Source of the DNA: Bacteroidales bacterium
GTDB lineage: Bacteria; Bacteroidota; Bacteroidia; Bacteroidales; VadinHA17
Reading direction: 5' to 3'
Length of the DNA: 64,000 bases
Assembly: GCA_035390825.1 (NCBI GenBank)
Contig: DAOOUQ010000006.1
Coordinates: 24,207 to 88,206, forward strand
Every line of letters starts with the position of its first letter. Position 1 is the first letter of the stretch. A model generated the notes under the pieces. The model was not told the DNA's origin. It did not search any database and saw nothing but the letters and a program-made list of their open reading frames with translations. Positions 1-64,000 of this stretch are shown piece after piece. The translations under genes and the position numbers were made by a program.

Positions 1-704
1 ACTTCCCGGGAACACTGAGAAAAATGGCGGGTCTGGGGTTTCAAAGCGTGGAGATGTGTTCTCCTCCGGGATATGAATCATCGGGTTTTGGCCCTTTAAT
101 GAAACTTACGGCGAAAGAGATGAAGCAAATCATAAATGATGCCGGTCTTGTTTGTCCAAGTTCACATTATGGCATTGCAGAATTCAGGGAACATCTTGAA
201 GAACGAATCGATTTTGCCCTTGAATCCGGTCAGACACAGATGATACTTTCAAGTTTCGGACTTCCGAGGACAGCAACACTTGATGACTGGAGGAAAGCTG
301 CTGATGAGCTCAACAAGATGGGAATGAAAGCCAGAAAAGGCGGGATACAAATGGGATTCCACAACCACCATGGTGAATTTGCAACAATTGACGGCGTTCT
401 AATCTATGATGAACTGATGAAAGTATTTGATCCGGAATATATAAAGATGCAGTTCCAGGTTGCCGTTATCAGCATAGGTTACAAAGCTGCTGATTACTTC
501 AATAAATATCCCGGACGATTTATCTCCGCTCATTTTGCCGACTGGTCGGCTGAAAAGAAAGGCGAGGTTCCGGTTGGTCAGGGTGTAGTTAACTGGAAAG
601 AATTGACTGAAGCCATGCCAACGGGCGGTGTGAAAAACATATTTGTGGAGATGGGAGAAGCCACTTTCAAACCCAGTGTCGATTATCTGAAAACAATAAT
701 CTGA
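1..704 (+). CDS. sugar phosphate isomerase/epimerase (xylose-isomerase-like TIM barrel), 5' end cut by the window edge
   Basis: The frame is open from nt 3 through the ATG at 24, so the gene probably starts upstream. GFHNHHGEF and the overall pattern are typical of this TIM-barrel family (motif memory). Confidence 0.65.
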   Translation, partial: FPGTLRKMAGLGFQSVEMCSPPGYESSGFGPLMKLTAKEMKQIINDAGLVCPSSHYGIAEFREHLEERIDFALESGQTQMILSSFGLPRTATLDDWRKAADELNKMGMKARKGGIQMGFHNHHGEFATIDGVLIYDELMKVFDPEYIKMQFQVAVISIGYKAADYFNKYPGRFISAHFADWSAEKKGEVPVGQGVVNWKELTEAMPTGGVKNIFVEMGEATFKPSVDYLKTII

Positions 705-741
705 AAGGCTGACTGCATGATATAAAGGCTCAGGGATGGTT

Positions 742-2940
742 CTACTTGTAGCGGAACTTATCCCTGTTTATTTCCACAATAAACCTGCTCGGATACGACA
801 GGAACGCATTATAGACGGTTACACAGGATGGCATGGTAATAATAAGATCCTGTTTTGCCCTGCTGCAGGCTACATAGAACAGCCTCCTCTCCTCCTCAGC
901 CTCTTCAATATTTTTCAGTGAACGTACTGAAGGAATAAGTCCGTCAAGAGCATGAGGGATGATCACCGTATGCCATTCCAGACCTTTTGCCGAATGAATT
1001 GTAGAGATTGTTAGAGGCTCATCCTCCGATTCATCGATCAACGGTGTAGTCTTTGTACTGAAATTTCCCGAGGGAGGGTCAAGTGCAAATTCAGTAAGGA
1101 ACTTCTCAAGAGAGTTATATTTTGAGGAGAGTTCAATAAGAACATTAATATCGAGAAGCCTTATCTGGTAATCATGTTCACGTGCCTGAAGGAGAGGGGT
1201 ATAGTATTCTTTTATATACTCTATCTTGCGTGGAACAGTGATATCATTTTCACGTGCCTTGGCAAGCATAGTCATAAGTCCCTTTAAACCTTCAGCAAAT
1301 CTGGCTTTAGAAAAAGTTTCCAACACGCCCGTTTTCCCGTTCAGAACCGTATCTATAATTTTCCGGGCGGTCATCTGGCCGACTCCCGGAAGGTATTTAA
1401 GGATCCTGTGCCAGGCTACCGCGTCGTAAGGGTTCTGAATAATGCGAAGGCAGGCAATAACGTCTTTTACATGTTTCCTTTCGCTGAATTTCAGGCCGCC
1501 TGCAGCTACATAAGGTATGCTTCTCCTGTTAAGTTCAACTTCAATATAGCGGGCATGCCAGAATGCCCTTACAAGTATCGCAATATTGCTGAATGATATT
1601 CCCCGTTCGCGATATTCAAGGATCCTGTCGACAACATATTCTGCTTCAGCTTCCTGGTCGTAGAATTTCCTGACCTCAGGGAAAGTTTCTGATTTTATGC
1701 CTGAGTAAAGTCTTTTCTTGTATCCGATTCTTGAATTCAGAATAATCTCATTTGTAAAGTCAAGGATCTTCTGGTTGCTCCTGTAGTTTTCCTCAATTTT
1801 GATGACCCTGCAACCCGGATATTTCCGGGGAAATCTCAGGATATTCTCATAATTGGCGCCCCTGAAGGAATATATACTCTGGGAATCATCGCCAACGACC
1901 ATAACATTTCCTGATTCTCCTGCAAGAAATTCAACAATCTGTTTCTGGATTATGTTAGTATCCTGGTATTCATCAACCATTATATATTTGAAGGCACTGT
2001 TAAGCCTTTTCCGGAAGGTCAGATTATCGCGAAGGCAATTCCTCAGGACTTCCATCAGGTCGTCATAGTCGAAAATCCGGCAAATCTTTTTATATTTTTC
2101 ATATCCCTGACTGATAAGTTCAATATCGGCTGTAAATTCAGCGAGCCCTGTAAATTCCTCATCAATTACCTCTTTTATTGTAAGGTTCCTGTTTCTTGCC
2201 GATGATATTATTTCCCGGATCCTGTTTTTCCCCGGGAATGCTTTTCCGGTCTTTTCTGTTTTGAGTTCCGACCTGATCAGATCTATTGTATCGGCTGAGT
2301 CTTCTTCATCAATGATTGTGAAATCAGGAGGAACATCAATGAGATTGGCATATTTCCTGAGGACAAAATTTGCAAACGCATGGAATGTTCCTCCAAAGAC
2401 CTTCTGTGCAGAGTTGTCCTTCAGCAATTGCTGAACCCTGCCCAGCATTTCGCCGGCTGCTTTCCTTGTAAAAGTCAGGAGGAGCATGTCTTCGGGGCTG
2501 ATGCCATTCTCCATCATGAAGGCAACCCTGTAAACTATCACCCTCGTTTTTCCGCTTCCTGCGCCTGCAATTACAAGTACAGGACCTTCAATGGATGTCA
2601 CTGCTTCGAGCTGCGCTCTGTTAAGTTCTCCCTTGTAGTTGATCCTGTAATTCATGTCAAGAGTGATCTCATGCTGCAGTTGGGGACGGCTTTCAATGGA
2701 GGCGATTATTTCCCGGAGCTCCGTTATCTTCCTGGCAGTCTTGTCGGTGGTCTCAATTTCGGGGAAATCGTCGGGTGAAAAATCAGACAGGTCCGACTTT
2801 GCAGGCGTTGTTGCGCCTGAGTAACCGGCCTTTAATTGTGAAGCGAGCCCTTCAATCGAATCGAGAAATGATCTTCCTGATCCTTCCGGATGTCCGGAAC
2901 ATTGATCATCATTAAAACCCTTTTCAAGATCAGAAACCAT
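742..2940 (-). CDS. UvrD/Rep/PcrA-family ATP-dependent DNA helicase
   Basis: 732-aa ORF with SF1 helicase motifs: AGAGSGKTRV (Walker A), VDEYQDTN, ENYRS, TIHSAKGLEW, YVACSRAK. It has an acidic N-terminal extension of about 100 aa. Confidence 0.9.
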   Translation of the reverse strand: MVSDLEKGFNDDQCSGHPEGSGRSFLDSIEGLASQLKAGYSGATTPAKSDLSDFSPDDFPEIETTDKTARKITELREIIASIESRPQLQHEITLDMNYRINYKGELNRAQLEAVTSIEGPVLVIAGAGSGKTRVIVYRVAFMMENGISPEDMLLLTFTRKAAGEMLGRVQQLLKDNSAQKVFGGTFHAFANFVLRKYANLIDVPPDFTIIDEEDSADTIDLIRSELKTEKTGKAFPGKNRIREIISSARNRNLTIKEVIDEEFTGLAEFTADIELISQGYEKYKKICRIFDYDDLMEVLRNCLRDNLTFRKRLNSAFKYIMVDEYQDTNIIQKQIVEFLAGESGNVMVVGDDSQSIYSFRGANYENILRFPRKYPGCRVIKIEENYRSNQKILDFTNEIILNSRIGYKKRLYSGIKSETFPEVRKFYDQEAEAEYVVDRILEYRERGISFSNIAILVRAFWHARYIEVELNRRSIPYVAAGGLKFSERKHVKDVIACLRIIQNPYDAVAWHRILKYLPGVGQMTARKIIDTVLNGKTGVLETFSKARFAEGLKGLMTMLAKARENDITVPRKIEYIKEYYTPLLQAREHDYQIRLLDINVLIELSSKYNSLEKFLTEFALDPPSGNFSTKTTPLIDESEDEPLTISTIHSAKGLEWHTVIIPHALDGLIPSVRSLKNIEEAEEERRLFYVACSRAKQDLIITMPSCVTVYNAFLSYPSRFIVEINRDKFRYK

Positions 2941-3194
2941 CAGTAACCGGTTTTATTCCCACAGTCCAATACCAGGCCATGAAGGTATGAATAAGAAGAA
3001 TTAAATACAAAAGATCAGGAATAACGGCAGAGTAAATTATCCACAATGTAACCCGTATGGTAAAAAACAAGCAGGGTAAAGTGTTCATGTGAACAGGTTA
3101 AATTGACGGGAGTGATCCGTATCGGCAGGACTTTTTTGCGATTTGATTTTCTTTATTACCTTACGGCATTATAACATTTTACAAGCCCATACCG

Positions 3195-3923
3195 ATGAAA
3201 GGATCAATTATATTTTTTCTGTGCTTTACATTTATCAACGCATTTTCACATGAGAACCCCGACAGCACACTCAGAAAGCTGAAGACTGATGCCAGTGTCA
3301 GCATCAACAGCAACGGGATAGCTTCAATTCCTGCATTCTCACTTGGCGATCCAGCTGTAATTGCGTCAGTTAACCTCTCAAAAAACAGGTTCAGCTACGA
3401 TCCTGTTCTTGCCTATGGTTTTGACATGAAACCGTGGTTTATTGATAACTGGCTTCATTATAAGCTCATACGCAGAAAGGATTTTGAAATAAGGGCCGGA
3501 TTTAATTTCAGCACATTCTTCAGTAAAACCAGGCTGCCCGAAATGACTATTCTTCAGGGTGACCGGTATTTTGCCCTTGAAGTTGCAGGAATATACCGTA
3601 TAAGTCCCAACACATCACTTACCCTGATGTACTGGAATGACAGGGGCCAGGAAAAAGGAACGATAAAGGGGCATTTCTTCAACCTACTTGGAGAGATTTA
3701 CAATATCAGACTGGGCAACAGGCTTATGATGATGACCGGAGCCCAGCTTTTCGCAATCAATTATGAGGGTAATAACGATGGAGTATTCGTCTCGCCAAAA
3801 ATCTCGTTTTCCATGAGAGAGATGCCTTTCAGCCTGTACTGGCAGGCTACTCAGGTTATTGACAGTAACATCGATCCGAATCCGGGATTTAAATGGAATA
3901 TCGGACTATCATATACCCTGTAA
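3195..3923 (+). CDS. hypothetical secreted / outer-membrane beta-barrel-like protein
   Basis: N-terminal signal peptide (MKGSIIFFLCFTFINAFS), alternating beta-strand-like pattern, and a strong terminator after the stop. No family recognised. Confidence 0.5.
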   Translation: MKGSIIFFLCFTFINAFSHENPDSTLRKLKTDASVSINSNGIASIPAFSLGDPAVIASVNLSKNRFSYDPVLAYGFDMKPWFIDNWLHYKLIRRKDFEIRAGFNFSTFFSKTRLPEMTILQGDRYFALEVAGIYRISPNTSLTLMYWNDRGQEKGTIKGHFFNLLGEIYNIRLGNRLMMMTGAQLFAINYEGNNDGVFVSPKISFSMREMPFSLYWQATQVIDSNIDPNPGFKWNIGLSYTL

Positions 3924-3930
3924 AAGCAAA

Positions 3931-3957
3931 AAAATCCCGGTACAAGCCCGGGATTTT
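3931..3957. terminator. Rho-independent-type hairpin, potentially bidirectional
   Basis: AAAATCCCGG (3931-3940) pairs perfectly with CCGGGATTTT (3948-3957) across a 7-nt loop. It starts 8 nt after the stop codon of the 3195-3923 gene. Confidence 0.75.
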
Positions 3958-4207
3958 CAAATTGAAGAGAGATTTTTAATCAACTGATTCTTCATTATTT
4001 AATACTACATAACCGATTATGTAAATGTTCCCTGAGAGTCAATTTACATTGAGAGTGTCTTATGATAGTGCCCCCGGATCAGTGTGGACATAAGGGTAAT
4101 GAACCGTTGCCGTGGCGGTTCCCTCAAAACAGTGAACCTTGATGTCGCCCTGAAGAGTGAGAGGAAGGAAACTTAAAATTGTCCGTTTGATCTTTTATTT
4201 GTGCTTA

Positions 4208-4363
4208 TTAATTATCCCCTCTTCCCTTCCGGCTGACACACAGTTTGCAACTGTAAACCCTTCCGTTTTCACGAAGCCATCTGCGCAGCGCTTTGGCAAT
4301 CTTTCTTTTTTTCAGGAGAACGGTTCCAGTTTCGACTGATGTGATTTCGTAGATTGCCTTCAT
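4208..4363 (-). CDS. hypothetical small basic protein (51 aa; 84 aa if the upstream ATG at 4462 is used)
   Basis: ORF MKAIYEITSVETGTVLLKKRKIAKALRRWLRENGRVYSCKLCVSRKGRGDN. A promoter-like element lies inside the longer 84-aa version, which favours the short form. No family recognised, so it could be spurious. Confidence 0.2.
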   Translation of the reverse strand: MKAIYEITSVETGTVLLKKRKIAKALRRWLRENGRVYSCKLCVSRKGRGDN

Positions 4364-4388
4364 GATTATAAACTTTAATGTTGAAGTA

Positions 4389-4417
4389 AAAATAACACCC
4401 AGGTTCATTGCTGTCAA
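4389..4417 (-). promoter_or_regulatory. candidate promoter for the small ORF at 4363
   Basis: On the minus strand, TTGACA (4417-4412) is followed by a 17-nt spacer and TATTTT (4394-4389), 25 nt upstream of the ATG. TATTTTTA also resembles the Bacteroidetes TAnnTTTG -7 box. Confidence 0.3.
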
Positions 4418-4806
4418 GTAGCACAAGGCCAACCAATGAGCAAACGCGGTTGTTTCAACCATTGTTTGTCAGGTTAAACAGGAGAATGGTGTAATTAATC
4501 CGACGGCTTCGCCCGAAAAAAATGTTCACCCGTCAAAACCTGTACAGAATTTACGGGGATTCTTTCCGAAATCATCTCCGTCAAAGACACTATGAAATTA
4601 AATTACTGAATAAGTGACATTTATTGCAACAGCACCAATCAGGCTGCCTGAATATGGGGTTTTGACAAAAGGTGAAAAATTCCGGACCAGAATAGGTCCA
4701 TAAGGCTCATCTAAGGTTTGCCAGGGAGAAAATTCTCACAGTTGGACTTCATTTTTTTGAAAACCAGGCTGGGAATCTGAAAGGAATTACAGAAATCAGG
4801 CTATTT

Positions 4807-5244
4807 TCAATCAGCTTCCCAGATTGCAACGAGAAGTGTGAATACAGGAAGCAGTACTGATCCATAAACAGGATTATACCAGGCTGTAAGAGAAAATGGC
4901 CCGCCCAGAGCAAAGACCCATACTGCAAATGATATAGTGGAAATAATAAGCTGGCCCGCCTTCGCAACTTTCTGTACTCTGTTAAGGTACAGAGGGGTAA
5001 GGATGGCAAAGACGGCAAAAATCAGCCAGTTTACAAGTTTGGCCTCTTCAGCATCTGTTAATTGTTTCACAGTTCCAAGGACAAAGATGTAACCGGCAAC
5101 AAGTTCTGCAGGGATATATTTGAAAAGCCTGTCAAAATAACCATCCCTTGAAGTTATCCGGGCAGCTGCTGACGTTTCTGTTCCAGCATTTTCAGCCCTG
5201 GTGATCTTCAGAACGTCCTGTGATGTTATGATTTCCCGCGCCAT
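4807..5244 (-). CDS. hypothetical four-TM membrane protein (145 aa)
   Basis: Polar N-terminus of about 45 aa followed by four hydrophobic segments (LVAGYIFVLGTV, WLIFAVFAILTPLYL, LIISTISFAVWVFALGG, GSVLLPVFTLLVAIW). It lies 43 bp downstream of the S8 gene on the same strand. Confidence 0.6.
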   Translation of the reverse strand: MAREIITSQDVLKITRAENAGTETSAAARITSRDGYFDRLFKYIPAELVAGYIFVLGTVKQLTDAEEAKLVNWLIFAVFAILTPLYLNRVQKVAKAGQLIISTISFAVWVFALGGPFSLTAWYNPVYGSVLLPVFTLLVAIWEAD

Positions 5245-5287
5245 ATTATGAAAAGTATTGTGTCGGTAATATTGATATTTGCAACAG

Positions 5288-6928
5288 TCAGACAGTTGTC
5301 CTGGTCTTTGATCTGCGATGGGGCAGTCTTTTGCGGTTTACAAGTTCCATCGCTCTTTTTACAGCTTTTTCAGCGTTCACCCTTCCGTAACCGTAATAGA
5401 TACTGTGTCCGGTTTCATCGTATAAGCCACCGTCAATATCGATTTTGTCGGCAGTTGCGGCAATTATCTCCCTCACCTCAAGCCATGTAAGTTCCGGATT
5501 TACAGAAAGGATAAGTGCAGCTGTTCCGGCCACTCCGGGGCATGAACTTGAGGTGCCTCCGAAACTGTCGGTATAATTACCTTCGGGATTATAGCCACTC
5601 TCTCCGTGGCGGTCGGTAGTATAGATTCCTTTTGTAAGCGGCTTCGGATGATTGAAAGGAGCATAACCAAAATCGCTGCTTGGAAATGAGCACCAGACGT
5701 TTTTGCCAAAGTCGCTGTAAATGCTTCTTTTACCCGTATCGTTACACGCCGAAACAGCAACAACCTTTTCATAACCTGCATATCCGTCATACCGGCAATC
5801 TTCATTGCCGTTACCTGCAGCGAATGTTATTATACAACCCTTCCCTCCCCTTCCGGCTTTAATCGCATAATCAATCGCGAGCCGGGTGCTGTCGGGAAGT
5901 CCCACCTCAGCAAAATGAACCGGATCGTCGGGATCGCTCCAGTTGCCATCTTCCGGCCCCCAACTGCATGAAATGATGTCAGCACCATGATCAGCAGCCC
6001 AGATGAACGCATTTGCTTCAGCTATTGAACCAAGATTGGAACTAAGACGTACCGGCATCAGCATTGCGTCAGGGGCAACACCTGAAGCCTCAACTCCTGA
6101 TGCTGCTGCAACACCTGCACACGCGGTACCATGATTATCATAAAAGGTTTTGGGCCCCGGGTCATCGTTGTTTTCTGTAACATCCCTCGGATTAATGACC
6201 TTCCCTTTCATTCTGAATTCCTGATGATCAGTATCCACTCCATCATCAATAAGGGCGATTACTATACCCTTTCCGGTGGTCAGTTTATGGGCAGAGTCGG
6301 CACTTATACCTGCATCCACTGTCTTCCTGTTGATTTTTGTTTTCATTAAATGCCATTGGTCCGGATGTATCCTTTTCAGGCTTCTTTTTCTTATCAGCTC
6401 AGGATGACAAAGCTCGACCTCAGGCATCTGAAGCAGTTTTTCAGCGATTTCGAACACCCTGACCCCTGTATTCTCAGGTGCGCCAACAAAATAAGCATTT
6501 TGCGCATAACGGGGCCGTTGTTTGATTTTCAGTCCGTTATCAGTGATAATCTTTTCACAGACGGCAGCTTTGACTTCATCATGGAACTTAATGAAAATAT
6601 TCTCGGTGTAGAGAACAAGTGTATTGCTTTCAGCATCTATGAGCACCTTTCCTGCAAACCGCAGACCCGGTTCATCCTTTAGAGCCGATTTTGCCATGTC
6701 GCGTGCAAGAGCTGGTTCACTAACTGATTCTTTTGCCTGGAAAACAGATATATCCGCTTCTGGAAACTCTTCTATAAGTTCAAAATCTTTCAGGATCTTC
6801 TTTCCCCTTGCAGAACTCATTATGTTCTTCATTGTTCCCGGTTTCATCAGCCTGACAGCAACCATATCGCTGCTTTCCCGGAGGACATATTTCCTTCCGT
6901 TCTTACCGCCCAGAGTATATGTATACAT
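5288..6928 (-). CDS. S8 family serine peptidase (subtilase) with an unassigned N-terminal region of about 220 aa and no signal peptide
   Basis: Catalytic motifs are ALIDDGVD (D228), HGTACAG (H266), AAGNGN (N372) and GGTSSSCPGVAG (S460). The N-terminus MYTYTLGGKNGRKYVLRESSDMVAVRL is not a signal peptide. Confidence 0.9.
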   Translation of the reverse strand: MYTYTLGGKNGRKYVLRESSDMVAVRLMKPGTMKNIMSSARGKKILKDFELIEEFPEADISVFQAKESVSEPALARDMAKSALKDEPGLRFAGKVLIDAESNTLVLYTENIFIKFHDEVKAAVCEKIITDNGLKIKQRPRYAQNAYFVGAPENTGVRVFEIAEKLLQMPEVELCHPELIRKRSLKRIHPDQWHLMKTKINRKTVDAGISADSAHKLTTGKGIVIALIDDGVDTDHQEFRMKGKVINPRDVTENNDDPGPKTFYDNHGTACAGVAAASGVEASGVAPDAMLMPVRLSSNLGSIAEANAFIWAADHGADIISCSWGPEDGNWSDPDDPVHFAEVGLPDSTRLAIDYAIKAGRGGKGCIITFAAGNGNEDCRYDGYAGYEKVVAVSACNDTGKRSIYSDFGKNVWCSFPSSDFGYAPFNHPKPLTKGIYTTDRHGESGYNPEGNYTDSFGGTSSSCPGVAGTAALILSVNPELTWLEVREIIAATADKIDIDGGLYDETGHSIYYGYGRVNAEKAVKRAMELVNRKRLPHRRSKTRTTV

Positions 6929-6959
6929 AAGATGCCGTTTAATTGTTCTTATTCTGACA

Positions 6960-8237
6960 TCAGAATGGCTGTCTGATCCTTTCCATCACTTCCATGCACA
7001 TCCTTCCGTTGTGATAGGGGCATATCCAGAACCCGCCCTTATCGCCCGACGGAATGCCGGTCTCAGAGATATAGCTGTACCAGCCTCCGTTTTTTGAATC
7101 GATAAAATTCCTCTTAATGAATTCCCAGCATTTAAGTGACTTATCCATATAATCCCAGTCACCGGTAAGCTCAAATGCATTCAGGTAACCCACAACAGTC
7201 TCAGCCTGCTCCCACCATGAGCGCTGAAGCCTTACATGACCGGTTGAGGTGTTTTTCTCAGTAAGCATGCTTCCATCGGCCTGATAACCCTCGGAAGCTG
7301 CATCTGCAACACTGATGCTGACTTTTTTTACCGTCCCGGTAAGTTCGGTGTCGTTCAGCAGTGTCGCAGCTTCATAAAGCAGCCATGATGATTCAATGTC
7401 ATGACCGTAGGAGTCAATATCAGAGGTCCTGTTCCAGGATCTGTCCATAAAACAGATAAGATGGGAAGTCTTTTTATCTATTATATGGTCGAGAAACAAT
7501 CCGACAAGGTTCCGCAACCGCTGACCGACCAAGACATCACGCGAAACCCTGTAGAGGTTTGCATAGGCCTCCATCACATGAAGATGGGTGTTCATCGTTT
7601 TTTCATCCTTTTCCGAGCTTTCCCCTATCATTTTGTCGCGTATCCTCTGCCAATCGCGGCTGAAAACCTCGAAATAACCATTGTTTTCCCTGTCAAGGGC
7701 ATGCTTTTCAAAAAGGTCGAATATTTTCATTGCTTCTGACAAAGCTTCCTTGTCGCCTGTGGCTCTTGAATATTCAGAAAGAGAGTAAATGAAAAAAGCA
7801 TTTGTATAAACCTGTTTCCTTGTATCAGAAGGTGTACCGTCGGCCTTAAGGCTATAGAATGCCCCTCCATTCTCCCTGTCGATAAAATACTTAATAATAT
7901 AGTCCTTTGCCCTTTGGGCCATTCTGAGATACATGGTATCGCCAGTGACACGGTATGCCGATGAAAATGTCCATAGCACCCTTGCATTAAGGATGCCTCC
8001 CTTGTCGGCATCGGGATAGACACGGTTCTGAATGTCGACCCTTCCATAGAAACCTCCGCGGACGTTGTCAGCCATTTTTGAAATCCAGAAGGGAAGTATG
8101 TTCCCCGTGAGATCTTCACTAACCTCTTTGCGCAGCTGTTCAGTTTTTTGTTTTAGTTCAGGACTGCTGGTTTCCTGTGAATATCCCTGAAATGAATAAA
8201 TCAACATCAAAGGTAAGATGAAGAGAATTTTCTGCAT
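6960..8237 (-). CDS. AGE-family (N-acylglucosamine 2-epimerase-like) epimerase/isomerase, secreted
   Basis: The ORF-track start at 8300 is a TTG. The first ATG (8237) gives the signal peptide MQKILFILPLMLIYSFQGYSQ. AGE-like signatures: GGFYGRVD, RVLWTFSSAYR, WWEQAE..GYLNAF, NGGWY. Confidence 0.75.
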   Translation of the reverse strand: MQKILFILPLMLIYSFQGYSQETSSPELKQKTEQLRKEVSEDLTGNILPFWISKMADNVRGGFYGRVDIQNRVYPDADKGGILNARVLWTFSSAYRVTGDTMYLRMAQRAKDYIIKYFIDRENGGAFYSLKADGTPSDTRKQVYTNAFFIYSLSEYSRATGDKEALSEAMKIFDLFEKHALDRENNGYFEVFSRDWQRIRDKMIGESSEKDEKTMNTHLHVMEAYANLYRVSRDVLVGQRLRNLVGLFLDHIIDKKTSHLICFMDRSWNRTSDIDSYGHDIESSWLLYEAATLLNDTELTGTVKKVSISVADAASEGYQADGSMLTEKNTSTGHVRLQRSWWEQAETVVGYLNAFELTGDWDYMDKSLKCWEFIKRNFIDSKNGGWYSYISETGIPSGDKGGFWICPYHNGRMCMEVMERIRQPF

Positions 8238-8330
8238 GGTTATTCTTTTAACAAAGGTTGTACCGCAAATTGAACATAAAATATAAGTATAATTATTCAA
8301 ATAATGATTATGTATTTTTGATAACTTTCA

Positions 8331-8450
8331 CTGCGGCTGTTAAAACCCGCGTAAGCCATGCGGTAAGGGCGCAGAGCGCGGGTGGAAGGTGAGAGATCAC
8401 CTCACGTGAGGGGGGATGGGTCGTGTTGAAAACAGGGCAGATGACGAGGG
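8331..8450. other. GC-rich structured island in an AT-rich divergent intergenic region (candidate leader, ncRNA or relic)
   Basis: Hand count gives about 61% G+C over 120 nt against under 25% in the flanks. Nested or competing stems: CCCGCG (8346-8351)/CGCGGG (8377-8382); AGGTGA-GAGA-TCACCT (8387-8402); palindrome CCTCACGTGAGG (8400-8411). Confidence 0.3.
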
Positions 8451-8504
8451 AAGAGATAAATTTAAAAGTTCAAGGTTTATGAACCATAAAATTATGTAAG
8501 GAAC

Positions 8505-11500
8505 ATGAAAATTAAAGGATTATCAGTTACTTTATTACTTATAGTATCAGCATTGTCGCTTAAAGGACAGGTTAAGATTTCCGAACAGGAATGGGTATTG
8601 CCGACTTACAAGGTTGCTCCTCCTGATAAGAATCCTATGTTCTTTAACGGGGAATCGTATCAGGGAGCATCGAAATACATATATCCCTATGGGATGAATG
8701 ATGTAATCTCCGATCAGAAGGTCGATAAAGCCTGGAAGGCAGTTACAATGGAAAATGAATACATTAAGCTCTGTGTAACTCCGGAGATAGGGGGTAAGCT
8801 TTATTATGCCACCGACAAATCAAACGGCTATAACTTCATTTACAAAAACAATGTTGTAAAGCCTTCAAATATCGGCATGCTTGGCGCATGGGTATCAGGA
8901 GGTATTGAGTGGTGTGTCCTGCATCATCACAGGGCATCTACATTCCTTACGGTCGATTACACGACAACTGAAAACAGCGATGGCAGCAAGACTATCCGTA
9001 TCGGGGAGACAGAACCACGGCACAGGATGAGATGGACTATAGGCATCACAATGTTTCCCGACAGGTCTTATTTCGAAGCTGAGGTCAAAATCCTGAATCC
9101 CACCCCGTTTACTCATACTTTTCTCTACTGGGCAAACGCAGCTGCCCACACAAATGAAAACTATCAGGTCATATTTCCTCCGAGCGTCAACATTGCCACT
9201 TACCATGCCAAAAACAGTTTTACAAACTGGCCATTTTCGACAGAAGTATATAATGGACAAGATTTTACGAAAGGCGTTGATGTGAGCTGGTGGAAAAATT
9301 CCCCTAATTCAAATTCCTTCTTTGCGTGGGATCTGAAGGAAGATTTCATGGGGGGTTATGACCATGGAAGGGAGACAGGAACAGTGCATATCGGCGATCA
9401 TAATGTTGTCAAAGGTGCAAAGCTGTGGAAATGGGGCTCCGGGCCGGCCGGACAGGCGACTGAATCACGGCTGACCGAGACAGACGGCCCTTATGTAGAA
9501 ATCATGACAGGTGCGTTTTCCGACAACCAGCCCGACTACAGCTGGATAAGGCCATACGAGGTAAAGACTTTCAGACAATACTGGTATCCCGTAAAGGATA
9601 TCGGGGGTTTTAAAAATGCCAACCTCAACGGCGCAGTAAATCTTGAACAAAAGGAAAACAACCAGGTATTCCTCGGGTATTACTCCACAAAAAAAATAGA
9701 AAAGGCAGTTATACTGCTTAAAAACAAAGGGAAGGTGGTACTTAATGAAGAGGTGGAAATATCTCCATCAAAGACCTTTACCAGGACAATCAGGATCGGT
9801 TCACCCTTCGGACTCACTGATCTTTATACCGAAATGAAAGATAATGCCACGGGCGAGGTTTTGGTTTCATATACTCCGGTAAAAACAGAAAAAGCACCGG
9901 AACTGCCTCCTTCAGTCAGTCGTCCGAAAGACCCGAAGGATATACCTGCGGTGGAAGAGCTTTTTCTAACAGGAAGCAGGATTGAACAGTTTTACAATCC
10001 CACTCTTAATGCCATGGATTATTATCTGGAAGCTCTGAAACGCGATCCTGATGATATCCGCACCAATACTGCTGTGGGAAATCATTATTTAAAGAATGGC
10101 GATTATCTGAAGGCAAGGAGCTATTTTGCCAGGGCTGTTAAAAGATTAACAAAGGACTATACGAGGCCCTCAACATGTGAAGCACTTTATCTTCAGGGCA
10201 TTACACTGAAATCACTTGGCCTGTATGAAGAAGCAGAAGATACCCTTTACAGGGCAACATGGGATTATGCCTGGCATTCGGCTTCTTATCTCGAGCTTGC
10301 AAGAATATCCTGCCTGAAGGGTGATCTTCAGAAAGCCCTTGAACAGATTGATGAATCGCTTTCAACCAACTCCAGGAACAACAGCGCTGTCTGCATTAAA
10401 TCGTCAGTTTTGAGGCATCTTGGAAAAGCAAAGGAAGCGCTGGAACTCATCAAGGGATTTGCCGAAAAGGATCCGCTTGACTTCAGATCGGGAAATGAGT
10501 TTTACCTGAACCTGAAAGCATTTGGCGAGGAAAAGGCTGCTGAAACCGCACTTGAAGACCTGAACAGGGAAATGCGTGATTTTGACCAGAATTATCTGGA
10601 GCTTGGTATAACTTATCTGAACGACGGGTTCGTTGATGATGCTGCAGATGTTTTCAGCAGATTCACCGGGAAAAATCCCATTGTGAATTATTATCTGGGA
10701 TATATTTCTGATATAAAAGGAAATAAAGAAGAAGCTGCCAGATATTTCAAAAATGGTTCCGGACTACCAGTGGATTACGTGTTCCCTTTCCGGCTTGAAA
10801 CTGTTGATGTTCTGAAAAAGGTGGCAGATTATTTTCCCGATGATGCCCGGCCATGGTATTATCTCGGGAACCTGCTGTACGACAAGCAGCCCGGCAAAGC
10901 AATAGAGGCATGGGAAAAATGTGTTAGGCTTGATCCCTCTCTGGCAATTGCTCACAGGAACCTGGGGTGGGGATATTATCATTATACGGGCGACGGACTG
11001 AAGGCGATTCAGGAATATGAAAAAGCAATGGCCATTAAAAAAGATGATCCGCTGTACTTTGAAGAACTTGATGCCTTGTATGAAATGAGCAATGCTCCTG
11101 TCGAAAAGAGGCTTGCTCTTTTTGAAGGTCATAACGAAACCGTGTCTGCCAGGGACAATGCCTTTGCCCGCCAGATCACTGTTCTTACGCTTGCCGGAAA
11201 GCCTGAAAAAGCCGTTGAATACCTGAAAGGGCGAAAATTCAGTTACAGGGAAGGATCATCGAAGGTCAGGGACATCATCATTGATGCTCATCTCATGATG
11301 GGAAAGAAACTGATGACCGGGAAGAAATATGACATGGCTCTTGAAGAGTTCCTCCTTGCAAGAATACCTGAAGAGGAAGCGGCGGGAAGCAGAGCCGGGA
11401 ACAGGAATATACAGGTCGATTATTTTATTGCCAAAGCATATGATGCTCTCGGGAACAGGACAAAAGCAAGGGAAAGCTATGAACAGTCAGCTTCACGGGA

Positions 11501-11828
11501 GGCGGGAAGCACATCTTATGTAAAATATTATCAGGCAATGAGCCTCGTGAGACTTGGGAAAAAGAAGGAAGCAGAGGAAGCGCTTAAAGCCATTATCGAG
11601 GAAGCAGAAAAACAGATCGGCCGGACCGCTTCACATGATGTCGACTTCTTTGCAAAATTCGGCACAATGGAAGCCGAAAATGCCAGGCTCTCATCCGCGT
11701 ATCTGCTTAAGGGTTTGGGATTAAAAGGTTTGGGAGATACAATCGCTGCAAGAGAAAATCTTTCAAAAGCAGTCCAACTCTCAAACTCAAATCTTTGTGC
11801 CTTATCCGAATTACAGGATATGCGATAG
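8505..11828 (+). CDS. DUF5107 domain protein with C-terminal TPR repeats
   Basis: Signal peptide present. N-terminal motifs PEIGGKL, GGIEWCVLHHHRAS, FLYWANAA, DGPYVEIMTG and QPDYSWIRPYE match my recollection of DUF5107. The C-terminal region of about 600 aa is TPR-like. Confidence 0.75.
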   Translation: MKIKGLSVTLLLIVSALSLKGQVKISEQEWVLPTYKVAPPDKNPMFFNGESYQGASKYIYPYGMNDVISDQKVDKAWKAVTMENEYIKLCVTPEIGGKLYYATDKSNGYNFIYKNNVVKPSNIGMLGAWVSGGIEWCVLHHHRASTFLTVDYTTTENSDGSKTIRIGETEPRHRMRWTIGITMFPDRSYFEAEVKILNPTPFTHTFLYWANAAAHTNENYQVIFPPSVNIATYHAKNSFTNWPFSTEVYNGQDFTKGVDVSWWKNSPNSNSFFAWDLKEDFMGGYDHGRETGTVHIGDHNVVKGAKLWKWGSGPAGQATESRLTETDGPYVEIMTGAFSDNQPDYSWIRPYEVKTFRQYWYPVKDIGGFKNANLNGAVNLEQKENNQVFLGYYSTKKIEKAVILLKNKGKVVLNEEVEISPSKTFTRTIRIGSPFGLTDLYTEMKDNATGEVLVSYTPVKTEKAPELPPSVSRPKDPKDIPAVEELFLTGSRIEQFYNPTLNAMDYYLEALKRDPDDIRTNTAVGNHYLKNGDYLKARSYFARAVKRLTKDYTRPSTCEALYLQGITLKSLGLYEEAEDTLYRATWDYAWHSASYLELARISCLKGDLQKALEQIDESLSTNSRNNSAVCIKSSVLRHLGKAKEALELIKGFAEKDPLDFRSGNEFYLNLKAFGEEKAAETALEDLNREMRDFDQNYLELGITYLNDGFVDDAADVFSRFTGKNPIVNYYLGYISDIKGNKEEAARYFKNGSGLPVDYVFPFRLETVDVLKKVADYFPDDARPWYYLGNLLYDKQPGKAIEAWEKCVRLDPSLAIAHRNLGWGYYHYTGDGLKAIQEYEKAMAIKKDDPLYFEELDALYEMSNAPVEKRLALFEGHNETVSARDNAFARQITVLTLAGKPEKAVEYLKGRKFSYREGSSKVRDIIIDAHLMMGKKLMTGKKYDMALEEFLLARIPEEEAAGSRAGNRNIQVDYFIAKAYDALGNRTKARESYEQSASREAGSTSYVKYYQAMSLVRLGKKKEAEEALKAIIEEAEKQIGRTASHDVDFFAKFGTMEAENARLSSAYLLKGLGLKGLGDTIAARENLSKAVQLSNSNLCALSELQDMR

Positions 11829-11834
11829 AACAAT

Positions 11835-15638
<3,804 letters not shown>

Positions 15639-15779
15639 TCAGACCTCCAATAAATGATAAAGCTCCTGTCCTTTCACAATTTAAGTTAAACAAAAAGTTT
15701 TTCTAATTCAGTCGCCCTGCTTTCCGATAATTTCCTAAATTCGAAATCCGATTTACCGGAACATTAAATAAACACCCAT

Positions 15780-18599
15780 ATGAAAAGAATACAGTACTTC
15801 AAAATACTATTTGTATCGGCACTTGTATTATTTACACTGTCATCATGCAGCAAAAAGGAAACGACCGACAAGCTAACGATAAGTTTTGAAAAATACACAA
15901 TGCCTAATGGTCTTCAGGTGATACTGCATACCGATCATTCAGATCCAATGATATCATATACAATAATGTATCATACCGGATCGAGCAGAGAGCTGCCCGG
16001 GAAGACAGGTTTTGCGCATCTTTTTGAACATCTGCTTTTCGGCGGATCGGAAAATGTCCCTTCCGGAAAATTCGACAAGGTTATTGAAGGTGCCGGTGGA
16101 ACGAACAATGGTTTTACAAACCGCGATGTAACCACATATTATGAGGAGTTCCCAAGGAACGCGCTCGAAAAGGTCCTCTGGCTTGAATCGGACAGGATGG
16201 GATTTTTCATCAATTCAGTGACGCCGAGGCTTCTTGCGATACAACAGAATGTTGTCCAGAACGAAAAGAGGCAGGGTGAAGATAATTCCCCCTACGGGTT
16301 CACTGATTATGTCATTCTCAAGAATCTGTATCCGCAAGGTCATCCGTACAGCTGGGAAGTGATCGGAGAAATGGAGGATCTGAGAAATGCAACACTGGAT
16401 GATGTCAAAACATATTACGACAAATTCTACGGACCAAATAATGCCACTCTTGTTCTATCAGGTGATTTTGACCCCGATTCGGCAAAATTGCTCCTGAATA
16501 AATATTTCGGGGAGATAAAGCCTCATGGCGATGCCGGACCAAGAAACCCGATGACGGTATCAACTGCAGAGACGAAGAAATTATTTCATGAAGACAACTT
16601 TGCCAATGTACCAGAGCTTACAATGGTATGGCCGGTTCCCCAACAATACAGTAAGGACTCGTATGCCCTCGACTTTCTGGCCAGGATACTTGCCGACGGC
16701 AGGAAAGCTCCGTTTTACAAGGTTCTGGTAAAGGAAAAACAGCTCACCTCGGCTGTCAGTGCTTTTAACAATGCATCGGAGCTGGCCGGAGAATTTACAA
16801 TAAGCATAAGGGCCAATGACGGAAGGTCACTGAAGGAAATCGAGGAAGCCGTTTCGGAGACATTCGCCCGTTTCGAGAAAGATGGTTTTACACAGAATGA
16901 TGTCGAGAGAATCAAGGCTATGAGTGAAAAGAGTTTCTATGAAAACATAACCGGCATACTCGGAAAATCAATTCAACTTGCCTTCTATAACACATTACTC
17001 AAAGATCCCGGCTTCATTGAGAAGGATATCGAAAACATAAAAGCAGTTACTAAAGAAGATATTATAAGGGTATACGAGACCTATATTAAAGACAAGCCTC
17101 ACGTTGTCACAAGCTTTGTGCCCAAAGGGAAACCAGAACTTGCGGCCTCCAACTCGACAAGGGCAGAAATCAGGGAGGAAAACATAACTGAAGCCTCACA
17201 GGTCGAAATAGCTAAGGCAGCGGATGAACAGCCGGTAAAAAGTCCTTCAGCACTCGACCGCACTGTTGAACCTCCTGCCGGCCCCGAGCCCGAGGTGAAG
17301 GTCCCTCAGGTCTGGAAAGCAGAGCTGAAGAACGGAATACAGGTTTACGGTATTGAGAACAACGAATTGCCATTGGTAAGCATGAATATAGTTATCGACG
17401 GCGGAGCAGGCTGTGATGATATAAACAAACCCGGTGTGGCTTCACTTACGGCTGCTGTTCTTCCACTTGGCACAAAAAACAAGACTCCTGAACAACTCGA
17501 GGAAGAGACAGAATTGCTGGGCTCAGAGATCAATGTTTACTCCGGCAGGGAAGAAATAACAATGTCAGCAAGCATGCTTTCTAGAAACTTTGACAGGACA
17601 GCCATGCTTCTGAAGGAGATATTGCTTGAACCAAGATGGGATACAACCGAATTCCGTCTTGCCAGGATAAGGACAAAAAACAATCTCATCCAGTCGGAGG
17701 CAAGGCCAGCTTCTGTGGCCGCAAATGCATTTTACCGGCTTATCTACGGCGACAAGAGCATTTTCGGATATAACCCCGCAGGGAGCAGGGAGACTGTTGA
17801 AAATATTACCATAGATGATCTGAAATCCTATTATGAAAGTAACTTTTCTCCCCGGTCAGCAAAAATCCTTATCTCAGGCAAAGTATCAAAAGAACAGGCA
17901 CTGTCTGTACTGAATTCTCTTGCAGAAGAGTGGAAGGAGAAGGAGGTCAGGCAGATCAGCTGGCCGCAGCCTGTTGCACCGGAAAAACCGGTTATATACT
18001 TTATTGACATCCCCGGGTCGCGGCAATCAGTGGTATATGCCGGATATCCCTGCATTTCAAGAAGCAATCCCGACTTTGTAAAAATCGATTTCATCAATTA
18101 CAGGCTGGGAGGAGCTTTCACCAGCATTCTTAACCAGATCCTGCGTGAGGAAAAAGGCTATACTTACGGGGCATCGAGCTATCTTCCGGCAATGAGATCG
18201 ATAGCGCCTTTCACTGCATCAACAAGTGTAAGGTCAGATGCCACCTATGAAACTGTAAGGATTATCAGGGAAGAGCTGGAGAAATACGGAACCAGCCTGT
18301 CGGATGCTGATGTCTCGTTCATTAAGAACTGTATAATAAGGTCAAATGCTTTGCGTTTTGAAACCAATGATGCCCTTACAGGCATGCTCTCAACAATGGC
18401 AAAATACGGCTTCCCTGCCGATTATATCAAAAATGAAGAGAATATCATCAGAAATATGACACTTGACGAAAGCAGGGAGATTGCCGCGAAGTATATCAGA
18501 CCTGATAAAATGTATTATCTGGTTGTGGGGGATGCCGCCACACAACTCGGAAAACTCGAAAAGATAGGATTCGGGAAACCAGTTCTGATCAAAAGATAA
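15780..18599 (+). CDS. M16 family (pitrilysin/insulinase-like) zinc peptidase, two tandem M16 units
   Basis: Lipoprotein-type signal (TLSSC), HxxEH zinc motif HLFEHLLFGG, and a 939-aa length consistent with fused active and inactive halves. Confidence 0.85.
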   Translation: MKRIQYFKILFVSALVLFTLSSCSKKETTDKLTISFEKYTMPNGLQVILHTDHSDPMISYTIMYHTGSSRELPGKTGFAHLFEHLLFGGSENVPSGKFDKVIEGAGGTNNGFTNRDVTTYYEEFPRNALEKVLWLESDRMGFFINSVTPRLLAIQQNVVQNEKRQGEDNSPYGFTDYVILKNLYPQGHPYSWEVIGEMEDLRNATLDDVKTYYDKFYGPNNATLVLSGDFDPDSAKLLLNKYFGEIKPHGDAGPRNPMTVSTAETKKLFHEDNFANVPELTMVWPVPQQYSKDSYALDFLARILADGRKAPFYKVLVKEKQLTSAVSAFNNASELAGEFTISIRANDGRSLKEIEEAVSETFARFEKDGFTQNDVERIKAMSEKSFYENITGILGKSIQLAFYNTLLKDPGFIEKDIENIKAVTKEDIIRVYETYIKDKPHVVTSFVPKGKPELAASNSTRAEIREENITEASQVEIAKAADEQPVKSPSALDRTVEPPAGPEPEVKVPQVWKAELKNGIQVYGIENNELPLVSMNIVIDGGAGCDDINKPGVASLTAAVLPLGTKNKTPEQLEEETELLGSEINVYSGREEITMSASMLSRNFDRTAMLLKEILLEPRWDTTEFRLARIRTKNNLIQSEARPASVAANAFYRLIYGDKSIFGYNPAGSRETVENITIDDLKSYYESNFSPRSAKILISGKVSKEQALSVLNSLAEEWKEKEVRQISWPQPVAPEKPVIYFIDIPGSRQSVVYAGYPCISRSNPDFVKIDFINYRLGGAFTSILNQILREEKGYTYGASSYLPAMRSIAPFTASTSVRSDATYETVRIIREELEKYGTSLSDADVSFIKNCIIRSNALRFETNDALTGMLSTMAKYGFPADYIKNEENIIRNMTLDESREIAAKYIRPDKMYYLVVGDAATQLGKLEKIGFGKPVLIKR

Positions 18600-18677
18600 T
18601 TTCTTCGGGAATCTGAAAAATAACATAGGGGAAAGCCCCCGATTATTAATTGAGAGCCCTCGAAATGTCACTGCAGT

Positions 18678-20339
18678 TTAATCTGCAGTCATTTCAAGGG
18701 TTGCAACATAATAATTGATATCAGTTGTGACCGACGGATTCTCAACCCCGAGATCCATTGTTACAAACCTTGCCGACGGCTTTATATCCGTTTTTTGTCC
18801 GTTGACATAGATCCTGAGCGGCATATTGAATCCGGGGACACAGTTGGTCCATCTGAATGTCAGTTTGCTTCCTTTGACGTAATACTCAAAAACCGGTATC
18901 CGTGTATCCCTGATATACTGGTCAAAAACAGGTTTCAGGTCAAGACTGCTCTTTTCAGTCAGATAATCCTCTATTTGTGATCCTTTCACCACCTGATGAT
19001 AAAAATCCCTGTTGAGCCCTCTCAGTATTCCCCTCCATTTTTCATCGTCATCTATTATCTGCCTTATCATATGAAGCATGTTTCCTCCCTTGTAGTACAT
19101 ATCGCCTGATCCGCTGTAATTCACATCATACTTTCCTGCAACGGGCCTGTCATTCCTTATGTTGCGGCGGCTGCCAAGAACATATTGAGACCCCGCTTCC
19201 TTACCATAATAATACTCGACATACAGGTTTTCTGAATAATTGCCAAAACTCTCATGTATCCACATATCGGCTACATCCTCATCCGTGATGTTGTTGGCGA
19301 ACCATTCATGTGCCGACTCATGAATAATTATGAAATCAAATTTCTCACCCCATCCCGATCCGCTAAGATCCGTGCCCCGGTAGCCGTTGCTGTATCCGTT
19401 TCCATAGGTCACCGAACTCTGATGTTCCATGCCAAGATAGGGTGCCTCAACAAGCTTATAACCGTCTTCATAAAAAGGATAAGGACCGAACCAGTACTCA
19501 AATGCAGCCATCATCATGGAAACCTGCCTGAAGTGCTTTTTAGCCTTCTCAAGATTTTCCTTCAGTACGTAATAGTCACAGCTGAGCTTTCCTTTTTCAC
19601 CCTGATAAATCTCCGAAAAATGAGCATAGTCAGCAATATTTATGTTAACGCCGTAATTATTAATCGGATTGCCGACAAACCAGTTATATGTTGTAGTGTT
19701 GTTTTTATGCCTGACAGTGCTTCTAAGTTTTCCGTTTGACACATCCATAAGGTTCGATGGCACATTAACGCTGATAAGCATGCTGTCGGGCTCGTCATAC
19801 ATATGATCCTTACACGGCCACCACAGGCTTGCCCCGTCGCCCTGGCACGAAGAAGCAACAAATGGCAGGCCTTTGCTGTCTTTTTTCCAGGTTATTCCTC
19901 CTTCCCATGGAGGTCTCTCTGACACTCTGGGTTTGCCGCCATAGCTGATAACGACAGAATTTACCGTTCCGGGGATTTGCTCTTCCACAAGTTCTATCCA
20001 ATACACATTGCCTTCTCTTGTAAAAGGAAGTTGTCTTCCGTTTTGTTCGGCTGAGGTAATTTCGAGAGGTGGCTGCAGATCGATCTGCATAATATTGTTT
20101 TTACTCCTGACGCGGTATGTGACAGTATTGCGTCCGGATATTGTGCTGTCGGCTGGTTTTACGGCAATATCCAGGTGATAATATGTAAGATCCCACCAGG
20201 CTCTTTCAGGCGTAATTGACCCCCTCAGCGAATCCTGACGGGTAAATTTCCTCTCTTCCGGAGCAAGGTATTGTGCGCTGGCAGGTATCAGGCACCGGAA
20301 AACAGCAGCCAGTATAAAGGCAAAGCAGAATTTATGCAT
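18678..20339 (-). CDS. M1 family metallopeptidase (aminopeptidase N-like)
   Basis: Signal peptide present. GMEHQS motif and HESAHEWF followed 18 residues later by E (WIHESF) give the HExxH-x18-E signature. Confidence 0.85.
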   Translation of the reverse strand: MHKFCFAFILAAVFRCLIPASAQYLAPEERKFTRQDSLRGSITPERAWWDLTYYHLDIAVKPADSTISGRNTVTYRVRSKNNIMQIDLQPPLEITSAEQNGRQLPFTREGNVYWIELVEEQIPGTVNSVVISYGGKPRVSERPPWEGGITWKKDSKGLPFVASSCQGDGASLWWPCKDHMYDEPDSMLISVNVPSNLMDVSNGKLRSTVRHKNNTTTYNWFVGNPINNYGVNINIADYAHFSEIYQGEKGKLSCDYYVLKENLEKAKKHFRQVSMMMAAFEYWFGPYPFYEDGYKLVEAPYLGMEHQSSVTYGNGYSNGYRGTDLSGSGWGEKFDFIIIHESAHEWFANNITDEDVADMWIHESFGNYSENLYVEYYYGKEAGSQYVLGSRRNIRNDRPVAGKYDVNYSGSGDMYYKGGNMLHMIRQIIDDDEKWRGILRGLNRDFYHQVVKGSQIEDYLTEKSSLDLKPVFDQYIRDTRIPVFEYYVKGSKLTFRWTNCVPGFNMPLRIYVNGQKTDIKPSARFVTMDLGVENPSVTTDINYYVATLEMTAD

Positions 20340-20399
20340 AGCTCAGTTAAAATAATCGAAATGACAAAAGTAAAAAGATATAATTATTAATATTGCCTT

Positions 20400-22016
20400 A
20401 TGAGAAAAGAACTGATTTTACTACTGTGCTTAATTCTGCCGGAACTTGTTATGCCAAGCCTCTACGGTCAGCTTTCATCAAATCTTCCGATTGTTGTAAT
20501 TACCACTCCGGGAGGCGAAGAAATTCCTGATGAACCCAAGATAATCGCTGACATGAAGATTATCAGCAATGGCAACAGTATGAGGAACAACGTAGGAGAT
20601 CCCGGGAATGTGTATTCGGGAATCGTCGCGATAGAGACCAAAGGACAGTATTCCGGCATTCTTCCCCAGAAACCATTTCTTTTTGAGACACGCGATGCCA
20701 GCGGTAATAATCTTAATGTACCGATATTGGGGATGCCTGAAGAAAATGACTGGGTACTTACTGCCAACTATAATGATAAGTCTTTCCTGAGAAATTTCCT
20801 TTCTTTTGAGATTTTCAGAAAAATGGGGCATTATGCTCCGCGTACCGTTTATTGTGAGGTGGTTGTTAATGGTGAATATCTGGGCATCTACCTTATTGGA
20901 GAAAAAATAAAGCAGGACAGGAACCGGGTAAACATCTCGAAACTGAAGCCCGATGAGAACGTTGGAGATGTTCTTTCAGGGGGATATATTTTTGCAAATG
21001 ATTATTATGACAACACCAACAGCTGGCGAAGCAATTTTTCGCCTGTAAATAAGCCGGGGGGCGAGGTTTACTTTGTTTACATAGATCCCAAACCTGCCGA
21101 ACTGACTCAAATTCAAAAGACCTATCTTAAAGACTTTGTTGATTCGTTCGAACAGACTCTTTACAGCTCATCCTTTAAAGATCCTGTATCCGGTTACAGG
21201 GCATATCTTGATGTAAATTCCTTTGTAGATTATTTTATCCTGGAAGAATTATCAAGGAACGTAGACGGTTATAAGAAAAGCCGTTATTTTTACAAGGACA
21301 GGGACAGCAAGGGAGGAAAGATTAACTCAGGCCCGCCGTGGGATTTTGACTGGGCATACAAGGACGTTCTTGAAGGCTGCATTCACACCGACCCGACTGA
21401 CGGTTCAGGATGGGCGTACAGGATCAATGAATGTGATGTTTCGCCAGTCCCTCCTTCATGGGAGGTCAGGCTTCTTGAAGATGAAAATTTCGCTAACAGG
21501 ATCCACGACAGGTATTTTCAACTCAGGAAAACATATCTCAGTGAAACATACCTGCATCATGTAATCGATTCCGTTGCTTACCTGCTCGATGAAGCCCAGC
21601 AGAGGCATTATGAAAAATGGCCGATACTGGGCATCAATGTCGGAACTGAAGAATCCGGCGAGCAACCTCTGACATATGCAGGCGAAATTGAAAAGTTCAA
21701 GAACTGGATTCACAGAAGACTCACCTGGCTCGATGAGAATATGGTGGGCCGTGCCACGACTTCGGGAGGGGAAATAAAGCCCGTAACATTCAGGGTTTTC
21801 CCGAATCCGGCCTCTGAATCATTGTATGTTGAGTCAGAAGAAACCATATCGCGTGTCAGCATCTTCAGCCTCACAGGCAATCTGATATATTCAATTGCGG
21901 ATGCCGGCAATTACAGGGTCACCGTCGACGTTTCCGGCATGCCGCCCGGATTGTATATTATTTCAGCAACTTCCTCATCGGGCAACATTTTCAGCAGCAA
22001 ATTCCTGAAAAAATAG
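20400..22016 (+). CDS. CotH kinase family protein with a T9SS C-terminal sorting domain
   Basis: CotH-like core (NDKSFLRNFLSFEIFRKMGHYAPR, VVVNGEYLGIYLIGEKIK). The C-terminal ~75 aa (FRVFPNPASESLYVES...GLYIISATS) is typical of the T9SS type A sorting domain. Confidence 0.75.
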   Translation: MRKELILLLCLILPELVMPSLYGQLSSNLPIVVITTPGGEEIPDEPKIIADMKIISNGNSMRNNVGDPGNVYSGIVAIETKGQYSGILPQKPFLFETRDASGNNLNVPILGMPEENDWVLTANYNDKSFLRNFLSFEIFRKMGHYAPRTVYCEVVVNGEYLGIYLIGEKIKQDRNRVNISKLKPDENVGDVLSGGYIFANDYYDNTNSWRSNFSPVNKPGGEVYFVYIDPKPAELTQIQKTYLKDFVDSFEQTLYSSSFKDPVSGYRAYLDVNSFVDYFILEELSRNVDGYKKSRYFYKDRDSKGGKINSGPPWDFDWAYKDVLEGCIHTDPTDGSGWAYRINECDVSPVPPSWEVRLLEDENFANRIHDRYFQLRKTYLSETYLHHVIDSVAYLLDEAQQRHYEKWPILGINVGTEESGEQPLTYAGEIEKFKNWIHRRLTWLDENMVGRATTSGGEIKPVTFRVFPNPASESLYVESEETISRVSIFSLTGNLIYSIADAGNYRVTVDVSGMPPGLYIISATSSSGNIFSSKFLKK

Positions 22017-22057
22017 TTTTATATTTATATCTGATCTGTAACTAAAAACTGTTTGTC

Positions 22058-24604
22058 ATGAAACGATCAGCATCGCTGCCGGCAGTGTTCATATTGCTTT
22101 TAATCATGATCCCGGCGTTTTTATCTGCTCAGCATTCACCACGTTCCCGTGAACCGTTCAATGCCGGATGGAAGTTCATCAGATTCTTCAATGCATCAAC
22201 TGATGTGGCGGCTTTTGATAAAGAACCGGCGGGACTTGAGTTGCCGGAGGTAAGCGATCAAGGCTGGCGCACTCTCGATCTGCCCCACGACTGGGCTATT
22301 GAGGGACCTTTCAGCGACACCCTTGAAAACAATACCGGGCTCCTGCCATGGAAAGGGATAGGATGGTACAGAAAACATTTCAGGCTGGATGAAAATGACA
22401 AAGGGAAAAGGATATATATCGATTTTGATGGCGCCATGGCATATTCTGAAGTATGGCTTAACGGAAAATTTGTTGGAGGCTGGCCGTACGGCTATACTTC
22501 CTTCAGGCTTGACCTGACACCTTATGCTGAATTCGGAAAGGAAAATATTATTGCAGTAAGGCTCGACACAAAGAAATGGGACTCACGATGGTATCCCGGC
22601 GCGGGGATTTACCGTAACGTATGGCTTGTCAAAACATCTCAGGTCCACATTTCATACAACGGAGTCTTCTGCACAACACCTGAGGTAAAGAAGGATGGCG
22701 CAATAGTAAGCATCTCCACTGAAGTGGAAAGCCATAAGGTCATTCCTGTTAATGTAACAATCAAAGCCTCTGTGTTCAGGCTCGACAAAAACGGGAAACC
22801 TTCACAGGTCGCCGCAGCTGAATCAACTGCAGCCACAGCAGGTCTTCCGGCCTCCTCTTCTCATATCTTCAGGCTTGACATTCCTGTCAAGGAACCGGCC
22901 CTGTGGAATCTTGATGATCCCCAGCTTTACAGAGCTGTTGTAACAGTTGCTGATGGTAATGAGGTGGCAGATGTATATGAAACCAATTTTGGATTCAGGA
23001 CTCTTGATTTTACTGCACGTGACGGTTTCTTCCTTAACGGGAAGAAGGTCACCGTAAAGGGAGTCTGCAACCATCACGATCTTGGAGCTCTTGGCGCTGC
23101 CTTTAACACAAGAGCTGCAGAACGTCAGCTTGAGATATTGAAAGAAATGGGATGCAATGCCATAAGGACAAGCCACAATCCTCCTGCCCCTGAACTGCTG
23201 GACCTTTGCGACAAGATGGGCTTCCTCGTCGAAGATGAAGCTTTCGATGCCTGGAAGACACCAAAAAAAAGGAATGATTACAATAAGCTTTTCTACGCAT
23301 GGCACGCAGAGGACCTCAGGGCCATGGTCAGGCGCGACCGCAACCATCCATCGGTATTCATATGGAGCACGGGCAATGAGGTTAATGACCAGAATAACCC
23401 GGCACTCTCGGAAAGCCTGAGAGAGATAGTTAAATCGGAAGATTGTACCCGGCCGGTTACGGTAGGATGTAACTGGGATGAATCAGGGACCAACGGCTTC
23501 CAGAAGACAGTCGATGTTTTTGGAATCAATTACAGGCTTTACAGATATGACGCCTTCTTTTCTCTTAAAGACAATGAAAACAAACCGTTCCACTCAAGCG
23601 AATCGGCATCAACAGTCAGTTCAAGAGGGGAATATTTCTTCCCAGTTGTTGAAGGTGACCTGAATAACAATCTGCCCGGGCACGGTATATTCCAGGTCTC
23701 ATCTTACGACCTGGCCTATCCGGCATGGGCATCTACACCCGACCAGCAATGGGAGATGCAGGATAAATACCCGGGTGTATTTGGCGAATTTGTCTGGACA
23801 GGATTTGACTATATCGGTGAACCGACTCCCTACGGAGGCGACCTGACCGGACTGAAACCAGGGACAAGACGGTATGATCAGGCAAAGGCTCTGCTTGACA
23901 GGCAAAATGTTACTGAAGTGCCTTCAAGAAGCAGTTATTTCGGAATTCTCGACCTTGCAGGCTTTAAGAAAGACCGCTTTTACCTCTATCAGTCTAAATG
24001 GAGGCCTGAACTGCCGATGGCACACATCCTTCCACATTGGAACTGGCCTGAAAGGAAGGGGCAGGTAACTCCTGTTCATGTTTATACTTCAGGCGATGAG
24101 GCTGAACTGTTCCTGAATGGGAAATCGCTCGGGAAAAAGAAAAAAGGACAGTATGAATACAGGCTCAGATGGGATGACGTGATATACCAGCCCGGGGAAC
24201 TGAGGGTCGTTGCATATAAAAACGGGACCAAATGGGCAGAGGACAGGGTTGTAACGACAGGCAAGCCTTCTCAGCTTGGCATCTCTTCCGACAGGCAGTC
24301 AGTGGTTGCCGATGGCAGCGACCTTGTATACATAACCGTTCAGATTGAGGATAAGAACAAATTTGTTGTGCCGCGCAGCAGTAATCTGGTGAATTTCAGC
24401 ATTAGCGGTCCCGCTAAGATAGTGGCAGTTGATAATGGGGATGCCACCAGTCATGATCCATTCCAGGCATCATACAGGAAAGCATACAACGGGATGTGCC
24501 TTGTAATTGTAAAAGCTGAAAAAGGTGCTTCCGGTTCGTTCACGGTGAAAGCCTTTTCAAAGGGACTCAAGGAAGCATCAGTTACCGTAAAAATAGATGG
24601 ATAG
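22058..24604 (+). CDS. glycoside hydrolase family 2 protein
   Basis: Signal peptide present. GH2 motifs: NHHDLGALGAA, IRTSHNPP, WSTGNE, and an FVWTGFDYIGEP region. Confidence 0.85.
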   Translation: MKRSASLPAVFILLLIMIPAFLSAQHSPRSREPFNAGWKFIRFFNASTDVAAFDKEPAGLELPEVSDQGWRTLDLPHDWAIEGPFSDTLENNTGLLPWKGIGWYRKHFRLDENDKGKRIYIDFDGAMAYSEVWLNGKFVGGWPYGYTSFRLDLTPYAEFGKENIIAVRLDTKKWDSRWYPGAGIYRNVWLVKTSQVHISYNGVFCTTPEVKKDGAIVSISTEVESHKVIPVNVTIKASVFRLDKNGKPSQVAAAESTAATAGLPASSSHIFRLDIPVKEPALWNLDDPQLYRAVVTVADGNEVADVYETNFGFRTLDFTARDGFFLNGKKVTVKGVCNHHDLGALGAAFNTRAAERQLEILKEMGCNAIRTSHNPPAPELLDLCDKMGFLVEDEAFDAWKTPKKRNDYNKLFYAWHAEDLRAMVRRDRNHPSVFIWSTGNEVNDQNNPALSESLREIVKSEDCTRPVTVGCNWDESGTNGFQKTVDVFGINYRLYRYDAFFSLKDNENKPFHSSESASTVSSRGEYFFPVVEGDLNNNLPGHGIFQVSSYDLAYPAWASTPDQQWEMQDKYPGVFGEFVWTGFDYIGEPTPYGGDLTGLKPGTRRYDQAKALLDRQNVTEVPSRSSYFGILDLAGFKKDRFYLYQSKWRPELPMAHILPHWNWPERKGQVTPVHVYTSGDEAELFLNGKSLGKKKKGQYEYRLRWDDVIYQPGELRVVAYKNGTKWAEDRVVTTGKPSQLGISSDRQSVVADGSDLVYITVQIEDKNKFVVPRSSNLVNFSISGPAKIVAVDNGDATSHDPFQASYRKAYNGMCLVIVKAEKGASGSFTVKAFSKGLKEASVTVKIDG

Positions 24605-24622
24605 AAGCATAAAGGTTTACTT

Positions 24623-24916
24623 ATGGAAACCAGTTTCGGGAACAGGAATGAACTGGGAGAGCGGTTCGATAAATACGGCGCTTCTGAAAAAGAGATGGGG
24701 GATTAAATCCTAAAAGAAGCACACCGGTTATGCCTCAGTTCCATATGGTGATGCAGAGGAGATGCAGAAGAGGAGTAACTCTGCTTCGGATGGACCGACT
24801 GAAAAATAAACTATATTGACTGGCTGAACAGCCAAAAAAGGGTTGAGACTCGTCGCCGACGAATAGCGAGGATCGCTCAAACCGCGAGATCAGACAAAAA
24901 ACCCGGGGAAATGTAA
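24623..24916 (+). pseudogene. eroded YdeI/OmpD-associated (COG4430-like) family gene
   Basis: Recognisable fragments lie in shifting frames: FGNRNELGERFDKYGASEKEMG; KKHTGYASVPYGDAEE; LCFGWTD (family motif ALCFGWID); INYIDWLNSQKRVETRRRRIARIA (C-terminal ..YI.WI..AK..ETR..RI). The gene carries in-frame stops, frameshifts, an imperfect tandem duplication (ATGCAGAGGAG / ATGCAGAAGAGGAG, 24751-24775) and loss of the middle ~100 codons. Confidence 0.65.
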
Positions 24917-25044
24917 CTGAAAAAGAAATTTTTGTCATACTGCAACCTTTCCGGAAAACAGACGTCTATTCTGTAAAACTATGACGTGGATAACTTTTGC
25001 TAATTTCACTTTTTTAAATCATAACCACAACAAACAAATTAGAA

Positions 25045-26574
25045 ATGAATTTCAATCGCCGTGAATTTATAAGGATCAGCGGTATCACCGCGGCAGGTTC
25101 TTTAATAGTTCCTGCTGTCTTTCAATCCTGCAAACCACAGGTGAGACTCACAAATGATGCGGAAAGCTATCTCTCACATTTTGAGGTCACCCGCCAGCAG
25201 CTTGAGAAAGTGATATCGGCAGCAATGGAAAAAGGTGCAGATTATGCAGACCTTTTCTTTGAACATACGCTCGAGAATTACAGCTCGCTGGAGGACAATA
25301 AAGTTAACAGCGCATTTTCAAATGTCGGGTATGGTGTCGGTATCCGCGTTCTGAAAGGAGACCAGACAGGATATGCATATTCGGAAGCTATCACCCCGGA
25401 AGCCATGCTGAAGGCGGCAAGGACAGCTGCCAACATTGCCGACAGCCAGTCAAAGTTCTCTCCTGTTAATATCACAGAATTTACGAGACCTGATTATTAC
25501 CCTGTAGTTTCTTCATGGGAAGACACCTCGGTGCAACAAAAAATCCCCTACATACAGAGACTTAATGACAATATTTTCTCGGCCGACAAAAAAGTGACCA
25601 GGGTCAATGCCGTGCTGGGCGACACTTCATCTTACATCCTTTTTTATAACTCTGAAGGGCTGCTGGCATGGGATTACCGGCCCATGGTTATTTTCGGAGG
25701 AACGTGTATAATGGAACAAAAAGGAAGGATTGAGAATTACTTTGCAGGCAAGTCTTTCAGGATGGGATCCGAATTCCTTACAAACCAGATAGTCGATGAA
25801 ATAGCCAGGGAAGCCGTTGAAAAAACATCAATGTTGTTTGAGGCTGGCATGCCCAAAGCCGGTGAGATGGAAGTGGTGATGGGTGCCGGCGATTCGGGGA
25901 TACTGCTTCATGAAGCTATAGGCCATGCATTTGAAGCCGACTTCAACAGAAAAAACCTGTCGATATTTGCAGATAAGATGGGGAAAAAAGTTGCTGAGGA
26001 TTTTGTAAATATTGTTGATGACGGAACACTGAAAGGGAAACGGGGTGCAATTAATTTCGATGATGAAGGGAATCCTTCTGAAAAGACAAGGATTGTAAGT
26101 AATGGAACCCTTTCAAGCTTTCTTCACGACAGGATAAGCGCAAAATACTATAACGTGAAACCAACCGGAAACGGCAGAAGACAGGATTTCAGGAATATTC
26201 CGATCCCGAGGATGAGATGTACCTATATGGAAAACGGACCTCATAAAAAGGAAGAGATCATTGCGAGCGTAAAGAATGGAGTATATGTCGACAACTTCAG
26301 CAATGGTGAGGTGAATATCGGCCAGGGTGATTTTACCTTTTTCGTAAAATTCGGATATCTCATTGAAAACGGTAAACTTACCAGGCCTGTCAAGGATTTC
26401 AACATCATAGGAAATGGCCCGCAGGCACTTGCTGACATGTCGATGGTAGCAGATGACCTTGTAATAACAAACGGGATGTGGACCTGCGGAAAGAACGGTC
26501 AGGGAGCTCCAAACTCCATGGGCATCCCTACCGTTAAAATCAAAAAGCTTACTGTCGGGGGAACTAATGCTTAA
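25045..26574 (+). CDS. TldD-type metallopeptidase (TldD/PmbA family) with a Tat/lipoprotein-type signal
   Basis: Twin-arginine motif NRREFIRISGITAAG followed by SCKP. TldD zinc motif HEAIGHAFE. C-terminal GxC region typical of the family. Confidence 0.85.
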   Translation: MNFNRREFIRISGITAAGSLIVPAVFQSCKPQVRLTNDAESYLSHFEVTRQQLEKVISAAMEKGADYADLFFEHTLENYSSLEDNKVNSAFSNVGYGVGIRVLKGDQTGYAYSEAITPEAMLKAARTAANIADSQSKFSPVNITEFTRPDYYPVVSSWEDTSVQQKIPYIQRLNDNIFSADKKVTRVNAVLGDTSSYILFYNSEGLLAWDYRPMVIFGGTCIMEQKGRIENYFAGKSFRMGSEFLTNQIVDEIAREAVEKTSMLFEAGMPKAGEMEVVMGAGDSGILLHEAIGHAFEADFNRKNLSIFADKMGKKVAEDFVNIVDDGTLKGKRGAINFDDEGNPSEKTRIVSNGTLSSFLHDRISAKYYNVKPTGNGRRQDFRNIPIPRMRCTYMENGPHKKEEIIASVKNGVYVDNFSNGEVNIGQGDFTFFVKFGYLIENGKLTRPVKDFNIIGNGPQALADMSMVADDLVITNGMWTCGKNGQGAPNSMGIPTVKIKKLTVGGTNA

Positions 26575-26593
26575 TCACTGAAATCAAATTGAA

Positions 26594-27910
26594 ATGAATA
26601 CAACAGAAAAATACAGCCTTGCTGAAATGGCCATTGATCATGCCCTCAGATGCGGGGCCGATCAGGTATCAGCCACTATTTATGAAAACCGGAGCAATGA
26701 CATTGAAATAAGGGATCAAAAAATCGACAGCCTTAAGGAATCAAACCGGTCAGGCCTTTCAATTAACCTTTATGTTAATAAGAAATACTCTTCACATTCC
26801 ACCAACAGGCTTAAAAAGGAGGATCTCCTCAAGTTCATTGAGGAAGCAGTAAAGGCCACTAAGTTCCTCGCCGAGGATGAATTCCGGGCATTGCCCGATC
26901 CGGAACTCTATTACAAGGGAGGAGGGCCTGATCTTCAAACATTTGACCCAAAACTCGACACCATTGATGCAAAAACAAAGATCGACCTGGCAATGAACGT
27001 ATTGAATGAGGCTTACGGAAAAGACGAAAGGATAATTTCCGTGAGTTCATATTATTCCGACAGCATTTCCAGTTCAGTAATGGTTGCAAGTAACGGTTTC
27101 AGGGGTGATTCATCGAATACAAGGCTTTCCCTCACTGCTTCAGTTTCAATGAAAGGTGAAACCGGACGGCCAAACGATTACTGGAATGAAAATGCTTTGT
27201 TTTTTGACAGGCTTGTCAGGAAAGATATCGGGAGCAAGGCACTGGAAAGGACAAGAAGTAAAATGAATCCCAAAAAGCTGATATCGGGTAAATATCCCGT
27301 AATAGTTGAGAACCGTGTTTCAGCCAATCTCCTGTATCCTATTTACCAGGCACTCACCGGCTCAAGCTTATATCAGAAGCAGTCGTTCCTGATCGGAAAG
27401 CAAAATCAGAAGATAACATCCCAGCTTCTTTCCGCGGTTGATGATCCCCTTATCCCCTCAGGACCCGGATCTCGTCATTTCGATGATGAAGGAATTGCAG
27501 CTGTCAGACGACCCATAATCGAGAACGGAATACTAAAAAGCTATTATATTGATAATTATTATGGTAAAAAACTTGGCATGAAACCCAATTCGGGGAGCAG
27601 TTCGAATGTCATCTGCAGCACAGGAAATAAGAACCTTAAAGAGTTAATCGCTTCGGTTAAAAAAGGAGTTCTTATTACGGGTTTCATCGGAGGAAACTTC
27701 AACGGGTCAACCGGAGATTTCTCTTACGGCATCGAAGGATTTTATATCGAAAATGGCGGGTTGGTTCATCCTGTAAATGAAATGAACATAACAGGCAACA
27801 TGAACAGTTTCTGGTTAAACCTTGCTGATCTTGGCAATGATTTCAGAGAGGGTGATTCTCTCAGGATCCCGTCCCTTTTGTTTGATAATATTGATCTTAG
27901 CGGCAAATAA
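26594..27910 (+). CDS. PmbA/TldE-type protein (TldD/PmbA family), no signal peptide
   Basis: 438-aa ORF lying 19 bp after the TldD homologue. Family-typical C-terminus (GDFSYGIEGFYIENG). The N-terminus MNTTEKYSLAEMAIDHAL is not a signal peptide. Confidence 0.8.
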   Translation: MNTTEKYSLAEMAIDHALRCGADQVSATIYENRSNDIEIRDQKIDSLKESNRSGLSINLYVNKKYSSHSTNRLKKEDLLKFIEEAVKATKFLAEDEFRALPDPELYYKGGGPDLQTFDPKLDTIDAKTKIDLAMNVLNEAYGKDERIISVSSYYSDSISSSVMVASNGFRGDSSNTRLSLTASVSMKGETGRPNDYWNENALFFDRLVRKDIGSKALERTRSKMNPKKLISGKYPVIVENRVSANLLYPIYQALTGSSLYQKQSFLIGKQNQKITSQLLSAVDDPLIPSGPGSRHFDDEGIAAVRRPIIENGILKSYYIDNYYGKKLGMKPNSGSSSNVICSTGNKNLKELIASVKKGVLITGFIGGNFNGSTGDFSYGIEGFYIENGGLVHPVNEMNITGNMNSFWLNLADLGNDFREGDSLRIPSLLFDNIDLSGK

Positions 27911-27947
27911 AAGAACCATAGGTGCAATCATTAATTAAAAGAATCTT

Positions 27948-28430
27948 ATGAAAAGAGTTTTGCTCATCGGACTCGCCATGCTCCTGTCGGCAGGCATTTC
28001 ACACAGGGCATCCGGTCAGAAACCGGATTTCAGCGGCAAATGGAAGCTTGATGCTACAAAATCAAACCTTCCGGAATACACTCCTGTCCTTACACGTATT
28101 AATGTCATTGTTAAAGGCGACAGTCTTCTGACACAGCGTTTTTACGACACGGGTGACGGACAGGAGTATCCTTTTGTTGAAAACTTAACCATCGACGGGA
28201 AGGAATACAGTATAACCATTTATGACATGCCCCGCAAGACCAAAGCTACCGTTTCCGGTGAAGACGGATCATTCTGTATCGAATCGGTGACTTCAACCGG
28301 CAGCGGGGACTTCGTTTCGAAAGAGACCTGGAAAACCGATCCTGGAAATAAAGTTCTTACCATCAGCTTTAAGAATACTATGGAAGGAAATGAAGGCACA
28401 GGTCTGTTTACACTGAATAAAATCGAATAA
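27948..28430 (+). CDS. hypothetical small secreted beta-rich protein; paralogue of 40547-41068
   Basis: Signal peptide present. It shares the motif P(D/N)FSGKW....KSNL and later TLDGK / VL(T/S)I with the 40547-41068 product. Confidence 0.55.
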   Translation: MKRVLLIGLAMLLSAGISHRASGQKPDFSGKWKLDATKSNLPEYTPVLTRINVIVKGDSLLTQRFYDTGDGQEYPFVENLTIDGKEYSITIYDMPRKTKATVSGEDGSFCIESVTSTGSGDFVSKETWKTDPGNKVLTISFKNTMEGNEGTGLFTLNKIE

Positions 28431-28496
28431 ATGATTTCAGGAACGGGAGACGGAACGCCCATGACAGGTGATCCGCTCCTGTTCATACAGCTTCAA

Positions 28497-29372
28497 TCAA
28501 TACGTCCAGTAAGAGGGACCGCTTCCGACAAAGCTTACAGGAATGTCACGAATGAAACCCTTCAGCCAGTCAGCGCAGTGTTCCATTCCCGCTTCCTCTG
28601 AATTGACATGACCAATGAAAATCACAGCCTTCTTCCTACCCTGATCGAAAGCATCGCGCATATATTCATAAGTCTCCCACTGTGGTACCTCACCAGCTAT
28701 AAGAACCTCCGTATCGGTCTGTCCAAGGATCCTTATATGAGTGCTGCTTCCCGGGGCCCCGGGGGCAAGTCTTACCTTTCTCACCTTCATTCGAGGGTCG
28801 CCAATTACATAAAATGCATTTCCGGGAAAGACTTTCTTAAGATTCTTAAGGATATTTTCAAGTGTTGTTTCAGGCAGGGAAAACTCATCAAGTTTATCAT
28901 TTACCACATAGGCTTTCCACCCCAGTTTCGAAACCATACCTGTTAAAATTCCGTCGGGTCTGGTGCTGTGGATATAGTCGTGAAACCTCCATATAACGAG
29001 CTTGTGATCCCTTATGTATTTTTGTTTTTCAAGAAAAACAGGATCATTCATGAATTGTGAGGTCTGGTCAGCATGATTGTAATATAATGGTTCATGTACA
29101 ATTATCATGTTGCAGTTCATTTCGACTGCTTTCTTCAGGACCGGCATTGAAGCAAACATGGTTGTGACAATCCCTGTGATTTTTGTTTCAGGATTCCCCT
29201 CCTTTATAACATCAACAGTATTTGGAATTACCGGGGCGCCTGTTTTTTCAATGATCATCCCAATTACTGCTGATGCTGTGAGTCCGGTCCCCGGAGTGGA
29301 GATCTGGCCGTCGAGGTCAATGAGAAAGGCAGTCAATGCTGCAATCGCGAGAAAGGATTTTAGTGATTTCAT
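28497..29372 (-). CDS. NIF3-like (dinuclear metal centre) family protein with an apparent N-terminal signal peptide
   Basis: NIF3-like blocks (MIIVHEPLYY, LVIWRFHDYIH, FIGHVNSEEAGMEH). The hydrophobic N-terminus is MKSLKSFLAIAALTAFLI. Confidence 0.55.
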   Translation of the reverse strand: MKSLKSFLAIAALTAFLIDLDGQISTPGTGLTASAVIGMIIEKTGAPVIPNTVDVIKEGNPETKITGIVTTMFASMPVLKKAVEMNCNMIIVHEPLYYNHADQTSQFMNDPVFLEKQKYIRDHKLVIWRFHDYIHSTRPDGILTGMVSKLGWKAYVVNDKLDEFSLPETTLENILKNLKKVFPGNAFYVIGDPRMKVRKVRLAPGAPGSSTHIRILGQTDTEVLIAGEVPQWETYEYMRDAFDQGRKKAVIFIGHVNSEEAGMEHCADWLKGFIRDIPVSFVGSGPSYWTY

Positions 29373-29422
29373 TTCAGTATTTTATTTGTTAGTGATTCAA
29401 GTCTCCTGGTGCCCGATGATGG

Positions 29423-31090
29423 TTAAAGAAAGAGGATTATCAGCAGTTGGGCCATGAAGATCCTCAGGAACATAACAAGAGGGTAAACAGCGGCATATGC
29501 TATGGCAGGTGCCTCCGATCTTGCAATACCGGCGGCAAAGGCCAGTGCCGGAGGATCAGTCATGCTGCCTGAAAGAAGGCCGCATATCTCCAGATAATTA
29601 CGCTTCAGTACGATCCTGGAGAAAAATCCTGTGGCCAGGATAGGGATCATTGTGATCAGGACTCCGTAAAACATCCATATGAAGCCTTCACCGTTAATCA
29701 GCGAAGGGATAAACTTCTCCCCCGACATGATACCCACGCTTGCAAGAAAGAGCACAATGCCTATTTCGCGAAGCATAAGGTTGGCGCTGGCAGTGGTATA
29801 TGAGACAAGTGAAAACTTATGTCCGAATCGGCTTAGGAGTATTGCTATTATTAGCGGACCGCCCGCAATTCCAAGCTTGATGGGATAAACAAGTCCGGGG
29901 AATTTGAAAGGTATGCTCCCGATAAGGACCCCGGCCATTATCCCGATGAAAATCGGAATTAAATCCGGCTCCTCCAGCCTTTTCATTGAATTGCCAAGAA
30001 CACTGGTTACAGTTTCAACCGACTTTTCATCACCGACAACCGTGAGCCTGTCGCCCATCTGCATCTGCAGGCCGGGAGAAGGTATAAATTCAATACCCGA
30101 CCTGTAGACTCTAGTAATATTTATATTAAACCGGGTCCTTAGCTTAAGCGATCCGAGTGTTTTACCGATTATTTCCCTGTTGGTTACAATGAGACGGCGG
30201 GAAATAAGGCTTCCGGGTCTGGCCGAAAGATCCATTTCACTTCTTATACCGGTATTTGCCAGAATTTCCGGGACAAGGCCCTTTTGAGCCACCACAAGAA
30301 TAATGTCGTTTTCATTAATCACTGTTTCAGACGTTGCCGGCAAAAGTTCACCTTTATGCAATACCCTTGATATGACAAACCCTGTGCCGAAACGCCGTGA
30401 TATATCCCCGACAGTCCTGTTGAATGCAAGAGGATTATTGACAAGGATATTGATTTTCTCAGGTATTGTATCAGCCGGATGCTGCTCATTCATAAACATG
30501 GCCGCCTCTTTCCCGACATCAATTTTCATAGTTCTCCGGATAATAGCCATGGTCAATATAATACCAAGGACGCCAAAGGGATAGGCAACAGCGTATCCAA
30601 GGCCTATATCCGGAATTACTCCGCCGGCAACACCAATGGTCTGGGCAAGTGCATTCTGGGCAGCGCCCAGCCCGGGAGTGTTAGTTACCGCACCCGACAT
30701 TATCCCTGTGAGAATTGTCAATGGAGCGCCCGTTACAAAATGGATGGCTAAAGTTATCAGAACTCCAAGAAGGACAATGGCAGCAGCAAGAATGTTAAGC
30801 ATTGCTCCTCCTTTTCTGAAGGAAGAAAAAAAACCAGGACCAACCTGGAGACCTATTGAAAACACAAAAAGGATAAGGCCGAAATCTCTTATAAATTCAG
30901 CAACAACGGTATTGACCCTGAATCCGAAGTGACCCATTATTATGCCTGCAAAGAGGACAAAGGTTATCCCGAGGGATACTCCCCTGATTTTGCGTTTTCC
31001 AAGGAATACACCGGTTGCAATGACAATACTGTAAAGGAAGATTGTCTGTGCAGCCGATTCGCTCCAAAGAAGATTATTCAGCCAGTTCAC
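29423..31090 (-). CDS. putative transporter of the AAE (YidE/YbjL) family
   Basis: Two polytopic hydrophobic halves flank central TrkA-C/RCK_C-like soluble domains. The GTG start overlaps the upstream stop codon (GTGA). Confidence 0.75.
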   Translation of the reverse strand: MNWLNNLLWSESAAQTIFLYSIVIATGVFLGKRKIRGVSLGITFVLFAGIIMGHFGFRVNTVVAEFIRDFGLILFVFSIGLQVGPGFFSSFRKGGAMLNILAAAIVLLGVLITLAIHFVTGAPLTILTGIMSGAVTNTPGLGAAQNALAQTIGVAGGVIPDIGLGYAVAYPFGVLGIILTMAIIRRTMKIDVGKEAAMFMNEQHPADTIPEKINILVNNPLAFNRTVGDISRRFGTGFVISRVLHKGELLPATSETVINENDIILVVAQKGLVPEILANTGIRSEMDLSARPGSLISRRLIVTNREIIGKTLGSLKLRTRFNINITRVYRSGIEFIPSPGLQMQMGDRLTVVGDEKSVETVTSVLGNSMKRLEEPDLIPIFIGIMAGVLIGSIPFKFPGLVYPIKLGIAGGPLIIAILLSRFGHKFSLVSYTTASANLMLREIGIVLFLASVGIMSGEKFIPSLINGEGFIWMFYGVLITMIPILATGFFSRIVLKRNYLEICGLLSGSMTDPPALAFAAGIARSEAPAIAYAAVYPLVMFLRIFMAQLLIILFL

Positions 31091-31461
31091 TTGATATTCC
31101 TTAAATTCTTAAAAAGAAAGGTTTCCTGATCAAAAGCAAAGATTTTAATATCATTGATTATTTTGCCTGCCAGGAAACCGATACATAAAGCATAAAGTTC
31201 CATCCCGTTCAGGGTAGCTGTTGTGGCCAGGATCTGGTTACCATTAACTACCGGTGAAGAATGACCTCTGCCATGGATACCGGCTTTCAATTTAATGGCG
31301 GAACTGTCCCATTTATGTGGTATCTTTTCAACTCCTGCCATGGGGTTGAGCCATCTTCCTCTGAAATGAGCCCGGTCGGAGGCATATGCTTTCGATGGCT
31401 GCAGGAACGGAAGCAAAAGTATAAGAAAGGGAATATGGTTCAGGGTATTTTTAAGCTTCAT
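31087..31461 (-). pseudogene. truncated PQQ-like/BamB-like beta-propeller repeat protein (N-terminal ~95 aa only)
   Basis: Signal peptide plus FRGRW..P...W......K.G.HGRGHSSPVVNGNQI.....NGMELYALC matches the first blade of secreted PQQ-like propellers, which are usually about 400 aa. The ORF ends after 124 aa. Confidence 0.45.
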
Positions 31462-31463
31462 GG

Positions 31464-33698
31464 CTATTTCTTTTTGAATATTCGTCTGACTAAATTTCTT
31501 ATTCTGTTCTCGACCTCCCTCTCTCTTCCCGGATAGGTCTTTTCTTTATTTTCAAAAATATCAATTATTCTATCAAAAAGGTTTTTTTCTTTAAAATCAG
31601 GGCAATCCAGCATGCCTGACAGTTCTGGGGGAAGCGCCGGAAATTCAGCAAACAACTGTTCCCTGAGTACGGGATCCTGCTGTGCTTTTTTGAGGGTCAG
31701 GGCCACCAGGGGCAGTGCAAGGGCGGTCCCCGATCCAAGGGAACCGCTGTTAAAATGAATCGCCCGTGAGGAAGCTCCTGCGCGCGCGACCATGACAATT
31801 CCCGGGTTGAAAGCTGCAAACCAGGCATCAGAATAATCCTGTGATGTTCCTGTTTTTCCTGCAAGCGGGATATCAACCCCGTATACTGTTTTGACCGTGA
31901 TGCCTGTTCCTTCCCTCACAGCTTTCTGAAGCATGGCATTCATTAAAAGGCAGGATCTTTCCGTAATTATCCTCTTCCTTTCCCCTGCTGATGCTGCGGT
32001 ATAGATTTCCTCGCCGCTTCCGGTCTTTACAGATTTTATATAATAAGGTTCCACAGCGAATCCGCCGTTTGCAAACGCGGAATATGCTGCAGCGACCTCT
32101 TTAATGCTGGCCTCGGCAGTACCCATTGCAAGCGAAGGAGTGTTATCGAGAGGAAATGAAAACCCCAGCCTGTGCCACATCGAATCTACCTTTTCAAAGC
32201 CAAGCTTAAGGAACAGGCTGAATGTCGGAATATTCATCGAATGGGCAAGGGCTCCCGACAATGAATATTTTCCGCCGTAAGAATGGTCGTAGTTTTCAGG
32301 GCTCCAGTCATTGAATCCGGAAAGCCTGACAGAATCATTGTCAAGATACTGGCATGGCTCCATCCCGTCTTCCAGGGCAGCTGTATAGATAACAGGTTTG
32401 AAAACGGAAGCCATCTGTCTTCTGGCAAGTATCTGGTCATAAGGCTGGGTCTTAAAATCAATGCCGCCGACCCATGCCTTTACGGCTCCTGTTACCGGAT
32501 CCATAGCCAGCAACCCTGCATGAAGAAGCTTAAGAGAATTTAAAAGACTGTCAGCGACAGTAAGAGAATCAACATAAATTCCTTTCCAGCTGAATACTTC
32601 CTGAAAGATCCTCTCTTTTGACCTTTCTTTCAGTTTCAGCCTCTCCAGTTCGCGCTGAGTAAGCTGACTGAGGATCTTTTTCCCTGATGAATTATTATAT
32701 TGTGCATCCAGCAGCCCCTGCATTTTTGACAGATGCTCTTTGAATGCAGCAAGGGCAAATTGCTGAAGAGTGCCGTTCAGAGTCGTCGTAATGATCAGGC
32801 CGTCGCGACCCGGGTCCCAAAGCTTACCTGTGCTTTGCTCAATATCTGCAAGTATTCCTGACAATTCGTTCCGTACCTGAACCAGAAAATAGTCTGCAGA
32901 ACCTGATGCGCCTGTCCTGTTATAATGAATTACCAGAGGCAGCTTTATAAGTGAATCTACAGTTTCCTTCTTCAGAAAGCCGTATTTCCCCATCTGTTTC
33001 AGGACAACGTTTCGTCTTTCCCTTGAGTACTCAGGGTGCAGCCTGGGATTGTACAATGTATTGGCCTTCAGCATCCCGACAAGAACGGCTGATTCTTCTA
33101 TCGTGAGGGACGAGGCGCTTTTATCGAAAAACCTTCCGGAAGCTGCTTCTATACCATAAACATTTTCCCCGAATGATACTGTATTGAGATAAAGGTTAAG
33201 TATCTCATCCTTGCTGAATACCTTTTCAAGCCGGCGGGCCATAATTATCTCTGTCAGCTTGCTCCTGACGACCGGGAAAAGGCCGTTTTTTCTCCTTCCG
33301 AACATATTCTTCGCAAGCTGCTGGGTTATTGTACTTCCCCCGCCTGAGCTTTTCCGGTTCATCAGCACCGTCTTTACCAGGACCCTGAAGAAACTCCTGG
33401 CATCATAACCCTTGTGTTCATAGAACCTGACGTCTTCCGTGGCAATCAGTGCATTAACCAGATGTTTCGGAATTTTACCGAGCGGGATGTTTGTACGGTT
33501 CTCATAAAAATATTTTCCAAGGAGTATACCATCTTGTGAGTAAACTGTTGAGGCTTCCGCATTCCTGTATTCAAGCAGCTCCTTACTGTCCTTCAGATCT
33601 CCGGCGATTCCGCCGCATGCTATCATGACAAAAATTATCAGGGCTGCAAAAGCTGCAAAGAATAAAATCCGTGAACTCTTTTTCTTCTTTTTCTTCAT
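31464..33698 (-). CDS. mrcA: penicillin-binding protein 1A (bifunctional transglycosylase/transpeptidase)
   Basis: GT51 motifs ATEDVRFYEHKG and GGSTITQQLAKN. Transpeptidase motifs SVFKP (SxxK), HSMN (SxN) and KTGTS. The start is chosen at ATG 33698 (MKKKKKKSSRILFF, TM anchor); the track start at 33764 is also possible. Confidence 0.9.
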   Translation of the reverse strand: MKKKKKKSSRILFFAAFAALIIFVMIACGGIAGDLKDSKELLEYRNAEASTVYSQDGILLGKYFYENRTNIPLGKIPKHLVNALIATEDVRFYEHKGYDARSFFRVLVKTVLMNRKSSGGGSTITQQLAKNMFGRRKNGLFPVVRSKLTEIIMARRLEKVFSKDEILNLYLNTVSFGENVYGIEAASGRFFDKSASSLTIEESAVLVGMLKANTLYNPRLHPEYSRERRNVVLKQMGKYGFLKKETVDSLIKLPLVIHYNRTGASGSADYFLVQVRNELSGILADIEQSTGKLWDPGRDGLIITTTLNGTLQQFALAAFKEHLSKMQGLLDAQYNNSSGKKILSQLTQRELERLKLKERSKERIFQEVFSWKGIYVDSLTVADSLLNSLKLLHAGLLAMDPVTGAVKAWVGGIDFKTQPYDQILARRQMASVFKPVIYTAALEDGMEPCQYLDNDSVRLSGFNDWSPENYDHSYGGKYSLSGALAHSMNIPTFSLFLKLGFEKVDSMWHRLGFSFPLDNTPSLAMGTAEASIKEVAAAYSAFANGGFAVEPYYIKSVKTGSGEEIYTAASAGERKRIITERSCLLMNAMLQKAVREGTGITVKTVYGVDIPLAGKTGTSQDYSDAWFAAFNPGIVMVARAGASSRAIHFNSGSLGSGTALALPLVALTLKKAQQDPVLREQLFAEFPALPPELSGMLDCPDFKEKNLFDRIIDIFENKEKTYPGREREVENRIRNLVRRIFKKK

Positions 33699-33763
33699 TC
33701 TCAGCAAGAAATGTCTCTCAGAGAAACACACACATCTCCTCCACTGAAGGGATCGACATGGCA

Positions 33764-35803
33764 CTAAGAATTAACGGATAGTGTCAGGAACACCGATCGT
33801 CCATAGCCATTAATTCCTGAACCATGATACCGGTAATCAATATTAAACAGGTTTTGCAAACTCAGGTCAATCGTAAGAATGTTCCATGTTATACCTGAAT
33901 TTATGTTAACAATATGCCATCCCGGAGTTCCTCCCTCGGGTATACGGTTATCTTCCTTATCGCCCTGTGCCAGCCGCGATTGTTTCCCGGCAGCGAGCCA
34001 TTCGAGACATACGAACCATTTGTCCTTACGGTAATCAGCTGCCAGGCGTCCGAACAGCGGGGGGATACGTCGCACCGGCTCATTTCTTGTAATGTTCTGG
34101 CCATAAGTATATGTAAGAGATCCATAGAAAGTCAGCGCCTTAACGAGTTTATAGTCCCATGCCGTTTCAATTCCCTGGATAAAAGCATGTTCAGTGTTCT
34201 CCTTCATATAAAGCGGATATCCCTCAATTGTTTGATCGCCCAGGCGGTTCCTGGTAATCAGGTTATAAAGTTCATTTCTGTAAATAAAGAGATCACCCCT
34301 GAGCTTAGGACCAAGATATTTATATCCTGCCTGGTACTGTACGGAATTCTCGGGCTTCAGGTCATAATTTGGGGTTTCATACCTGAAATCTACAATTCCA
34401 AGAGTCCCCAGATCATCTATGTTTGGTGCCCTGAAGCCTGTATTGACCGAGACGAACAGGTTTGATTTCATATTGAGTTTTCGCATCACGGCAAGGTTCC
34501 CGACCAGAGCCGATGGAGTCAGTTTCACCTTTCCAAGTTCATTATCCTCAACATTGATCTTAAAGAAGTTGTACCTGGCACCGGCAGTAAGGTTCCACCG
34601 GGGAAGATCAATTGAATGAACCGTAAAGAAAGCAATGCTTGTCATTGTTGATCCATCGGGGTACAAGCCTCTCTTAACCGTTACGTTATCTGACAGAAGA
34701 TCAATATCCGAACGGAAGCTGTTTATATAGTCGTTGTAAATATCTATTCCCGCGTTCCCCGACCAGGTCTTTCTGCCTGAAAAGATGGCTTCTGCGGAAA
34801 ATCCCAGTGTGCGTACCTGATCCTTTTCCCTTCTGAGGATGTCTGAACCATTTTTACGGCTTTCCCTCCCCTCTTCAGTTTTTTGAAGTGATGCCGTCAA
34901 CACCGCCGATCTGATGAAACGGGAATCAATCTCCTGATTCAGCCTTAAATAGGCAAGTTTTCGCTTCTGGGGATCAGTAAGGTTTACTGCATAATTTTCG
35001 AGGATAACCTTATGATAAACAGGGACATCCTCCTGTCTGACGCTCTGACAAAGGGCTGTCAGTGTAGATTTTGGACCGAGGCGAAGACTTCCCTTGATGT
35101 CATAGTCAAACTCACCGTAACCCGACGGGGTTTGCCTGCCTGTTGTATCACCGCCCGTAACGTCGCCAAAATCCCTCAATGTTATCCCTGATCTTAAAGC
35201 AGCGTTATGTCCGGAATATTTCACGTATGAATTAAGGCTTTTTTCCATGTTCCCTGAGGCAATCCTCCCAAGAATGCCACCTCCCCATTCGTTGTCTTCA
35301 GCAGGCGACAGTTCATGGCTGAAGGCATTAATTGTACCGCCCAGGGCATCCGAACCATATTGTACCGATCCGCTTCCCCTCAGGACTTCCATTCTGTCGA
35401 GGCTGAAAACGTCAATCGTGTTAAAATACTGGTTTGGTCCGTAACGCATAATGGAATTGCTAAGCCTTATGCCATCGATAAGAAGTAATGTCTGGTTACC
35501 TGTAAGCCCGCGGATAAAGGGAGATCCCCCTCCATGATTTGTCTTCTGCACAAAAACACCGGGCGTGATCGTTAATGCTTCAGGCGCGGTCCTGATCTGA
35601 AAATCAGAAACAGGTTTTACATTAAGTACCCTGATTGCCTCGGGAGTATTGATTGCGAGGGAGTTGTACCTGTTGGCCGTAACCACAACCTCGGGAAAAG
35701 AACCTGATAAAAGGGTATCCTGATCAGCCGTGGTCTCCTGAAAAGCTGCAAATGCCATACATTGAGCCATTAGTAACATTGCAGCCAGAAAATATCTCTT
35801 CAT
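33764..35803 (-). CDS. TonB-dependent receptor
   Basis: The track start is a TTG; ATG 35803 gives the signal peptide MKRYFLAAMLLMAQCMAFA. Plug motifs: VVVTANR, GGSPFIRGLTGNQTLLLIDGIRLSN. The length fits a 22-strand barrel. Confidence 0.85.
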   Translation of the reverse strand: MKRYFLAAMLLMAQCMAFAAFQETTADQDTLLSGSFPEVVVTANRYNSLAINTPEAIRVLNVKPVSDFQIRTAPEALTITPGVFVQKTNHGGGSPFIRGLTGNQTLLLIDGIRLSNSIMRYGPNQYFNTIDVFSLDRMEVLRGSGSVQYGSDALGGTINAFSHELSPAEDNEWGGGILGRIASGNMEKSLNSYVKYSGHNAALRSGITLRDFGDVTGGDTTGRQTPSGYGEFDYDIKGSLRLGPKSTLTALCQSVRQEDVPVYHKVILENYAVNLTDPQKRKLAYLRLNQEIDSRFIRSAVLTASLQKTEEGRESRKNGSDILRREKDQVRTLGFSAEAIFSGRKTWSGNAGIDIYNDYINSFRSDIDLLSDNVTVKRGLYPDGSTMTSIAFFTVHSIDLPRWNLTAGARYNFFKINVEDNELGKVKLTPSALVGNLAVMRKLNMKSNLFVSVNTGFRAPNIDDLGTLGIVDFRYETPNYDLKPENSVQYQAGYKYLGPKLRGDLFIYRNELYNLITRNRLGDQTIEGYPLYMKENTEHAFIQGIETAWDYKLVKALTFYGSLTYTYGQNITRNEPVRRIPPLFGRLAADYRKDKWFVCLEWLAAGKQSRLAQGDKEDNRIPEGGTPGWHIVNINSGITWNILTIDLSLQNLFNIDYRYHGSGINGYGRSVFLTLSVNS

Positions 35804-36005
35804 TGATAGTCCATTTTGGCTCAAATAAAGCCATTTTTTCTGAATTTTATTTAATCCCGGTCAGGTCATCATCAATTAAAAATTTTCAACTTTAATTTCT
35901 AAATGCTATATTTGGATAAAAGGGATCAAGAAAAAATTTTGACCAGACGTCCTGTTTTTAAAATATCCGTTCATCTTCTTAAATATTAACCTAAACAAGA
36001 CTGAG

Positions 36006-36587
36006 ATGGCAAATTTCATTGATGAATTTATGAAGACCTATGGCCCTGAGGTTACCAGAAACATGTCGGCGACCTACGGCCTCGACCAGGGGACGGTCAG
36101 GAAGCTGATCCCTCAGCTTGCTCCGCTCATCCTTGGAGGGCTAAAACGTCAGAAGGATGAAATGGGGGGTGACGCGCGTGTCGACCACATCCTTAACAAA
36201 TACGGGGACCAGTCGGTGCTTGAAAACATTAAGGATCTGGTTTTGTCAAAGGCCAATGATCCTTCAGCAGATGCCAACCTTGGCGGATTGCTGGGAGCTT
36301 CCGGCGGCGTTCAGGCAGCACAGGCTCTTGGCAAATCACTTAACATTGATGCATCCAAGATCATGAAAATGATCCCAGCCCTTGCTCCCCTGATACTTGG
36401 TGCATTGTCAAAAAAACGTGAGACCAGCGGAGGCATCGGCGGAATAGGTTCCCTCCTTGATGCTGATGGTGACGGAAGTATAATAGATGATGTGGCTGGT
36501 TTTATCCTGAAAGGCGGCGCCGGGCAGGCTTCAAAAGGCAAAGGTGTCATAGGCTCCATTCTTGGCGGCTTGTTCCGAAAACAATGA
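36006..36587 (+). CDS. DUF937 domain protein
   Basis: Internally duplicated motif LAPLILGGLKRQ / LAPLILGALSKKR and a Gly-rich C-terminus, consistent with my recollection of DUF937. Confidence 0.55.
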   Translation: MANFIDEFMKTYGPEVTRNMSATYGLDQGTVRKLIPQLAPLILGGLKRQKDEMGGDARVDHILNKYGDQSVLENIKDLVLSKANDPSADANLGGLLGASGGVQAAQALGKSLNIDASKIMKMIPALAPLILGALSKKRETSGGIGGIGSLLDADGDGSIIDDVAGFILKGGAGQASKGKGVIGSILGGLFRKQ

Positions 36588-36610
36588 CTTTAAAATCAAA
36601 ATCATTAGAG

Positions 36611-36650
36611 AAGGTGTCTTAAAAGCCCGGTTTTTAAAACACCTTTTTTT
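36611..36650 (+). terminator. Rho-independent terminator of the DUF937 gene
   Basis: AAGGTGT (36611-36617) pairs with ACACCTT (36639-36645), with inner TTAAAA/TTTTAA pairing, followed by a T-run (TTTTTATTTT). Confidence 0.8.
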
Positions 36651-36737
36651 ATTTTAAGTTTTTAAGGAAGAGACCTTTTATTTTTGAAGTGTGAACTAAT
36701 GCCATAAAGGATAAGGGCATTTCATCACTGAACAGTT

Positions 36738-36778
36738 TGTTTAAATAATTGTTAAATATGTTAAAGAAGTTTAAATCA
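36738..36778. promoter_or_regulatory. array of four TGTT(T)AAA-like motifs upstream of the adaptor gene
   Basis: TGTTTAAA (36738), TGTTAAA (36750), TGTTAAA (36759) and GTTTAAA (36769) are spaced 9-12 bp apart, about 70-110 bp upstream of the ATG at 36849. Confidence 0.25.
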
Positions 36779-36848
36779 AAGGGATGACTGGATAATAATT
36801 CATATTTTCGTCCTGAATTTAGTGAACAGACAGAATAAATAAATCATA

Positions 36849-38135
36849 ATGAAGCGAACCATTATTATAACCTTCGCGGTCATAATTGTTGCGCTTGCAG
36901 GGTTGTTTGCCTTCAATAAGATCGCCTCGCAAAAGGATAACAATTCTCTTTTTGCTGAAGCTGTAAAAGGAAATTTTGAAATATCGATATCAGCCTCCGG
37001 TGAAATTGTTCCTGAAAACTCCATCGACATAAAGGCTCCGGAAGTAAGCAGGGGAAGAGACTTCCGTGCTTCCGATCTTAAGATAACAGATATGGTCCCT
37101 GAAGGTACGATGGTTAAGGAAGGCGACTACATAGCAACCCTCGACAGGACACAATATAACAACATGCTAAAAGATGAACTCGAGAGATTATCCACTTACA
37201 GGAATAACCTTGAAATGAAGAAACTTGATACAGCGGTCACTCTCAACAATCTCAGGGATGCCATCAGAAACCAGAGACACAATGTCGAAGAAGCCGAGAT
37301 CACGCTGAGAAATTCAAAATATGAGCCGCCAACCACCATCAGGCAGGCTGAAATCAATGTTGATAAGCAAAAAAGGTTACTTGAACAAAAGCAAAGGGGC
37401 TATGAGCTAAGGGTTGCTCAGGCCAAAAGAGATATACGGAACCAGATTACATGGACCAACAGGATTGAAAGAAGGGTTGAAAGCCTCCAGGAAGTACTCT
37501 CAGGTTTTACGGTGACTGCCCCGGCATCAGGAATGGTTGTCTATAAACGGGACAGACGCGGAAACAAGATAAAAACAGGTTCATCTGTAAACGCTTTTGA
37601 CAGGACAGTTGCAACCTTACCCGATCTTTCAACACTACTTTCAAAGATTTATGTCAGCGAAATAGATATCAGAAGAATAAAACCCGGCCTCGATGTTGAT
37701 ATCCGGGTTGATGCATTTCCCGACAAGGTATTCAAAGGGAAAATACATACGGTGGCGAACATTGGAGAGAAACTCGAAAACTCTGATTCAAAGGTCTTTG
37801 AAGTAATGGTTAGGATTGATGGCACAGATGCGGCACTTAGGCCGGCAATGACGACAAGCAACAAGGTTATAATAAGCACTTTCAATGATGTTATTTATAT
37901 CCCGACCGAGTGCGTGCATGCGGGTCCGGATAAGATTCCCTATGTTTATACAAAGAACAGGACCAAACAAATAGTAGTCACCGGTGAAGCCAACGACAAG
38001 AACATCATCATTGAGAAAGGTCTTAAACCAAAGCAGCTCGTTTATACCATCCAGCCTGAAAATGTTGAAGAATTCCGGACTGAAGGCGAAGAACTTATAG
38101 GTTCAGTGATGGCCAACGCCAGCGCATTGCAATAA
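36849..38135 (+). CDS. HlyD/membrane-fusion-protein family periplasmic adaptor subunit
   Basis: N-terminal TM anchor, long coiled-coil region (about aa 100-210), and lipoyl/beta-barrel-like flanks (ASGMVVYKRD, VDIRVDAFPDKVFKGKI). Confidence 0.8.
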   Translation: MKRTIIITFAVIIVALAGLFAFNKIASQKDNNSLFAEAVKGNFEISISASGEIVPENSIDIKAPEVSRGRDFRASDLKITDMVPEGTMVKEGDYIATLDRTQYNNMLKDELERLSTYRNNLEMKKLDTAVTLNNLRDAIRNQRHNVEEAEITLRNSKYEPPTTIRQAEINVDKQKRLLEQKQRGYELRVAQAKRDIRNQITWTNRIERRVESLQEVLSGFTVTAPASGMVVYKRDRRGNKIKTGSSVNAFDRTVATLPDLSTLLSKIYVSEIDIRRIKPGLDVDIRVDAFPDKVFKGKIHTVANIGEKLENSDSKVFEVMVRIDGTDAALRPAMTTSNKVIISTFNDVIYIPTECVHAGPDKIPYVYTKNRTKQIVVTGEANDKNIIIEKGLKPKQLVYTIQPENVEEFRTEGEELIGSVMANASALQ

Positions 38136-38147
38136 TCCATCCTGCCT

Positions 38148-40301
38148 CTAATAATGAATTGGCGGAATCTTTGTGATCTCGGCCTTATAAGGTTCTTCAC
38201 TACCGCTCCCTACTTTGTATATCCTCCCGTTTGTGATCCTCATCCCTTCCGATAGTTCACTGTAAGGGATATTCTGGATGGTTACAAGGCCAATGTTGTA
38301 ATTTTCACCGTCAAATCTTCCATAATAAGGCTGATCGACAAGCTGGAAATAATGTATTCCGACCAGTTCCGGACGGGCGAATCCCTGTTCAACATAACTC
38401 CTGTATGCTTCTGCCCTCTGCTTCTGGCTGATTACTCCGGTTATCCCCGTTGCCGGAAGGGCCCTGTCGACGGCGCCATGATGAAATTCACCGATCATTA
38501 CAGGTTTGCTGCTTCCGGCTGATATCTCGTCTGTCGGCGGGGGATCATACCCGTAACCGTTTATTGAAAAAACATCAAACCTCTCTCCTGCCTTATAAAG
38601 CAGATCAGAACTTATCCAGGCATATCTCATTCCCAGGTTAAGATGATTGTTGTCAATTCTTTCGATTTCATCACAGGGAACATCGACATATTTCTTTACC
38701 ATTATCCCGGAAAATGCATAGAAATCGCTGTCGGCCCTGACTGACGGATAGTCATTGAAAATCATTTTACCCAGGTCGGCAATACTCCCGAGTGAAAGGT
38801 TCCATGCCTTGTTAAACAGAATCACATTGTTGTCGTATCTTTCACTTATCCATTTCACGAATTCATCCTTTGTGGCCGATGCCATATCCGTAGCAAACAT
38901 TTCATAGGCAAGATTATGGTAACCGAATGCCCATTGAGGCTCATTGCGTAGAAAATACCCTACCATATAAGGATCGTCCCTGTAATCTTTAAGCTGGCTT
39001 GCAAATTCAACCGAATTTTTTATGTATTCATCTGAAAAAACGTCAGGAAAATCCCTGTAGATTTTAACCCTGGTCCCAGGGAAGCCGTTTAGCGGAAGGA
39101 CATATGGAAGATTGTTCTCTTTTGCGAAACCGATTTCCGACCAGTTTCCGACAGTATTGATATTCAGGCTTCTCATCATTCCGGCAGTCATTCTGCTCCA
39201 ATGTTTTTTCCAGTCCTTTCCGAATGCCCTGATGAGGTTGGCTTTGTAGAAGTCGACATTTTTCATCCCCCTGTTTTCAGTAACTGTCACGCCGAAAAGT
39301 GAATCTCCTGCTGCAGGCAGCCATTCGAACAGATCTTCAATACCTGTAACCGGGCCTGAAGAAGTTGCCCTTATACAGTCCATCCCCACGCTCAGAAAGG
39401 CATATCCTTCAGGGTCAACAAGCCACCACCTTTTCCCGTCATGTTCAGTTCTGAAAAAGCCGGTAGCCCTGAACCGTTTCTCCTTCCATCCTCCGTATTT
39501 ACTGAAAGCTTTGTCAAAACCTGAGCCGGACACTGATTTTTCAAGCTCCTGGTTAAGAGAGGCCAGCTCTTTTTCATTTGTGATCTTTCCGGGCCATACC
39601 TTTCCTTTCCGCTGCCCAAAGATATCAATAACAGGTTCTGCCAACGGTGCATAGGGTTCAGGAATGGAGTCAGCAAGCTGCATTGAAGCTATCTCAAAGA
39701 CAGGAGTAAAATATGGTTTGCTGTAGGGACCAAATCTCAGATCGACTTTCACTATGTCGGACGGGTCGAGACGGTTGCCTGAAATTGTTCCTTTAAGCTG
39801 CCTGGGCGACCTTGGAAGGAATATTTCCTGAACATCAAGGTATTTCAGCGGGAAAACAACTTTTGTAGGCAACGCCGGATTTATTCCGAGCAGACAGGTG
39901 AGCCATGGAGATTCTTCACCGCTTTTGTTGGGTTCGCCACTCAGAACTACCACTTTTTCCCGACTTTGGGCGTTCTTTTTGAAAAGTTCAAGTGTGATCA
40001 CCCCGCTGTAGTCGTTATCACCATATATTTCGAAAACAAAATATCCTGCATCAGCCCAATTGCCTTTGTCCCCTTTCTCCCACACCGTCACCGACGACTT
40101 GTCGCCATCAGGTATAACCTGAAGAACTGAGCCGTCAAATCCCCTTCCCTCTGTTATCCTTGTTATCTCCCGATTTCGCCGCGAGATCTCATCCAGGTCA
40201 AACTGAACAATATTCTGTTGCTGACTTCTTATGCATGAGAGAGGAAAGGCCGCGGTCAGAAAAAACAGGACAATTCCGGACAAAAACTGAGGCTTTTTCA
40301 T
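38148..40301 (-). CDS. putative glycoside hydrolase (clan GH-A-like TIM barrel with an N-terminal beta-sandwich)
   Basis: Signal peptide present. Candidate acid/base FLRNEPQW and nucleophile MIGEFHHG motifs. The exact GH family was not recognised. Confidence 0.5.
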   Translation of the reverse strand: MKKPQFLSGIVLFFLTAAFPLSCIRSQQQNIVQFDLDEISRRNREITRITEGRGFDGSVLQVIPDGDKSSVTVWEKGDKGNWADAGYFVFEIYGDNDYSGVITLELFKKNAQSREKVVVLSGEPNKSGEESPWLTCLLGINPALPTKVVFPLKYLDVQEIFLPRSPRQLKGTISGNRLDPSDIVKVDLRFGPYSKPYFTPVFEIASMQLADSIPEPYAPLAEPVIDIFGQRKGKVWPGKITNEKELASLNQELEKSVSGSGFDKAFSKYGGWKEKRFRATGFFRTEHDGKRWWLVDPEGYAFLSVGMDCIRATSSGPVTGIEDLFEWLPAAGDSLFGVTVTENRGMKNVDFYKANLIRAFGKDWKKHWSRMTAGMMRSLNINTVGNWSEIGFAKENNLPYVLPLNGFPGTRVKIYRDFPDVFSDEYIKNSVEFASQLKDYRDDPYMVGYFLRNEPQWAFGYHNLAYEMFATDMASATKDEFVKWISERYDNNVILFNKAWNLSLGSIADLGKMIFNDYPSVRADSDFYAFSGIMVKKYVDVPCDEIERIDNNHLNLGMRYAWISSDLLYKAGERFDVFSINGYGYDPPPTDEISAGSSKPVMIGEFHHGAVDRALPATGITGVISQKQRAEAYRSYVEQGFARPELVGIHYFQLVDQPYYGRFDGENYNIGLVTIQNIPYSELSEGMRITNGRIYKVGSGSEEPYKAEITKIPPIHY

Positions 40302-40546
40302 TTTTCAGGTATTTTAGAACCAGGATACCGTGGCAATATCATAAGCAGCTAATATACAAAAAAAGAGGCGTATCAAAACTACATATCCTGAAACCTCGAA
40401 GCATGCACAGCCGCCGCAAAGCATTATAAGCATTAAATCCCAGCATACATTACTTTGCGTTTTCAGCGGGAATGCCCAGATGACTTTAAGGTTAAGGGAT
40501 TTATAATTATGATACAGCCTCTTTAAAAAAGGGTATAAATATTCAG

Positions 40547-41068
40547 TTACTGTTTGTCGTAAACAGAAGTTATTTTACGTTCGCCATTGGGAGTATTCAT
40601 TGTACGGACAATTGAAAGCACTTTCGGGCTGGTAAGGCTCCATACTTCGGTTGTCTTCATTTCCATTGACTGACCATCACGTTCAAAAGTCCTGGTTGTG
40701 ACAATTGTAAGTGATTTACCGTCGGCCGACCAGGTCGCTGTTGATTTGCTTTCGCCTCTGCCAGTTGAATTTACGCTAACCTTGCCGTCGAGTGTATACT
40801 TGCTGGTAGTGGTCATAGTCTGACCGTCGGGTGTGTTACGGGTGCTTTCAACCGTAAGGCTGTTTGCATCCTGTGTGGCAGTAAAATTACCGCCGCCCAT
40901 CCTGAAGCCTCCCTGAGGCTGGTCGCCCAGGTTGCTTTTGCTTTCATTGAAAATCCATTTCCCTGAGAAATTGGGCCTGGAACCCTGTGCGCTGAGTGTA
41001 AGGGGCATACACAGAAAAGCCGCGATAACCGCAAGGGAGACAACCTGCATTGTAATACTTTTTTTCAT
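40547..41068 (-). CDS. hypothetical small secreted beta-rich protein; paralogue of 27948-28430
   Basis: The first ATG is at 41068 (the track start is a TTG). Signal peptide present. Motifs PNFSGKWIFNESKSNL and TLDGK are shared with the paralogue. Confidence 0.55.
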   Translation of the reverse strand: MKKSITMQVVSLAVIAAFLCMPLTLSAQGSRPNFSGKWIFNESKSNLGDQPQGGFRMGGGNFTATQDANSLTVESTRNTPDGQTMTTTSKYTLDGKVSVNSTGRGESKSTATWSADGKSLTIVTTRTFERDGQSMEMKTTEVWSLTSPKVLSIVRTMNTPNGERKITSVYDKQ

Positions 41069-41248
41069 GTTCAATAAAATTTTATTGGTTTATCACAATA
41101 GACACTCAATGATGTCCAAATATTCCGGACCGGAAATTGTATTTAAGGTGTTTTTATTTATAATTTTATTCTATCCTTATTGTTAAAGTTATAACAATAA
41201 GAATGGTGGATGCCCAATCATTTCGCAAACATTTAAAAATTACTCAAA

Positions 41249-42757
41249 ATGGCAGCAAATAAAATCAACAGGCGCACATTCCTTGGTTCGGCCGCTTCGG
41301 CCGGACTGGCATTGACAATTGTTCCGCGGCAGGTTCTTGGCGGACCTGGTTACGTTGCTCCGAGCGATAAACTCACACTGGGGTATATCGGATGCGGAAC
41401 CCAGGGATTAAGGGAGATGGCGACGCTCTTAGCCAATCCTGCACTTCAGATTGTGTCAGTCTGCGATCCCAACAAATTCACCACCGATTATGTCGACTGG
41501 TCGGCAAATGATGTCAGGAACACGATCAGGAGGGCCCTTCAGGACAACACCTGGGGCGAGAAGATAAAAGGCATACCCGGAGGAAGGGATATCGGGCAGG
41601 AATTTGTAAATAAATATTATGCCAAGTCGAAGGATGCAACCAGCTACAAAGGATGCACCTCCTACATTGATTTCCGTGAACTTCTGGAAAAAGAGACGGG
41701 AATTGATGCTATCAAAATAATGACTCCTGATCACCTTCATGCCACTATTGCCATTGCATCAATGAAAAAAGGGAAACATGTGGTCACCCATAAACCAATC
41801 GCAAACAGGATTTATGAAGGCAGACTGGTAATAGAAACCGCCAGAAAAACAGGATTGAGCACACATCTTCTGGCATGGAGCAAAAGACCCGGGTATGACC
41901 TTGCAAAGAGCTGGATAAATGCAGGATTTATCGGCACTCTTAAGGAAATTCACAACTGGTCGAACAGGCCGGTGTGGCCACAGTGGCAGGAAATCCCTTC
42001 AGACCGTCCGCCTGTTCCAAAGGGTTTCGACTGGACCCTCTGGCTGGGCCCTGTACCCGACAGGCCTTATCATCCTCATTTCACCCATGCTGTATTCCGC
42101 GGCTGGTACGATTTCGGAGGAGGCAGCATTGCAGATATGGGTCATTACAGTCTCTTCCCCCTCTTCCTGGCTTTCAATATCACGAAGCCCGCCGTCAGCG
42201 CCGAGTCAAATGCAACGACTACTTGCACTTTAAGGGATAATGTTTCCGTGGGAGTCGAAAATAATGTCTCATTTCCATTATCGTGCATGATAAGGTTCCA
42301 GTTCCCGGCCCAGCCCGAGCTTCCTCCTTTTGAGCTCTTCTGGTATGACGGTGGAATTAAGCCGTTTGTACCGGATGAACTAAGGTCGGTCAACAAAACA
42401 CTTCCGCGCGAAGGCATGATGTTTGTAGGCGACAAGGGCAAAATCATTGCCGGATTCAGGGGCGAAAATCCTGTTCTTGTTCCAGAATCAAAAATGAGCT
42501 TTATCAAAACAGACGATGCAGGCACGACAGAGGGCTACAGAGGCGATGAAGTCTGGATCGAGGCTTTCAGGAACAAAACCCAGACACCAGGCAGCTTCCT
42601 GCTTGCAGGGCCGGTAACCGAAACCATAAATCTTGGTGCAGTTGCATTGCGTGCAGGGAAAAAGGTTGAATATGATTCCGAAAGTATGAAAATCACCAAC
42701 CTTCCTGAAGCCGGGAAATACCTTACGCGTGAGTACAGATCAGGCTGGGAATTGTAA
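41249..42757 (+). CDS. Gfo/Idh/MocA family oxidoreductase, Tat-exported
   Basis: Twin-arginine motif NRRTFLGSAASAG. Rossmann start LGYIGCGTQG. HKPIA motif region. Confidence 0.8.
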   Translation: MAANKINRRTFLGSAASAGLALTIVPRQVLGGPGYVAPSDKLTLGYIGCGTQGLREMATLLANPALQIVSVCDPNKFTTDYVDWSANDVRNTIRRALQDNTWGEKIKGIPGGRDIGQEFVNKYYAKSKDATSYKGCTSYIDFRELLEKETGIDAIKIMTPDHLHATIAIASMKKGKHVVTHKPIANRIYEGRLVIETARKTGLSTHLLAWSKRPGYDLAKSWINAGFIGTLKEIHNWSNRPVWPQWQEIPSDRPPVPKGFDWTLWLGPVPDRPYHPHFTHAVFRGWYDFGGGSIADMGHYSLFPLFLAFNITKPAVSAESNATTTCTLRDNVSVGVENNVSFPLSCMIRFQFPAQPELPPFELFWYDGGIKPFVPDELRSVNKTLPREGMMFVGDKGKIIAGFRGENPVLVPESKMSFIKTDDAGTTEGYRGDEVWIEAFRNKTQTPGSFLLAGPVTETINLGAVALRAGKKVEYDSESMKITNLPEAGKYLTREYRSGWEL

Positions 42758-42850
42758 GGTCAATGACCTCAGAGCCTGATTAAGTTTGATGATTTAAAGT
42801 TCTTTTACTATATTGCTGAACTTTTAATTTACTAACCAATTATTGCTGAT

Positions 42851-43345
42851 ATGATTAAAAAGATCTTTTCTCTGCTTTTCATCGGTGTGCTTATTTCATC
42901 CTGCGGAAACACAGGCAGTAAGGAGGTTTCCTCCAATGCCGCAACCACAGGCGATGCCGTTCAAGTCGAATTTTCATCGCTGGTTGATAATCCTTCCGCA
43001 TACGTGGGCAAAAAGATAAGCGTTGAAGGTAAGGTTGTACATGTATGCACACATAGCGGAAAAAAACTCTTTATCACCGGTGATAATCCGGACGTCATGC
43101 TGTACGTTCAGGCCGGTGAGGAAATGCCCAAATTCCCTATGGAACTTCTTGGAAGCGAAGTCGTTGTTGAAGGCACTCTTACCCGGGTAGCTGCAAAAAC
43201 GATGCCCGAAGGCGAAGGAACAAAGAATGCCGGTATGTCAGAAGCTCCTGGAACAGACACCTGTGAAACAGCAAAAGCTTTGTCGTCACAGGTAGCACTG
43301 GCTGACCTCATGATGGTGTATGACAAACATTCCGTTATCAAGTAG
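42851..43345 (+). CDS. hypothetical lipoprotein (possibly DUF4920-like)
   Basis: Lipobox LISSCG. The core VGKKISVEGKVVHVCTHSGKKLFI resembles DUF4920 from memory only. Confidence 0.45.
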   Translation: MIKKIFSLLFIGVLISSCGNTGSKEVSSNAATTGDAVQVEFSSLVDNPSAYVGKKISVEGKVVHVCTHSGKKLFITGDNPDVMLYVQAGEEMPKFPMELLGSEVVVEGTLTRVAAKTMPEGEGTKNAGMSEAPGTDTCETAKALSSQVALADLMMVYDKHSVIK

Positions 43346-43374
43346 AATATTCTTATTAATTTAATCTAATATGG

Positions 43375-43402
43375 AGGTGCCTCAGGAAGGCACCTTTCTT
43401 TT
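43375..43402 (+). terminator. hairpin plus T-rich tail abutting the next start codon
   Basis: AGGTGCCT (43375-43382) pairs with AGGCACCT (43388-43395) across a 5-nt loop, followed by TTCTTTT and then the ATG at 43403. Confidence 0.6.
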
Positions 43403-43951
43403 ATGAATATTTCCAGATTGAACAGGGTCACTCATCGTGACATAGGGTATCTCATAGCGGGTCTCACAATCATTTATGCCGTTTCGGGCATTGCCCTCAA
43501 CCATAAAAATGACTGGAATCCCAATTATATTATTGAGAACACAGCCTTTCAGACCGACATAAACATTTCGAGGGAAGATCTCAACAAGGATACTGCAGAG
43601 GAAATCCTTAAGAGAGTTCCGGGTTCACATGAATTGAAAACCTATTATTTCCCCGCCGGCAATGTACTGACATTGTTCATCGAGGGCGGATCGGTGCGTA
43701 TAAACACTAAGACAGGTCAGGGGACGGTTGAAAAGATCAGCAAACGTCCCTTCTTCTATGAGCTGAATTTTTTACATTATAACCCCGGGAAATGGTGGAA
43801 ATACTTCAGCGATGTTTTTTGCATTGCCCTGATAACTGTCACAATAACAGGTTTGTTCCTTGTAAAAGGGAAGAACGGGATTACCCGCAGGGGTGCAATT
43901 CTTACCGCAACCGGGATAATATTGCCGTTGCTGTTCCTGTTTATTTACTAG
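43403..43951 (+). CDS. PepSY-associated TM helix domain protein
   Basis: HRDIGYLIAGLTIIYAVSG N-terminal TM helix, central soluble region, C-terminal TM helices. The size and pattern fit the short PepSY-TM family. Confidence 0.55.
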   Translation: MNISRLNRVTHRDIGYLIAGLTIIYAVSGIALNHKNDWNPNYIIENTAFQTDINISREDLNKDTAEEILKRVPGSHELKTYYFPAGNVLTLFIEGGSVRINTKTGQGTVEKISKRPFFYELNFLHYNPGKWWKYFSDVFCIALITVTITGLFLVKGKNGITRRGAILTATGIILPLLFLFIY

Positions 43952-46098
43952 ACTTTCTTTATAGCCTCAAGGACTCTGGCGGGAGTCATCGGCATCCTGT
44001 ACAGCCTTGCACCTGTTGCATCAAAGATGGCATTTGCCACAGCAGCTCCGACTGTGATGATGGCTGGTTCGCCCCCGCCTTTGGGAGGCATGTTAAGCCT
44101 GTCAAGGATTACGCATTCCATTTTCGGTGTCCATGAAAAGCGGGGAATCTCGTATGTGTCAAAACCCCGGTTTTTTATGTTTCCGCCTTCGAACCGGATC
44201 TCTTCCGTGAAGGTATATCCAAGAGCCATCTGAATACAGCCTTCCATCTGTATCAGGGCTCCCTGAGGGTTGACACATAATCCCATATCCTGGGCGCAGG
44301 CCACCCTGAGAACCCTGACTTTTCCGGTAGTTTTGTCAACTTTTACCTCAACTATAGTTGCAACCCATGTTCCGGCGTCGGTACCACAGGCCATTCCGAT
44401 ACCTCTTCCGCCCGGTGTCTTTGAAGGAACATAGCCAAATTTTTCTGCAACGGCATTCCAGCATGATATCATCTTTTCATCCGACAGGTTTTTAAGACGG
44501 AATTCAAGAGGATCAGTTCCTGCCCCGGCAGCCATGATATCTATCTGGCTTTCCCTGGCAAATGTGTTCGCGTTGTTGTTTGGTGCACGCCATGGGCCGG
44601 TCGCGAAAGGATGGATCATCACAGAGTCCATATTCTGACTGTAACTCGTGGTTTTTGTGTTCGGAACATTGTAAATAGTGTCAGATCCCCTTGTTCCTCC
44701 ATAATAGACACTGTAGTCCCAAAGCTTTATGAACCCGTTTTTGTCAATTCCCGATCGGATTCTGACAACTCCAGCCGGGTGGAAGGTATCATAAAAGAAT
44801 TCCTCATCGCGGGACCAGACTAGCATAATGGGTTTCCCGGTCAATTTTGCCAGCCGGGCGGCCTCAACACCCTGCTGAAATGCAGCTTTCCCGCCAAATC
44901 CGCCTCCTACAAACGGGGTAATTACCCGTACTTTTTCGCGCGGATAACCGAGTTCTCGCACAATGCCATCCTGCAGCCCGAAAGGCGACTGGGTTGAAGC
45001 CCAGACGGTCATTTTGTCGCCTTCCTGCTTTGCAAGGGCTGTATGTGTTTCGATCGATGCATGGGCAAGATAAGGATCATGGAATTCCGACTCAAAAATC
45101 TTGTCAGATTGCCGATAACCCAGTTCGGTATCTCCTTCAGCGTTCAGAACCTGCGCCCGCGAATCAGCTCCGACCATCCTGTCGTAAAGGTTCCTGTCAT
45201 CTGCTTTGAGCTCATTGAAGGTATATTCAGCTTTTATTTTAACTATAGCTTCATCAGCCCTGTCCTTGTTCTCATTAAGAACAGCAATAAAATCGCCGTC
45301 CCTGACGACATGGGTTCCTTCTACTTTTTCTGCATCAGAGACATCGACAGCTGAAAGCTTCGCGCCGTGTGACGGTGGCCTTAATATTCTGGCAAACACC
45401 ATTCCCGGTAGTTTCAGGTCACCGGTATATTTTGCCTTTCCGGTAACTTTCAACAAGGCATCGCTGTGATTCAGGGGTTTTCCGACATATGTGAATTGTG
45501 TATAATCCTCAGGTGCAGGTTTGACGTCGAGATATTTCTCAAGCTTTTTGCCTTTAGTCAGAGAAGCATAGCTGACACTTCTATTTGGATTCTTTGAATC
45601 GACGACGAAGCCATCTCTCACCTCAAGCTGGGAAACAGGTACTCCGAGCCTGGCCGCAGCAAGATCAACAAGGACGCCTCTCGCCTCTGCAGCGGCGGCT
45701 CTCATTGCAGGTCCGAATGTCTGCGTAGTCTGAGAACCCCATGTTCCGGCATCATAAGGACAGAGATCAGTATCGCCCATTATCATTTTAACCTTCCCGA
45801 TCGGAACATTGAGTTCATCTGCCATCATCTGTGCGAGGGAAGTTATCACACCCTGACCCATTTCAATTTTGCCGGTAAAACAACTCACGGTTCCGTCTTC
45901 AGCTATCTGCAGGAATGCATTGTAATCCTGCGTCAAAGTCCTTCTCTGTGTCTGAGCACCGATATTTTCGAGCGCTCCCCATGGCTGAAAGAAGACAATA
46001 ATGCCGCCACCAACAATTTTAAGGAAACTTCTCCTTTTCATCCCGTTTCCCGTTTCAGAAGTGGTCTCTGAACTGACTTTGGAATCGTTCTTTTTCAT
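43948..46098 (-). CDS. molybdopterin-binding subunit of the xanthine dehydrogenase/aldehyde oxidase family (IorB-like), Tat-exported
   Basis: Twin-arginine motif KRRSFLKIVGGG. Length and blocks are typical of the aldehyde oxidase/XDH Mo-binding domain (GGGFGGK, PFATGPWRAP). Confidence 0.85.
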   Translation of the reverse strand: MKKNDSKVSSETTSETGNGMKRRSFLKIVGGGIIVFFQPWGALENIGAQTQRRTLTQDYNAFLQIAEDGTVSCFTGKIEMGQGVITSLAQMMADELNVPIGKVKMIMGDTDLCPYDAGTWGSQTTQTFGPAMRAAAAEARGVLVDLAAARLGVPVSQLEVRDGFVVDSKNPNRSVSYASLTKGKKLEKYLDVKPAPEDYTQFTYVGKPLNHSDALLKVTGKAKYTGDLKLPGMVFARILRPPSHGAKLSAVDVSDAEKVEGTHVVRDGDFIAVLNENKDRADEAIVKIKAEYTFNELKADDRNLYDRMVGADSRAQVLNAEGDTELGYRQSDKIFESEFHDPYLAHASIETHTALAKQEGDKMTVWASTQSPFGLQDGIVRELGYPREKVRVITPFVGGGFGGKAAFQQGVEAARLAKLTGKPIMLVWSRDEEFFYDTFHPAGVVRIRSGIDKNGFIKLWDYSVYYGGTRGSDTIYNVPNTKTTSYSQNMDSVMIHPFATGPWRAPNNNANTFARESQIDIMAAGAGTDPLEFRLKNLSDEKMISCWNAVAEKFGYVPSKTPGGRGIGMACGTDAGTWVATIVEVKVDKTTGKVRVLRVACAQDMGLCVNPQGALIQMEGCIQMALGYTFTEEIRFEGGNIKNRGFDTYEIPRFSWTPKMECVILDRLNMPPKGGGEPAIITVGAAVANAIFDATGARLYRMPMTPARVLEAIKKV

Positions 46099-46100
46099 GG

Positions 46101-46577
46101 TTACCTCCCTCCTTTCATTTCTTTTGACGCAGTTTCAACTGCATCGATTATCCTCGTATGAGCTCCGCACCTGCAAAGATTTTCCTCAAGCCCTTCAATT
46201 ATCTGCTGACGAGTCAGAGACGGATTTTTCATTATCATGGCAGCTGCGGTCATTATCATTCCGGGAGTGCAGTAACCGCACTGAAGAGCATCATGATCTA
46301 TAAAAGCCTGCTGCAGGGGATGAAGTTTCCCGCCTCTGGCGAGTCCTTCTATAGTAATGACCTCCGTTCCCTGAATGTCGCTGACAGGAAGCATGCATGA
46401 TCGTGTCGCCTCCCTGTTGATAAGAACCGTACAGGCGCCGCAGAAACCTGTTCCGCAGCCATACTTTGTTCCTGTAAGTCCAAGCTGGTTCCTGAGGACC
46501 CACAACAGTGTCTGATTTGGATCCGTAATAATTTCCGTGTTTTTGCCGTTGAGCTTAAACCTGATTTTTTGTTCCAT
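46101..46577 (-). CDS. (2Fe-2S)-binding small subunit (IorA-like)
   Basis: Cysteine clusters CGTGFCGACTV and CGYCTPG...CRCG. Confidence 0.9.
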   Translation of the reverse strand: MEQKIRFKLNGKNTEIITDPNQTLLWVLRNQLGLTGTKYGCGTGFCGACTVLINREATRSCMLPVSDIQGTEVITIEGLARGGKLHPLQQAFIDHDALQCGYCTPGMIMTAAAMIMKNPSLTRQQIIEGLEENLCRCGAHTRIIDAVETASKEMKGGR

Positions 46578-46579
46578 TT

Positions 46580-47173
46580 TTACAGATATTTGTTCGTTTC
46601 GTTCAGGTAATCTTCAATTGTGTCAAAATCCTTAAGAATTCCACCTGAGGATGTATCAACTTCCAGAACATCCCCGGGGAACGTTGCTGCAAGCCATCTC
46701 AGTCCTTCATTATCAGGTATTCGGTTTATCCAGGTCCGGTATTTAAAGCCGATCAGCAAGGGATGCCCCCTTTTCCCTTTGTAAACCGGGATTACTAGGC
46801 CTTTTCCTGAATCACGGTAAGCCGTGATTACCTTACCTGTCACGTCAGGATCGATAAATGGCTGATCTCCCTGAAAAACAAGGATGGCGTCAAATTTACC
46901 AGGAAGGTTCTCAAAACCGCATTTTACCGAAGAAAGCATTCCTTCCCTATAATTCTCATTAAAGCAGGTTGTCACTGGCAGGTGACCAATTGTCTCGGAA
47001 ATCTCCTTCGCGAAGGATCCGAGCACTACAAGTGTAAAATCTATTTCTGCCTGAAGCACATTGCCAATCACCATCTCTATCATGGTCTTTCCGGCGATAG
47101 GAAGAAGGAGCTTTGGTGTGTTCATCCTTTTGGATTCACCAGCGGCAAGAACTATTGCACAAATGCCGTTCAT
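46580..47173 (-). CDS. MobA/MocA-like nucleotidyltransferase (molybdenum cofactor cytidylyltransferase-like)
   Basis: LAAGESKRMNTPKLLL N-terminal motif. 197 aa, positioned between the XdhC and IorA genes. Confidence 0.75.
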   Translation of the reverse strand: MNGICAIVLAAGESKRMNTPKLLLPIAGKTMIEMVIGNVLQAEIDFTLVVLGSFAKEISETIGHLPVTTCFNENYREGMLSSVKCGFENLPGKFDAILVFQGDQPFIDPDVTGKVITAYRDSGKGLVIPVYKGKRGHPLLIGFKYRTWINRIPDNEGLRWLAATFPGDVLEVDTSSGGILKDFDTIEDYLNETNKYL

Positions 47174-47209
47174 TGGTTCATTTACCGTTCCCGGTTTGTT
47201 AATTATGAT

Positions 47210-48226
47210 TTATTCCGTTCTGCTCCTTACCTGGATCAGCTGGGCAGCGATGCTGACTGCAATTTCTTCAACTGTCCTGGAGCTGATATCAATTCCTACC
47301 GGGGCATGTATCCTTTCCCACTGCTCAACGGTAGCAAGCCGCTTGTCAATAAATTCGTGTTTCATAAGGGCAACCTTGGTTTTGCTGCCAATCATACCGA
47401 TATAGGCAACATCAGAACCTATACAGGCTTTAAGTGCATCGCCATCGTCCCTGTGCCCCCTGGTAACTATTACAATATAGGTGTCGGACCCTTTTTCAAT
47501 TTCCCCGAGTGACTTGCCGACCGGACCGGCAATTATCCTGTCGGCAAACGGCAGATTTGATGAATTTGCAAATTCAGGACGGTCGTCAATCACAGTAACC
47601 TCAAAATCAATCATTTTTCCAATCTGAGAAAGGGCCTTTCCAATATGTCCCGCTCCGGCAATGATCAGACGCGGCAGAGGCATGACTGGTTCCAGGAATA
47701 TCTGCGTGTCGGCCTCGCCGGAAGCTTCTAACGGACTGATCTCCCTGAAACCCGAAATTGCTGGTTCGCGGCAGAGATATTCTGACATATCAGTTGTCCA
47801 TTCTCTTTCCACACCGGTGCCTGCTGATCCATGGTTAACAACTCTTGTTACAAGGATGCCTGGTATTCTTTTTTCGCAGCATGTTCTTATTTCTCTGAAA
47901 ACATGGTGGTGACGTGCAAGGTCAGGATCAAGAAGGACGCTGATTCTTCCGCCGCATAAAGTATCTTCTCCTCCAGGCACACTTGTATCAAGGTAAAAAA
48001 CATGATGAACAGGATTTCGTGTTTCAATTAAGCGGCTTGCCATTTCCTGTATCTTGCCTTCAAGAACACCTCCACCTATTGTTCCTGCAACAAGGCCATT
48101 CCGGTTGAAAAGAGCAGAGCTGCCGGGTTTCCGGGGAGTCGATCCCTGAGCCCCGGTTACCGTGGCAAGAACAATTTCTGACAAATCATTCAGGTCGGAG
48201 GGAATCTGAAGATAAATGTTTTTCAT
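47210..48226 (-). CDS. XdhC/CoxI family molybdenum-hydroxylase maturation factor
   Basis: N-terminal XdhC_CoxI-like region (LATVTGAQGSTPRKPGS) plus a C-terminal Rossmann region (LIIAGAGHIGKAL). Confidence 0.8.
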   Translation of the reverse strand: MKNIYLQIPSDLNDLSEIVLATVTGAQGSTPRKPGSSALFNRNGLVAGTIGGGVLEGKIQEMASRLIETRNPVHHVFYLDTSVPGGEDTLCGGRISVLLDPDLARHHHVFREIRTCCEKRIPGILVTRVVNHGSAGTGVEREWTTDMSEYLCREPAISGFREISPLEASGEADTQIFLEPVMPLPRLIIAGAGHIGKALSQIGKMIDFEVTVIDDRPEFANSSNLPFADRIIAGPVGKSLGEIEKGSDTYIVIVTRGHRDDGDALKACIGSDVAYIGMIGSKTKVALMKHEFIDKRLATVEQWERIHAPVGIDISSRTVEEIAVSIAAQLIQVRSRTE

Positions 48227-48345
48227 AGTCAGGGATCTTGTCAGAATATAACAAATATATTCAATTTATCTTATAAATTCCATTGATGCTGTATTTGCCA
48301 TGTTACACCTGACAGTTGCTGAACTAATAATAAAGAACGGGATTA

Positions 48346-48859
48346 ATGAAGTAGTATCTATTTACTCCTTGATTTTCCCGTCGGCCATCAAGGCTGTAAT
48401 ATCATGCTGCCGGCAGAAGGAATCAGTGACCGGCTAACCAGGCATTCCGGATACATCATGGCTTGAAGAGATTACCGCTGCTGATCTCCGGCAGGGCTAA
48501 ACCGGAAGAAAATACAAGGTTGCCGGTTTCGTTACTGAATGCCTTCGAAGAATAGAAGAAATTGACAAAACAATGGATCCGGAATAGCCTGATGCGCTTA
48601 TTGCACCGACTGGATCACCTGCATGGAAAACAGATCTGACACCAGGTGATCACTTTGCGGGTGGCAGCTCATCACTCACAGCCATTTCAGGATACCCGGG
48701 CAAAACTCTGCCAATGGGGTCAAGAATGAACCTCCAGACGGGATCACGTTTTCCGGAAAGGTCTGGAATGGACCCTTACTGCCTGAAACAGCGTACAGCT
48801 TCGAACAGGGTATAAAACACCTCAGGGCGCCAAAAGACCTTACGGCCGACTCATTCTGA
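48346..48859 (+). pseudogene. eroded amidase-signature-family (secreted amidase) gene with its catalytic core deleted
   Basis: One frame reads VSIYSLIFPSAIKAVISCC (signal/lipobox) ... LEEITAADLRQG* ... KYKVAGFVTECLRRIEEIDK...PE*PDALIAPTGSPAWKTDLTPGDHFAGGSSSLTAISGYPGKTLPMG. After a frameshift it reads PPDGITFSGKVWNGPLLPETAYSFEQGIKHLRAPK. These are amidase N- and C-termini joined directly, with about 380 codons missing. There are three in-frame stops (48435, 48498, 48585) and a frameshift near 48730. Confidence 0.7.
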
Positions 48860-48888
48860 GTATGGTTGCCCGTTAACAGGTATAATGA

Positions 48889-49080
48889 TTATTCCTGCTT
48901 GGTTTCTTCCTTCGACTCTGATTTGATCTTCGACGGTTCATCTTCAACCTTCGAGGCTTTTTTGAATTCTTTCATGCCCTGTCCAATTCCCTTCATCAAT
49001 TCAGGGATTTTTCGTCCGCCAAAGAGAAGAACAATAACAAGAATTATAAGAATGATTTCGGTAGCTCCAAAGTTTCCCAT
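48889..49080 (-). CDS. tatA: twin-arginine translocase subunit TatA/E
   Basis: MGNFGATEIILIILVIVLLFGGRKIPELMKGIGQGMKEFKKA is the canonical TatA TM helix, hinge and amphipathic helix. Confidence 0.9.
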   Translation of the reverse strand: MGNFGATEIILIILVIVLLFGGRKIPELMKGIGQGMKEFKKASKVEDEPSKIKSESKEETKQE

Positions 49081-49153
49081 CTTTTCCAGAATTAAGTATT
49101 TTATAAAACAGTTTAACAGATTTGATATTTCAAAGATAATAAAAGTTCAGAAC

Positions 49154-50821
49154 TTATATCTGAAGAATTCCCCATGCGACAAGTATCAGCAATCCGACGA
49201 CAAGCCAGCTGAGGGCAAACCCGGCAAGGTCTTCGCGATATCGTCTGAAGAAATCCCTCCGACGTTCTTTATTCCTGTAACCCGGAATATCGAGAAGCAG
49301 GAGGTCATCGCCTGAAAGACTTGCTAACGGTTTCCTGCCGTCTGGTCCGGGTTCCCTGGCATCTGATTTCCTTCGCATGTTGTCAAAAAATGTTTCGATC
49401 TGCTGTTTGTCCTCGGGCCTGGTCAGAACGCTTACAAGCCAGAATGTTATGAAGCCTGAAAGCATGGCTATGCCAAAGGGTCCTGGTTTCCATGTATATA
49501 CAAGCATCAGTTTTCCTGTTGTTAAGAAATTAACAATGTAATAAACCGACACCGAAACCAGGACGGCAGCGCCTGCTCCAAACCTGTTTGCCCTTTTCCA
49601 TATCAGTCCGCCAAGGAACATTATACCCATGAAGGCGGCCAGCGTTTCAGTGAACAGGAACCCATGCAAAACGTTTTTAATGCTGAGGGCAAAAAGAACA
49701 CCCAGTATTGCAAGGCACAGTCCGGAATAACGTCCCATCCATAAAAGAGTCCTGTCGGAAGCATCCGGGTTTATGTATTTTTTATAGAAGTTCTTTGTAA
49801 ACAATGCACCGGTATTAACCATGAAGTTTGAGCAGGCCGACATGTTTGCAGCAACGATGGCAGAGAGCATCAGTCCAACCAGTCCGGGAACGAGCAGTTC
49901 ACCGCAGGCATAGCCGAAAGCCATTTCCGGATCATTTAACACTGCTTTGTTCTTGACAACAAGGGCAGCAACGACAAGGCCGGTAAGCGCCCATCCTATG
50001 GTAACAAGCCTCTTTACCATCGAACCGAAAGTCTGTCCTATCCTGCCGGCCCTTTCAGTGTTTCCTGTCGCACACATCGATATCATGTGCGGCTGTGCCG
50101 TGATCCCGACTATCCCGTTCACAGCAAGCATGGCAATGGTAAACGCGTCGATTCCGCTTGCACTGTTGAAAAGGTCAAAGAAATTGCCCGGAAGAACTGC
50201 CTTCATATAATGAAATCCGCCTATTTCCTTTAGCCCCAACGGGATAAGCATTATCGAGAGGATTATAATCAGGAACGACTGGATAAAATCTGTATAGGCT
50301 GATGCAATAAGGCCGCCGAGAAAGCTGTAAAGTATAAAAGCTATTGTCATACCCATAACCACCATATTCGGTGATACAAGATTGCCGGTGGCAACAGAGA
50401 TCACTTTTGCAGCACCCTGAAGCATGACGCCCATGTTGAAAACGAAAAAGGCGATGGCAAAAACCGAATAGATCATTCCCATGGTGCTTCCATATCTGTC
50501 TTCAACAATCTCGCCGACTGTTGTACGCTCGCTTCTCCTGTAAAACGGAGCTATAAGCCAATAAAAAGGTGTAATGAGCATATTCTTCCACTGGTACCAG
50601 ATTGTTGCAAATCCGCTGCTGAATGTTGCCCCGGTCTGGGCCACGGGCATCTCAGCATGTGTCCCTACACCAAATGCCTGGCCTATCATTATATACCATT
50701 TGAATTTGCGCCCGCCTCTGAAATAACTGTCGCTTGTCTTTATCTTCCGGGAGATCCAGATTCCAAATGATGTTATCAGGACAAAGTATCCTATAAGTAC
50801 AATATAATCGAGTGTGGTCAT
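49154..50821 (-). CDS. sodium:solute symporter (SSS) family transporter
   Basis: 555-aa polytopic protein. The N-terminus LDYIVLIGYFVLITSFGIW...SDSYFRGGR is typical of SSS carriers. Confidence 0.8.
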   Translation of the reverse strand: MTTLDYIVLIGYFVLITSFGIWISRKIKTSDSYFRGGRKFKWYIMIGQAFGVGTHAEMPVAQTGATFSSGFATIWYQWKNMLITPFYWLIAPFYRRSERTTVGEIVEDRYGSTMGMIYSVFAIAFFVFNMGVMLQGAAKVISVATGNLVSPNMVVMGMTIAFILYSFLGGLIASAYTDFIQSFLIIILSIMLIPLGLKEIGGFHYMKAVLPGNFFDLFNSASGIDAFTIAMLAVNGIVGITAQPHMISMCATGNTERAGRIGQTFGSMVKRLVTIGWALTGLVVAALVVKNKAVLNDPEMAFGYACGELLVPGLVGLMLSAIVAANMSACSNFMVNTGALFTKNFYKKYINPDASDRTLLWMGRYSGLCLAILGVLFALSIKNVLHGFLFTETLAAFMGIMFLGGLIWKRANRFGAGAAVLVSVSVYYIVNFLTTGKLMLVYTWKPGPFGIAMLSGFITFWLVSVLTRPEDKQQIETFFDNMRRKSDAREPGPDGRKPLASLSGDDLLLLDIPGYRNKERRRDFFRRYREDLAGFALSWLVVGLLILVAWGILQI

Positions 50822-50851
50822 GTCGAATTAAACTTTTTGGTTAATAAAGCA

Positions 50852-52000
50852 TCAGAGAACCCTTCTGCCTTTTACAAAAACCTGTTTTATAACAATCTCA
50901 TATCCGTTTCTTTCAAAAAGAACAAGATCGGCCCGCCGTCCCGGTTCAAGAGTTCCCCTGTCGGTAATCCCGAAGGCTTCAGCCACATTTGCCGAGGCCA
51001 TGTTGAAGGCTTCTCCGGGCGGACACCCCGTGAATTTCATGACATTGCCTATTCCTGTCCTGAGGGGAAGCGAAGCACCTGCCAGACAGTCAAGGACCGG
51101 ATTTTTTATCAGACCGTCATCTGTCATTACGATCCTGCTGCCAAAAAACATATAATTTCCGGGTTTCAGACCCGAGAGATGTGTAATGTCGGATGTAAGA
51201 ATAAGCTTCCCGGGTCCTTTAACCCTGTAGAAAACCCTTATCTCTTCAGGAGTAAGATGATGACCATCGGCAATAAATGTCGTTATCAGAAGATCATTTG
51301 CCAGTTGGGGCCACAACGGGTTATTGTGCCTGTGAATCATATTTGCGCATCCGTTCCCGAGGTGGGTTGAAAGCCTGGCTCCGTTATCCACAGCCTTATT
51401 AATCTGGTCGGTCGAAGCATTTGTGTGTCCAATTGCGACTACGACTCCTTCAGAAGTACACTTTTTTATGAATTCAAAGCTCTCATCAGTTTCAGGACTT
51501 ATTGTTACCTCCCTTATCTTTCCTTCTGCAGCTTCCTGATACATAGCAAACTCATCCCATGATGGTTTTCTTATAAAACCGGCAGGATGACAACCATAGT
51601 AACCGCTTTCCGGGGAGATGTAGGGGCCTTCAAGATGAAAGCCGGGTATGGAATCCTTTACCCTTTCATCGCTAAGAGAATTGGAAAGATTCTTGAAAAT
51701 CCTGAGGAGATTTTCATGGCTGTTTGTTAGCACTGTCGGAAAGAACGAGGTTACGCCTTCCGCGTTAAGGGCATCCACAGCCTGTCTCATTTCGTGTATC
51801 TTGAGGTCAGTATCAGAAAAGTCAGCCCCCCTGAAGCCATTGACCTGATTGTCGAAGAGGCCAGGAGCAACTAACAGGTCAGGGTCTCCTTCGGTATGGC
51901 CCGTTTCCATAATATCCCTGATAAAGCCTCCCGATATTCTTATCCTGACAGGTTTTCCTGTTGAATAGCTGACTGCATTTATTTCACTTATATCATTCAT
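50852..52000 (-). CDS. nagA: N-acetylglucosamine-6-phosphate deacetylase-like amidohydrolase
   Basis: PGLFDNQVNGFRGADF (E. coli-type QxNG variant of the first metal site), FHLEGPYIS, IGHTNAS. Confidence 0.7.
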   Translation of the reverse strand: MNDISEINAVSYSTGKPVRIRISGGFIRDIMETGHTEGDPDLLVAPGLFDNQVNGFRGADFSDTDLKIHEMRQAVDALNAEGVTSFFPTVLTNSHENLLRIFKNLSNSLSDERVKDSIPGFHLEGPYISPESGYYGCHPAGFIRKPSWDEFAMYQEAAEGKIREVTISPETDESFEFIKKCTSEGVVVAIGHTNASTDQINKAVDNGARLSTHLGNGCANMIHRHNNPLWPQLANDLLITTFIADGHHLTPEEIRVFYRVKGPGKLILTSDITHLSGLKPGNYMFFGSRIVMTDDGLIKNPVLDCLAGASLPLRTGIGNVMKFTGCPPGEAFNMASANVAEAFGITDRGTLEPGRRADLVLFERNGYEIVIKQVFVKGRRVL

Positions 52001-52018
52001 TTTCTAATTTTTAATGAT

Positions 52019-52753
52019 TCAAAGATGTACAATTTCCGAAGCTGAATTCAAATCCAGGAAGAGATGCCAGTCGGGATGCATTTTCAGCATAGTTGCGGGG
52101 ACATCAGGGGTCAGGCCAGTGGTAAGGGTTTTATAAACCGCGTGAGCCTTAACCTTATGCGGAACAACAGAAATTATCTTTCTGCACTGCATGATCTGCC
52201 ATACACTCATTGAAACAGCATTTACCGGCACCTCGGCCACTGAACCGAACCATCCTTCGTCGACCTGTTGCTTCCTGCACTGTTCATCAAGTTTTACAAC
52301 TATGTATGCATCCTTTGTCTGAAAATCAGCAGGGGGATCGTTGAAAGCAATATGCCCGTTTACACCAATACCTATAATGCCCAGATCGACAGGCTTTTTT
52401 CTAATCTCTGAGGAAAGCATCTTGATCCGGTTGTCAATATCGCCCTCAACGTCGACACTATGAAATTTACTTGCGGGAACCAGATTTATGAATCTTTCAA
52501 GAAGATATTTTCTGAAACTGGCATTATGGGTTACCGGTAACCCTATGTACTCATCAAGGTGAAATACCTCCACCTTTCTCCAGTCGATATTCTCCCTGAC
52601 GAGGGCCTGAAACATGTCAAACTGGGAACTCCCTGTCGAAACGACAATTCTTGCTTCACCCGACGATTCAATGACTTTATTGAGAACACCTGCGATAAGG
52701 CCTGCAGCTTTTCTGCCGGAGCTGGCAGAATCATTCGAAATATCTATTACCAT
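52019..52753 (-). CDS. nagB: glucosamine-6-phosphate deaminase/isomerase family protein
   Basis: The track start is a TTG; the first ATG is at 52753. Motifs: STGSSQ, FHLDEYIGL, GIGVNGHIAFNDP. Confidence 0.75.
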   Translation of the reverse strand: MVIDISNDSASSGRKAAGLIAGVLNKVIESSGEARIVVSTGSSQFDMFQALVRENIDWRKVEVFHLDEYIGLPVTHNASFRKYLLERFINLVPASKFHSVDVEGDIDNRIKMLSSEIRKKPVDLGIIGIGVNGHIAFNDPPADFQTKDAYIVVKLDEQCRKQQVDEGWFGSVAEVPVNAVSMSVWQIMQCRKIISVVPHKVKAHAVYKTLTTGLTPDVPATMLKMHPDWHLFLDLNSASEIVHL

Positions 52754-52864
52754 TCTGTTAAAAAATATTAAAAACAACATGTGATCCGGCAATTATGGAT
52801 CACCCATAAAAGTATGGCAATAATTTCAAAATTCAATTTTCTATCTTCACCAAAAAATTTTGTG

Positions 52865-55081
52865 ATGGATAAATATCGTACGTTAGCGGTAATTGCCTTA
52901 ATTGTTTTCTGCGGGAATTTCATTTCGGGCCAGAACAGCGGAGTTAACCGCGGAAAGTACAAAATTCATATTTCAAAGACAGATGAGCCCATTACCATTG
53001 ACGGAATTCTTGATGAAAAGACCTGGGGATCAGCAGAAACCACCGGAAAGTTTCAACGTGTCACGCCTACTGACACGGGTTTTGCAGCAGCACGTACCGA
53101 GGTAAAATTAGCATATGACAAATCGAATATTTATGTGGGAGTGGTCTGCTGGGATCCGACACCAGGGAAAAGACCTGTTGAATCGTTACGGAGGGATTTT
53201 TCATTCATGAAGAATGACAATTTCATGATTTTTTTCGATACATACAATGACCAGACGAACGGATTTGCATTCGGAATTACGCCGGCTGGTGCCCAGACAG
53301 AAGGATTGCAGTACGAAGGCACAAAAGTACTTTACAACTGGGACATTAAATGGCGGTCGGCAGTAAAAAATTATGATGACAAATGGGTTACTGAATTCAG
53401 TATTCCTTTCAGGAGCATAAGGTACAATGGAGGAGATACGGAATGGGGTGTAAACTTCGGACGGCTTGATCTGAAGAACAACGAAAAATCGGCATGGGCA
53501 CCTATGCCAAGACAGTTTCCTCATTGTTCTCTGCCATTCACCGGAACGCTAATCTGGGATAAACCAATGGAAAAAGCCGGGCTGCGGTTTTCCCTGATTC
53601 CATATGTAACCGGGAAGGTCACAAAGAATTATGAAACAGATGGTGACGCTGCATGGAAATGGAACGGAGGCATTGATGCAAAGATAATCCTTTCTACATC
53701 GCTGAACCTTGATCTTACGGTGAATCCCGATTATTCTCAGGTCGAAGTTGACAAGCAGCAGACCAACCTCGATCGCTATGAATTATTCTTCCCTGAAAAA
53801 AGGCAGTTTTTCCTTGAAAACAGCGATCTTTTTGCAAGTCTGGGTACAGAAAACGTAAGACCGTTCTTCTCAAGGAGGATCGGGCTTCAGAATCCTGTGA
53901 TAGCCGGAGCACGCCTGAGCGGGAACCTCGACAAAAACTGGAGACTTGCCATTATGGATATTCAGACCGACAAAGAAGAAGATATCTATGCAGCCAATTA
54001 CATGGTTGCCACGTTGCAGCGAAAAGTATTCAGCAGATCGAATGTCTCGGCTTTCGTCATCAACAAACAGGTAACAGGTGTCGGAGGGGATGATACTTTT
54101 GAGGGCAGCAAATTCAACCGCATCGCCGGCCTTGAATACAACCTGGCCAGCCCCGACAACAGGTGGACGGGCAAAACATATTACCATCAGGATTTCATTG
54201 GGAATACTGCAATCAGGAATGCTGCAGCCGCTGCCAATCTGACATATTCAACACAATACTTCACCGCATCCCTGAACCAGGCATTCACCGGTTCGGGGTA
54301 CAATGCCGAGACAGGCTACATCCGAAGAAGAGGCTATTACCAGGCGAATGGTTCGGTACTGTACAAATTCTTCCCGAAAAGCAAAACACTTATAAGTCAC
54401 GGACCGACATTAAAACTTGACACATATTTTAATCCATATTCATCATGGTCACTTACAGACAGGGAGGCCCAGCTCATGTACAGCTTTGATTTCCTCAACA
54501 AGAGCTCATTCTCCGTTGATTTTAAGGAAACTTATATAGAGCTTCTGGCCCCGTTTGATCCTACTAACACGGGAGGATTGAAACTTGCAGCGGGCGATGA
54601 TTTTGACTGGAATGAATTCGGTGCAACTTACACCTCCGACAACAGAAGAATGTTCAATGTGGTCCTCACAGGAAGATATGGAGGTTATTACAATGGCAAC
54701 AGGCTTACCCTTAACGGTGAGTTCAACTATCGTGTTCAGCCCTATGGAAGCCTTGCGCTTACAACAACTTATTACGATATTTCACTGCCTTCACCATACA
54801 ACAGCGCAAAGCTTATGCTTATTGGTCCGAGATTTGATTTCACATTCACTGACAAACTGTTTTTTACCAGCTTCATACAGTATAACAACCAGATTGACAA
54901 CATGAACCTCAACCTGCGTTTCCAATGGAGGTTTGCTCCGGTCTCCGACCTGTTCATAGTATATACCCAGAACAGCTTTGCACCTGACATGTTCGGGCAA
55001 TTCAACGGCAATGACAGCCCTGAAAGCTTCAGTGTCAGAAACCGGGGACTTGTGGTAAAACTATCTTACTGGTTTAATTAA
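52865..55081 (+). CDS. CBM9-like / DUF5916 domain outer-membrane-associated protein
   Basis: The track start is a GTG; ATG 52865 gives the signal peptide MDKYRTLAVIALIVFCGNFISGQ. N-terminal ITIDGILDEKTWGSAE is CBM9-like, and the long beta-rich C-terminus ends in YWFN. Confidence 0.65.
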   Translation: MDKYRTLAVIALIVFCGNFISGQNSGVNRGKYKIHISKTDEPITIDGILDEKTWGSAETTGKFQRVTPTDTGFAAARTEVKLAYDKSNIYVGVVCWDPTPGKRPVESLRRDFSFMKNDNFMIFFDTYNDQTNGFAFGITPAGAQTEGLQYEGTKVLYNWDIKWRSAVKNYDDKWVTEFSIPFRSIRYNGGDTEWGVNFGRLDLKNNEKSAWAPMPRQFPHCSLPFTGTLIWDKPMEKAGLRFSLIPYVTGKVTKNYETDGDAAWKWNGGIDAKIILSTSLNLDLTVNPDYSQVEVDKQQTNLDRYELFFPEKRQFFLENSDLFASLGTENVRPFFSRRIGLQNPVIAGARLSGNLDKNWRLAIMDIQTDKEEDIYAANYMVATLQRKVFSRSNVSAFVINKQVTGVGGDDTFEGSKFNRIAGLEYNLASPDNRWTGKTYYHQDFIGNTAIRNAAAAANLTYSTQYFTASLNQAFTGSGYNAETGYIRRRGYYQANGSVLYKFFPKSKTLISHGPTLKLDTYFNPYSSWSLTDREAQLMYSFDFLNKSSFSVDFKETYIELLAPFDPTNTGGLKLAAGDDFDWNEFGATYTSDNRRMFNVVLTGRYGGYYNGNRLTLNGEFNYRVQPYGSLALTTTYYDISLPSPYNSAKLMLIGPRFDFTFTDKLFFTSFIQYNNQIDNMNLNLRFQWRFAPVSDLFIVYTQNSFAPDMFGQFNGNDSPESFSVRNRGLVVKLSYWFN

Positions 55082-55084
55082 GAG

Positions 55085-56389
55085 CTAAACTTTTTCCGGA
55101 ACCACATAAGGTGGCCTCGGAGGACGAGTAAGCAGGGAATTTGCTTCTTCGTCACCGATAAACCTCTCAGTTGCCGGGTCGAACCTCAACGTTCTTCCTG
55201 TCCTGTAGGCTATGTTCCCCAGATGGGCAAGCGCTGACGACAGGTGAGCAGTTTCAACCGGAGCATTCAGCAATGATTTGTCGTGGGCGCGGACCGCCTG
55301 AATGAAGTTCAGGAAATGGTCACCACCCTCTTTCCTCGAAGGACCCGGTTTATAATCCCTGCCAAGGAATGTCTGGTAGGTGTCGTAACCATTTATAACC
55401 ATATAACCTTCACTGCCATAGAATATGTTCCCTACGGTTACACCCTTTTCATCATTTGTTATCCAGGGACGCACCTCGAATTCTATTATCTTCTTTTCCT
55501 TCGGATAGTAGTATGTTGAGGACAGAACCTCGGGCGTTATCTTGGCATCATTGAAGAGGAATTTTCCTCCTGCTGCTGTTATCTGTTCAGGTAAACCCAC
55601 ATTTAGTCCCCACATGCAGAGGTCGGTTTCGTGGACTCCCTGGTTTCCGACATCGCCGTTCCCGTAGTTCCAGGTCCAATGCCAGTTATAATGGACAATG
55701 TTACGCGAGAAAGGCTGTTTCGCGGCGGGACCGGTCCAGAGGTCATAGTCGAGCCCGTCAGGGACGGGTTCAGTGCCTTTATCACCGATGTCATCCCTCC
55801 ATCTGTAACATAGTCCGCGCGCCATATAGACATTTCCGATTAAACCGTCCCTCAGATGTCTGATTGCTTCCTGAACTGCCACAGAGCTCCTGAGCTGAAC
55901 GCCATGTTGAACTATCCTGTCGTATTTTGCAGCAGCTTCGACCATTTTGCGGCCTTCAAACACATTGTGAGAACCAGGTTTTTCCACATAAACATCCTTG
56001 CCTGCCTGGCATGCCCAAATAGTGGCCAACGCATGCCAGTGATTGGGCGTGGCAATACTTACGGCGTCGATCGATTTATCTTCATAAACTTTCCTGAGAT
56101 CCTGTTGCTGCATGACTTTTTTCCCATATTTCTTTTCAAATTCCGCCGCCCTTTTGCCAAGAACGACAAGATCGGGATCACAAAGGCAAGCCACTTCCAC
56201 ATCCGGAAGGTTCATATATCCCTCGATATGAGTGGTCCCCCTTCCGTTGACGCCAAGAACCGCAACACGGACCTTATCATTGGCACCGAAAACATTCGAT
56301 GGAATTATTTCAGGCATGGCAAGAAGCACAGCCGCTCCTGCAGATTTCTTCACGAAAACCCTTCTGGAGAGTGTATCTTTTTCTTTCAT
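55085..56389 (-). CDS. Gfo/Idh/MocA family oxidoreductase, Tat-exported
   Basis: Twin-arginine motif LSRRVFVKKSAGAAVLLA. Rossmann VAVLGVNGRGTTH. EKPGS motif. Confidence 0.8.
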   Translation of the reverse strand: MKEKDTLSRRVFVKKSAGAAVLLAMPEIIPSNVFGANDKVRVAVLGVNGRGTTHIEGYMNLPDVEVACLCDPDLVVLGKRAAEFEKKYGKKVMQQQDLRKVYEDKSIDAVSIATPNHWHALATIWACQAGKDVYVEKPGSHNVFEGRKMVEAAAKYDRIVQHGVQLRSSVAVQEAIRHLRDGLIGNVYMARGLCYRWRDDIGDKGTEPVPDGLDYDLWTGPAAKQPFSRNIVHYNWHWTWNYGNGDVGNQGVHETDLCMWGLNVGLPEQITAAGGKFLFNDAKITPEVLSSTYYYPKEKKIIEFEVRPWITNDEKGVTVGNIFYGSEGYMVINGYDTYQTFLGRDYKPGPSRKEGGDHFLNFIQAVRAHDKSLLNAPVETAHLSSALAHLGNIAYRTGRTLRFDPATERFIGDEEANSLLTRPPRPPYVVPEKV

Positions 56390-56467
56390 GAGAGTAAAAT
56401 TTAGGTCAAAAATGATGAACCAGCGATATCGGATGTTAAGGTAATAAAACTGAACCGGAAAACAATC

Positions 56468-57079
56468 CTATCTGATCATAAAATCAAGCAAAGGGGCATC
56501 CTCAAGATATGCGACAAGATGATCATTTTTTTTCAGAGGGCCCACACCTGCAGGTGTACCGGTAAAGATCAGGTCGCCGGTCTTGAGTGTGAAAAAGCGT
56601 GATACATATGATATAATCTCATTAACGCTGAAGATCATATCTGCCGTATTGCTCTGCTGCACAACATTTCCATTAATTTCGAGCCTGAAATTCAGGTTGT
56701 TGATATCCTGAAAAGTGCTGGCAGAGATGAACCTGCCAACCGGAGCTGCCCCGTCGAAGCATTTCGATATCTCCCAGGGCAAACGGGCTTTCGATAATTT
56801 TGTCTGAAGATCACGGGCAGTAATGTCAATCCCCATCGTGACCTCGTCGTAATACCTCGGGGCAAATTTCGGCTCAATACCCTTTCCAAGCTTTGATATC
56901 CTGACAACCACCTCCGCCTCATAGTGAATCTCTGAAGAAAAGTCGGGAAGGAAGAAAGGTTTGTTGTTTTTAAGGATAGCTGAATCAGGTTTCAGAAATA
57001 CGACCGGCTCATCGGGGAACGGCCTTCCCATTTCCATGGCATGACGTTTGTAATTAAGTCCTATGCAAATGATTTTCAT
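56468..57079 (-). CDS. fumarylacetoacetate hydrolase (FAH) family protein
   Basis: 203 aa. MKIICIGLNYKRHAMEM...FLKPDSA...YEAEVVV is typical of short FAH-family proteins. Confidence 0.8.
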   Translation of the reverse strand: MKIICIGLNYKRHAMEMGRPFPDEPVVFLKPDSAILKNNKPFFLPDFSSEIHYEAEVVVRISKLGKGIEPKFAPRYYDEVTMGIDITARDLQTKLSKARLPWEISKCFDGAAPVGRFISASTFQDINNLNFRLEINGNVVQQSNTADMIFSVNEIISYVSRFFTLKTGDLIFTGTPAGVGPLKKNDHLVAYLEDAPLLDFMIR

Positions 57080-57089
57080 ATTACGAATG

Positions 57090-57857
57090 TTACTGTCCGA
57101 ATGACCTGAGTTTTATCTCCGTGAGGATCTTCTTTGTATAAAGGGGAAAATCCCCGTTCATCATCCATGAATAATATGAGGGATCTTCAGTAAAGACTTT
57201 TTCAACTGACTTGCCCTTGTGTTTTCCGAAATTAAAGATCTCAACGCCGTTTTCATCATATATTATGCGTCCGGCAAAATCAACATTATTGTTGAATGTG
57301 CTGAACTCGGCAAGTTTCTCAACATCATTTTCCAGATCGTCATACCTGTCGAGCTGGGCTTTAAGGACATCATAGGTTGCCTGGGTATCGGCCATTGAAC
57401 TATGTGCATTCTCAAGTTCTTTTTTACAGTAAAACTGATAAGCAGCTGCCAGCGTACGCTGTTCCTTTTTATGGAAAATCACCTGTACGTCTATATATTT
57501 CCTTTTCAGGAAATTGAAATCCATGTTGATCCGGAGGAATTCCTCTGCAAGAACAGGAATGTCGAACTTGATGGCGTTGTATCCGGCAAGGTCAGTTCCT
57601 TCGAGAAATGCAATAAGTTTCTTTGCAATTCCCCTGAATGTGGGTGAATCTGCAACATCGGCATCCGTAATACCGTGTATTGCAGTCGATTTGGGAGGTA
57701 TGGGCATTTCAGGATTTATTCTGGTGCTCATCCACTCCTGCATGCCTCCCGGATATATTTTCAGGATTGAAATTTCCACAATCCTGTCAGTCGAAACATT
57801 TATCCCGGTTGTTTCGAGATCGAGGAAGGCTAACGGACGTCGTAAATTCAGTTCCAA
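57090..57857 (-). CDS. DnaQ/epsilon-like 3'-5' exonuclease domain protein
   Basis: Exo motifs FLDLETTG, HGITD and HSSMADTQAT. The only possible start upstream of ExoI is the TTG at 57857, 3 nt after the dnaN stop. Confidence 0.8.
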   Translation of the reverse strand: MELNLRRPLAFLDLETTGINVSTDRIVEISILKIYPGGMQEWMSTRINPEMPIPPKSTAIHGITDADVADSPTFRGIAKKLIAFLEGTDLAGYNAIKFDIPVLAEEFLRINMDFNFLKRKYIDVQVIFHKKEQRTLAAAYQFYCKKELENAHSSMADTQATYDVLKAQLDRYDDLENDVEKLAEFSTFNNNVDFAGRIIYDENGVEIFNFGKHKGKSVEKVFTEDPSYYSWMMNGDFPLYTKKILTEIKLRSFGQ

Positions 57858-57860
57858 GTA

Positions 57861-58991
57861 TCAGGCATTTATCATCATTGGCATCAGCAGCATGAGAAGG
57901 TCTTCCGACTCATTCTCAGTTTCGCCGGGAAGAAATAAACCAGCTCTTGTGGGGTCGGCAAGTTCAATCATAACATCCTGCGATCCAATGTTTGAGAGTA
58001 TTTCAAGGAGGAATACAGATTTGAACCCTATCTCCATATCATCACCCTGATACTGGCATTTGATCTTTTCATAGGCTGAAATTGAAAAATCAATGTCCTG
58101 TGCCGAAACCATGGCCTGGTTTCCCTTAAGCTGAAGTTTTACCAGATTGCTTGCCTGGTTAGAAAAGACAGACACTCTTTTTAACGTATTATAAAATTCC
58201 ACCCTGTCGATGGTGATCTTCCGGGGATTGTTTTTAGGTATTACCGAGTTGTAATTGGGGTAATTACCCTCCACGAGCCTGCATACAACCTTATAGTCGT
58301 TCAGGTTGAAAAAGGCATTCTTATCATCATATTCAACGGTGACAGGCCCCGACTCCCTCGGAAGGATGTTTTTAAGGAGCGATGCCGGTTTTTTTGGAAG
58401 TATGAATGAGGAATTATCATCAGCATGTGCATCCGTCCTTTGATACCTTACAAGTTTATGTGCATCTGATGCAACAAAAGTAATCTTGTCGGTTGAGGCT
58501 TCAACGAAAATACCGCCCATAACAGGCCGGAGCTCATCATCAGCCGTAGCAAAAAGCGTCTTATTGATTCCTGAAAGAAGAACATCAGCATTGATGACAA
58601 AGGAGAATCTCTTATCCTTCTTAATAGCAGGCAGAGCGGGAAAATCCACTCCATTCTGTCCTACAATGTTGAATTTACCATTTTCAGATGTAATTACAAC
58701 GGCAAGTGTATCCAGACTTATGTCAAAGGCCAATGGCTGAACCGAGAACTCTTTCAGGGTATCAAGCAGTATTCTTGCCGGAAGTGCTATTATCCCGTCG
58801 CCATCTGCATTTTCAAGCTTCATCCTTGTGATCAGGGTTGATTCCAGATCGGATGCTGTTATTTCAAGATCATTGCCTGAAAGGTTAAAAAGAAAATTGT
58901 CAAGAATAGGCAGAGTGTTCTTTGAACTTATCACTCTGCTGATGGCCTGTAAATGACCTAGTAGTTCTGTACTGGATACAACAAATTTCAT
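57861..58991 (-). CDS. dnaN: DNA polymerase III subunit beta (sliding clamp)
   Basis: 376 aa. Typical N-terminus MKFVVSSTELLGHLQAISRVI, three-domain length, C-terminal LLMPMMI. Confidence 0.9.
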   Translation of the reverse strand: MKFVVSSTELLGHLQAISRVISSKNTLPILDNFLFNLSGNDLEITASDLESTLITRMKLENADGDGIIALPARILLDTLKEFSVQPLAFDISLDTLAVVITSENGKFNIVGQNGVDFPALPAIKKDKRFSFVINADVLLSGINKTLFATADDELRPVMGGIFVEASTDKITFVASDAHKLVRYQRTDAHADDNSSFILPKKPASLLKNILPRESGPVTVEYDDKNAFFNLNDYKVVCRLVEGNYPNYNSVIPKNNPRKITIDRVEFYNTLKRVSVFSNQASNLVKLQLKGNQAMVSAQDIDFSISAYEKIKCQYQGDDMEIGFKSVFLLEILSNIGSQDVMIELADPTRAGLFLPGETENESEDLLMLLMPMMINA

Positions 58992-59346
58992 TTTATATCT
59001 TTTTTATAATTTTCCAAAGTTTGCGATACTCACATAACTATCAGTGGATAAACCGGTTAAGACTTTATTTATCCCGTTTTACCGACTATCAATATTACAA
59101 AAAAAACATTTAACCTCAAATAAAATAAAGTTGGTATCAGCAATATTAAGTAAAGAGACAGATGCTGAAAACTCTTACTATTCTTTTCCCGTCCTTTTTC
59201 CGTATGGGGAAGGAGCCTGGTCATTCCACTCCGGGGGAACCGGGTAAGCGTGCCTGTTATCATCAAACAAAGAAAGCTGAAGGCTGACATTGTGTCAAAA
59301 TATTCCGGTTAAATAATATTTATTGCTGATACTCATTTTTTAAATA

Positions 59347-60318
59347 TTACTGCCCGAAAAAATAGGAACGTTTTTTCAGAAGGGGATCGATGTCGACGTA
59401 CCTTACTATGCAAAGTTTCGCATTATCGTCAAGGCGTGCCCAAAGCCTGTCTGTATCTTTTTCCGGTGTCCCGTTTTTTACTGAAGTTCGTTCCCAAAGA
59501 ACAAGCTGAACGAGCCCCGTGTCTGATCTCTTAACAATTATCCTGTACAGAGGTTCGGAATCCATTATTTTCCCGACCTGTTCATCATCAAGATCCAAGG
59601 CCCACGATTCAAACGGAACATGGGTAAAATATGACAAATATCTTCTGACCAGAGAAGTGTCCCAGCCGGTCAATTCCCCGGAATTTCCCAAAAGTCTTAA
59701 TTTCCTGTCATTAGCAATAATACTGAAGGATGATTCCGGATCAGAGTTGTTTTCAAGAGTTACTGAAGAAATTTCAGACGGCAGCAGGTTAAAAGCGGTA
59801 TATGGCTGCCAGAAAAGTGCATTCAGTGTAAATGCTGATCCGATTTCAACTTCCCTGCCGGGAACATATACTATAAACGGTTTTGACTTTTCGCTGATCT
59901 TCATGATATTTCCAAAAGCATTTGATGCAGTTTTGTATACAAGAAAAGATTTCAGGGTTCTGCCCTTACCTGTCACCTTCACCTTTACAGGCTTTATCCC
60001 CTTGTCGGTTATCTCTGTCTTAAACAGCTCGGGAGATACAGGAGACTTGATCGCCATCTCTTTCAGGATTGTCAGAATAAAATCGATGCTTCCCTTGCGG
60101 GCTTCATATTTACCGTTAACAAACCAGTTGCCGTCATTGCTGCGTAATGAAAGGGTTGAACTTCCATCGTTGAATTCAATGCCGGTTATTGCTTTGTCGG
60201 AAACCGTTGCAAAAGAAGTATTGCCTCCTCCAAACGGTGACCTTTCCCTGAAAAGCAGGATGATGATTACTGATGCCACAATGGCAAATGCAGCAAGCCG
60301 GGCAGTTTTTATCTTCAT
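59347..60318 (-). CDS. DUF4340 domain protein (GldG-associated)
   Basis: N-terminal TM anchor. It lies 2 bp after gldG on the same strand. Pattern (ITGIEF..DG....L....G.W) matches DUF4340 from memory. Confidence 0.6.
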   Translation of the reverse strand: MKIKTARLAAFAIVASVIIILLFRERSPFGGGNTSFATVSDKAITGIEFNDGSSTLSLRSNDGNWFVNGKYEARKGSIDFILTILKEMAIKSPVSPELFKTEITDKGIKPVKVKVTGKGRTLKSFLVYKTASNAFGNIMKISEKSKPFIVYVPGREVEIGSAFTLNALFWQPYTAFNLLPSEISSVTLENNSDPESSFSIIANDRKLRLLGNSGELTGWDTSLVRRYLSYFTHVPFESWALDLDDEQVGKIMDSEPLYRIIVKRSDTGLVQLVLWERTSVKNGTPEKDTDRLWARLDDNAKLCIVRYVDIDPLLKKRSYFFGQ

Positions 60319-60320
60319 GG

Positions 60321-62036
60321 TCAGAATCTTGTATATTTTCTCCTGCGAAGAAAATTATAGATTAATCCGGCAATTACTACGGCAAGTGCAGGTCCCGCTA
60401 TATTTATTATCTGCCACAAAAGCCTTTCATCCCTTGCTGCCTTTTTGTTGAGGAGTCTCAGCTTGAGTTCTCTTGATCTCAGCTCCATTATACCTTTATA
60501 GTCAACAAGATAATTGAGGCAATTAATAAGAAAATCCCTGTTCCCATACATCTCGCCGGTATAACGGTCGAGGCCAAGAGTCTGAGGAATCTCGGCGCCC
60601 CCCTCTCTTCTGATTTCATTGCGGATTATATCTCCGTCGGCAACCACTATCATTTTTGTATCCTCACTTATATCTCTGACCCTGAATCCCGGATCCTTCA
60701 CAAAACTGTCAGTCATCCGGTTTCTGAAAGCAGACGGAAATTTACCTTCGAGCAGCACAGCGACCGGAAGGCTTCCTTTGTTGAACACCCGTTCGTCGGG
60801 AGTTATCTCGGCTTCTTTCAGACTAATCATAAATGGAGGAGCAAGTGTCCGTGTGAAAGGAGAGGTTGAGAGAAGCACTGTTTTTCTTATTGAAGGATCA
60901 AGGCCCACCGTGTCGATGAAATTGGTAAACTGACCTCTGACCTTATTAAGGCTTCTTGTGACCGGGCTGCCCTGATCAGGAGAAAGCCTGGGAAAATACA
61001 TCCATGGTACAGTCACCGGCTGCTGCCTTACACCGCCGGTCGACATAATGAGTCTGATAAGTGCACAATCAAGATCCTGAACAATGACCGGATTTACCCT
61101 TGCTCCATATCTGAAGAGCTGATCTTCGAGGTTCAGCGGCCTGTAAAGTGCAGCAGTCTGACCATAAACCAGGCTGTCGGCATTGACATTTACCTCATCG
61201 ATGAGCCACAATACCTTTCCCCCGTTCATAACATACTGGTCAATGACAAACTTGTCGTTCTCATTGAATTCCTTTTCAGGGCCCGCAATTACAACAGCAG
61301 CATACTTGTCGAGGATGCCTGGATTGCCTCCTATTACACCCCTGTCAACGGTAAAGAATTTAGTAAGACTGATGGTAAGGTCGGCGACTCCTGCCTCAGG
61401 GATTTCGCCATGTCCCTCAATAAAGGCAACCCTGTAAACAGTATCAGAGCTTAAGGTTGCAATAGGCTGTATCATTTCATATTCAAGGCCCTCTGTCGAA
61501 TGCAGGAGGTTCTCTTCAGCGCTCAGTGAAGGATTGTTTTTAAGAAAATTCACCGGAACCTCAACCCCATTGTAATTTACTATCATTCCGGGAAATACAA
61601 TTTTCTGGCTTGACCCGCCTTCAGAATCACCGGCCTGTATCTCAACCGGGTTCAATCCTTTGACAATCAGCGACTGATACAGGGCATCCCTTTGTTTTGA
61701 ATCATTCCCTTCAGACGGGTTTATGAAATCAAAGTCTATTCTTTTGTGTGATGCGATCCTGAATTCCTCAAGCATTTCCTTTACCGATCGTTTGAGTTTT
61801 TTGAACGGGATGGGCATTTCCCCGTCGAGATAAACCTGGATAAAAATATCGTTCTTAACTTCTTCAAGAACTTTCCGGGTAGGCCCTGAAAGTGTATATC
61901 TTTTGTCCTCCGTAAGATCGAGCCTTATCCTCAAAAATGAACCTGCAATCACGGCGATTATGATCACTGTCACAGTCATTCCAAACTGAAACCAGCTCTT
62001 TGCCTTTATATTTTTCGTTCCACTTTCAGATTTCAT
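60321..62036 (-). CDS. gldG: gliding-motility-associated ABC transporter substrate-binding-like component GldG
   Basis: RLDLTEDKRYTLSGPTRKVLEEV...IQVYLDGEMP..FKKLKRSVKEMLEEF, with a C-terminal TM helix. It lies adjacent to gldF. Confidence 0.8.
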   Translation of the reverse strand: MKSESGTKNIKAKSWFQFGMTVTVIIIAVIAGSFLRIRLDLTEDKRYTLSGPTRKVLEEVKNDIFIQVYLDGEMPIPFKKLKRSVKEMLEEFRIASHKRIDFDFINPSEGNDSKQRDALYQSLIVKGLNPVEIQAGDSEGGSSQKIVFPGMIVNYNGVEVPVNFLKNNPSLSAEENLLHSTEGLEYEMIQPIATLSSDTVYRVAFIEGHGEIPEAGVADLTISLTKFFTVDRGVIGGNPGILDKYAAVVIAGPEKEFNENDKFVIDQYVMNGGKVLWLIDEVNVNADSLVYGQTAALYRPLNLEDQLFRYGARVNPVIVQDLDCALIRLIMSTGGVRQQPVTVPWMYFPRLSPDQGSPVTRSLNKVRGQFTNFIDTVGLDPSIRKTVLLSTSPFTRTLAPPFMISLKEAEITPDERVFNKGSLPVAVLLEGKFPSAFRNRMTDSFVKDPGFRVRDISEDTKMIVVADGDIIRNEIRREGGAEIPQTLGLDRYTGEMYGNRDFLINCLNYLVDYKGIMELRSRELKLRLLNKKAARDERLLWQIINIAGPALAVVIAGLIYNFLRRRKYTRF

Positions 62037-62039
62037 TTC

Positions 62040-62783
62040 TCAGCTGGTTTTTCTCCATTTTCTGGATAGAAGGACAAGACGAGTCGCTTCGTTGAAAATT
62101 ATGACGACGGCGATAAAATACAGAATATCCCTCAGGTCAATTACTCCCCTGCTTATTGACTTATAGTGTTCATTTATCCCGAGCCCTATGATAAACTCAT
62201 CAATTTTCTTAAGTCCCGGAAGATATGCAACCGAGTCAAATCCAATAAAAAGGAAAAAGGAAACAAGCACCGCAATAATGAACGAAATTACCTGGTTATC
62301 AGTCAGGGAGGATGCGAAAAGCCCGGCTGAGGCATAAACTGCGGCCAGAAAAAATAAACCCGTAAACGCCCCGAGAGTCCCTCCTTTATCGATATTCCCG
62401 GGTATTTCACCAAGAAGGTAAACCGATGCATAGTATATTACTCCTGGAATAAGAGCGAGCAAAACAAGGACGACAGAAGCAAAATATTTGCCATAAACAA
62501 TTCCGCGTTCAGTTACGGGCTTTGAATAGATCAGTTCGAGCGTGCCCAACCGTTTTTCTTCAGCTATCATTCTCATTGTCACCGCAGGAACGAGAAAAAG
62601 GAAGATCCACGGAGAAAGGAAAAACAATGTTTCAAGGCTGGCATAGCCGCTGTCGAGTATGTTCCATTCCCCCGGGAAAACCCACATAAACAGGGAGTTA
62701 ATCAGTAAGAACACAATTATCACAATATATCCCGTAAGGCTGCTGAAAAAGCCTGATATTTCTTTTGTCAGGATGGCAAGCAT
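62040..62783 (-). CDS. gldF: gliding-motility-associated ABC transporter permease GldF
   Basis: MLAILTKEISGFFSSLTGYIVIIVFLLINSLFMWVFPGEWNILDSGYASL is a near-canonical GldF N-terminus. It is an ABC-2-type six-TM permease. Confidence 0.8.
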   Translation of the reverse strand: MLAILTKEISGFFSSLTGYIVIIVFLLINSLFMWVFPGEWNILDSGYASLETLFFLSPWIFLFLVPAVTMRMIAEEKRLGTLELIYSKPVTERGIVYGKYFASVVLVLLALIPGVIYYASVYLLGEIPGNIDKGGTLGAFTGLFFLAAVYASAGLFASSLTDNQVISFIIAVLVSFFLFIGFDSVAYLPGLKKIDEFIIGLGINEHYKSISRGVIDLRDILYFIAVVIIFNEATRLVLLSRKWRKTS

Positions 62784-62838
62784 AAAAATGTATTATTCAT
62801 GGCAAAAATACTTAAACGAAGCAAGAAAGATATTTCCA

Positions 62839-63993
62839 TTAAAAATCGTTTTTAACAATTTTTGCATATCTGATATCTGTAATTATTACACCGGGATAAT
62901 AAAATCCTATTATCTCCCTGAATTTAAATCCCCTTGAAGCCATTACCATGGCTCCTTCCTGGCAAAGTCCAACTCCATGGCCGTAACCTCTTCCTTTAAG
63001 AACAATTCTATCTTCTTCCTGCTCAACGGAAAAAAAAGTTGATTTTAGGTTCAGGTCATTTCTTATCCTGGTAAATGGGATACTGAACGATCCGATGACA
63101 TAGTCATTCTGCCTTGTAACCTGAGAAAAGCTGTAAGAGACTTTTTGATTTTTCCCCGGATTAAAACCAGCCTTTTTCAGATATGCCGTCCATTCCGCCA
63201 GCGGGATAGTTTTTCTCCAGGTCGCATTTGGAGAGTGCAGGCAATATGGATCTATCACCTTCCTAACATGAGAATGGGACGAGAGCCAAACGTTATCTGC
63301 CGTGGATGTCTCGCCTCCGCAGTTTGAATGAAAGGCTGAGATAATAAGATTGCTGTCGGGATCAAGTGCAACGAGTCCTTTGGTGTCGAGGGCAGCCTTA
63401 TTTATGGCCTGGTCGGTTGTTGTCCCGCTGAATGCCTGGCAATGTGTCCCGTCACACATGTTGTAATTGTCAATGAGATGACGGCTGAAATGTTTATACA
63501 GGAAAGTTCTGGCCAGGACCGCCTGCGATTTAAGATATTCAGAGTTTCTCCCCGTGCCTCCCTCAGTTCTGACCACGCCTGCAATATATTTCTCAATATC
63601 ACAGATATTTATAAATACCATGATACCCAGATCTGAATGCACCAGGAGATTGCCGCTGTAGGTTCTCCGGAGTTGTGTATTATCGTTCAGCCTGAGCATG
63701 AAAGCACAATCGTCTGTTAATTCTTTCACAATCAGCGAATCACATAAAAAGCTTTTCTCCTGTAAGGTTTTCACTGCGATTTTGTTCTGATACCTGGCAA
63801 ATATTACCGGATCTCCTTCTGATATCTGCACTGGTTTACCGTCAAAAACATCAATTTCATACTTACCCCGGGCAACTGAAAAAACGACTGAAGAAGGGTT
63901 CTGGCCGGCAAATACTCTAACCCTGACCTGACCTGATGCCGGTAAAATCAATGCAAACAGAAGAAGTACTATCATGCCGGGTCTTTCTGACAT
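62839..63993 (-). CDS. SpoIID/LytB domain protein
   Basis: Signal peptide present. Motifs: VVRTEGG, LKSQAVLARTF, CDGTHCQAF, FHSNCGGETS, GHGVGLCQEGA. Confidence 0.75.
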   Translation of the reverse strand: MSERPGMIVLLLFALILPASGQVRVRVFAGQNPSSVVFSVARGKYEIDVFDGKPVQISEGDPVIFARYQNKIAVKTLQEKSFLCDSLIVKELTDDCAFMLRLNDNTQLRRTYSGNLLVHSDLGIMVFINICDIEKYIAGVVRTEGGTGRNSEYLKSQAVLARTFLYKHFSRHLIDNYNMCDGTHCQAFSGTTTDQAINKAALDTKGLVALDPDSNLIISAFHSNCGGETSTADNVWLSSHSHVRKVIDPYCLHSPNATWRKTIPLAEWTAYLKKAGFNPGKNQKVSYSFSQVTRQNDYVIGSFSIPFTRIRNDLNLKSTFFSVEQEEDRIVLKGRGYGHGVGLCQEGAMVMASRGFKFREIIGFYYPGVIITDIRYAKIVKNDF

Positions 63994-64000
63994 ACTCTGT

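Follow-up and report, generated by a model that had tools for sequence, protein, structure and literature searches.

The locus and the domains of the S8 protease

Two genes on the minus strand make up the locus, one for a subtilase of family S8 and one, downstream of it, for a small protein with four hydrophobic helices (the 4TM or TM protein). All positions refer to the window, the whole 64,000-nucleotide stretch of Bacteroidales DNA that was analysed, and the mapped features are listed in Table 1. Both open reading frames, their shared strand and their lengths were exactly as given in a preliminary description of the sequence. So were the intergenic gaps, which from stop to start measure 31 bp between the upstream AGE-family gene and the S8 gene and 43 bp between the S8 and TM genes. 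Full-length homologues of 56-90% identity number in the hundreds for the S8 protein and for the 4TM protein alike, and the pair of ORFs is not a product of chance. The hairpin downstream of the TM gene probably marks the end of the transcription unit. No Rfam match was obtained between positions 3800 and 8600. The AGE-family and TM genes are the immediate neighbours of the S8 gene, with no ATPase ORF adjoining it, and secreted CAZyme genes surround the pair. In the window lineage, no defence gene was found close to the pair, and the S8 protein has no sensor, EAD or NTPase. When the pair was run through PADLOC, the S8 protein matched the generic "subtilase" model only (4e-14).

Table 1. Features of the S8-4TM locus in window coordinates.
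Feature	Position	Strand	Remarks
S8 protease gene	5288..6928	-	546-aa ORF, no signal peptide; Pfam Peptidase_S8 residues 219-514
4TM protein gene	4807..5244	-	145-aa ORF, member of a large unnamed family
S8 domain A, residues 1-98	6635..6928	-	Extra N-terminal alpha/beta domain, unnamed (AF2, Foldseek)
S8 I9-type propeptide, residues ~99-185	6374..6634	-	b-a-b-b-a-b (AF2, Foldseek)
S8 basic junction IRKRSLKR, residues 179-186	6371..6394	-	Candidate autoprocessing site
S8 kexin/furin-like catalytic domain, residues 190-530	5339..6361	-	D228, H266, N373, S460
4TM conserved N-terminal peptide, residues 1-10	5215..5244	-	M-x-R-x-[IV]-[IV]-[TS]-x-x-D
4TM variable linker, residues 11-33	5146..5214	-	Ends [VA]-[TS]-[KR] before D34; candidate cleavage site
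4TM conserved core, residues 34-145	4810..5145	-	Alignments and AF2
Terminator-like hairpin	4683..4700	-	~100 nt 3' of the TM stop (consensus scan only)

The Pfam model Peptidase_S8 (PF00082, E=1e-45) covers residues 219-514 only, in line with the earlier confinement of the protease domain to the C-terminal part, and residues 1-215 gave no Pfam match, including no sequence-level match to I9. D228, H266 and S460 occur in subtilase order as first described; the Asn assigned to position 372 does not hold, as residue 372 is a Gly and the oxyanion Asn is N373, within AAGNGN (370-375). The N-terminal region, which could not be named from the sequence, is now accounted for by AF2 and Foldseek as an I9-type propeptide, directly preceding the catalytic domain, and one extra alpha/beta domain (domain A). 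The propeptide model (pLDDT 79-97) has the elements E104-115, H121-130, E134-137, E145-149, H157-166 and E171-180, and its top Foldseek matches are pro-forms, namely fervidolysin (1r6v), ProN-Tk-SP (3afg) and pro-subtilisin E (3whi). Domain A (pLDDT 73-89, order b-b-a-a-b-b-a-b) matches, together with residues 104-180, the tandem ferredoxin/ACT-like folds 2fgc and 6vz8_F. Sequence searches with domain A, the reach of which is limited by the word index, returned fragments of the same S8 family only; among the S8 partners of the TM family, even distant ones retain the domain (L044, hhalign 100%; the L099 partner has a similar N-terminal sequence). In the AF2 model of the full-length protein the catalytic domain is poor, with many segments at pLDDT <50, because the alignment is shallow.

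Kexin/furin convertases (S8B) and kexin-like proteases of bacteria, such as Aeromonas ASP (3hjr), are the best sequence and fold matches of the window S8 protein. Kex2 (2e-28) and furin (7e-25) were its best solved relatives by phmmer against the PDB, and both were also recovered by Foldseek. The likeness extends to the motifs DDG, HGT-x-CAG, WGPEDG and GNG...DC-x-YDGY, the QWHL mature start and the basic junction after an I9-type prodomain. This junction, IRKRSLKR, sits between the propeptide and QWHL, and its basic-rich character is conserved in the alignment; by analogy with the furin/kexin pro-junction, it is a candidate autoprocessing site. Residues D327, D377 and D381 align to acidic residues of Kex2 in the phmmer alignment, which we take to be those of its S1 pocket. 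Unlike the convertases, the window protein lacks a signal peptide and a C-terminal P-domain (PF01483 was not found by Pfam) and has an extra N-terminal domain before the prodomain. A P-domain is present in the TM-linked relatives at L046, L099 and L136 and also in the relatives at L169 and L171, and some S8 relatives carry a lamin-tail domain.

The absence of a signal peptide, already noted in the preliminary description, was confirmed. The S8 ORF is already maximal, its best 12-residue hydropathy within the first 60 residues is 0.72, and no 19-residue segment of the whole protein exceeds 1.1. All of the more than 100 full-length homologues open with MYTYTFGGK or a like sequence, to which some add a short polar stretch, and neither in the S8 protein nor in its homologues does a signal peptide or lipobox precede the I9 propeptide. 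A duplicated I9-type propeptide of a conventionally secreted protease had been named as one of the cases that would count against a conflict or regulated-proteolysis module; the region found here comes close to that case, but the protein is not a conventionally secreted protease, because the signal peptide is absent from all homologues. The S8 protein is best read as a processing protease of the furin/kexin type that stays in the cytoplasm and is made as a zymogen with domain A and an I9-type propeptide. An I9 propeptide with a kexin-like Cys-rich domain is commoner in extracytoplasmic enzymes, which counts against a cytoplasmic-effector reading.

The 4TM protein and its family

As first described, the 145-aa protein consists of a polar N-terminal tail of about 45 residues followed by four hydrophobic helices (AF2, hydropathy). 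AF2 gave an all-helical bundle (pLDDT 90, pTM 0.82), and the chain stops 4 residues past TM4. The N-tail and loop 2 carry basic residues and loop 3 has none, a distribution that fits an N-in/C-in topology; the charge bias is weak, because loop 1 also has two basic residues.

The N-terminal peptide (MxRxIITxxD) is modelled with pLDDT 81-86. Among 143 family representatives, R3 is found in 91% and D10 in 73%. The peptide is conserved whatever the class of the partner protease, and it stays at the extreme N-terminus even with linkers of 75-170 residues (linker range 20-170). In the core, the conserved positions are D-x-Y-x-x-R-L-x-K-Y-I-P-A-E, W73, T83, Y86, Q98, W109, GGPF and T136, and both membrane faces are highly conserved. 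The core also occurs as 2 or 4 tandem copies within single polypeptides that have no protease domain (P0251, P0252), which points to an oligomeric unit.

The linker and the core meet at D34, which is invariant. The residue before it is K or R in 76% of the S8-linked clade vs 8% family-wide, and members linked to U49 proteases carry QQE[KT]P at this junction instead. On this sequence pattern, the [VA]-[TS]-[KR]-D34 junction is a candidate cleavage site. With T or S at P2, it departs from the canonical dibasic furin site, and the conservation of the junction residue could reflect shared descent.

The family is large, with 1,979 clusters at 50% identity in a profile search, and is found in Bacteria and Archaea. 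The window protein and 45 diverse relatives gave nothing above noise in Pfam, NCBIfam, PADLOC or PHROGs. Weak scores within the family were limited to sub-threshold Trep_Strep matches in 7 members and one to TIGR04222 (E=0.015). The best E-value of the sequence profile against the PDB was 0.19, and the best Foldseek E-values were 1.2 against the PDB and 0.31 against BFVD. In fusion proteins (P0251, P0297, P0313 and others) the non-TM parts were uninformative in Pfam, with a weak GIY-YIG match in P0297. Members are named only "hypothetical protein" in public sources including RefSeq, and our literature searches, by motif or for a U49/subtilase plus TM defence pair, returned no description of the family. 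Only 2 of 2.9 million viral contigs encode a member, a collection of 50,697 phage genomes gave no match, and neither a PHROG family nor a similar fold in BFVD was found. By the Pfam, NCBIfam, PADLOC, PHROG and fold searches, the 4TM protein thus belongs to no known family, housekeeping or otherwise.

Strict adjacency in a Bacteroidales clade and recurrent protease neighbours elsewhere

The preliminary description treated the two genes as a pair, and this holds in relatives. In 42/42 non-redundant loci of the Bacteroidales clade to which the window belongs, the TM gene has an S8 gene less than 3 kb away, directly upstream and on the same strand. The AGE gene is upstream of the pair in 31 clade loci and a DUF5107-TPR gene is present in 24. 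The TM and S8 genes also co-vary: their distances correlate at r=0.83, vs 0.76 for either gene with AGE, and the TM-S8 partial correlation given AGE is 0.61, compared with 0.35 for the two remaining partials (p=0.0005 by permutation). The clade pair diverges at rates like those of its neighbours, and its locus, which lies among CAZyme genes, is stable and inherited vertically.

Conserved gene order by itself might explain this arrangement, the S8 and 4TM proteins being neighbours in Bacteroidales genomes that act independently. The block of DUF5107-TPR, AGE, S8 and TM genes is syntenic in most clade loci and both families occur without each other, as this explanation would have it. We nevertheless consider it very unlikely. 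The pair persists when its flanks change (L001, L030, L042 and L056, including loci without an AGE neighbour), its co-variation exceeds that with AGE, and the basic junction residue is specific to the S8-linked clade. Moreover, the association recurs, rearranged, at far greater divergence. S8 homologues that are only ~35% identical, with the same N-terminal region, adjoin TM homologues of 50-55% identity in changed gene orders (TM, C11, S8 in L044; TM, S8 in L047; S8-P-domain, TM in L099 and L136).

Outside the clade, a protease gene was found within 3 kb of the TM gene in 18/65 non-redundant loci, with one protease match beyond 3 kb in the same count, for which the protease queries were picked from neighbours and which therefore carries an ascertainment bias. 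The nearby proteases were S8 (10), Lit-like U49 (7), C11 or trypsin; ~70% of family loci outside the clade have no recognised protease close by. None of the family-linked protease partners (S8, U49, C11, trypsin) has a signal peptide. In seven non-redundant loci the U49 gene, which matches the PADLOC Lit model, is separated from the 4TM gene by -4 to 20 bp. S8 proteins with the same N-terminal region were also found with no TM gene within 6 kb (L169, L171). Each of the two families is thus found without the other, and the coupling is not obligate in either direction.

Several neighbourhoods are of the conflict type. A Fischerella plasmid (L172) encodes in a row an EAD1-trypsin, a 4TM protein, an EAD1-VMAP-C protein, a MoxR-like AAA ATPase and an FGE-sulfatase protein; in such conflict systems Trypco/Pepco genes often sit directly after the trypsin gene (PMC7159879). 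Two EAD8-trypsin genes lie upstream of the TM gene in L074, and other neighbours are a TIR-NACHT-WD40 protein (L045), GmrSD (L053) and an OLD-like nuclease (L058). In L071, L082 and L085 the TM gene is followed by an MBL-fold gene of only 217-230 aa, and these short genes were not equated with the protease-activated MBL nucleases. The suggestion that the pair could be a conflict module is supported at family level by these protease and conflict contexts, whereas defence neighbours or a sensor were not found in the window lineage. Because the clade locus is stable and vertically inherited, with neither a defence gene nor a sensor, a defence role for the window copy is suggested by its distant relatives only.

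A signal-less GH25 muramidase adjoins the TM gene in 3 loci only (L062, L063 and L076, 2 of them distinct), and several other TM-gene neighbours are lipoproteins. Such neighbours bear on a different explanation, in which the 4TM protein would be a holin-like helper in the export or maturation of signal-less propeptide hydrolases, and the S8 protein a periplasmic or extracellular enzyme of nutrient acquisition at a glycan-degrading locus. GH25 enzymes have to get to the cell wall, the stable, vertically inherited locus lies amid secreted CAZymes, and the full I9-type propeptide and kexin-like domain of the S8 protein, like the P-domain and lamin-tail of its relatives, are typical of extracytoplasmic enzymes. 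We regard a role in export as distinctly unlikely, since the family is nearly absent from phages, the GH25 loci are unlike prophage lysis cassettes, the EAD-trypsin-HTH and Lit-like U49 partners act in the cytoplasm, and the VMAP, TIR-NACHT, GmrSD and OLD contexts would be left unexplained. Holins typically have a charged C-terminal tail, which the 4TM protein lacks.

A possible protease-licensed membrane effector

Protease-associated conflict effectors have been described by Kaur et al. 2020 (PMC7159879) and Evans et al. 2025 (bioRxiv 10.1101/2025.11.14.688446). The Pepco/Trypco1-2, EACC1, MBL-fold nuclease and alpha/beta-hydrolase effectors likewise place a small non-enzymatic protein beside a signal-less protease and, like the 4TM family, pair one family with several protease classes (trypsin, S8, cysteine protease). 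Two further likenesses to the Pepco/EACC1 type are the position of a 4TM homologue (L172, not the window copy) beside an EAD-linked peptidase in a VMAP/MoxR ternary operon, and a short, tethered stretch at one terminus that proteolysis could take off. The 4TM protein is, however, an all-helical integral protein, whereas Pepco is a soluble beta-barrel former and EACC1 a single-TM alpha+beta protein; its putative inhibitory segment is N-terminal, and the window copy has no sensor and lies in a conserved chromosomal locus. None of the 45 diverse 4TM members matched the Pepco/Trypco or EACC1 Pfam models at E<=0.1; these models are taken to be in the library because the EAD1, EAD8 and VMAP-C models of the same study hit neighbouring genes. 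Evans et al. list ten families and describe no multi-pass helical membrane protein among them; for CATASP and MPE, whose names occur only in that paper (bioRxiv 10.1101/2025.11.14.688446), the comparison is by description.

Bacterial gasdermin pairs also combine a protease with an adjoining membrane-acting partner and a proposed one-cut release of an autoinhibitory peptide, and S8 is among the protease classes that partner them. The partner here differs in being a constitutive 4TM bundle without a gasdermin fold, not a soluble protein that inserts after cleavage, and its tail is N-terminal, not C-terminal. With ietAS the locus shares a signal-less S8-family protease in a two-gene arrangement, the partner being a 4TM protein and not an IetA-type ATPase. 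Lit of e14 is a single-gene system, and the window protease is S8, not U49. For CBASS-type TM effectors (S_4TM, SLATT) no Pfam match was found in the window protein or its 45 relatives, and no nucleotide cyclase was found among the neighbours scanned of 4TM family loci. The protein does not fit a phage holin encoded beside an endolysin (2/2.9 million viral contigs), and a holin was rejected as the main reading on this near-absence from phages and for want of a clear prophage lysis cassette context at the GH25 loci. The earlier view that the pair is neither a gasdermin system nor ietAS therefore stands, and it extends to the ten named protease-associated effector families, for CATASP and MPE by description only.

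Site-specific proteolysis licenses the Pepco, EACC1, MBL, alpha/beta-hydrolase and gasdermin effectors (bioRxiv 10.1101/2025.11.14.688446). The 4TM family is found beside four unrelated kinds of protease and in immune operons, and the pair is therefore probably a protease-controlled membrane switch, of a kind that has yet to be described. More specifically, we tentatively propose that the S8 and 4TM genes form a two-gene, protease-licensed membrane-effector module with a new effector family. In the mechanism that we infer (cleavage and its position, autoinhibition by the peptide, membrane effect and trigger alike), the 4TM protein would span the inner membrane and expose its N-tail, a conserved peptide of ~10-20 residues on a flexible linker, to the cytoplasm. 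The peptide would bind the helix bundle at its cytoplasmic face, which is very conserved, and so hold the bundle inactive. Once freed of its propeptide, the S8 protease would cut the tail at [TS]-[KR]|D34, and the freed cores, acting as oligomers, would alter membrane permeability. The outcome could be growth arrest or death, or a regulated change in permeability. The preliminary description, whose observation is confirmed, had pointed in this direction, and its interpretation is partly supported.

The roles could also be reversed, with the protease as the effector and a 4TM protein that serves it as membrane anchor, sensor or activator. On this reading a perturbation of the membrane or envelope would be sensed by the 4TM protein through its conserved faces, and the N-terminal peptide of the 4TM protein would recruit or activate the cytoplasmic protease against targets of the cell or of an invader. 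The Lit protease cuts EF-Tu, and the partners include Lit-like U49 proteases that match the PADLOC Lit model. A peptide that is constant across protease classes is more easily understood as a generic docking peptide than as a cleavage site specific to one class; high conservation of both core faces is expected of a sensor or channel, and the TM-S8 co-variation is compatible with a physical interaction of any kind. A membrane-sensor role of this type was originally suggested for EACC1 (PMC7159879), which proved to be the cleaved pore-former (bioRxiv 10.1101/2025.11.14.688446). We consider reversed roles unlikely, as they leave the partner-specific junction residue unexplained, and the protease-free tandem 2x/4x cores and the many protease-less loci suggest an intrinsic activity of the 4TM protein.

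In a bolder form of the protease-licensed reading, which is possible though somewhat unlikely, the 4TM family would be integral-membrane "ball-and-chain" effectors, a further family of protease-associated effectors and the first in which a helical bundle inserted beforehand takes the place of a soluble pore-former. In one Bacteroidales family the module, with its cytoplasmic furin-like convertase, would then have become a core, sensor-less one in which regulated self-permeabilisation is now part of normal physiology. If the proposal of a licensed membrane effector is correct, it would add a mechanistically different type of effector, one that resides in the membrane from the start and is gated by an N-terminal peptide on a tether. 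It would also give cytoplasmic furin-like convertases a role in bacteria. Protease-licensed effectors (gasdermin, Pepco, EACC1, MBL) are an emerging dominant logic of prokaryotic immunity, with eukaryotic parallels, and the Bacteroidales pair offers a minimal test case, with two genes, no sensor, one predicted cleavage site and point mutants that are easily chosen. That the pair is inherited vertically, much like a core gene set, prompts one to ask if modules of this type can be domesticated and take on functions outside immunity.

The subtilase of the pair

Both ORFs of the pair in the preliminary description, a signal-less S8 subtilase (S8) and an adjoining four-helix membrane protein (4TM), were confirmed on the minus strand, as were the 43 bp between them and the upstream GlcNAc 2-epimerase-like (AGE) gene ending 31 bp before the S8 start. 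The N-terminus of the AGE protein resembles a signal peptide. The DUF5107-TPR gene is transcribed divergently from AGE; the two form one block, kept in 24-31 related loci, to which the S8-4TM pair is appended. Within the ~880 bp 3′ of the 4TM gene (3924-4806), only overlapping ORFs of 30-84 aa were seen, none of them convincing, and Rfam gave no match.

Positions of the gene pair and its surroundings in the window
Feature	Position	Strand	Remark
Terminator-like hairpin	3930-3958	minus	
Terminator-like hairpin	4683-4700	minus	~100 nt past 4TM stop
4TM gene	4807-5244	minus	ORF, 145 aa
S8 gene	5288-6928	minus	ORF, 546 aa
AGE-family gene	6960-8300		
DUF5107-TPR gene	8505-11828		1,107 aa

The Pfam Peptidase_S8 match is restricted to residues 219-514. 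D228, H266 and S460 had been correctly named as catalytic, but position 372 is occupied by Gly, and the oxyanion Asn lies one residue on, at N373. The signal peptide is missing, as originally stated: the ORF cannot be extended upstream, its N-terminus is polar (12-residue hydropathy maximum of 0.72) and the aligned full-length homologues begin alike. For these reasons, its absence is a family trait rather than an annotation artefact. By sequence, the closest solved structures are Kex2 (2e-28), furin (7e-25) and mirolase. Kexin-like traits are the motifs DDG, HGT-x-CAG, WGPEDG and GNG...DC-x-YDGY and the sequence QWHL that opens the mature domain. S8 belongs to the kexin/furin-like subtilases but has neither P-domain nor signal peptide.

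We were able to assign the N-terminal region, which could not be named before. AlphaFold2 modelled residues 1-180 confidently (pLDDT 73-97), the catalytic domain being poorly modelled because of a shallow alignment. Residues 104-180 follow the I9 propeptide order, b-a-b-b-a-b, and residues 1-98 form an additional alpha/beta domain. The best Foldseek matches were subtilase pro-forms (fervidolysin, ProN-Tk-SP, pro-subtilisin E); furin and Kex2 came next, and tandem ferredoxin/ACT-like domains were matched by the N-terminal 185 residues. Based on the fold order and the pro-form matches, the region consists of a prodomain of I9 type and one further domain. Of the conventionally secreted, I9-bearing protease considered as an alternative, the prodomain was found and the export signal was absent. 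The propeptide is closed by a conserved basic junction, IRKRSLKR (residues 179-186), which by analogy with furin and kexin may be the autoprocessing site.

In one subgroup of S8 homologues, a C-terminal extension of ~90 aa brings the length to 639 aa: P0219 (locus L006, 8001-9920), P0203, P0205, P0207, P0210, P0211 and P0237. The last carries a lamin-tail domain (PF00932) in its precomputed Pfam annotation. Such domains are usually extracellular, and one is odd on a signal-less protein.

The four-helix protein family

Neither 4TM nor 45 diverse relatives matched Pfam, NCBIfam, PADLOC or PHROGs, and so no known housekeeping family, as had been considered, was found for it. A sequence profile search of the PDB found nothing, members in public sources including RefSeq are named 'hypothetical protein', and no paper describing the family was found in a searchable literature that is incomplete. 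The AlphaFold2 model is confident (pLDDT 90, pTM 0.82), and its fold has no match in the PDB (best E 1.2) or BFVD (best E 0.31).

Profile searching of 1.84 billion representatives gave 1,979 clusters (50% identity), of which 1,030 reached E<=1e-10. Genome matches came from Bacteroidales, Brachyspira, Exilispira, Gammaproteobacteria, Actinomycetota, Dehalococcoidales, Verrucomicrobia, Clostridia and three archaeal lineages; Cyanobacteria and Melainabacteria carry several copies per genome. Only two viral contigs (IMG/VR, L087/L088) contain a member (5974-6474), and both hold the same phage, with genes for terminase, topoisomerase and replication. Its 4TM gene is flanked by the genes of a phrog_32516 protein (871 aa) and a membrane protein (218 aa) and is not part of a recognisable lysis cassette.

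Members start with the conserved peptide M-x-R-x-[IV]-[IV]-[TS]-x-x-D (R3 in 91%), followed by a variable linker of 20 to 170 residues rich in Ala/Pro/Ser. The core begins at the near-invariant D34 (D-x-Y-x-x-R-L-x-K-Y-I-P-A-E), and polar and aromatic residues are conserved on both membrane faces. Two proteins contain tandem cores: four copies in P0252 (540 aa), and two in P0251 (809 aa) behind a 545-aa N-terminal region without a Pfam match. These natural two- and four-copy tandems suggest that the functional unit is an oligomer.

Linkage of the two genes

Within the window's Bacteroidales clade, S8 lies directly upstream of 4TM on the same strand in every locus (42/42 non-redundant clusters), bearing out the adjacency expected from the preliminary description. 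AGE is upstream in 31 and DUF5107-TPR is present in 24, the four genes being syntenic in most loci. Mean distances (4TM 0.44, S8 0.34, AGE 0.34) show divergence like that of the neighbours. Because of this block synteny and neighbour-like divergence, the locus is stable and vertically inherited, and not a defence island. The pair is intact without AGE in L001, L030, L042 and L056, and 4TM and S8 distances correlate at r=0.83, against 0.76 for either with AGE (partial correlation given AGE 0.61, the other two partials 0.35; permutation p=0.0005). Mere synteny of S8 and 4TM is very improbable given this co-variation and a neighbourhood kept though rearranged: more distant Bacteroidales loci have a 4TM homologue beside an S8 with the same N-terminal region in changed gene order. 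These include 4TM, C11 clostripain, S8 in L044 (its S8 matching by hhalign at 100% across residues 10-540) and 4TM, S8 in L047. In metagenome loci L099 and L136, N-region-S8-P-domain is followed by 4TM.

Outside the clade, a protease lies <=3 kb from 4TM in 18 of 65 non-redundant loci with >=1 kb of flank each (S8 10, Lit-like U49 7, C11 1, trypsin 1), a count for which the query proteases were taken from neighbours. Only one match fell in the 198 kb farther away. All these partners are without signal peptides. Coupling is not obligatory: ~70% of the outside loci contain no recognised protease, and L169 and L171 have an S8 with this N-region and no 4TM gene within 6 kb. In several long-read Microflora Danica MAGs (L020, L031, L050, L169-L171), S8 and 4TM frames are split, probably by homopolymer frameshift errors rather than as pseudogenes; this inflates the database count of 'fragment' proteins.

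The clearest conflict context is on Fischerella sp. NIES-4106 plasmid 3 (L172, AP018301.1, 3685-16083), where the operon EAD1-trypsin, 4TM (hhalign 99.9%, directly after the trypsin gene), EAD1-VMAP-C, MoxR-like AAA ATPase and 877-aa FGE-sulfatase protein is the ternary VMAP conflict system described by Kaur et al. 2020. Trypco1 or Trypco2 usually goes with the trypsin gene in such systems (PMC7159879). Every gene of this complete operon is labelled 'hypothetical protein' in the record, and a second FGE-sulfatase paralogue follows (11900-12349). In an Anaerolineae MAG (L074, 1051-5800), at least four EAD8 ORFs precede 4TM, two with trypsin and one with HTH. Other neighbours are a TIR-NACHT-WD40 protein (L045), GmrSD (L053), an OLD-like ATPase-nuclease (L058) and a conjugative coupling protein (L083).

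In the Melainabacteria/Obscuribacter loci, from genomes with multiple 4TM copies, a 182-192-aa lipoprotein matching no named family follows 4TM by 14-81 bp (L066, L068, L080, L083, L084), with a homologue ~440 bp downstream in L086; collagen/RHS-repeat proteins and a T4SS coupling protein are also nearby. In spirochaetes (Exilispira, Brachyspira; L048, L051, L055), 4TM follows 27-57 bp after a 277-aa FGE-sulfatase-domain protein which, unlike the protease partners, has an N-terminal signal/anchor.

A holin-like role for 4TM, exporting a signal-less hydrolase, would suit the S8 propeptide, the P-domain and lamin-tail variants among S8 relatives, three GH25 loci and the CAZyme setting; it seems quite unlikely beside the near absence of the family from phages and its cytoplasmic partners EAD, HTH and U49.

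A candidate cleavage site and the proposed mechanism

The residue before D34 is Arg/Lys in 76% of 120 homologues of the S8-linked clade, in the context [VA]-[TS]-[KR], which is not canonical dibasic. In the 132 family representatives, Pro or Ala stands at this position (K+R only 8%), and U49-linked members share QQE[KT]P there. A basic P1 would suit the S1 pocket of S8, which we take to be kexin-like, making this junction a candidate cleavage site, although the pattern could stem from shared ancestry.

Our tentative proposal, possible though short of probable, is a protease-licensed membrane effector. S8 would be a cytoplasmic zymogen, its extra N-terminal domain speculatively the sensor. Released from the prodomain, it would cleave 4TM in its cytoplasmic N-tail, at or close to R33|D34, and the tethered N-terminal peptide proposed to hold the core inactive would be lost. 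The oligomeric core would then change membrane permeability. If instead the protease were the effector, as Lit is, with 4TM serving as anchor or sensor, an N-terminal peptide that is the same whatever the partner would be accounted for, but the partner-specific junction and the tandem cores make this unlikely.

The proposed licensing mirrors that of gasdermin, Pepco and EACC1 (bioRxiv 10.1101/2025.11.14.688446); unlike these, 4TM would be a pre-inserted helical bundle with an N-terminal 'ball and chain'. As the preliminary description held, the pair is neither a gasdermin system nor ietAS, having no gasdermin fold and no ATPase. Pepco/EACC1 membership was rejected on the lack of a model match and a different fold class, and the pair is not a CBASS TM effector. 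Evans et al. list ten families of protease-associated effectors and describe no multi-pass helical membrane protein among them; for CATASP and MPE, the comparison was by description. The pair follows protease-effector logic with a new, unnamed effector family.

The earlier reading of a protease with a membrane effector is partly supported: the family-level signal is strong and new, with the function one that we infer. The window's own pair looks like a fixed, core-like module, and its role may for that reason not be defence.
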